Position numbers and translations under genes: made by a program
The notes under the pieces: generated by a model
What the model was told of the DNA's origin: nothing
The model's input: the letters and a program-made list of their open reading frames with translations, nothing else
Databases searched by the model: none
NCBI GenBank assembly: GCA_049700215.1
Contig: JBNAVT010000026.1
Coordinates: 1 to 28,050 of the forward strand
Origin: Thermoproteota archaeon
GTDB lineage: Archaea; Thermoproteota; EX4484-205; JAAOZP01
Direction of reading: 5' to 3'
Length of the DNA: 28,050 nt
Part shown: piece after piece, positions 1-28,050 of the stretch
Layout of the letters: each line of letters begins with the position of its first letter
How positions within the stretch are numbered: the first letter of the stretch is position 1

Positions 1-480
1 CCCTCTTATCTTCAAACCGGGGGAGTGGTTTCACCGATCTACAGCATTAATGGTGAAACATGGGGTGGGCACTTGACACTGGTTTCAAAAGGAATAGGAT
101 GGCACGGATGGGTTGAAGCATACGTTCCACCATGGGGCTGGCTCCCTGTAGACATAACCTACGGATACTATTCTAACCGCCGAGACCCGTTGTCATCAAT
201 AAAGTATTCAGCCTCAGCCCGCGAACCTATGCTTGAATCCGAGAAATACTCGTCCATAGATTTTGTGGCGGAATACTTAGAGACAGAGGAAAGGATCATG
301 GGCAGCAGTATCTTCATACGCATGGAGGAAGAGGTCTCTGAGACACCGTTTTCCGATGATGGTTCTCAAACGAGAGAGCGGCTTGAGGAAAGCATGATGC
401 TGCTGACGCTGTTCTCCATTCTAGTAGTAAGCATAGTTATGCTCTTTATTCTGCTGAGGCGAGCGGGCCCTAGGTTTTAA
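1..480 (+). CDS. Transglutaminase-like domain protein, C-terminal part (5' truncated), with C-terminal membrane anchor
   Basis: Frame is open from base 1. HGWVEAYVPPWGWLPVDIT matches the His/Asp part of the transglutaminase-like triad (HxWxE...GWxxxDxT). Hydrophobic helix LLTLFSILVVSIVMLFILL is followed by RR. Confidence 0.8.
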   Translation, partial: PSYLQTGGVVSPIYSINGETWGGHLTLVSKGIGWHGWVEAYVPPWGWLPVDITYGYYSNRRDPLSSIKYSASAREPMLESEKYSSIDFVAEYLETEERIMGSSIFIRMEEEVSETPFSDDGSQTRERLEESMMLLTLFSILVVSIVMLFILLRRAGPRF

Positions 481-589
481 ATGAATGAGGCTCCCAAAAA
501 GCTTTCCGAAAACCACATACATCCTTGACAAAAGAGTCCACAAATGGTGAGAAATAGGTTTAAATCACCCCTTCAAAGCACTATCCTCG

Positions 590-829
590 TTGCCGGGGAA
601 GAAGTCAGAATGGATAAGCATACTCTTGATAGCGTCAGCCCTATTTGGGGGAATGATGTTTTTCAAGGAAACAGTTTATGTTCTAACATTAACGATCTTC
701 CTGATAATGATCATGGTCGTATACGTTTTATTCAACTCTAGAAGGAAGGACTCTTTTAAGAAGGCTGGTGAAAAGCCTGAACAGGAGAATAAGGCTAGCC
801 CAGGCGAGGACATCGAGGAAAAAGAATAA
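590..829 (+). CDS. Small membrane protein (2 TM helices, charged tail)
   Basis: TTG start about 26 nt after TTTAAA, two hydrophobic segments and a K/E-rich tail. No family recognised. Confidence 0.55.
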   Translation: MPGKKSEWISILLIASALFGGMMFFKETVYVLTLTIFLIMIMVVYVLFNSRRKDSFKKAGEKPEQENKASPGEDIEEKE

Positions 830-1054
830 AGGGTCGAGCTTAACATCAACATACTTCGCAGCCTTTATGTCTATAATCTGGTTCAGGAAGGGGAGGGGAA
901 GACCGTTTCTAACATAGTGGTATGGTTCCGAAGGATCGTAGAGCCCGATTAACCCTGTTACGAGGGTTAAAGCAAGCGCTTTCAGAACCAGCACGCCTGC
1001 TTCTCGAATCCCTCCTCCACCCTTCTTCAAAGCGTTAAGGTTGAAAAACGCCAA
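728..1054 (-). CDS. Small membrane protein (2 TM helices, GLPLPF loop)
   Basis: Two hydrophobic segments flank a loop with GLPLPF and ...FFFLDVLAW. The start is uncertain and may lie further downstream. Overlaps the convergent ORF 590-829. Confidence 0.5.
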   Translation of the reverse strand: MAFFNLNALKKGGGGIREAGVLVLKALALTLVTGLIGLYDPSEPYHYVRNGLPLPFLNQIIDIKAAKYVDVKLDPLFFFLDVLAWASLILLFRLFTSLLKRVLPSRVE

Positions 1055-1093
1055 GCATATTAATCTTGCGAGAAGCGTAAGGGATCGTGGGAA

Positions 1094-1933
1094 ATGGTGT
1101 TTGAAGACGAGCCCAGGGGAATCGAAAGCCTAAGCCTGGATGAGACGGTGAGGCTCTGCGAAGAGGCTTGGGGAAAACTGAGCATGGAGCCCCCAGTCTT
1201 AAGGCTTAATTGTGAAAAACTCCTGGTCATCGGGGACCTGCATGGAGACATCGAGTCGTGCGTAAAAGCTCTACGCTTAGCGAGGCTAATCGGGGCTAAG
1301 GCTGTTTTCCTTGGAGACTATGTTGACAGAGGCCCGTATCAAGGCAGCGTCATAAACCTTCTCCTACGGGAGAAGAGCAGCCGCCCGGGTGAAATATTCC
1401 TTCTAAGGGGCAACCATGAAACACCCTCCATGAATTTTTCATACGGTTTCCTAGGTTTTCTCGCCAGAATGTTCGGAAAAGATTGCGAGAAGGTTTACCG
1501 AGCCTACTTGAAAGTTTTCTCAGAAATGCCTTTAGCAGGGATAGTTAACAACAGGATAATTCTGGTGCACGGGGGACTGGCCAAGGGGCTTGAGAGAATC
1601 GAGGAGCTTGAGGAATCTGGTAAAGGAGGGGTTGAGCCGGAGGATCCCAAAGTTTTCGAAACACTCTGGAACGACCCTTCTGAAGAAATCGAGGACTTCT
1701 CGCCCAACCCGAGGGGGCCTGGAGTAAAATGCTTCGGAAGGAGGGCTCTTGAAAGATTCCTGGGAAACAATGGTCTCAGCATGATGGTGAGGAGCCATGA
1801 GCCTGCTCCAAAAGGCTACCGTATACTTTTCAACGGACTCTTAATAAGCATCTTCTCCTGCAGGTTCTACGGGGTGGAGCCTGCAGCAGTAGAATTGGAG
1901 GGAGGGAAATACTTTTTAAAAAGCTTAAAATAG
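1094..1933 (+). CDS. PPP-family Ser/Thr protein phosphatase (archaeal PP1-like)
   Basis: Motifs GDLHG, GDYVDRG, RGNHE, HGG, LWNDP, RG and RSHE, plus SIFSCRFY resembling the SAPNY loop. Confidence 0.92.
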   Translation: MVFEDEPRGIESLSLDETVRLCEEAWGKLSMEPPVLRLNCEKLLVIGDLHGDIESCVKALRLARLIGAKAVFLGDYVDRGPYQGSVINLLLREKSSRPGEIFLLRGNHETPSMNFSYGFLGFLARMFGKDCEKVYRAYLKVFSEMPLAGIVNNRIILVHGGLAKGLERIEELEESGKGGVEPEDPKVFETLWNDPSEEIEDFSPNPRGPGVKCFGRRALERFLGNNGLSMMVRSHEPAPKGYRILFNGLLISIFSCRFYGVEPAAVELEGGKYFLKSLK

Positions 1934-2051
1934 TAGGCTCGATGGGAACTATTGCAAACAGTTTTCAACCGTGGCTAAGCATGTTCATAGGCTTCTCCGT
2001 TGAGAAGAATCGAGTTAAGCTTATAAGCATGTGTTGAAGCAACATGCCGAG

Positions 2052-2387
2052 ATGAGCTCTGAAATAAGCATGGATGATTTCAAGAAGGTTAAGATGGTTG
2101 TTGGAACAATAGTGTCCGCCGAGAAGGTTAAGGGTTCTGAAAAGCTTCTTAAGCTTCAGGTTAATCTTGGAGGGAACGTTGTGAAACAGTCGGTAGCGGG
2201 ACTAGGAGCATTTTACACCCCTGAACAACTCGTTGGTAAACAATACGTTTTTGTGACTAACCTTAAGCCGGCTATTTTAATGAGCCAAGTATCGGAAGTA
2301 ATGGTTCTCGCTGCGGTCGAGGGCAAGAACAGGGTGGCACTCATATGTCCCGACGGCAGGATTTCAGACGGCTCCCCGGTAACTTAG
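2052..2387 (+). CDS. Stand-alone tRNA-binding OB-fold protein (Trbp111/CsaA/MetRS C-terminal-like)
   Basis: DDFKKV..VGTIVSAEKV.GSEKLLKLQVNLG, VAGL, TNLKPA, SEVMVLAA. ATG at 2052 was chosen because TTATAA lies at 2021-2026. Confidence 0.88.
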   Translation: MSSEISMDDFKKVKMVVGTIVSAEKVKGSEKLLKLQVNLGGNVVKQSVAGLGAFYTPEQLVGKQYVFVTNLKPAILMSQVSEVMVLAAVEGKNRVALICPDGRISDGSPVT

Positions 2388-2388
2388 A

Positions 2389-3444
2389 CTAGGCTTTCAA
2401 TACTCGGTAGCCAGCTGCTTTCCTAAGCCTGTTCTGTATAGCCATGCCGATACCCTGTTCGGGAAAGCCCTCGGCCACGATTATATCCGGGTTTGTTCTG
2501 TCGAGACGCCTAAGCGCCGAGTAGAGTCTTCTTGCCACAAGGTCGAGCCTAGCCCTTGGGGCAAGAACTTCCAGCATGACTCGCTTAGGCAGTCTTCTGG
2601 CCGTCTCCTCTGAAACCAGGCACCCAACCCTCAAACCAGACTTCAAGTATTCCTGAACCGTCTCAACTATCCTAGTAGTCTTCCTCTCATAATCATCCCC
2701 CTCCACGACGATCATGTCCGCCCTAGGAGCGTAATGCCTGTACTTCATGCCGGGGGAGGCCGGAACCCCTTCGAAGCCGCCTGAAAGTATTGACGGATGA
2801 ACCTCGACTTCACCTAAGTACTTCCTAAGTATTTCGAGAGGGATCGGGCCAGGCCTAAGTATGACAGACCTGTTCTCAGAAACCTGGATAACCGTCGACT
2901 CAACCCCTATGAATGTTTCACCAGCGTCAATTATCATGTCTATTGAGCCGTTCAAATCCTCGTACACGTCTCTAGCGTTAGTTGGGCTTGGCCTGCCTGA
3001 AAGATTAGCGCTGGGGGCAGCTATCGGGGAGCCTAGGTGGTTGATCAACCCTAACGCAACATTGTGAGCAGGCATTCTTACAGCAACCGTTTCAAGACCC
3101 GCCGACACGGCGGGAGGAACCTTCCGAGACCTTGGAACAACTATGGTCAACGGGCCGGGCCAGAGCTCCCTAACCAGTTTCTCAGCTTTCTGAGGAATAC
3201 TGTTTGAAACCTCGTCAAGCATCCTCATGCTGGAGATATGAACTATAACAGGATTGTCCGGGGGTCTTTTCTTGGCAGCAAATATTTTCAGAACAGCATC
3301 CTCGTTGAAAGCGTCAGCCCCAAGGCCGTATACTGTCTCCGTGGGAAAAGCTACGAGCCCGCCTGACTTTAGGACCGCCGCCGCCTCCTGAAGCACCCTC
3401 TCAGAGGGACGATGCTTATCCGTCTTAAGAACCCTTGTCAGCAA
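2389..3444 (-). CDS. sua5: Threonylcarbamoyl-AMP synthase Sua5 (YrdC + SUA5 domains; t6A37)
   Basis: VAFPTETVYGLGA, KKRPPDNP, APSANLSG, GVEST, SPGMKYRHYAP linker and C-terminal NRLRKAA. Confidence 0.96.
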   Translation of the reverse strand: MLTRVLKTDKHRPSERVLQEAAAVLKSGGLVAFPTETVYGLGADAFNEDAVLKIFAAKKRPPDNPVIVHISSMRMLDEVSNSIPQKAEKLVRELWPGPLTIVVPRSRKVPPAVSAGLETVAVRMPAHNVALGLINHLGSPIAAPSANLSGRPSPTNARDVYEDLNGSIDMIIDAGETFIGVESTVIQVSENRSVILRPGPIPLEILRKYLGEVEVHPSILSGGFEGVPASPGMKYRHYAPRADMIVVEGDDYERKTTRIVETVQEYLKSGLRVGCLVSEETARRLPKRVMLEVLAPRARLDLVARRLYSALRRLDRTNPDIIVAEGFPEQGIGMAIQNRLRKAAGYRVLKA

Positions 3445-3563
3445 CCAGCACTATATGTACAGGCAGGCGGGTTAATAACGTTTTTCGCTAAACTTTGCCT
3501 TAATAGAGCGCTTACGAGGAACAGGAAGGAATAAGAGCATGGTAAACAGATATTGAGCTGTAA

Positions 3564-4112
3564 ATGCGCGTCGAGATTGTCAGCCTCACGGATGAGAACC
3601 TCGTTGAAGCCCCAGAATGGGGGGAGCATCCTTTCAGCTGCAAGTACTGTCTATACTGGGAGCTTCCGGAAGAGTGTTTAGACCCTTCCAGGGAAAGCAG
3701 GGAAGACATGCTGGCTAGGAAGCTCAACTGGCTGAGAAGAGTGAGAAAAGCGTTTGGCGACTGTGGAAAGATAGTTTATGTAGACGGGAAGCCCGTGGGC
3801 TACGCGCAATATGCTCCCCCAAGGATGCTTTCGCTTTCAGCCGAGTACTCGTCTGGACCGCCCAGCGGGGATGCAATGTTGATCTCATGCCTTTTCATCG
3901 CTCAGAAGGAATACAGGGGGCGTGGGCTCGGAAAACAGCTTTTGCAAAGCATAATTGAAGATTTGAGGAAGAGAGGGGTCAAGGCTGTTGAAACCTTCGC
4001 TAGAAGGAGCAATCCTAACAACCCGTCTGGGCCGGTGGAGTTTTACCTGAAGAACGGGTTTAAGATTCACAGGGATGACTCGGAGTACCCATTGATGAGG
4101 TTCGAACTATAG
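3564..4112 (+). CDS. GNAT-family N-acetyltransferase (YoaP-like, N-terminal CxYC)
   Basis: Acetyl-CoA motif YRGRGLG, ISCLFI strand, FYLKNGF and N-terminal CKYCLYWE. Confidence 0.85.
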   Translation: MRVEIVSLTDENLVEAPEWGEHPFSCKYCLYWELPEECLDPSRESREDMLARKLNWLRRVRKAFGDCGKIVYVDGKPVGYAQYAPPRMLSLSAEYSSGPPSGDAMLISCLFIAQKEYRGRGLGKQLLQSIIEDLRKRGVKAVETFARRSNPNNPSGPVEFYLKNGFKIHRDDSEYPLMRFEL

Positions 4113-4276
4113 TGTGAAAAAGAGTTTCCCCGGGGACGCCAATACCTGTTTTAACTCCAGCCCCGCTTAAGTATGTGGAAAACGTTTTCAGAGCAAGCAG
4201 GGTTTTTAGCGTTGGTTTAAAAGGTTTTAGGTTTAAATGCAGCCTTTAAGCCAACAACGTAGCCGGCGTAAACCGA

Positions 4277-4483
4277 ATGAGGGTGAGAGTGTTCATACAG
4301 AGGCTTCGCGAAACCAGGATCATAGACCTAGAGGATGACAGCAGGATTGAAGACCTCCTTAAGATGCTGAAGATAAGCGCTTCCGAAGTGGTTCCGGTTA
4401 GGAACGGGGTTATAGTCACCGAGAAGGAGCTTCTAAGAGAAGGGGACGAGGTTAGGCTCCTAAGTGTTGTCTCAGGCGGTTGA
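4277..4483 (+). CDS. Ubiquitin-like sulfur carrier (MoaD/ThiS/SAMP2/TtuB-type)
   Basis: 68-aa beta-grasp pattern (RNG..V, L.EGDEV.LL.VVSGG) ending in GG. Lies 3 nt upstream of the TtuA-family gene. Confidence 0.92.
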   Translation: MRVRVFIQRLRETRIIDLEDDSRIEDLLKMLKISASEVVPVRNGVIVTEKELLREGDEVRLLSVVSGG

Positions 4484-4486
4484 AGC

Positions 4487-5422
4487 ATGGTCTGTGAAGA
4501 CTGTGAGAAAAAGGCTGTCTACATTTCTTTAAGCGGGAGAGGCCTCTGCAGCAAGCATTTTAAAAAGTATTTCGAGACGAAAGTAATGCGGACAATTAAG
4601 AAGCATGGCTTAATCAAATACGGGGAGAGAGTCCTCGTAGCCTGCTCAGGAGGCAAGGACAGCACAGCCCTGTTAAGCTTCCTCTGGAGGCTTATGAGGA
4701 ATAGGCGTGAAAACATTGCGGCAATAGCTGTCGACGAGGGCATAAGCGGCTACAGGGATGTGAAGCTCAAAGGTCTGGTTGAATTCTGCGGGGAGAACAA
4801 TATACCTCTGCATACGTACTCGTTTAAGGAGCAGTATGGCTTCACACTAGACGAGGCTGTAAAAATATCTAGGGAGAACAGGCTTAAAATAAAGCCGTGT
4901 TACATTTGCGGAGTCCTGAGAAGGAGCCTGATAAACACTCATGCGAGGAGACTCGGCTTCTCTAAGGTTGCTACAGGCCACAATCTGGATGACGAGGCTC
5001 AGACAATCCTCATGAACTATCTTAGGGGTAACCCGTCGCTCCTAGCTAGGCTCGGCCCCAAGACGGGTGTTGTTGAAGACGAGGGTTTCGTCCAGAGGGT
5101 TAAGCCGTTCTACTTCTGCACGGAGAAGGAGGATACTATTTACGCGATCCTAACTGGTGTTGAAGTAGACTTCGTGGAATGCCCCTATCATGTTGAGAAC
5201 TACAGGCTTGAGATAAGGGATTTCCTGAACAGGCTTGACTCAATCGTGCCCGGGGTTAAGCAGGGCCTAGTGAACAATTTCCTCAAGATGCTTCCACTTT
5301 TAAAGAGGGAGTACTCGTCCCGCAGCCTGGGGCGCTGCAGGGTTTGCGGAAACCCTTCGGCGCGAGAAGTCTGCAGAGCATGCATGATAATGGAGAAATT
5401 AAAGCCATTTCTCGGGGGTTAG
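4487..5422 (+). CDS. ttuA: tRNA 2-thiolation enzyme, TtuA/NcsA/Ctu1 family
   Basis: N-terminal Zn finger CEDC...CSKHF, PP-loop SGGKDS, Fe-S motif CYICGVLRR, TGHNLDD, CPY and C-terminal CRVC...CRAC. Confidence 0.92.
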   Translation: MVCEDCEKKAVYISLSGRGLCSKHFKKYFETKVMRTIKKHGLIKYGERVLVACSGGKDSTALLSFLWRLMRNRRENIAAIAVDEGISGYRDVKLKGLVEFCGENNIPLHTYSFKEQYGFTLDEAVKISRENRLKIKPCYICGVLRRSLINTHARRLGFSKVATGHNLDDEAQTILMNYLRGNPSLLARLGPKTGVVEDEGFVQRVKPFYFCTEKEDTIYAILTGVEVDFVECPYHVENYRLEIRDFLNRLDSIVPGVKQGLVNNFLKMLPLLKREYSSRSLGRCRVCGNPSAREVCRACMIMEKLKPFLGG

Positions 5423-5426
5423 AAGC

Positions 5427-5705
5427 GTGAACCCTGAGGTAAACAGGTCGCTGTTCATCCTCCCGGAGACCAGGCTTAGGCTTGCATATCTGCTTAGGAG
5501 AAACGGTTTCCGCGTGAGGATGCACGGGTACGAGTACCTGGTTTCCTACGGCAACAAGTTTCTATGCTTAATACTCCTCCAACCCTTTGAAGCCACTGTT
5601 TTAATCAGAGTGTTCAAATGGATAGAAGGATCCAGCATGCTGGTTGAGAAAATAGCTGGACTGGTTAAGACCCTGGACAAGAAGTCTAGAGTAATTACCT
5701 ACTAG
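5427..5705 (+). CDS. Hypothetical protein, small alpha/beta, co-transcribed with the sulfur carrier and ttuA
   Basis: GTG start 4 nt after the ttuA stop, fills the gap, globular composition. Confidence 0.65.
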   Translation: MNPEVNRSLFILPETRLRLAYLLRRNGFRVRMHGYEYLVSYGNKFLCLILLQPFEATVLIRVFKWIEGSSMLVEKIAGLVKTLDKKSRVITY

Positions 5706-5748
5706 GCCGGCAACCTTTTTAAAACCCTGCTCGGGCTCTAAGCCCCGT

Positions 5749-7182
5749 ATGCGAAGCTTGGAGAAGCCGATGCTTCTGGACACCACGTTGAGAGAGGGTC
5801 TTCAGACTCCCGGAGTATATTTCACGCTTGAGGAGAGGGTTACGATAATGAGGGAGCTCGACAAGTCTGGTATAGAGCTTATTGAAATAGGATCCCCCTA
5901 TACTGGCGATGGGGAGAGGAGAATCGTGTCTGAGCTGAGCAGGGTGGAGACGAGAGCGCTTAAAGCAGCCCACTGCAGGGCTTTAGAGGCAGACGTGGAT
6001 ACTGTTCCAGACGGTGTTGACTGGGTAGCCCTATACCTTTCCCCTGCCGACAGGCATCTGGAAGCAAAGTTTGAAAAGATAGTTGACAAGAGAGGGTTTG
6101 TCCTCTTACAGGTTCCTAAGGCTATTAGGTATGCGAAGAACAGAGGTTTCAGGGTAAGGTATACTGCTGAAGACGCTTTCAGAGCAGACCCCGGCTTCCT
6201 GAAACAGGTTGTTGAGAAGGCTGTTGAAGCAGGTGCCGACTCTATCAGTCTACCCGATACTTCAGGGGGAGCCTCGCCAACGGACGTTAGAAGGATATAT
6301 GGCGAGATAAGCAGGCTTATAAAGGAGAAAAACCACTCCAGCCTGATAGAGGCGCATTTTCACAACGACATGGGTATGGCTCTCGCAAACACTATAGAGG
6401 CGTGGATGAGTGGCGCAAAGATACTTCACGGTTCAATGAACTGGCTTGGAGAGAGAGCAGGGATACCGGATACGCTTATTCTAGCAACATGGATGAAAGT
6501 CAGGTTTGGATACGAGTATGACTTGGCTAGCCTGATTAGGCTTGCAGAATACGTGGAGAAGGTTTCAGGGATCAACATACCCCTGAACAATCCTGTTTCT
6601 GGAAGAAACGTTTTCACTCATACTGCTGGCACTCACCAGAAGGCTGCTTTCAGAGACCCATTAACATACCAGCCCTTCGACGCGAGCATCGTGGGCAGGG
6701 AAAGCAGCTTCGCCCTTGGACCCATGGTTGGAAGCGAGGGCGTTAAAGCAGCGTTGAAGAAGAAGGGTGTTGAAATCGATAAGCTTGAGGAGAGCGTGTT
6801 CGAAGAGATAAGGGACAGGGTTAAGTCAGCATATCTTCTGCACGGCAGGGGTGCTTCAGCCATGGAGAACATAATCATAGCTGAGGTGTTGAACAGAACC
6901 GGAGTAGCGAGGATAACGCTTCCAGAGAGCATTTCAGCGCAAATACTCATCGATGTTGAAAGCATGGGGGATAAGGATTTCGAGGATTTCTGCAGGGAGC
7001 TGCTTGCGAGAGAAAGGGGAGTTAAGGAGATAATTGAACTATGGGGCTCATCCTTCGACTACATGGCTATGGTTGACAGGGTTTCCAGCCTTAAGGAACT
7101 GGATAATATTGTTAACAGTTTTAGAAGGGCTAAGGGGGTTTTGAAAACAGAAACCCTGATAACGGGTAAAAAGATAAGATGA
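5749..7182 (+). CDS. Homocitrate-synthase-like DRE-TIM metallolyase (LeuA family) with C-terminal RAM (Lrp/AsnC ligand-binding) domain
   Basis: LLDTTLREGLQTPG, HCR, AEDAFR, LPDT, HFHNDMGMA.AN, GERAG and HTAGTH. The last ~85 aa (AQILIDV..GVKEIIELWGSSFDYMAMV..LKELDNIV..GVLKTET) follow the AsnC/RAM pattern. Confidence 0.82.
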   Translation: MRSLEKPMLLDTTLREGLQTPGVYFTLEERVTIMRELDKSGIELIEIGSPYTGDGERRIVSELSRVETRALKAAHCRALEADVDTVPDGVDWVALYLSPADRHLEAKFEKIVDKRGFVLLQVPKAIRYAKNRGFRVRYTAEDAFRADPGFLKQVVEKAVEAGADSISLPDTSGGASPTDVRRIYGEISRLIKEKNHSSLIEAHFHNDMGMALANTIEAWMSGAKILHGSMNWLGERAGIPDTLILATWMKVRFGYEYDLASLIRLAEYVEKVSGINIPLNNPVSGRNVFTHTAGTHQKAAFRDPLTYQPFDASIVGRESSFALGPMVGSEGVKAALKKKGVEIDKLEESVFEEIRDRVKSAYLLHGRGASAMENIIIAEVLNRTGVARITLPESISAQILIDVESMGDKDFEDFCRELLARERGVKEIIELWGSSFDYMAMVDRVSSLKELDNIVNSFRRAKGVLKTETLITGKKIR

Positions 7183-7615
7183 TGCCTCGAATCGAATCGT
7201 CGACACTACTCTAAAAACCTTCAAGCAAGTATCTCTACAAGTGTCTGGTTCACACGCCTTTAGAAAAATGCTCCTTCAGAAGCCTTAAGCTAGCTTGCTA
7301 AGAGGAAGTATATGGAGCGGCTTGGCTTTCCGTTGAATCCGTAAGCGTCAGGCACGCGGTGAAGCATACTGGCCGGTTTTCAAAACACGCTTAATATGGC
7401 TTCCAACGGTTGAGAACGCGAGTCCCCTGGAGCGGAGTGAGCAGAGGCTTAGAGGAGGAGGCTTCTGTCCAGCCATCCTCTTTACGGCGCGGAGAAAAAG
7501 GGGTTGGAGAAATTTAAGGAGGGCCTAGGTTTTCTGAACGCATTTCTCCTGATTCCCGTTCCCGAGGCACGTATTACGAAAAAGGTTAAATCAGACGCTC
7601 AACAGTCTTCTCAAC

Positions 7616-8110
7616 ATGCTCATCGGCCTGGTGAGCGATACGCACGACCATCTGAAAATGATCGAGAAGGCAGTGGCCTTCTTCAACAGTAAGAATGTGA
7701 GCATGGTGCTTCACGCTGGAGACGTTATAAGCCCGTTCACCGCTAGAAGGTTTAAGGAGTGCAGGTCACGGCTCATACTCGTATACGGGAATAACGATGG
7801 AGACAGGAGTAATCTTCAAAGAGTCTTCTCCGAGATAGGTGCCCAGTTCTACTGGCCTGCTGCAATACTGGAGCTTGACGGCAGAAAGACTCTTGTTCTC
7901 CACGGCGAGGACCTTAAGCTCGTTGAAGAAATCGCCGCTAAAAACATGTTTGACCTAATAGTCTCCGGGCACACTCACGAGCCGATTGTAAGGGAAATCG
8001 GTGGAACACTCTGGGTTAACCCTGGCGAGGCATGCGGATACTTAACTGGAAAACCCACGGTTGCTCTCTACGATTCCTCGAGTCATAGAGCTGAGATAGT
8101 TGAGGTTTAA
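7616..8110 (+). CDS. Metallophosphoesterase, YfcE/MJ0936/Vps29 family
   Basis: SDTHD, HAGD, GNND, HG, SGHTH and NPG motifs. Confidence 0.92.
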   Translation: MLIGLVSDTHDHLKMIEKAVAFFNSKNVSMVLHAGDVISPFTARRFKECRSRLILVYGNNDGDRSNLQRVFSEIGAQFYWPAAILELDGRKTLVLHGEDLKLVEEIAAKNMFDLIVSGHTHEPIVREIGGTLWVNPGEACGYLTGKPTVALYDSSSHRAEIVEV

Positions 8111-8154
8111 TCAGGCAAAATTTTATATAAAACACGTTGGAGTGAGGCTGGGAG

Positions 8155-9414
8155 TTGGGCGAGACAATAGTTCAGAAGATGTTTAGAAGCAGGCTTGGTA
8201 GAACCGTTAAACCGGGGGAAATAGTAGTCGTAGACATAGACCTGGCGTATGCTCACGACGGAACCGGGCCTCTTGCGATAGACGCTTTCCACGAGCTCGG
8301 CTCAAGAAGGGTTCATGACCCCTCCAAGATAAGATTCGTCGTAGACCATGCTTCCCCCAGCCCGAATGAGGGAGCATCTAATCTCCAGATTAAGCTTAGA
8401 AGGTTCGCGGGAGAAAACGGGGTTAAAGTGTACGAGGTTGGAGAAGGCATATGCCACCAAGTTATCCCGGAGAATGAAAACCTTAAACCCGGCATGATGA
8501 TAGTTGGAGCAGACTCTCACACGGTTACTCTCGGAGCATTCAGCCTGTTTGCAACAGGAATAGGCTCAACCGACTTCGCGGAAGTGATGACATCCGGGAG
8601 ACTCTGGTTCAAGGTGCCGGAGGCAGCGAGGATCTCCCTGAGCGGCGTCTTCAAGCCGGGAGTAATGTCTAAAGATCTAATCCTAAGGATAATAGGGGAT
8701 GTTGGTGCTGACGGTATGACCTATATGAGTGCAGAGTTCCAGGGTGACGGTGTGAAAACACTGTCAATGGCTAGCAGGATGACAGTGTGCAACATGGTTG
8801 TCGAGATGGGAGCTAAGAACGGCATCTTCCCGCTAGACGAGGCTACGATGAAACACGTTGAAGCTGGTTGTTTAAAGGATGAGAGTATTTTCAAGCCCGA
8901 CGAGAACGCTGAGTACGTTATGAGCCTGAGCTACAGGCTTGACGAGCTTGAACCCGTGGTGGCGGCTCCCCATAATGTTGACAACGTTAAGCCTGTTAAG
9001 GAGCTTGAGGGACTGCAGGTTGATCAGGTTTTCATAGGGTCCTGCACAAACGGTAGGGAGGAGGACTTCGAGGTGGCTGCGAAAATACTTTCAAAGAAAG
9101 GTGTTAAGAAGGGTGTTAGATGCATAGCCATACCGGCTTCGAGAAGAGTATTCCTGAACCTCCTCAGGAACGGGGTTATAGACAAGCTTGTTTCATCAGG
9201 ATGCACAGTGACCCACAGCACATGCGGCCCCTGCCTGGGAGTACACTTCGGAATACTCGGGTCTGGGGAGGTAGCGGTCTCAACGTCTAACAGGAATTTC
9301 AAGGGTAGGATGGGAAACCCTGAGTCAAGCATATACTTAGCCAGCCCGGCAACCGCAGCAGCCTCAGCTGCTGAAGGAGTTATAACCGACCCGAGGAAGC
9401 TAATAGGAGAATGA
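8155..9414 (+). CDS. hacA: Homoaconitase/isopropylmalate isomerase family, large subunit (HacA/LysT/LeuC type 2)
   Basis: HDGTG, DH, GICHQ, GADSHT, IGSCTNGR, CGPCLG, TSNRNFKGRMG and ASPATAAA. Confidence 0.9.
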   Translation: MGETIVQKMFRSRLGRTVKPGEIVVVDIDLAYAHDGTGPLAIDAFHELGSRRVHDPSKIRFVVDHASPSPNEGASNLQIKLRRFAGENGVKVYEVGEGICHQVIPENENLKPGMMIVGADSHTVTLGAFSLFATGIGSTDFAEVMTSGRLWFKVPEAARISLSGVFKPGVMSKDLILRIIGDVGADGMTYMSAEFQGDGVKTLSMASRMTVCNMVVEMGAKNGIFPLDEATMKHVEAGCLKDESIFKPDENAEYVMSLSYRLDELEPVVAAPHNVDNVKPVKELEGLQVDQVFIGSCTNGREEDFEVAAKILSKKGVKKGVRCIAIPASRRVFLNLLRNGVIDKLVSSGCTVTHSTCGPCLGVHFGILGSGEVAVSTSNRNFKGRMGNPESSIYLASPATAAASAAEGVITDPRKLIGE

Positions 9415-9914
9415 TGAAAATGATTCTGAGAGGAAGAGTCTGGGTCCTGGGAGACCATGTCAATACGGACGTGATAATACCTGCGAAATACAAGTTTAGA
9501 ACCGGAGACTTCAAGGAGCTTGCGAAACATGTTTTCGAAGACTTGGATCCGACTTTAGCATCCAAGATATCGAAGGGAGATATTGTTATAGCCGGAAGAA
9601 ATTTCGGGATGGGTTCGAGCAGGGAGCACGCCCCTCGAGTGATTAAGGAGGCGGGAATCTCCGCGATAGTTGCATGCTCATTCGCCAGAATATTCTTCAG
9701 AAACGCTATAAACGTCGGGCTGCCAGTCGTCGAAGTTAAGGATGTTAACAAACATTTCAAGGAAGGAGACATAGCTTTAATAGACCTTGAAAAAGGCGTC
9801 GTCAGAAACGATACCACGAGGGTTGAGCTAAAGTTCTCACCCTACCCGGAATTCATAATGAACGTGATGAAGGCTGGAGGACTCGCCGCATATAGGAAAA
9901 ACCTTAAAACATAG
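9411..9914 (+). CDS. hacB: Homoaconitase/isopropylmalate isomerase family, small subunit (HacB/LysU/LeuD)
   Basis: VNTDVIIP, NFGMGSSREHA and SFARIFFRNAINVG. ATGA overlap with the large subunit. Confidence 0.9.
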   Translation: MMKMILRGRVWVLGDHVNTDVIIPAKYKFRTGDFKELAKHVFEDLDPTLASKISKGDIVIAGRNFGMGSSREHAPRVIKEAGISAIVACSFARIFFRNAINVGLPVVEVKDVNKHFKEGDIALIDLEKGVVRNDTTRVELKFSPYPEFIMNVMKAGGLAAYRKNLKT

Positions 9915-10011
9915 AGCGCCTTAAAAATCCCGAGGTTAAAAGATTGCCAACACTTCTTGACGTAGCGCGCGCTAGGAGAAACAGGCTTGTAAAACGCCTA
10001 ATAGGCCAGCC

Positions 10012-11052
10012 TTACTTTCTAAGCTTCTCCACAGCCCTCCTAGCTATTTCCCCAGCCATCTGCTGGGTTGAGGCTGATCCACCGAGGTCGTACGTGACAA
10101 CCTTGTTTTCAGCTATGACTTCTTCAGCGGCGGCGAAAACCGCTTTAGAAAGGTCTTTCTCACCAAGGTAGTCCAGCATCCATGCTCCCGCCAGGATCAT
10201 CGCCGTCGGGTTAACCTTGTTCAACCCCTTATACTTGGGGGCACTCCCGTGGGCGGGTTCAAACATCGCGTAATCGTCCCCGAAGTTCGCCGAGTAGACC
10301 AGCCCAATGTTGCCTATCAGGGCTGAAGCCTCCTCCGTAAGAATATCCATGAAAAGGTTCGTCCCAACGATCACGTTCTGGTTGAACCTCTGAGGATTCT
10401 TCACGAGCTGCTGGGCAAAATTATCCACAAAATAGCTTTCCACATCTATACCCGGGTATCCTCCGCTAACCTTCATGACGGTTGGGACGAATACTCCTCC
10501 ATCCGTCAGCTTCAGAATATTAGCCTTGTTGATGACTATTACTTTCCTCCAGCCCCTCAGCCTAGCCTGTTCGAAGGCGAACCTCGCAACCTTCTCTGAA
10601 GCGGTTCTAGATATTTTCCTCAAAGCTATCCCCACGTCTTCTGAAACCATGAACTCTATGCCCGTGTAAAGCCCTTCAGTACCCTCCCTAACGAAAAGCA
10701 TGTCAACCGGGCCAAGAGGGCCTTCACGCCCCCTGAAGGTTTTAATCGGCCTAACGTTGGCGTAAAGGTTGAAGGTCTGCCTTATGGTGACTGCAACGCT
10801 CTTAGGAGTATGCGGGTCCGGCAGCGTCGTCACCGGCGCCTTGTAGCAGGCGTCGCTCTCCCTTAAGGCTTCCCATGTTTCCTCCGGGAAGTAGGTTGCT
10901 CCACCGTGCTGCTGCCACCATTCTGACCCAGCGTCTCTAACTAGGAACTCTAAGCGTTCCGTCGCCCCGATTGCATTCATAACTTTCATAGCCGCCTCAG
11001 TCAGCTCCGGACCAGTTCCGTCTCCCCTGATCACGACAACCTTCTTAGCCAA
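10012..11052 (-). CDS. Isocitrate/homoisocitrate/isopropylmalate dehydrogenase family enzyme (NADP-type signature)
   Basis: [53 protein letters not shown] and TYDLGG. Confidence 0.9.
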
Positions 11053-11114
11053 GTGAGGATCCCATAGGGTTTAAAAACACCAGTATAAAAACTTATTACG
11101 TTTACAGCCTAACT

Positions 11115-11624
11115 CTAGTATACTCCCGACCGCTCAGGTACGCTCATGTTCTCAAACATGAATCTCCCCCTGTAGAGCTCGGAGGAGCCCTCCATGCTCA
11201 ACAGTATCAGCTGAGCAACCCTTGCTTCCTCCGCGATCCTGATTCCCTGCCTGTTGAAAACAACCATCAGGCCCATCCCCCTACCCTTATACCCCGGGTC
11301 CCAGACAGCAGTGTATATGGTTGCACCATTCCTAAGCAGGCTCGACCTTGGGAGAAGCAGGCCCAAGTATCCCGCCGGAATATTGACGACCTCGTGGTAG
11401 GTCACCCTGTAGCTTCCCTGCGGCAGCTCGTAGAACCCCTTGTTCGGAAGTATGTTGAGACCCTTGGAGAACCTTGGCTCAACGCTTATCTCACCCTCCT
11501 CAACGAGAACCTCTATTTTCTCAAGCGTGAGGTCGACTCCGGCTGGCTGAACCTGCTCCTCAACGCTCCTCAAACCCTCTACAACACCCATTTCAACAAT
11601 TCTTCTACCGGATAAGACTGGCAT
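11115..11624 (-). CDS. dut: Archaeal dUTPase (dCTP deaminase/dUTPase family)
   Basis: QVQPAGVDLT, PRSSLLR, TAVWDPGYKGRG, RVAQL and YRGRF. ATG at 11624 is preceded by GGTGA. Confidence 0.85.
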   Translation of the reverse strand: MPVLSGRRIVEMGVVEGLRSVEEQVQPAGVDLTLEKIEVLVEEGEISVEPRFSKGLNILPNKGFYELPQGSYRVTYHEVVNIPAGYLGLLLPRSSLLRNGATIYTAVWDPGYKGRGMGLMVVFNRQGIRIAEEARVAQLILLSMEGSSELYRGRFMFENMSVPERSGVY

Positions 11625-12462
11625 TGGGATCACCCTCGGCTGAAACCCTGTATCCTGCCCCCACGGCTACAGCATACTCAGGCAGCTTAGGCACTATGGG
11701 TTTGACCCCGAAGCTTGAAAGAGCCCTCTGAATACTCTTCAGGACGGGCGGCAGCTTCGCAACCCTCCCAACCAGAATAACCCTGTCCTCAAGCTGAAGC
11801 TTTGAGGCGGCTAGGAACGCGACTGACGCCACCACCTCCCCAACCAGATTGGTTATTCCGGCTGCAAGATCCTCAGGGCTCGAAGTGTCCCCAACCCTGC
11901 CGAGGTTGGAGGCAGTCATCTCAGGCGAGAGTATGCCTATCCCGTCGCCAACTATGTCGCCCACAGCCAGGTCGACCCTTCTAGAGTCGCCTTTCTCAGC
12001 CATCTCCACCAGGATGCTTATGCTCGAGATGCCGAGCATTTTCCTCGCCAGCCCCAGGAGGGTGCCTCCGCCCACGCCGGTCCCACCAATATGCCTTATC
12101 CTCCTCCCGTTTTCCCTCACCTCTATGAGCGCTGTGCCGGTGCCCATGCTTACAACCAGGGCTTCACTCAACCCGGTTAAGACTACCCCGCCCGTCCCCG
12201 CGGCAACGATCTCGTTAACCTTAACAACTCTCAGGCCGAGAATACTGTCGGGAAGCTGGCTGCTCCTGCCGCCAGCTATTGCTAACACGTCAACATCCTT
12301 AAGGGAGCACCCCATCATGACTATAAGCTTCCCGAGAAGCCCTATTGACGTGGCGAGAGGGTCTGAAGACGGCATTTCACTCACGCCGAGAATCTCACTG
12401 CCTTTCAAAGCCACGGCTTTCGTCGTCGAGCCTCCGATGTCTATTCCGACAGCGATCTTCAA
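11605..12462 (-). CDS. coaW: Type II pantothenate kinase-like (CoaW/Fumble family, ASKHA fold)
   Basis: GIDIGGSTTK, VNEIVAAGTG, VSMGTGT, HIGGTGVGGGTLLGL, GDSRRVDLAVGDI, ASNLG and YAVAVGA, in the order seen in Staphylococcus-type CoaW. Confidence 0.8.
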   Translation of the reverse strand: MKIAVGIDIGGSTTKAVALKGSEILGVSEMPSSDPLATSIGLLGKLIVMMGCSLKDVDVLAIAGGRSSQLPDSILGLRVVKVNEIVAAGTGGVVLTGLSEALVVSMGTGTALIEVRENGRRIRHIGGTGVGGGTLLGLARKMLGISSISILVEMAEKGDSRRVDLAVGDIVGDGIGILSPEMTASNLGRVGDTSSPEDLAAGITNLVGEVVASVAFLAASKLQLEDRVILVGRVAKLPPVLKSIQRALSSFGVKPIVPKLPEYAVAVGAGYRVSAEGDPNASLIR

Positions 12463-12518
12463 CCTTATACTAGGAGCATTGGGACAGTTTTAACCTTTTA
12501 CGGCACGCATCCTAGTGT

Positions 12519-13301
12519 TTATCCAGCAGGCTTAAGGAAAGGATAAGCCCTGTAGAGCAAATCAAGTATCGGGGGAACTACGAGTATGAATGGGATTTCT
12601 GTTCCGAAGACCCATAGGAAGAAGTAAAAAGCCAGGGCGAGGTCCGCCTTAACCCCAGTAACCGGCAGGCCGAACAGCTGGCTGTAAAACCATATGCCTA
12701 AGCCTATCCAAGCAGCCCCAGTAAGGAGACCCAGTGTCCCGCCCACGTAGTAGTTTAAATATTCTTTCCTAACCCTGCCCGCGGCTAAACCAAGCGTGAA
12801 CACGACTACTCCAAGTAATAGCAGCGCGTTTGAAACCCATCCCACACCCGTGTCAACCATTCCTGTTGAAACCATGTATTCAAAGTATAAGAGAGGGCCG
12901 AAGGCCGCGACTCCAAGAAGAACCAATGGCACGGTGGTCTTTAAGCCATTCCAATTCACCCTAGACCTTCCTATTTTACCCAGTATGTAGAACCCTAGGA
13001 AGTTAGAGGGTACTCCAGCGATAAGGCTTAGAAGAGGGTTCGTCTGCCCCGTAGCGTAGAAGGTGTACAGGTCGCTTAGAAAAATGCCTATTGCAGCCCC
13101 CATCCCCCCGGTTAAAGGGCCGAAAAGCATTGAGAAGATTGCTGGAACAAATACTGAGGGCCAGAACCTTACCACGCCTACAGCAGGGGTGAAAAGCCCT
13201 AGGAAAGTGGCTATCCCGATGACTGTATAGAGCGCGGCGCAGAGGCCTGTCGCCACAACTCTTCTCGCAGCCGACGTTTGAACACTGTTCGCCGCAACCA
13301 T
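12519..13301 (-). CDS. ECF transporter S component (substrate-binding membrane subunit)
   Basis: AALY helix 1, RFWP..F.P, LFGP..G..GAAIG.FLSD signature and about 7 hydrophobic segments. ATG at 13301 lies about 28 nt below a TATA-like element; the ORF extends to 13337. Confidence 0.85.
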   Translation of the reverse strand: MVAANSVQTSAARRVVATGLCAALYTVIGIATFLGLFTPAVGVVRFWPSVFVPAIFSMLFGPLTGGMGAAIGIFLSDLYTFYATGQTNPLLSLIAGVPSNFLGFYILGKIGRSRVNWNGLKTTVPLVLLGVAAFGPLLYFEYMVSTGMVDTGVGWVSNALLLLGVVVFTLGLAAGRVRKEYLNYYVGGTLGLLTGAAWIGLGIWFYSQLFGLPVTGVKADLALAFYFFLWVFGTEIPFILVVPPILDLLYRAYPFLKPAG

Positions 13302-13411
13302 TCTGCCCACCCGTTTCCAGGAGCCTCGTATAAACATACCGTACTGATTTTATATATTGTACATAAAAATTCAAAAAGCATATATTTTCTCTTTCTCAAA
13401 CATACTGAGCA

Positions 13412-14395
13412 TTGGTCTGGAAAAGAAGAGTCTTGAAAGCAGGCTCAGGCTCATTCCTCGTGACTCTTCCGAAAAACTGGGTTAAGCAGAGCAGGATAGA
13501 TAAGGGAATGACCCTAACAATGGTGAGCAACAAGGATGGCTCCCTGACGATAATACCCGAGGGGGGTGGGAGGCTGGTTGAGGAGGCTGTTAAAATAGAC
13601 TTGTCGCACCTGGAGTTGAAGCCGCAGCATGTTCTTCTCGGAAGCTATTTGCTCGGCTATAACACGATAATCATCAGAAGCGAGGAAGAGTTTTCAACAG
13701 CCGAGATATCTGAGGTGCGCAAGATAGTCAGGAGGCTTCCTGGGGCAGAGATATCTGAGGAGACTTCAAACCAGATAGAGGTCAGGGTGCTGCTCGACCC
13801 GGAGATGATAACTCCTGAGAAACTCGTCAGGAGGCAGAGCGCCCTCGCCGCGAGCATGATAGCCGACTGCGTTAAAGCATTAGTGAAAATGGATAAGGAG
13901 CTTGCTGAAAGGGTTATTGAGAGGGATGAGGAGGTTGACAGACAGTATTTCATACTCGTCAGGGTGATTAGGTCTGCCCTGAGGAACCCTGAGCTTCCGG
14001 CTAAGATGGGGATGGACTTCCTAAACCTGATGGATCTCAGGATGCTGGTGAAATACGTTGAGGATTCTGCGGACCAGTGTGTCCAAATATCCAGGGAGGT
14101 TTTAAGGATGCATGGCAGGGTCAAGAGGATAAGCCTAGGCGGGTTGAGCAATATGGGTGAAACCTTGAGCGACATGCATTCTAAGGCGATAGAGCTTTTC
14201 AGCATTTTCAACACCAATGTTCTGAGGGAGATAATGGAGAAGCATGCGGAGGTTGAGGAGAAGCTTCTAAGCCTTGAGGAGAAGCAGGATTACAGGGCGT
14301 ACGCCACGAGCCTGGTTAAAGTCTTCAACAGTCTCGTGAAAATACTTGAAAACATTAAGGATATTGTGGAGCTAGTGTCGATAAAGGCTTTTTAA
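13412..14395 (+). CDS. phoU: Archaeal phosphate uptake regulator PhoU with N-terminal AbrB domain
   Basis: AbrB motif RRV..GSGSFLVTLPKNW, YLLGY, G.EI.EE, DEEVDRQY and EDSAD. Confidence 0.9.
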   Translation: MVWKRRVLKAGSGSFLVTLPKNWVKQSRIDKGMTLTMVSNKDGSLTIIPEGGGRLVEEAVKIDLSHLELKPQHVLLGSYLLGYNTIIIRSEEEFSTAEISEVRKIVRRLPGAEISEETSNQIEVRVLLDPEMITPEKLVRRQSALAASMIADCVKALVKMDKELAERVIERDEEVDRQYFILVRVIRSALRNPELPAKMGMDFLNLMDLRMLVKYVEDSADQCVQISREVLRMHGRVKRISLGGLSNMGETLSDMHSKAIELFSIFNTNVLREIMEKHAEVEEKLLSLEEKQDYRAYATSLVKVFNSLVKILENIKDIVELVSIKAF

Positions 14396-17154
14396 ACACT
14401 CAGCTTTTCCAAAAGCCGCCCGTTCTGAGCCTCCCCGTTCAGCCGTAGCAGCAGCTCATCCTTCGAGTTAACTCCTACAAGCGATTTCGCAGCAGCCTCT
14501 AAAAGGCTTGAAACAGGCTCGACAACAATGCCTTTAGACTCTAAGAGTTCAACTATCTTAAGGCTCTTCATCGACTCGTAGTTGAACACGGGGACGAGAA
14601 GCTTCTTCGCATACTTGTCGGCTAAAGCAGCATCTATCTTACCCATGCCCCTGTGGTCCAGCCCTCCAACCGGCCAGACCTCCCCCTTGGCTGTTATCGC
14701 GCCAGTCATTATCACCGTGGGGTCCACCTCAATACCGGTGAAAGCAGATATCATCGCCACGCCTATTGCAAGCCCTGCTGAAGGGCCTGAGACAGGAGGA
14801 TAGGAGAGGCCTGGGCGGAGCTGAAGCTTCTCCATGCCCTTAGCCGGCGTGACTAGCTCCACGAAAACATCGTGATTCTTAAACCTCCACCCGGAAATAC
14901 TGTTGACGTATATGAAAGCGTCTTCAGCACTCGCCTGAATGCTTTCACCATACTCGCTTCCAACAACCTTCACAACACCCTTCCCCCTAGGATTAGTGAG
15001 AACCTCGATGACGCTTACAAACCCGCTCTGCTCCCCGGCTGCACCTATTGCGACGAGGCCGTAGCTCTTACCAACCTCAGGGCTCTCCACTCTCACACTC
15101 CTATCTATCATCGTCCTAGCCTCGCTTACAGCCTCCTCCTCCGAAAGGGTTTCCAACGCCTCTTGGAAATGAATCGGCCGCAACGGGTAGTTTGAAGCCG
15201 AGACCAGCCTGAGGCTGTCGAGAAATCCCTCGGAAGACTGGTCTAATCCAAGTATTTTAGAAAGCCTCTCCAGATCCTTAGCGTAGATCTTTCTTATCTC
15301 CTCAACCGGGCGGCCCTCGTCCACTGTTTTAACAAGCTGCCTCGCAGCATCCAGCTCCTTAACCCTGAGCCTGTTAGCCTCGTTTATAACGTCGGCAATC
15401 CTCCTGGGGCTTAAAGCCTTCTTCCTAAGTATCTCCAGCACGCTGTCCACGGTTGCTTCAGAGCTAAGGACATCCAGATACTTCTTCAAATGGATACTTA
15501 TGATCTCCTTCCTCTCCTCGTCGCTCCTAGGATAGTTGAATTCGAACACGCGTGTAAACCTTTCCAACAGAGCCCTGTCGAGAACGTCAATCCTGTTCGT
15601 GCTGGCTATCACCACCACGCCTGAGAGAGGTATGAAGCCGTCAAGCTCTGTCAAAAGCTGGCTCGTAACCCTATCTATAACAGGGTCATGGGTGCCGCGC
15701 CCAGGGGCCACGGAATCTATCTCGTCGAAGAAAACTATGGCTGGAGAATTTCTCCTAGCATCCTCGAAAATATCCCTTATCGTTTTCTCAGGATCCCCGT
15801 ACATCCCCTGTATTATGGAAGGCCCGTTGACAAGGTAGAACCAGACATTGTTCTCCCCGGCTATGGCTCTGGCGAGAAGAGTCTTACCGGTTCCCGGCGG
15901 GCCGTGGAAAAGAAAGCCTTTCGGAGGAATATACCTAGCCTTGCTTGCAAGCTCAGGGTTCAAAGACAAGGAGATTTCCTTTATAATCTCCTCCCTAACG
16001 CCTTTAAGCCCACCGACGTCCGCGTAACGCTCCTTAGGCCTAAGCTTAACCACAGACTTTTTCGCAGCCTCCGTCCTAGTGCTTACGGAGTAGGCCTTAA
16101 CTTTTGAAGCAGCCTCCCTGAAATCGTTAAGCGTAACAAGCTCGCCAGGGTTAACCTGGCTCCCAGGCTGGTTCCCGTGTAGAAGCCTGTCGACAATCCT
16201 CTTCTGAAGCGGAGCCGCCTTATTGCTGATAACCATCTGGAAAGCGTTAACTATGTCAGCAGGAGTTATGGCCTGCGTTTCAAAAGACCTTACACTGTCC
16301 TCTATCACTGTAAGAATGTCTTGCGGAGGGAGCCTCACACCGTGAACCTTACACTGTTTCTCAACTATTTTAAGAAGCATCTGCCTAGATATGTTTTCAT
16401 CAAGATCTATTGTTCCAGCAACCCCCCTCCTGCGGAGAGTATCTATAAGCGACTCATACTCGGTTGTTGAAACCAGCACCACGGTTCGGTAATCCTTCCT
16501 CTGAAGCTCGTCGAACTTCTCGAGGAGGACTGTTTGAACCCTTGTCTCCTCCATCCCAACTTCTGTCGTCGAGCTAAACTTTTTAGCAAAGGCTTGGAAC
16601 TCGTCTATCAAAACTATGCTGGGGTTGTAGAACACGTTGTTGAAGAACTCGCTGAGCCTCTGCGCACTCTGGCCATACCACATGGAGTAAACCTGTTCGG
16701 GCTTAAGCCTGGCGAGGTTAACCAGCAGACCATACTCTAAGCCTTTCTCAAAGCCCTCTCTCTGAGCGATCTCCGCGAAAAATGTTTTACCCGAGCCGCT
16801 TGAACCCTTTACGACGAACAGCTTCGGCGGAGGGGCTGCTTTAAAAGTCCGCCTTATCTCTGGATCTCTCAAAACATGGTAGTGGATGCTGACAAGAACC
16901 TTGAACAGCTCCTCATCCCTGCCAACGAGGTCCTCCCTGGCGACTCTGGGAAACATCGGGTTTTTCCTGATCTTCCTAGCCTTTTTCTCAACTATTTTCT
17001 TCCTCTTCTCCGGGGGGAGGCGGAGAAACTTCCACATGCGGTATTTCCATGAGAACAGGTTGAGTAGCGGGGAGAACAATAGTCTTAGAAACGGTTTCTT
17101 ATACCACCATTCCTCCTCGAACTCCCTGTCCTCTTCGAACTCGCCTGAAAACAT
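14392..17154 (-). CDS. Tandem (D1-D2) Cdc48-like AAA ATPase fused to a C-terminal Lon S16 protease domain
   Basis: D1: GSSGSGKT, pore loop MWYG, VLIDE, LRRR. D2: DVGGL, PKGFLFHGPPGTGKTLLARAIA, IVFFDEID, QLLTELDG, STNR, ALLERF. Lon domain: VGKSYGL, GPSAGLA, MTGAI, PVGG, KIDAA. Confidence 0.88.
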   Translation of the reverse strand: MFSGEFEEDREFEEEWWYKKPFLRLLFSPLLNLFSWKYRMWKFLRLPPEKRKKIVEKKARKIRKNPMFPRVAREDLVGRDEELFKVLVSIHYHVLRDPEIRRTFKAAPPPKLFVVKGSSGSGKTFFAEIAQREGFEKGLEYGLLVNLARLKPEQVYSMWYGQSAQRLSEFFNNVFYNPSIVLIDEFQAFAKKFSSTTEVGMEETRVQTVLLEKFDELQRKDYRTVVLVSTTEYESLIDTLRRRGVAGTIDLDENISRQMLLKIVEKQCKVHGVRLPPQDILTVIEDSVRSFETQAITPADIVNAFQMVISNKAAPLQKRIVDRLLHGNQPGSQVNPGELVTLNDFREAASKVKAYSVSTRTEAAKKSVVKLRPKERYADVGGLKGVREEIIKEISLSLNPELASKARYIPPKGFLFHGPPGTGKTLLARAIAGENNVWFYLVNGPSIIQGMYGDPEKTIRDIFEDARRNSPAIVFFDEIDSVAPGRGTHDPVIDRVTSQLLTELDGFIPLSGVVVIASTNRIDVLDRALLERFTRVFEFNYPRSDEERKEIISIHLKKYLDVLSSEATVDSVLEILRKKALSPRRIADVINEANRLRVKELDAARQLVKTVDEGRPVEEIRKIYAKDLERLSKILGLDQSSEGFLDSLRLVSASNYPLRPIHFQEALETLSEEEAVSEARTMIDRSVRVESPEVGKSYGLVAIGAAGEQSGFVSVIEVLTNPRGKGVVKVVGSEYGESIQASAEDAFIYVNSISGWRFKNHDVFVELVTPAKGMEKLQLRPGLSYPPVSGPSAGLAIGVAMISAFTGIEVDPTVIMTGAITAKGEVWPVGGLDHRGMGKIDAALADKYAKKLLVPVFNYESMKSLKIVELLESKGIVVEPVSSLLEAAAKSLVGVNSKDELLLRLNGEAQNGRLLEKLSV

Positions 17155-17180
17155 CCTCTTGGAAACAGTATGGCACCTAG

Positions 17181-17196
17181 GTATAAAGCTTTATAC
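17181..17196. promoter_or_regulatory. Perfect 16-bp palindrome containing back-to-back TATA boxes (bidirectional promoter or operator)
   Basis: GTATAAAGCTTTATAC is its own reverse complement. The minus-strand TTTATA lies 28-33 nt upstream of the ATG at 17154. Confidence 0.6.
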
Positions 17197-17259
17197 ACAG
17201 TTATTAAACTTAGGAATACGGAAAGAATAAATGCAGCGTTCAAGCATCGCTATAGAGGG

Positions 17260-17979
17260 TTGCTGAGGAAAACCGTGTTGACGCTATTAAGCTGGATACT
17301 ACTGACCTATGTAGTAGCTTCAGTCCCCGGGAACGGTGAGGTGGCGGAATACGATTTCCCGAGGGTAAACATTCTGGAGGGAGACCTTTTCCTGGTAACG
17401 CTGAGCCCCCCTGCGGAGAACATTCAAGTATACGTCAGAGGCTCGGAAACTGGGGATTTTTCCCTACTCGTATTAACGAATAGCAGCCTCGCCATACCTG
17501 TTTTAACGGGGCGCGTTTCAATAGTTCAATTCATACCTGAGTCTACGGTGACGAACCTTACTGTGACGTTCGACTCGAACAAGACCGTGAAAATGCTCTA
17601 CGGTATTTTAACGAACAACTACACGTACTACAGGCAGGTTTCCTCAGACTACTATACTTTCTCCAACGGTATTCTAGTGATTCTTCAGCCGCAAATAACG
17701 ATTCCCAGAGGAGCCTCGAGAATAACTTTTATTCTAAACAGGATTAAAGCCAAGAGCCCTGGTGGTTTTCTCATAGATCTGCCTCCGCTGGCGAAAATGC
17801 TTCCGTTCGCAGCCGCGGTAGCGATACTCGCATACTTGAACGCTTACGTAATCGTCGACTCCTACTACGTATCTAAGCGGGAGGAATTGAGCAGGAGCAG
17901 GAAACTGGGCGTAGCACTTCTAATAGCTTTAAGCGCGCTCGCAATATACTGGCTGTTTAACAACTTCGTTAAATACTAA
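17260..17979 (+). CDS. Uncharacterised membrane protein: signal peptide, extracellular beta-rich domain, two C-terminal TM helices
   Basis: LRKTVLTLLSWILLTYVVAS signal-like segment, N-glycosylation sequons (NSS, NLT, NKT, NYT) and two C-terminal hydrophobic helices. TTG at 17260 is preferred over the ORF start at 17170. Confidence 0.7.
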   Translation: MLRKTVLTLLSWILLTYVVASVPGNGEVAEYDFPRVNILEGDLFLVTLSPPAENIQVYVRGSETGDFSLLVLTNSSLAIPVLTGRVSIVQFIPESTVTNLTVTFDSNKTVKMLYGILTNNYTYYRQVSSDYYTFSNGILVILQPQITIPRGASRITFILNRIKAKSPGGFLIDLPPLAKMLPFAAAVAILAYLNAYVIVDSYYVSKREELSRSRKLGVALLIALSALAIYWLFNNFVKY

Positions 17980-18739
17980 GGTAGATTTCCTCAGGATAAA
18001 TCTGGCACCTCTCACAGTAATACCTGGACTCCTCAGGTTTCCAAACGAGTTTAGAGCCGCAGCTTGGACAGAGAGGCGGGGTTCCCAGGGGAGGAACTCT
18101 TACCCTCCTGGTTTCTCCAGCCCCCGTTCCAACAGGCTTTTCTAAAGCCTGGGGCTTAACGGGCTTAGCTGGGGCGGGAGGAGGCTTAAGGGTTAGGACG
18201 AGATGGGTTAAAACCCCTGATAACACTGCTACTGCAATAATGTTGACTATTGCTCCAGTAATGATCATGAGTGAAAGAGTTGCGACAGCATCATCCACCA
18301 CAACGGATCTTAGAGAGAGATCATATAGGAATGGCTTTAAATCCTTATGCAAAGAGTACACGCCTAGGACGGACACTAGGGCGATGGAGAAAACAGATGC
18401 CTTGACGGCGTCGGATATGGAGTGAGACGTGATGCTTGCGGCAACGCTTATAATAACAATGATCCCTAGACATATTGCGAGCCAAACACCAGAATTGAAA
18501 AACCGTGTGAAAACACTTACGAGACTCTTACCCTGGGTTGCAACAGCCTCAATGCCGAATCCTGAGATAGACATGCCGAGAGCATAAACCCACGGGCTAT
18601 TGTTGAAGCCTGTCAGGCTTATGCTTTCACTCTCGTATTGAATACTGCTTGAGGGAAGCATGGCTATTATGGAGTCGACCAAAAGTACTGGCGAGAGCGC
18701 GATGAGCGTCAACACCATTATCACCAGAATCAGCCTCAA
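17969..18739 (-). CDS. Multi-pass membrane protein with Pro-rich linker and C-terminal Zn ribbon
   Basis: About 4-5 hydrophobic segments, KPPPAPAKPVKP linker and CPSCG..L.W.....RYYCERC. Confidence 0.75.
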   Translation of the reverse strand: MRLILVIMVLTLIALSPVLLVDSIIAMLPSSSIQYESESISLTGFNNSPWVYALGMSISGFGIEAVATQGKSLVSVFTRFFNSGVWLAICLGIIVIISVAASITSHSISDAVKASVFSIALVSVLGVYSLHKDLKPFLYDLSLRSVVVDDAVATLSLMIITGAIVNIIAVAVLSGVLTHLVLTLKPPPAPAKPVKPQALEKPVGTGAGETRRVRVPPLGTPPLCPSCGSKLVWKPEESRYYCERCQIYPEEIYLSI

Positions 18740-18764
18740 TCCTCTTTAACAGCGCCTTGAGCCA

Positions 18765-18977
18765 CTATTTAGACTTTTTCCTTCTATCTTCACTCCCAGC
18801 CTTGACGAAAGCCAGGATGATTGAGAGCACAGCGTCAAGCATGAGAAACAGGAAGGTTAGCCACATAAGATCCCTGACGGAGCTGGTTTCAACAATAGGC
18901 GACAAGTATAGGATCATCACTACGGCGAAAGCCGCGGAGAAAACCGCTAGAAACAAGTAGGAAGGGTTGGGCCACAT
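18765..18977 (-). CDS. Small membrane protein (2 TM)
   Basis: Two hydrophobic helices and a basic tail, tightly spaced in an apparent operon. Confidence 0.65.
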   Translation of the reverse strand: MWPNPSYLFLAVFSAAFAVVMILYLSPIVETSSVRDLMWLTFLFLMLDAVLSIILAFVKAGSEDRRKKSK

Positions 18978-18982
18978 CGGGA

Positions 18983-19309
18983 TCAGCTCGTCAAGTAGCC
19001 GCCTCTACGAAGCTCCTCGCAGAGGCTGCAAACATCCTCTTCAAGCTCCTCCAGCGACAAGCCTTTTTCAAAAAGCTTCTTAGCCATGCTGCTCGCATAC
19101 TCGTTAACCACAGCGTTGCCGAGGTAACGCCTTATTTTAGCACTGCCCTTCCTCCTACCCATGTAGTTGCTTACGGAAGGCTGAGTAACGTTTAACATTT
19201 TAGCCACCTGAACCTGATTAAGATTGTATTTCTCCAGGAGCTGCCTTGATATAAGCATCCTGAGCGCTGGAACCACATACCTAACCATGCGCGCGCAGTA
19301 TATTGTCAT
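18983..19309 (-). CDS. Archaeal HTH transcriptional regulator (COG2522-like, XRE-type HTH)
   Basis: C....RYVVPALR..I...L, NQVQVAKMLNVTQPSVSNYM.RRKG and C-terminal CSLC. Confidence 0.85.
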   Translation of the reverse strand: MTIYCARMVRYVVPALRMLISRQLLEKYNLNQVQVAKMLNVTQPSVSNYMGRRKGSAKIRRYLGNAVVNEYASSMAKKLFEKGLSLEELEEDVCSLCEELRRGGYLTS

Positions 19310-19441
19310 AGCCCTGCAAATACTGCCTATAACCCATTTTTAAACATAACTCGAGAATCAAGCGCTTTTCCACTGAGCGGCAGCTGTTTAAAAAAGCTTT
19401 GGAAAAACTTATTTAACTTGGGAGAGCATTAAAACCAGCGG

Positions 19442-19552
19442 GCCGGGGTGGTCGAATCCGGTTCACGCTTGAAAACGGCTGAGAGGCGGTGGGCTGCAGA
19501 AGACTCTGCCGCGACCCACAGTATGCGGGTTCAAATCCCGCCCCCGGCTCCA
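19442..19552 (+). tRNA. tRNA-Cys(GCA) with two introns (19465-19483 at 21/22; 19500-19513 at 37/38) and encoded CCA
   Basis: Acceptor GCCGGGG/CCCCGGC, discriminator U, CCA. D stem GTC/GGC. Anticodon arm GTGGG-CT GCA GA-CCCAC. T arm GCGGG-TTCAAAT-CCCGC. A15-U48 pair. Both inserts fold into relaxed BHB motifs. Confidence 0.9.
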
Positions 19553-19643
19553 CGTCTCCAATCCGTTTCAAAACATCATCAAGCCCAGTGTCTTCTAAAG
19601 GGTTCGGGATCAGAGAAATAAAAAGTTTGGAGGAGATTCCGGG

Positions 19644-20969
19644 TTAAACTAGGATCTGCGGCGGCTCATAGTCGACAAGCCTACCCTCTAGATGGTCAGC
19701 GTAGCCTTGAAGATCGAGAAGCCCGTGGCCACTCATGTTGAAAAGTATTGTTTTACCCTCACCCTTCTTCTTGCATTCCAAGGCAATATCGATAGCCGCC
19801 TTGATCGCGTGGTTTGTCTCAGGAGCGGGAACAAGCCCTTCATTCTCAGCGAACATTTTGCCAGCCTCGAAAACCTCTCTCTGATGGTAGGCTAGAGACT
19901 TCATGTACCCTTCGTGGATCAGCAGGCTGATTATCGGAGCCTTCCCATGGTATCTAAGGCCGCCTGCGTGTATCGGTGGTGTGAAGAACCTGTGGCCAAC
20001 AGTGTACATTTTAAGCATCGGAGTCATTTCAGCAGTATCTCCAAAGTCATACATGTACTTGCCCTTGGTCGTTGACGGGACAGCCTTGGGTTCAACAGCG
20101 ATAAACTCAGCGTCAAGCCTGCCGGCGAGCTTTTCACGCATGAAGGGGAGCGCTAGCCCAGCGTAGTTTGAGCCTCCCCCTATGCAGCCTATAATGTAGT
20201 CAGGCGTCTCGTCAAGCATCTGAAGCTGCTTAATAGTTTCTTCCCCAACGATGGTCTGGTGGAGCAGCACATGGTTTAGAACACTCCCCAGAGAGTATTT
20301 CATGCCGGTTTTCACAGCTGTCTCTATCGCCTCGCTTATCGCTATTCCGAGGGAGCCGGGATGGTTGGGATCCTGCTCAAGCATCTTCCTGCCGAAATCC
20401 GTTTGGTCGCTTGGAGAAGGATAAACCTCAGCGCCGAAGAGCTGCATGAGAATCTTCCTGTAGGGCTTAGTGAGGTAGCTGCTCCTAGTCATGAAAACCT
20501 TGCACCTCATCTTGAAGAAGGCACATCCCAGCGCTAGGGCTGAGCCCCACTGGCCTGCGCCAGTCTCCGTTGTTAAACCCTTTGTTCCCTCAATCATGTT
20601 GAAATACGCCTGAGCTATAGCTGTGTTAGGCTTATGGCTTCCGACAACGTTAACGTACTCGCACTTAAAGTATATTTTCGCAGGAGTATTAAGATACTTC
20701 TCTAAACGAGTGGCCCTTCTCAGAGGCGTTGGTCTTCCAATGGCGTAGTATGCTTGAATAACATCCTCAGGTATTGGTATGTACCTCTCCCCTGAAACCT
20801 CCTGCCTGATAAGCTCTTTAGGGAAAATCACTTCTAAATCTTGAGGTTTAATAGGTTGCTTAGTAGCGGGGTTAATAGGAGGATCGAGTGGACGCGGAAG
20901 GTCTGGCAGAATGTTATACCATTCTCTAGGCATTTCCTCAGGGTTCAGGTTCACCACTGGTGGCTTCAT
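19644..20969 (-). CDS. trpB2: Tryptophan synthase beta subunit, TrpB2 type
   Basis: [18 protein letters not shown] lysine in [44 protein letters not shown] and SGHGLLD. Confidence 0.95.
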
Positions 20970-21126
20970 CTTTGAATCGCCTTAGGCCCTTTAAGACAGG
21001 GGTATATATACTATTTTGAGCAAATGCATTCTTGAACTCATTTATACAATGTGTTTCAGAAGTGGGACTGAGACTTGTTAGTGTTAATCAATTTTTAAAT
21101 ACATGCTTCGCACAGGGAAGGACGGA

Positions 21127-21630
21127 ATGTGGAGCAAGGTGTATGAGAAGGTTAAACGGCATCCCGCTAAAGTGAAGGTTGCGAGACTACTTGTTGAAAA
21201 CGGCCTCAGGATAGCTGATGACGGCAGGATATACTGCGGGCCGATAAACGTGCCGGATGCGAAGATTGCTAAAGCAGCTAACGCTGACAGGAGGATAGTC
21301 AGGAACACTGTTGAACTCATTATGAAGGATGAGAAGCTCGGCAACATTTTCAGAGCGATTAAGCCCGCCGGCCCAAATCTTGTGGATGCCGCCCCCTTCC
21401 TCGGCTTCGACGTCATCGAGATCTACGCGGACCCGAATAAGCCGGGGATAGTTGCCGGCGTGAGCACGATAATAGCTGAGCTCGGGATAAGCATAAGGCA
21501 GGTGATAGCTGACGACCCTGAGCTTGTTCCAGAGCCCAAGCTCCAGATCGTTGTCAACGGCAGGATCCCCGGCGAGGTTATTGAGAAAATGAGGAGGATA
21601 CGGGGAGTGAGAAGTGTCACGCTTAAGTGA
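21127..21630 (+). CDS. TrpY-like HTH-ACT amino-acid-sensing regulator (COG2150-type)
   Basis: MW......HPA..KVA..L...G, KIAKAANADRR.V HTH and C-terminal ACT domain (PGIVAGV..IIA..GISIRQ...DPEL). Divergent from trpB2. Confidence 0.8.
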   Translation: MWSKVYEKVKRHPAKVKVARLLVENGLRIADDGRIYCGPINVPDAKIAKAANADRRIVRNTVELIMKDEKLGNIFRAIKPAGPNLVDAAPFLGFDVIEIYADPNKPGIVAGVSTIIAELGISIRQVIADDPELVPEPKLQIVVNGRIPGEVIEKMRRIRGVRSVTLK

Positions 21631-21635
21631 CTCCA

Positions 21636-22274
21636 CTATTTTCTCATAAACTCCTCTACTTTCTCGACAAGTGTTCTGACGGTTTGCGAAACTATTGCCT
21701 CACCCGCCTCAGGACTGGCTTTCGAAGCATCCCCCTCCACACCCATAGAGGGGCCGGCGTACTTAATCCGGTCCTCCTTTACCAGGCTCCTGTCTATATG
21801 GAGAAGCTGAGAAGTAAGATAGGCGCCTCCCGAGCCGGCCTTAGGCTCACCCTCAAGCGCCTGCACATCAGGATATTGCTCCCAGATGTTTAACTGAAGA
21901 AGCTCAACGTTCTTAACGGGATGTTTAGCCAAGAGCTCCTTAAGAACAGGCTCGTTCGACGCGTCCGCGTTTAGAAGAACAACCTTCTTGAGACCCAGCT
22001 TAGAAAGCTCTTCCAGCAGGTTCACTACGAGCGTGTTTAAAACCTCTGGTTTCAAAGATATTAGGCCGCTCCCCACCCCGTATGGAGCCATGTCTATGTG
22101 GAAGACGTAGGGGTGTAGCGACCCAGCTATTTTCGAAGAGTAATAGTTTGCAAGGATTGATGCTGAGCCCGCTGGAAGATGCGGACCCTGGTTTCTAACT
22201 GAGCCGAGTGGCACCAGACCCACGGTGGACTGTCCAAGCCGATACCTGATTTCGTAATACGTGGACTCGAACAT
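21636..22274 (-). CDS. Creatininase/ArfB-family homolog with degenerate metal ligands
   Basis: LVPLGS...GPHLP, YG, GLKKVVLLN, GVEGD...AS.EAG fold motifs are present. The catalytic E/H/D, HGGN and HAG..E residues are substituted. Confidence 0.75.
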   Translation of the reverse strand: MFESTYYEIRYRLGQSTVGLVPLGSVRNQGPHLPAGSASILANYYSSKIAGSLHPYVFHIDMAPYGVGSGLISLKPEVLNTLVVNLLEELSKLGLKKVVLLNADASNEPVLKELLAKHPVKNVELLQLNIWEQYPDVQALEGEPKAGSGGAYLTSQLLHIDRSLVKEDRIKYAGPSMGVEGDASKASPEAGEAIVSQTVRTLVEKVEEFMRK

Positions 22275-22360
22275 GGTTCATCCACCTGAGTCAACATTAT
22301 TTAAATGTAACGCGCACTAATAGCTTCACGTCTACGCCCGCATAAACCGATTTGAAAACA

Positions 22361-23011
22361 CTAATGGTTTAAAACGTGCTTGAGAAAATCCACCAGCTGT
22401 TTCTCCGACCTCATTCCAACCATCTCGTGAGAATCGTTTACGACAAGCTTAGGAACACCTGTAACACCATACTTCTCCGCGAGCTGCGGGAACTCTGTTG
22501 CCTCAATCATCTCCCCGGTTATCATATCGCTTTCGAAAGCCAGTTGGTGAGCGTAGAAAACCATTGTCGGACAGTAGGGGCACGTCGGCGTTACGAAAAC
22601 CTTGATGTTAAGAGGCTCGGAAACCGTCTTGGCAAACTCCCTAGTAGGATCCCTTAGCATTGTCTTCTTATTGCTAACCATCAGAATATCCTTAACGTAC
22701 GTTTCAAACTCGTATCCCGAGGGTATTCCGAAAAACCTTATCCCGTAATCCTTCTCGGGAGACCTTATGATGGTGGCTGGGAAAAGCCTGACACTGTACC
22801 TCTCAACCTCCGCAAAACTGTTTTCAGAAGGATAGTGTTTAACCACAATATCAGGGTTTATGCTTGAAACCTCCTGCGCGATCTGAAGAGTCTCCTTACA
22901 GTATCTGCAGTCACCCTTATCCGTGAAAACCACTATGTCAACCGGATCCTTAAAATCCCTGCTGAATATTCCGCGAAGCGTCTTCCTACTCTTCTCGTCT
23001 AAAAGCGCCAT
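22361..23011 (-). CDS. Protein disulfide oxidoreductase (PDO; two thioredoxin folds)
   Basis: CRYC and CPYC motifs, RFFGIPSGYEF, VFVTPTCPYCP and YGVTGVP. Confidence 0.92.
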   Translation of the reverse strand: MALLDEKSRKTLRGIFSRDFKDPVDIVVFTDKGDCRYCKETLQIAQEVSSINPDIVVKHYPSENSFAEVERYSVRLFPATIIRSPEKDYGIRFFGIPSGYEFETYVKDILMVSNKKTMLRDPTREFAKTVSEPLNIKVFVTPTCPYCPTMVFYAHQLAFESDMITGEMIEATEFPQLAEKYGVTGVPKLVVNDSHEMVGMRSEKQLVDFLKHVLNH

Positions 23012-23049
23012 TTCAACACGGAGACCAGCGTCCCCGCCTATATATCTTT

Positions 23050-24204
23050 TTACCGAACACGCGTGTCCACGCTGGTTGCAGCGTCAAGCCTTTCAGCCAG
23101 AGCCTTAAGGTTCCTCACCGCGTACAGCTTATCCTTCTCACCCATCTTCGCCCTCGACAGAGCGTCCTCCAGCATTCCTATCACACGGTCCATCCTCCTC
23201 CTGTTAACCGGGTACGGGACACCGTCCTTACCGCCGAAGGAGAACGAGAACTTAACCGGGTCCCTCCAGCTCGGGGGCGCGTCGAAGACTATTTGCGCAA
23301 CGAGCGAAAGCGCTCTCACAGTCCCCGGCCCAATCCCCCTGATGCTTAAAAGCTCCTCGTAGCTGCCTGGTTTAAGCTCATAGACTTCGCTGAGCGCTCT
23401 CCAGTTAACGTTCCTCTCTAGGACAACCCTGTAGGCAGGAGGCTCCACGGCCCCCGGGATCCATTTCAAAATCGTTTCTGAAGAAGCCTCCCCCACTGTT
23501 CTCAAGCATCTTCTAAGCCTCTGAGGAGGCTCTTTAACGATGTCTAGGGAAGCATCCCTGTTCTCCCTGCTCTCCCTAGCGGTCAGGTTGAGAACGCTCT
23601 CATGCTTGGAGACACCTATTATTCCTGAGTGCGGCTCCTCGACGAGGCTCGTCAAACCCTCGCTGAGCCAGTGATACCTCCTAGCCCATCTCAGCCTCGT
23701 GTTCATACCCTGCTGGACAACAGCCCAGTTTCCCTCCTTGTCGAACATGAAAACATGGTGGTAAAGCTGGTACCCAGCCTGTATCATGGAGCTGTCGACC
23801 TTTGCACAAATCCTTGAAAGATAGGCGAGCCTTTCAGGGTCAGCGTTAACCCTCCGGCTGCTTACTGTGCCCTCTATCTCGCTCGGCGTCCTGCGTGAAA
23901 CAGCACCCTTGCCCCCGCACGCGTAAACCCCCATGTCCCTTTTTGACAAGACTGTTTTAAGCACTCCAGCCGTAACAGTCGTCGAGCCTGAGCTGTCCCA
24001 ATCATAACCGAGAACGTTTGAGAAGCCTTGGAACCAGAGCGGGTCTGAGACACGCTTTAAAAGCTCTAGCGTGCCGAACTCTAGGACTATGGCTTCAACT
24101 ATAGCGCCCCCTAGGCGAATCATTCTTGAAACCAGCCACTGCGGAGCCCTGCCGCCGTGGAGGCGAAGGTCGAAGAAGCCTTTTCTAGACGACACTCCGA
24201 GCAA
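23050..24204 (-). CDS. DUF763 family protein (contains a helix-hairpin-helix motif)
   Basis: LHGGRAPQWL, SDPLWFQ, DWDSSGSTT, KVD...Q.GYQLYHH, W.VVQQGMN, ARRYHW, LLSIRGIGPGTVRAL and GGKDGVPYPV. Confidence 0.88.
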   Translation of the reverse strand: MLGVSSRKGFFDLRLHGGRAPQWLVSRMIRLGGAIVEAIVLEFGTLELLKRVSDPLWFQGFSNVLGYDWDSSGSTTVTAGVLKTVLSKRDMGVYACGGKGAVSRRTPSEIEGTVSSRRVNADPERLAYLSRICAKVDSSMIQAGYQLYHHVFMFDKEGNWAVVQQGMNTRLRWARRYHWLSEGLTSLVEEPHSGIIGVSKHESVLNLTARESRENRDASLDIVKEPPQRLRRCLRTVGEASSETILKWIPGAVEPPAYRVVLERNVNWRALSEVYELKPGSYEELLSIRGIGPGTVRALSLVAQIVFDAPPSWRDPVKFSFSFGGKDGVPYPVNRRRMDRVIGMLEDALSRAKMGEKDKLYAVRNLKALAERLDAATSVDTRVR

Positions 24205-24261
24205 TAGTCTCCCGCCCCCGCCTAAAAACTTTTTACCCCCTTAAGGCTGTTTAAACCAGTC

Positions 24262-24753
24262 ATGACCAGCGTTAGGGTTGAACACGTTGAGATAAGACCC
24301 CCGGAGGGGGTGCAGCTGATAATAGGCCAGTCCCACTTTATAAAGAGTGTTGAAGACCTTTACGAGGCGGTTGTTTCAAGCATGCCTAGGGTCGAGTTTG
24401 GAGTCGCGTTCTGCGAGTCCAGTGGACCCGCCCTCGTAAGGTACGAGGGCAGTAGCGGGGAGTTGGAGAAACTGGCTGTCGACTATGCTCTCAAGATTTC
24501 AGCCGGCCACGTTTTCGTAGTTGTTTTGAGAAACGCCTACCCGGTTAACGTTTTAAACAGGATTAAAAACGTTGAAGAGGTTGCTAATGTTTTCTGCGCA
24601 ACAGGCAACCCGGTTGACGTCGTCATCGCTGAAACACCGCTTGGGAGAGGAGTGCTCGGCGTGGTTGACGGCGTTAAGACGAAGGGTGTTGAGGGCGACG
24701 AGGAGAAGAAGCACCGGCGTGAATTCCTGAGGAAAATAGGCTATAAGAAGTGA
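24262..24753 (+). CDS. DUF355/COG1839 adenosine-specific kinase-like protein
   Basis: IIGQSHFIKSVEDLYE, FG.AFCESSG, AGH.F, YP.NVLN, FCAT.NP, GRGVLGVVDG and RR.FLR.IGYK. Confidence 0.9.
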   Translation: MTSVRVEHVEIRPPEGVQLIIGQSHFIKSVEDLYEAVVSSMPRVEFGVAFCESSGPALVRYEGSSGELEKLAVDYALKISAGHVFVVVLRNAYPVNVLNRIKNVEEVANVFCATGNPVDVVIAETPLGRGVLGVVDGVKTKGVEGDEEKKHRREFLRKIGYKK

Positions 24754-24759
24754 GGGGAA

Positions 24760-25740
24760 ATGAAGTATGTTATAGGTATTGACGGGGGAGGGACGAAGAC
24801 TCAGGCGGCGCTCCTAAGGCTCAACGGGGAAGTGGCTTCGCACGACGAGACGGGCCCGTCGAACTATCATAATGTGGGGGTGGAGCAGGCGAGAAGAGCA
24901 CTGGAGGAAGCATGCTTAAAAGTAATCCGGAAAGCGGGCGTTGAAGCAAAGGATGTCGGCGTGGTGGTCGCCTCCCTAGCGGGACTCGACTGCAGCCTGG
25001 ATTTTAAAGCTGTGGAGGACGCGGTGGAAGGGTTTCCAATAGGCAGCATTACGCTCGTGCACGACTCTATGGCTGCCCTCTACGCCACTAACGCGGGCAG
25101 GGAGAGCGCGATAATAATAGCTGGAACAGGCTCTGCGACAGCCGGCATAAACAGCAGGGGCGAGTATGCTAGGGCTGGCGGCTGGGGGTATATTCTTGGA
25201 GACGAGGGAAGCGGCTTCTACCTGGCTAAGAGGGGAATCGTGGCAGCACTCATGGAGTATGAGGAGAGGGGTCCGAAAACCATGATAACAAGCCTTTTGC
25301 TGAAAAGGTTCAACGCTAAGACTCCTGACGAAATAATATGGCACGTGTACACGGGCGGGATGAGCATCACGGAGTTCGCCAGGCTGGCTCCCCTTGTGAC
25401 TCAGGCTGCTCTCGACGGTGACAGTGTTGCCGTAAGCATTCTGCGCGACGCCGGAAGGGAGCTTGCAAACACTGTCAGCGGAGTCATAAGGAGGCTTAAA
25501 ATGGAGGGTGACGAGTTCCCAATAGGGTTGATCGGGGGAGTCTTCAAAGCAGGTAGGCTTGTGACGGGGCCTCTGGAGGAGGCTGTGCACAAGGTTGCTC
25601 CGAAAGCCTACCTGTCCTCGCCCAGGTTCCCACCGGTAATAGGCTCATCCCTGATAGCCTTGGAGAAGGCGGGCGTGAAAATAAGCAACGAGGTTCTCGC
25701 CAACACGCAGAGGACTCTTAAGGAGCAGGGCTTACAGTAG
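24760..25740 (+). CDS. BadF/BcrA-type sugar kinase (N-acetylglucosamine kinase-like)
   Basis: GIDGGGTKT, GPSN, LAG.D, HD, IIAGTGS, RAGGWGYILGDEGSG and GGVF. Confidence 0.88.
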   Translation: MKYVIGIDGGGTKTQAALLRLNGEVASHDETGPSNYHNVGVEQARRALEEACLKVIRKAGVEAKDVGVVVASLAGLDCSLDFKAVEDAVEGFPIGSITLVHDSMAALYATNAGRESAIIIAGTGSATAGINSRGEYARAGGWGYILGDEGSGFYLAKRGIVAALMEYEERGPKTMITSLLLKRFNAKTPDEIIWHVYTGGMSITEFARLAPLVTQAALDGDSVAVSILRDAGRELANTVSGVIRRLKMEGDEFPIGLIGGVFKAGRLVTGPLEEAVHKVAPKAYLSSPRFPPVIGSSLIALEKAGVKISNEVLANTQRTLKEQGLQ

Positions 25741-25803
25741 TTTAAAGAGGCCTTTTAAACTCCAATCCTGGGGCAAACGGCTAGCGCTTGCTCTAGAGAA
25801 CCA

Positions 25804-26688
25804 TCATGTTTCCTTAAGCTTAATCTTAGCGAGGCTCGTCAGAATGTCGAACAACGCCTCGTTTATCTCGCTTATCGTCTCACACTCGAGAATATACACG
25901 TCATAAGTCTTATAGTAGTCGAAAAGAGCCCTAGCCTTGTCTGAGAGGCTTGGAACAACGAGCAGCAGCTTCTTATCCGCCTTAACATCCATAGCCTTCA
26001 GAACTATTGAAAGAGCAGACTCGTCGACAGGCCTCCTGCTCACAATAATGTCTATCACCGCGTCAACGCTCTCCGAATCCTCCCTGTAGGACACTGCGAG
26101 CGTGAAAACGTGTTCAACACCCGACTTGCCGATTATTCTCGCCGGGTAGTCAACCCTCCAGCCTTTAGCCCTGAGAGCCTCCACGAGAGGCTTCAGATCC
26201 ATGATCCATTTCTCTATGAGGCTCCTCTTATCCTCGTTAAGCCTGTAGGAATATATTTTCCTAGGCACTCCCTCGCCCTCGTGGAAAACATGCTTCTCAG
26301 CAACGCAGATCAGCCTTCTGCCGAGCAGGCTGCTAACGATGCTTTCAATCACCTTAGACCTTGCTTCTGCTGAGGCTGGCTGTGAATCAGAGAGCTCCAC
26401 GAGAAACCTTGTGTCGCCGCAGTGGGGGCAGGCGAGCACGGTTGTCGAGGCTTCCCTAACCAGTATCCCCTCGTCGGCAAGCGACTCAAGGGTTTCCTTA
26501 ACACTCTTGGTGGACGAGCCCATTATCTTCTCAGCCTCAGGGTAGACGAACTCCCCAGCCTGGTTGAGCTCAGGCTTCAGCTCAGCGAGAACACCGTCGA
26601 ACAATGCTTTAAGCAGTACTTGAACATCGCTCCTGTTTAGGAGCGGCGAGAACGGTGATTCTTCGCCGGGCTTTGCTTCTTCTCCCAT
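25804..26688 (-). CDS. wHTH/Zn-ribbon (TackOD1-like) protein with C-terminal restriction-endonuclease-fold domain
   Basis: YPEAE.I...LESLADEGIL.RE...LACPHCG, then LRAKGWRV..P..IIGKSGVEHVFTLAV and K..DV....KLLLVVP.L. Confidence 0.6.
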   Translation of the reverse strand: MGEEAKPGEESPFSPLLNRSDVQVLLKALFDGVLAELKPELNQAGEFVYPEAEKIMGSSTKSVKETLESLADEGILVREASTTVLACPHCGDTRFLVELSDSQPASAEARSKVIESIVSSLLGRRLICVAEKHVFHEGEGVPRKIYSYRLNEDKRSLIEKWIMDLKPLVEALRAKGWRVDYPARIIGKSGVEHVFTLAVSYREDSESVDAVIDIIVSRRPVDESALSIVLKAMDVKADKKLLLVVPSLSDKARALFDYYKTYDVYILECETISEINEALFDILTSLAKIKLKET

Positions 26689-26851
26689 GCCTTGTTCTTC
26701 CTCTCCTATACTTTCTTTAAAACAGTATAGTTAAATTTTGCTTGCGTAAAAGCATCATGAAAAATCCTTTAAAAACTTGTTTTAAAAGGGTTTAGACCGG
26801 TTTCGCCACGGAGGCTTAAAAGATATATTCTTATCCGAGATTGTTTCAACG

Positions 26852-27430
26852 ATGAGAGTAAAGGCTTCTAAGAAAGCCATAAGGGCGCTCGGGGTGGCTG
26901 AAAGCTTCCGAAAAGGCTCAGTCAAGGCTTTTCTAGCCGGAGTAGTCATGCGCAGCGACTTCATAATAGACGGTTTCGCCATCAACCGTACAACCATCTC
27001 CGGGGACGACGCTACAGACTCCGTTATAGCCCTCTACAGTTCCCTGGGCAGGCAGGATATTAACCTGGTTATGATTGGGGGAGCAGTCATAAGCATGTAC
27101 AACATCGTCGACGTTAACAGGGTTTTCGAGGAAACCGGGAAGCCGGTGTTAGCAGTAACCTACAGGCCCTCCGAGGGGATTGAGGAAGCCCTCAAGAAGC
27201 ATTTCCCGGGTAACTGGGAGGGTAAGCTTGAAGCCTACAGGAGGCTCGGCCCCAGGAGGGAGGTCACGCTGAAAAACGGCTTTAAAGTCTTCGTTAGAAA
27301 CATCGGCATAGATGATTATGATTCAAGGCTTGTTTTAAACAGGTTCACGCGCTTCGGAAGAATCCCGGAGCCGATTCGCGTGGCAAGGCTTCTCGCTAGA
27401 AGCCTTTTACCCATGGGGGCTACGCTTTAG
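26852..27430 (+). CDS. DUF99 family protein (endonuclease V-like fold)
   Basis: RALGVAESF, LAGVVMRSD..IDG, GDDAT, R.DIN, ISMYNIVD and PEPIRVA. Confidence 0.88.
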   Translation: MRVKASKKAIRALGVAESFRKGSVKAFLAGVVMRSDFIIDGFAINRTTISGDDATDSVIALYSSLGRQDINLVMIGGAVISMYNIVDVNRVFEETGKPVLAVTYRPSEGIEEALKKHFPGNWEGKLEAYRRLGPRREVTLKNGFKVFVRNIGIDDYDSRLVLNRFTRFGRIPEPIRVARLLARSLLPMGATL

Positions 27431-27518
27431 AATCCTTTGAGACGGCTTTTTACAAGTTTCCCCCGGATTGCTCCTAGAGTAAAAAAATATAACCAGTGTT
27501 TCCCGAGCAGACTTGACG

Positions 27519-27800
27519 ATGAGGACGAGGGCTCTCCGTGGAATAGTTGAGGGACCCAGGCTTGGAATGAAGAGCGTGAAGAAACACCAGTATCTAGCTA
27601 GGTTTGAGGGGGTCTCGGAAAGGCGGGAGGCTGCTAGGCGGCTCCTCGGAAGGAAAGTAGTATGCATCCTGAGAAGGGGGAAGAAGGTCTTCGGCAGGGT
27701 CACTGGGCTGCACGGGAGGAGAGGGACGGTTAGGGTAAGGTTTAGAAGAGGACTGCCGGAGCCTTCCAGCGGCCTGCCCCTCCTCCTCTTAGAGTCTTGA
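27519..27800 (+). CDS. rpl35ae: 50S ribosomal protein L35Ae (eL33)
   Basis: Highly basic. GV..RREA..LLGRKV, G...G.V...HG..G.VRVRF..GLP matches eL33. Alternative TTG start at 27513. Confidence 0.85.
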   Translation: MRTRALRGIVEGPRLGMKSVKKHQYLARFEGVSERREAARRLLGRKVVCILRRGKKVFGRVTGLHGRRGTVRVRFRRGLPEPSSGLPLLLLES

Positions 27801-28050
27801 GTCAAGCGTAAATGTTGAAAGCAGCTTCAGCAAGCATCAGTACGCAATGTCCTGTAAAAGCAAGTCCGGTGGGAAGAGGGGGCCAGACGACCCTTGTCCC
27901 TGCGGAAGCGGCAAGAAACATAAAGACTGTTGCTGGCGGAAATAGCCTGAACAGCCAGTTTTCTTTTTCCCTGTTTTCAACGTTTAAAGCCTTCACCCAG
28001 CCTACCCCGGGCTCCGGAGCCACCCATCACCATCGTGAGGTCTAACAGGC

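Follow-up and report, generated by a model that had tools for sequence, protein, structure and literature searches.

A predicted archaeal protease that joins two AAA modules to a Lon domain in one chain and is paired with a membrane-protein gene

The recognized energy-dependent proteases are Lon, FtsH, the Clp proteases, HslUV, and the proteasome with PAN, Mpa, or Cdc48. To our knowledge, in all other cases a two-tier classic AAA motor works with a protease that is a separate protein. Cdc48/VAT carry an HbYX tail for docking to the 20S proteasome, according to the accessible part of PMC4192671. LonB is taken as the membrane-proximal Lon of archaea in the available text of PMC9569914, which also gives exactly 42 residues between the catalytic Ser and Lys of both LonA and LonB, and its AAA+ module belongs to the HCLR clade in the corresponding portion of PMC5039278. 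A preliminary description of the locus reported here stated that no characterized protein was known to have two AAA modules followed by a Lon domain. This statement held in the literature searched, which included the accessible parts of PMC2605481, PMC9569914, PMC4192671, PMC5039278, PMC11188069, and PMC5070193 and had most subscription journals and supplements outside its scope, and no solved structure with this layout was found in the PDB by sequence or fold search. Additional file 1 of PMC2605481 may, judging from the part of that paper available, list more Lon architectures.

In the window, the whole stretch of 28,050 nucleotides analyzed here, a single open reading frame encodes a 920-amino-acid protein whose domain order is an N-terminal helical region, a first AAA module (D1), a second AAA module (D2), a helical linker, and a Lon S16 domain. 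It sits within a stop-to-stop frame of 932 amino acids. PF00004 (AAA) matched the chain at 184 bits in two stretches, and PF05362 (Lon_C) matched residues 690 to 866 at 52.7 bits (cut-off, 21.1). Thus, the proposal that one frame holds a pair of AAA modules followed, in the C-terminal ~230 residues, by a Lon S16 domain was confirmed, and every motif named for it was found in the translation. The gene and its parts are as follows.

14392..17154, minus strand: protease gene (D1-D2-Lon), 920 amino acids plus stop, ATG start (open reading frame list, translation, Pfam, NCBIfam)
17026..17109, minus strand: N-terminal aromatic/basic motif, residues 16-43, WWY..R....PLL.L.S..YR.W.F (alignment columns)
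16165..16842, minus strand: D1 AAA module, about residues 105-330 (motifs and alignment)
16783-16806, minus strand: D1 Walker A GSSGSGKT, residues 117-124
16672-16683, minus strand: D1 pore loop MWYG, residues 158-161
16600-16614, minus strand: D1 Walker B VLIDE, residues 181-185
16426-16434, minus strand: D1 RRR arginine fingers, R241-243
15235..16032, minus strand: D2 AAA module, about residues 375-640 (Pfam best stretch 415-540)
15880-15903, minus strand: D2 Walker A GPPGTGKT, residues 418-425
15796-15807, minus strand: D2 pore loop GMYG, residues 450-453
15721-15732, minus strand: D2 Walker B FFDE, residues 475-478
15559-15603, minus strand: D2 sensor 1 and arginine finger STNR..LLERF (STNR, residues 518-521)
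14470..15087, minus strand: Lon S16 domain, about residues 690-895 (Lon_C and alignment to Archaeoglobus fulgidus LonB)
14779-14781, minus strand: codon of the predicted catalytic Ser792
14638-14640, minus strand: codon of the predicted catalytic Lys839

An AlphaFold2 model of the chain had a mean pLDDT of 84.1. Its best folds in the PDB were the tandem AAA unfoldases CDC48A, p97, NVL, VAT, and Rix7, over ~600 to 640 columns, and none of these fold matches reached into a protease.

Conservation was scored on 79 sequences of 31 to 95% identity, and motif columns were read from 24 aligned family members. By its motifs, D2 is a canonical AAA module: residues G418 to T425, D477, E478, N520, and R532 are invariant, and the NCBIfam profiles for PAN, FtsH, and CDC48 matched it with E values of 1e-51 to 1e-67. 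The D2 pore loop reads G-M-Y-G in the source clade and K-W-V-G in deeper relatives and VAT. Judged in the same way, D1 is divergent yet equipped for catalysis. Its Walker A residues G120, G122, and K123 are invariant, its pore loop is invariant or nearly so, D184, E185, and R241 to R243 are at least 90% conserved, and its top PDB match is VAT D1, at 48.7 bits (VAT D2, 29.8 bits). However, the sensor-1 position is Thr in this protein (Asn in most relatives). Walker B is missing from 3 of the 24 aligned relatives (P0133, P0140, and P0144), and P0133 has also lost the RRR motif, so ATP hydrolysis by D1 may be dispensable.

The Lon domain carries GPSAG (residues 790-794), MTG (816-818), PVGG (828-831), and GKIDAA (838-843). 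The top PDB sequence match of this part is the protease domain of A. fulgidus LonB (47 bits), and in a residue-by-residue alignment Ser792 and Lys839 fall in its catalytic Ser/Lys region. The two residues are separated by 46 others, with a 4-residue insertion before the Lys relative to LonA and LonB. Codon checks placed the Lys of KIDAA exactly where it had been reported; the Ser is also present, but its codon lies 2 nucleotides from the earlier placement near 14777-14779.

Only ~105 residues, helical in the model, precede D1. The aromatic/basic motif occupies the place of the Cdc48 N domain; it is modeled as helical with a pLDDT of 82 to 90, and its W17 and R24 are at least 90% conserved. No CDC48 N-domain family was among the best 25 of the 34 Pfam rows for the protein. 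At the other end, the chain terminates in EKLSV and therefore lacks an HbYX tail, and 0 of the 24 aligned family members had an HbYX end. Both absences, of the Cdc48 N domain and of the tail, had been noted before and were borne out. The protein has no transmembrane segment; its top 19-residue Kyte-Doolittle window (1.61) is the buried helix after Ser792. A clear amphipathic membrane anchor at the N terminus was rejected on the lack of a transmembrane segment and on a hydrophobic moment below the protein's own 95th percentile.

Scores against named protease and unfoldase families fell well under their cut-offs. CDC48 (TIGR01243) scored 228.3 bits against 802.65 and matched profile positions 159 to 638 only, FtsH_fam (TIGR01241) scored 175.7 bits against 600 on D2, in its AAA part only, and LonA (TIGR00763, lon) and LonB (TIGR00764) scored 61.7 against 608.05 and 57.1 against 516.6 bits, respectively, both on the protease part only. 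ClpA matched weakly, at 27.9 bits. Where LonA, LonB, LonC, and LonBA have a single HCLR AAA+ module, this chain has two modules nearest CDC48, PAN, and FtsH. Maximum-likelihood trees, whose references included generic Cdc48 and FtsH loci taken from genome contigs by a Walker A pattern scan, placed both D1 and D2 outside the clade of Cdc48 D1, Cdc48 D2, FtsH, and PAN-like modules. The Lon domain was nested in neither the LonA nor the LonB clade. The earlier term "Cdc48-Lon chimera" is unsupported as worded by these scores and trees, although approximately unbiased (AU) tests did not reject joining D1 with Cdc48 D1 (P = 0.21) and D2 with Cdc48 D2 (P = 0.12).

The source genome is 94.6% complete. 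In a six-frame profile search, its single Lon_C match was the D1-D2-Lon gene itself, and no LonB scored above the cut-off. A profile search of the same genome found no PAN above the cut-off, and the genome has two Cdc48 genes above the cut-off and three proteasome subunit genes. Across the phylum, 0 of 401 genomes had a LonB over the cut-off with three candidates scored per genome, and a complementary distribution with LonB was dropped as a proposal because just those three were scored. Four sequencing runs were examined, three labeled hot springs and one labeled sediment, with habitat given by run label alone. Read joints with skips of 305, 82, and 453 nucleotides, with sides of 22 to 30 letters, were not accepted as true deletions and were attributed to other organisms or to AAA stretches that are conserved.

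Directly upstream of the protease gene lies a gene for a membrane protein of no known family.

17155..17259, no strand assigned: divergent intergenic region, which holds the palindrome TATAAAGCTTTATA at 17182-17195 (read from the sequence)
17260..17979, plus strand: membrane-protein neighbor; the longest open reading frame runs from ATG 17170, and the likely start is TTG 17260

We take the palindrome, from its resemblance to the consensus, to be a possible two-way archaeal TATA element. Numbered from ATG 17170, the neighbor is modeled with a transmembrane helix (residues 32-50), a beta-sandwich outer domain (59-192), and a C-terminal helical hairpin (207-268). This gene pairing went unmentioned in the preliminary description. 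A membrane-protein gene of ~240 to 290 codons was directly upstream of the protease gene in all 17 loci inspected, which span the depth of the family. In 14 of them the two genes are codirectional, with gaps of 1 to 331 nucleotides or overlaps of 14 to 53; in the remaining 3, all from the source genus, the membrane-protein gene is inverted and still adjacent. A profile of one partner type (c1) matched 32 of the 401 genomes, 30 of them with the protease gene adjoining on the same contig, and wherever both genes were present they were side by side (30/30). The two genomes with a c1 partner and no protease found are 88 to 90% complete and have the partner near a contig end; in one other genome, a fragment of the protease is present and the partner is not. 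The c1 type and a second type, c2, gave an hhalign probability of 1.5%. They are thus without detectable homology, and it is position and topology that make them one conserved partner. The neighbor matched nothing in Pfam or PADLOC, its model had no Foldseek match at an E value of ≤0.001, and an ESM Atlas search gave no usable match. Complex prediction for protease residues 1 to 370 with the partner, with alignments for both, gave a score of 0.28, where the mark is 0.32, and weighs neither way. Because the membrane-protein gene is strictly conserved next door, the protease is probably not a free-standing soluble enzyme.

Several other explanations of the locus were weighed. There is a vanishingly small chance that assembly or gene calling artificially joined a Lon gene to one that resembles Cdc48, and no evidence pointing to this was found. 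The family is present in 55 of the 401 sampled genomes of the phylum, and in 50 of these 55 it is a single frame of 904 to 957 amino acids. Furthermore, of the best 120 database clusters listed, 118 have both AAA modules and Lon_C in the full-length layout and the other 2 are truncated records, a recurrence that puts the architecture far beyond chance. Contigs from three other studies also bridge the D2-Lon junction (nucleotides 14497-15621 or 14582-15436), so the fusion, for which a chimeric assembly had been raised as a concern, is not an assembly chimera. A slim probability attaches to the Lon domain being a noncatalytic ring scaffold, as in RadA/Sms and ComM, in a protein that acts as an unfoldase or segregase only. 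Protease-inactive Lon-like domains are known from RadA and ComM, with LonC, which lacks ATPase activity, cited alongside them in the accessible portions of the sources, and the Ser-Lys spacing is unusual here. However, the catalytic residues named in the preliminary description are retained: Ser792 is invariant (79/79), Lys839 is at least 90% conserved, and the surrounding GPSAG...GGL....GK is kept. Their preservation over 31 to 95% identity argues for catalysis rather than a scaffold.

That the protease gene belongs to an anti-phage defense system like IetAS, in which an AAA ATPase is paired with a protease, is very improbable. The PADLOC IetA models did match D2 (139.8 bits), as did the NCBIfam IteA profile (120 bits), but these scores are below those of CDC48 (228), PAN (196), and FtsH (176), which points to general AAA similarity, and the IteA cut-off of 510 was not reached. 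Neither the partner nor the other neighbors had a PADLOC match. Moreover, the surrounding genes are housekeeping genes, and the protease is present in 15 of the 16 other genomes of the source genus, where it behaves as a core gene, unlike patchy defense islands. We consider it unlikely, though less so, that the membrane neighbor is a substrate or signaling target, whose ectodomain would sense the outside while the protease degrades a cytoplasmic loop or tail, as in the regulated proteolysis of transmembrane regulators. The best-conserved stretch of c1 is indeed the short cytoplasmic loop between its last two helices (Y232, S235, E238, S241, and R244), c2 partners have a conserved acidic C-terminal tail, ...WRG.(Y/F)E.(I/V)DEE(E/D), that could be a degron, and the beta-sandwich ectodomain is predicted to fold confidently (pLDDT, about 90). 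However, the partner carries neither a DNA-binding nor any other output domain and matches nothing in Pfam, and being paired one to one with a core protease of the whole genus would suit a subunit or adaptor equally well.

We favor, with good though not full confidence, the reading that the gene encodes a self-compartmentalized ATP-dependent serine protease of undescribed layout, a predicted D1-D2-Lon hexamer with a membrane partner. Homology and the examples of Cdc48/VAT, FtsH, and Lon suggest a hexamer, in which the chains would stack as D1, D2, and protease rings round one axial channel. The aromatic D1 pore loop (W-Y-G) would grip the substrate, ATP hydrolysis would draw it through D2 into the Lon chamber, and Ser792 and Lys839 would cut it there, with no need of the 20S proteasome. 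The protease and the small membrane protein are encoded as a two-gene module. Their products would be in physical contact, and we infer that the partner most likely tethers or directs the protease at the membrane, which would give in trans what LonB and FtsH have in cis. The module would serve either the quality control of proteins near the membrane or regulated proteolysis. A broader reading, put forward tentatively and with less than even confidence, is that this is a sixth, unrecognized class of energy-dependent protease, a three-tier D1-D2-Lon hexamer docked on a dedicated beta-sandwich membrane protein, which in Brockarchaeia, Bathyarchaeia, and related Thermoproteota would carry out the membrane-proximal quality control done by LonB in other archaea and by FtsH in bacteria. 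Such a machine could also link a signal from outside the cell to proteolysis within it. The family may explain Lon-type proteolysis in archaeal lineages in which no canonical LonB was found. It also provides a natural experiment on the contribution of a second AAA ring to a fused protease and, for structural biology, a compact single-gene D1-D2-protease stack from archaea of hot springs, as the run labels give them.

Taken together, these results describe a family that joins parts of two recognized protease types, with a two-tier classic AAA motor placed directly on a Lon chamber. It resembles Cdc48/VAT in its tandem D1-D2 classic AAA modules and aromatic pore loops and in its top profile, PDB sequence, and fold matches. 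However, it lacks their N-terminal double-psi-barrel/beta-clam substrate-adaptor domain, and where Cdc48/VAT rely on a separate protease it carries its own Lon domain at the place where the 20S would dock. Like FtsH, which acts at the membrane, it fuses a classic-type AAA ring in one chain to a C-terminal protease. The bacterial and organellar FtsH, however, combines a single AAA ring with an M41 zinc metalloprotease and supplies its own transmembrane helices at the N terminus, whereas the protein described here has two predicted rings, a Ser-Lys Lon domain, and a membrane element that is apparently a separate gene. In archaeal LonB, too, an ATPase is joined to a Lon S16 protease domain, but LonB has a single AAA+ module with an inserted membrane anchor and Asp before the catalytic Ser, in contrast to two classic-type AAA modules and Pro in that position (GPSAG). 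LonA has the same Pro and is a soluble single-chain ATPase-protease, but with a LON N-terminal domain and a single HCLR-clade AAA+ module. ClpA/ClpC with ClpP are likewise a two-tier AAA+ unfoldase feeding a serine protease chamber, although ClpP is a separate tetradecamer with another fold and the HCLR clade is the one to which the D2 of ClpA/ClpC belongs.

The preliminary description had read the protease gene as a Cdc48-Lon chimera, with two AAA modules (D1, then D2) followed by a Lon domain. Every D1, D2, and Lon motif that it named is present in the translation, numbered here by residue:

14392..17154, minus strand: protease gene, a single uninterrupted ORF of 920 aa with an ATG start
D1: Walker A GSSGSGKT 117-124; pore loop MWYG 158-161; Walker B VLIDE 181-185
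D2: Walker A GPPGTGKT 418-425; GMYG 450-453; FFDE 475-478; STNR 518-521
Lon domain: GPSAG 790-794; MTG 816-818; PVGG 828-831; GKIDAA 838-843

The codon of Lys839 lies at 14638-14640, as described, but that of Ser792 is nt 14779-14781, 2 nt from the figure first given. In Pfam, PF00004 (AAA) matched two stretches of the protease (184 bits in total) and PF05362 (Lon_C) matched residues 690-866 with 52.7 bits (gathering score, 21.1), bearing out the assignment of the C-terminal part. The top NCBIfam match was CDC48 (228 bits; residues 55-559 aligned to positions 159-638 of a 733-position profile), followed by PAN (196 bits) and FtsH (176 bits), and the lon (62 bits) and LonB (57 bits) models aligned to the C-terminal part only; none of these matches reached its curated NCBIfam cut-off. 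The protease lacks an HbYX tail, as had been noted, and no transmembrane segment was found in it. Its N-terminal 75 residues include 20 basic and 14 aromatic residues without strong amphipathicity.

An AF2 monomer model built from a 79-sequence alignment (mean pLDDT, 84.1) comprises an N-terminal helical region (helices 16-63), two alpha/beta AAA cores with their lids, extra helices to residue 686, and a Lon-like alpha/beta domain at 696-895. Using Foldseek against the PDB, we retrieved the tandem AAA unfoldases CDC48A, p97, NVL, VAT, and Rix7 (E ~1e-30, 577-644 columns), with matches covering D1-D2 only. No Lon was found among the 60 best listed PDB sequence matches of the whole protein.

A word-indexed protein search returned 1416 proteins at E <= 0.001 among 8000 scored candidates. 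AAA and Lon_C occurred together in 118 of the 120 best of these matches, the remaining 2 being truncated records, and lengths among the best 120 listed were mostly 841-930 aa. The listed relatives are named only "AAA family ATPase," "transitional endoplasmic reticulum ATPase," "SpoVK/Ycf46/Vps4 family," or "hypothetical," and their named sources are Thermoproteota, Brockarchaeota, Bathyarchaeia, Marsarchaeota, and Nitrososphaerota. In an exhaustive search of 50%-identity representatives, at least 18 of the best 150 matched over their full length in one piece, with identity as low as 32%, some of them from an unclassified archaeon, Bathyarchaeia, Nitrososphaerales, and one "Nealsonbacteria" MAG. 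Two archaeal ESM Atlas clusters (110 and 118 members) carry Lon_C on 98% and 97%, respectively, and serve as leads only. The third-ranked cluster, also a lead only, is bacterial (93 members; representative, 1140 aa; AAA on 100%, Lon_C on 84%), with a phylum, Thermodesulfobacteriota, assigned for 2 members only; according to this cluster, bacteria may have a related AAA and Lon_C architecture.

We also surveyed 401 sampled genomes of the phylum with query residues 561-920, taking at least 63.9 bits as a strong match. Fifty-five genomes had such a match, which lay in a single open frame of 904-957 aa in 50 and was cut or fragmentary in the other 5; in its own genus, the protease was found in 15 of 16 other genomes. 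Contigs from three studies, none of them the probable source of the window, cover 14582-15436 or 14497-15621 and run across the passage from D2 lid to Lon domain (~nt 15087-15234). Given these 50 single frames and the independent contigs bridging the junction, the fusion is not an assembly chimera, a concern raised in the preliminary description, and the protease represents a real, conserved gene family. Four genomes (G021, G371, G095, and G129) have one in-frame TAG or TAA within the part that aligns with the last 360 query residues, which may reflect read-through beyond the true stop at a variable C terminus. Two database relatives (P0113 and P0134) have 1261 aa each. P0113 contains the intein/homing-endonuclease families PF14528 and PF14890, with a query match of 59% identity over 53% of its length, and the query match of P0134 is split in two; the ATPase of these members seems to carry an inserted intein.

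Conservation was examined in an alignment of 79 members with 31-95% identity to the query. Invariant residues were G120, G122, and K123 of the D1 Walker A motif; in D2, Walker A G418 to T425, Walker B D477 and E478, sensor 1 N520, and arginine finger R532; and Ser792 of the Lon domain. The D1 Walker B residues D184/E185, the D1 "RRR" motif (R241-243), and Lys839 were at least 90% conserved. Among 24 diverse members, [MK]-W-Y-G is the usual pore loop of D1. Deep branches share the K-W-V-G loop of VAT in D2, and members of the query's clade have G-M/H/V-Y-G there; at sensor 1 of D1, that clade has Thr and most others have Asn. Three of the 24 (P0133, P0140, and P0144) have lost the D1 Walker B motif, and in P0133 the RRR motif is gone too. 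Because of this pattern of motif conservation, D2 looks to be the main motor and D1, which looks competent in the query, to be expendable in some lineages. In the P0133 cluster (1120 aa; a marine lineage of Nitrososphaerales MAGs), the D1 Walker A and B consensus is lost (GPGWGKK and IEQ) along with RRR, and D2 and the Lon Ser-Lys dyad are retained; in this lineage, D1 has apparently turned into a structural ring.

The preliminary reading as a Cdc48-Lon chimera was not borne out in that form. Our maximum-likelihood AAA tree held 60 modules, including D1 and D2 from 16 family members (16 of the 24 aligned) and 11 archaeal Cdc48 proteins, 3 FtsH, 2 PAN-like singles, and a CdvC-like gene of the own genome. 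Family D1 (100/100) and Cdc48 D1 (100/99) each formed a clade. D1 matched VAT D1 (48.7 bits) better than VAT D2 (29.8 bits) among PDB sequences, and neither joining was rejected: forcing family D1 with Cdc48 D1 cost 7.0 log-likelihood units (AU p 0.21), and forcing family D2 with Cdc48 D2 cost 12.5 (AU p 0.12). However, both family modules fell outside the group of Cdc48 D1, Cdc48 D2, FtsH, and singles in the free tree, and the CDC48 cut-off was missed. Because the AU tests reject neither joining and D1 prefers VAT D1, Cdc48 ancestry is possible.

The Lon tree held 31 domains (16 family, 5 LonA, 5 LonB-type, 2 Thermoproteota Lons of ~740 aa, and 3 short Lon-like) after one weak row was dropped. 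It recovered LonA (99/99) and LonB (100/95); the family domains formed several unresolved lineages nested in neither. Scores with a family Lon HMM were 103-110 bits for LonB and 84-98 bits for LonA. Two Thermoproteota Lon-like proteins of ~740-750 aa (L104, G251:C79; L105, G287:C17) match the LonB profile with 364-371 bits, short of the 516.6 required. Both have GPSAG, in which Pro replaces the Asp that precedes Ser in LonB, and they form a long separate branch beside LonB.

Next to the family, we compared neighboring ORFs in 17 loci, the window and 16 fetched regions spanning the family. A membrane protein of ~240-290 aa, called as a shorter ORF (123-161 aa) in 5 loci, lies directly 5' of the protease gene in 17 of 17; no other neighbor was common beyond close relatives in these loci. 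In the window, the surrounding genes are as follows:

13412..14395, plus strand: AbrB/MazE-type and PhoU-domain regulator, convergent with the protease gene, 3' ends overlapping by 4 nt
17170..17979, plus strand: partner ORF, TTG start indicated at 17260
17969..18739, minus strand: 256-aa multi-pass membrane protein with a C-terminal zinc-ribbon-like CxxC...CxxC, overlapping the partner gene end by 11 nt

We place the partner start at TTG 17260 because an Atlas record and the profile match both indicate it; its 25 homologues, all "hypothetical" and without Pfam families, mostly start later than 17170. The 105-nt divergent spacer contains the palindrome TATAAAGCTTTATA at 17182-17195, which we take, by its consensus, to be a possible TATA element for both genes.

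By BLAST, 9 loci have a partner of type c1 and 8 a partner of type c2; the two types share position and topology, with no sequence homology detectable between them. The partners are codirectional with the protease gene in 14 of 17 loci, c1 at gaps of 1-331 nt and c2 with an overlap of 14-53 nt between the ORFs as called and the start of the protease. In the 3 own-genus loci, the partner is inverted yet still adjoins the protease gene. The c1 profile matched 32 of the 401 genomes, with the protease adjacent on the same contig in 30. In the 2 genomes with a partner and no protease found, completeness is 88-90% and the partner lies close to the end of a contig; 1 of the 401 had a protease fragment and no partner found. 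In one genome, a second c1-type copy lies on a separate contig apart from the protease gene (G085:C6:44974-45666). The partner model (pLDDT, 77.6) has a transmembrane helix (32-50), a confident beta-sandwich (59-192), and a helical hairpin (207-268), with no PDB fold match at E <= 0.001.

The other window neighbors are housekeeping genes (ECF S component, the AbrB-PhoU regulator, pantothenate-kinase-like protein, dCTP deaminase, isopropylmalate dehydrogenase, and an aconitase-family protein), and PADLOC gave generic AAA matches only. The regulator adjoins the protease within the own genus only, and the 17969..18739 gene is kept beside the partner in that genus; the sole Pfam match of the latter is a weak DNA_ligase_ZBD (21.1 bits, below cut-off).

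The own genome (2.09 Mb, 94.6% complete) holds three proteasome subunit genes, a single Lon_C match, and these AAA genes:

C3:68366-70486 and C2:92063-94168: Cdc48, above cut-off (1070 and 1063 bits)
C49:3418-4533: CdvC/Vps4-like (396 bits, under its cut-off of 650)

Neither LonB nor PAN was found above cut-off. The protease is the sole Lon-domain protein found there and, given two genuine Cdc48 proteins, is therefore an addition to Cdc48, not a replacement. With two full Cdc48 proteins and no PAN or LonB above cut-off, the proteasome may therefore depend on Cdc48.

We propose that the D1-D2-Lon stack would form a self-compartmentalized ATP-dependent protease whose Lon ring sits at the D2 face. 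Lacking an HbYX tail, and with that face occupied by the Lon ring, it would act without the 20S proteasome. It would do so jointly with its dedicated membrane protein, for which we prefer the role of anchor or adaptor; as a less likely alternative, the partner may be a substrate or sensor.

Public databases already contain these genes, with generic names. In the literature searched (few subscription journals, without supplements), we found no account of a protease that joins tandem classic AAA modules to Lon, in line with the preliminary statement that no characterized protein is known to have this layout. In the parts consulted, a 2008 survey of Lon architectures includes LON-AAA-Lon_C, Sigma54-AAA-Lon_C, Mg_chelatase-Lon_C, and others but not AAA-AAA-Lon_C (PMC2605481), and a 2022 subfamily review includes only LonA, LonB, LonC, and LonBA (PMC9569914). 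We rate as new the conserved architecture, assembled from known modules, and its partner. The best alignment of the protease part (47 bits) was with the protease domain of A. fulgidus LonB; Ser792 falls on its catalytic Ser and Lys839, past a 4-residue insertion, on the Lys of KIEAA. Whereas 42 residues separate the catalytic Ser and Lys in LonA and LonB, according to the part of that review consulted (PMC9569914), 46 do so here, and the residue preceding the catalytic Ser is Pro (an "A-type" center) instead of the Asp of LonB.
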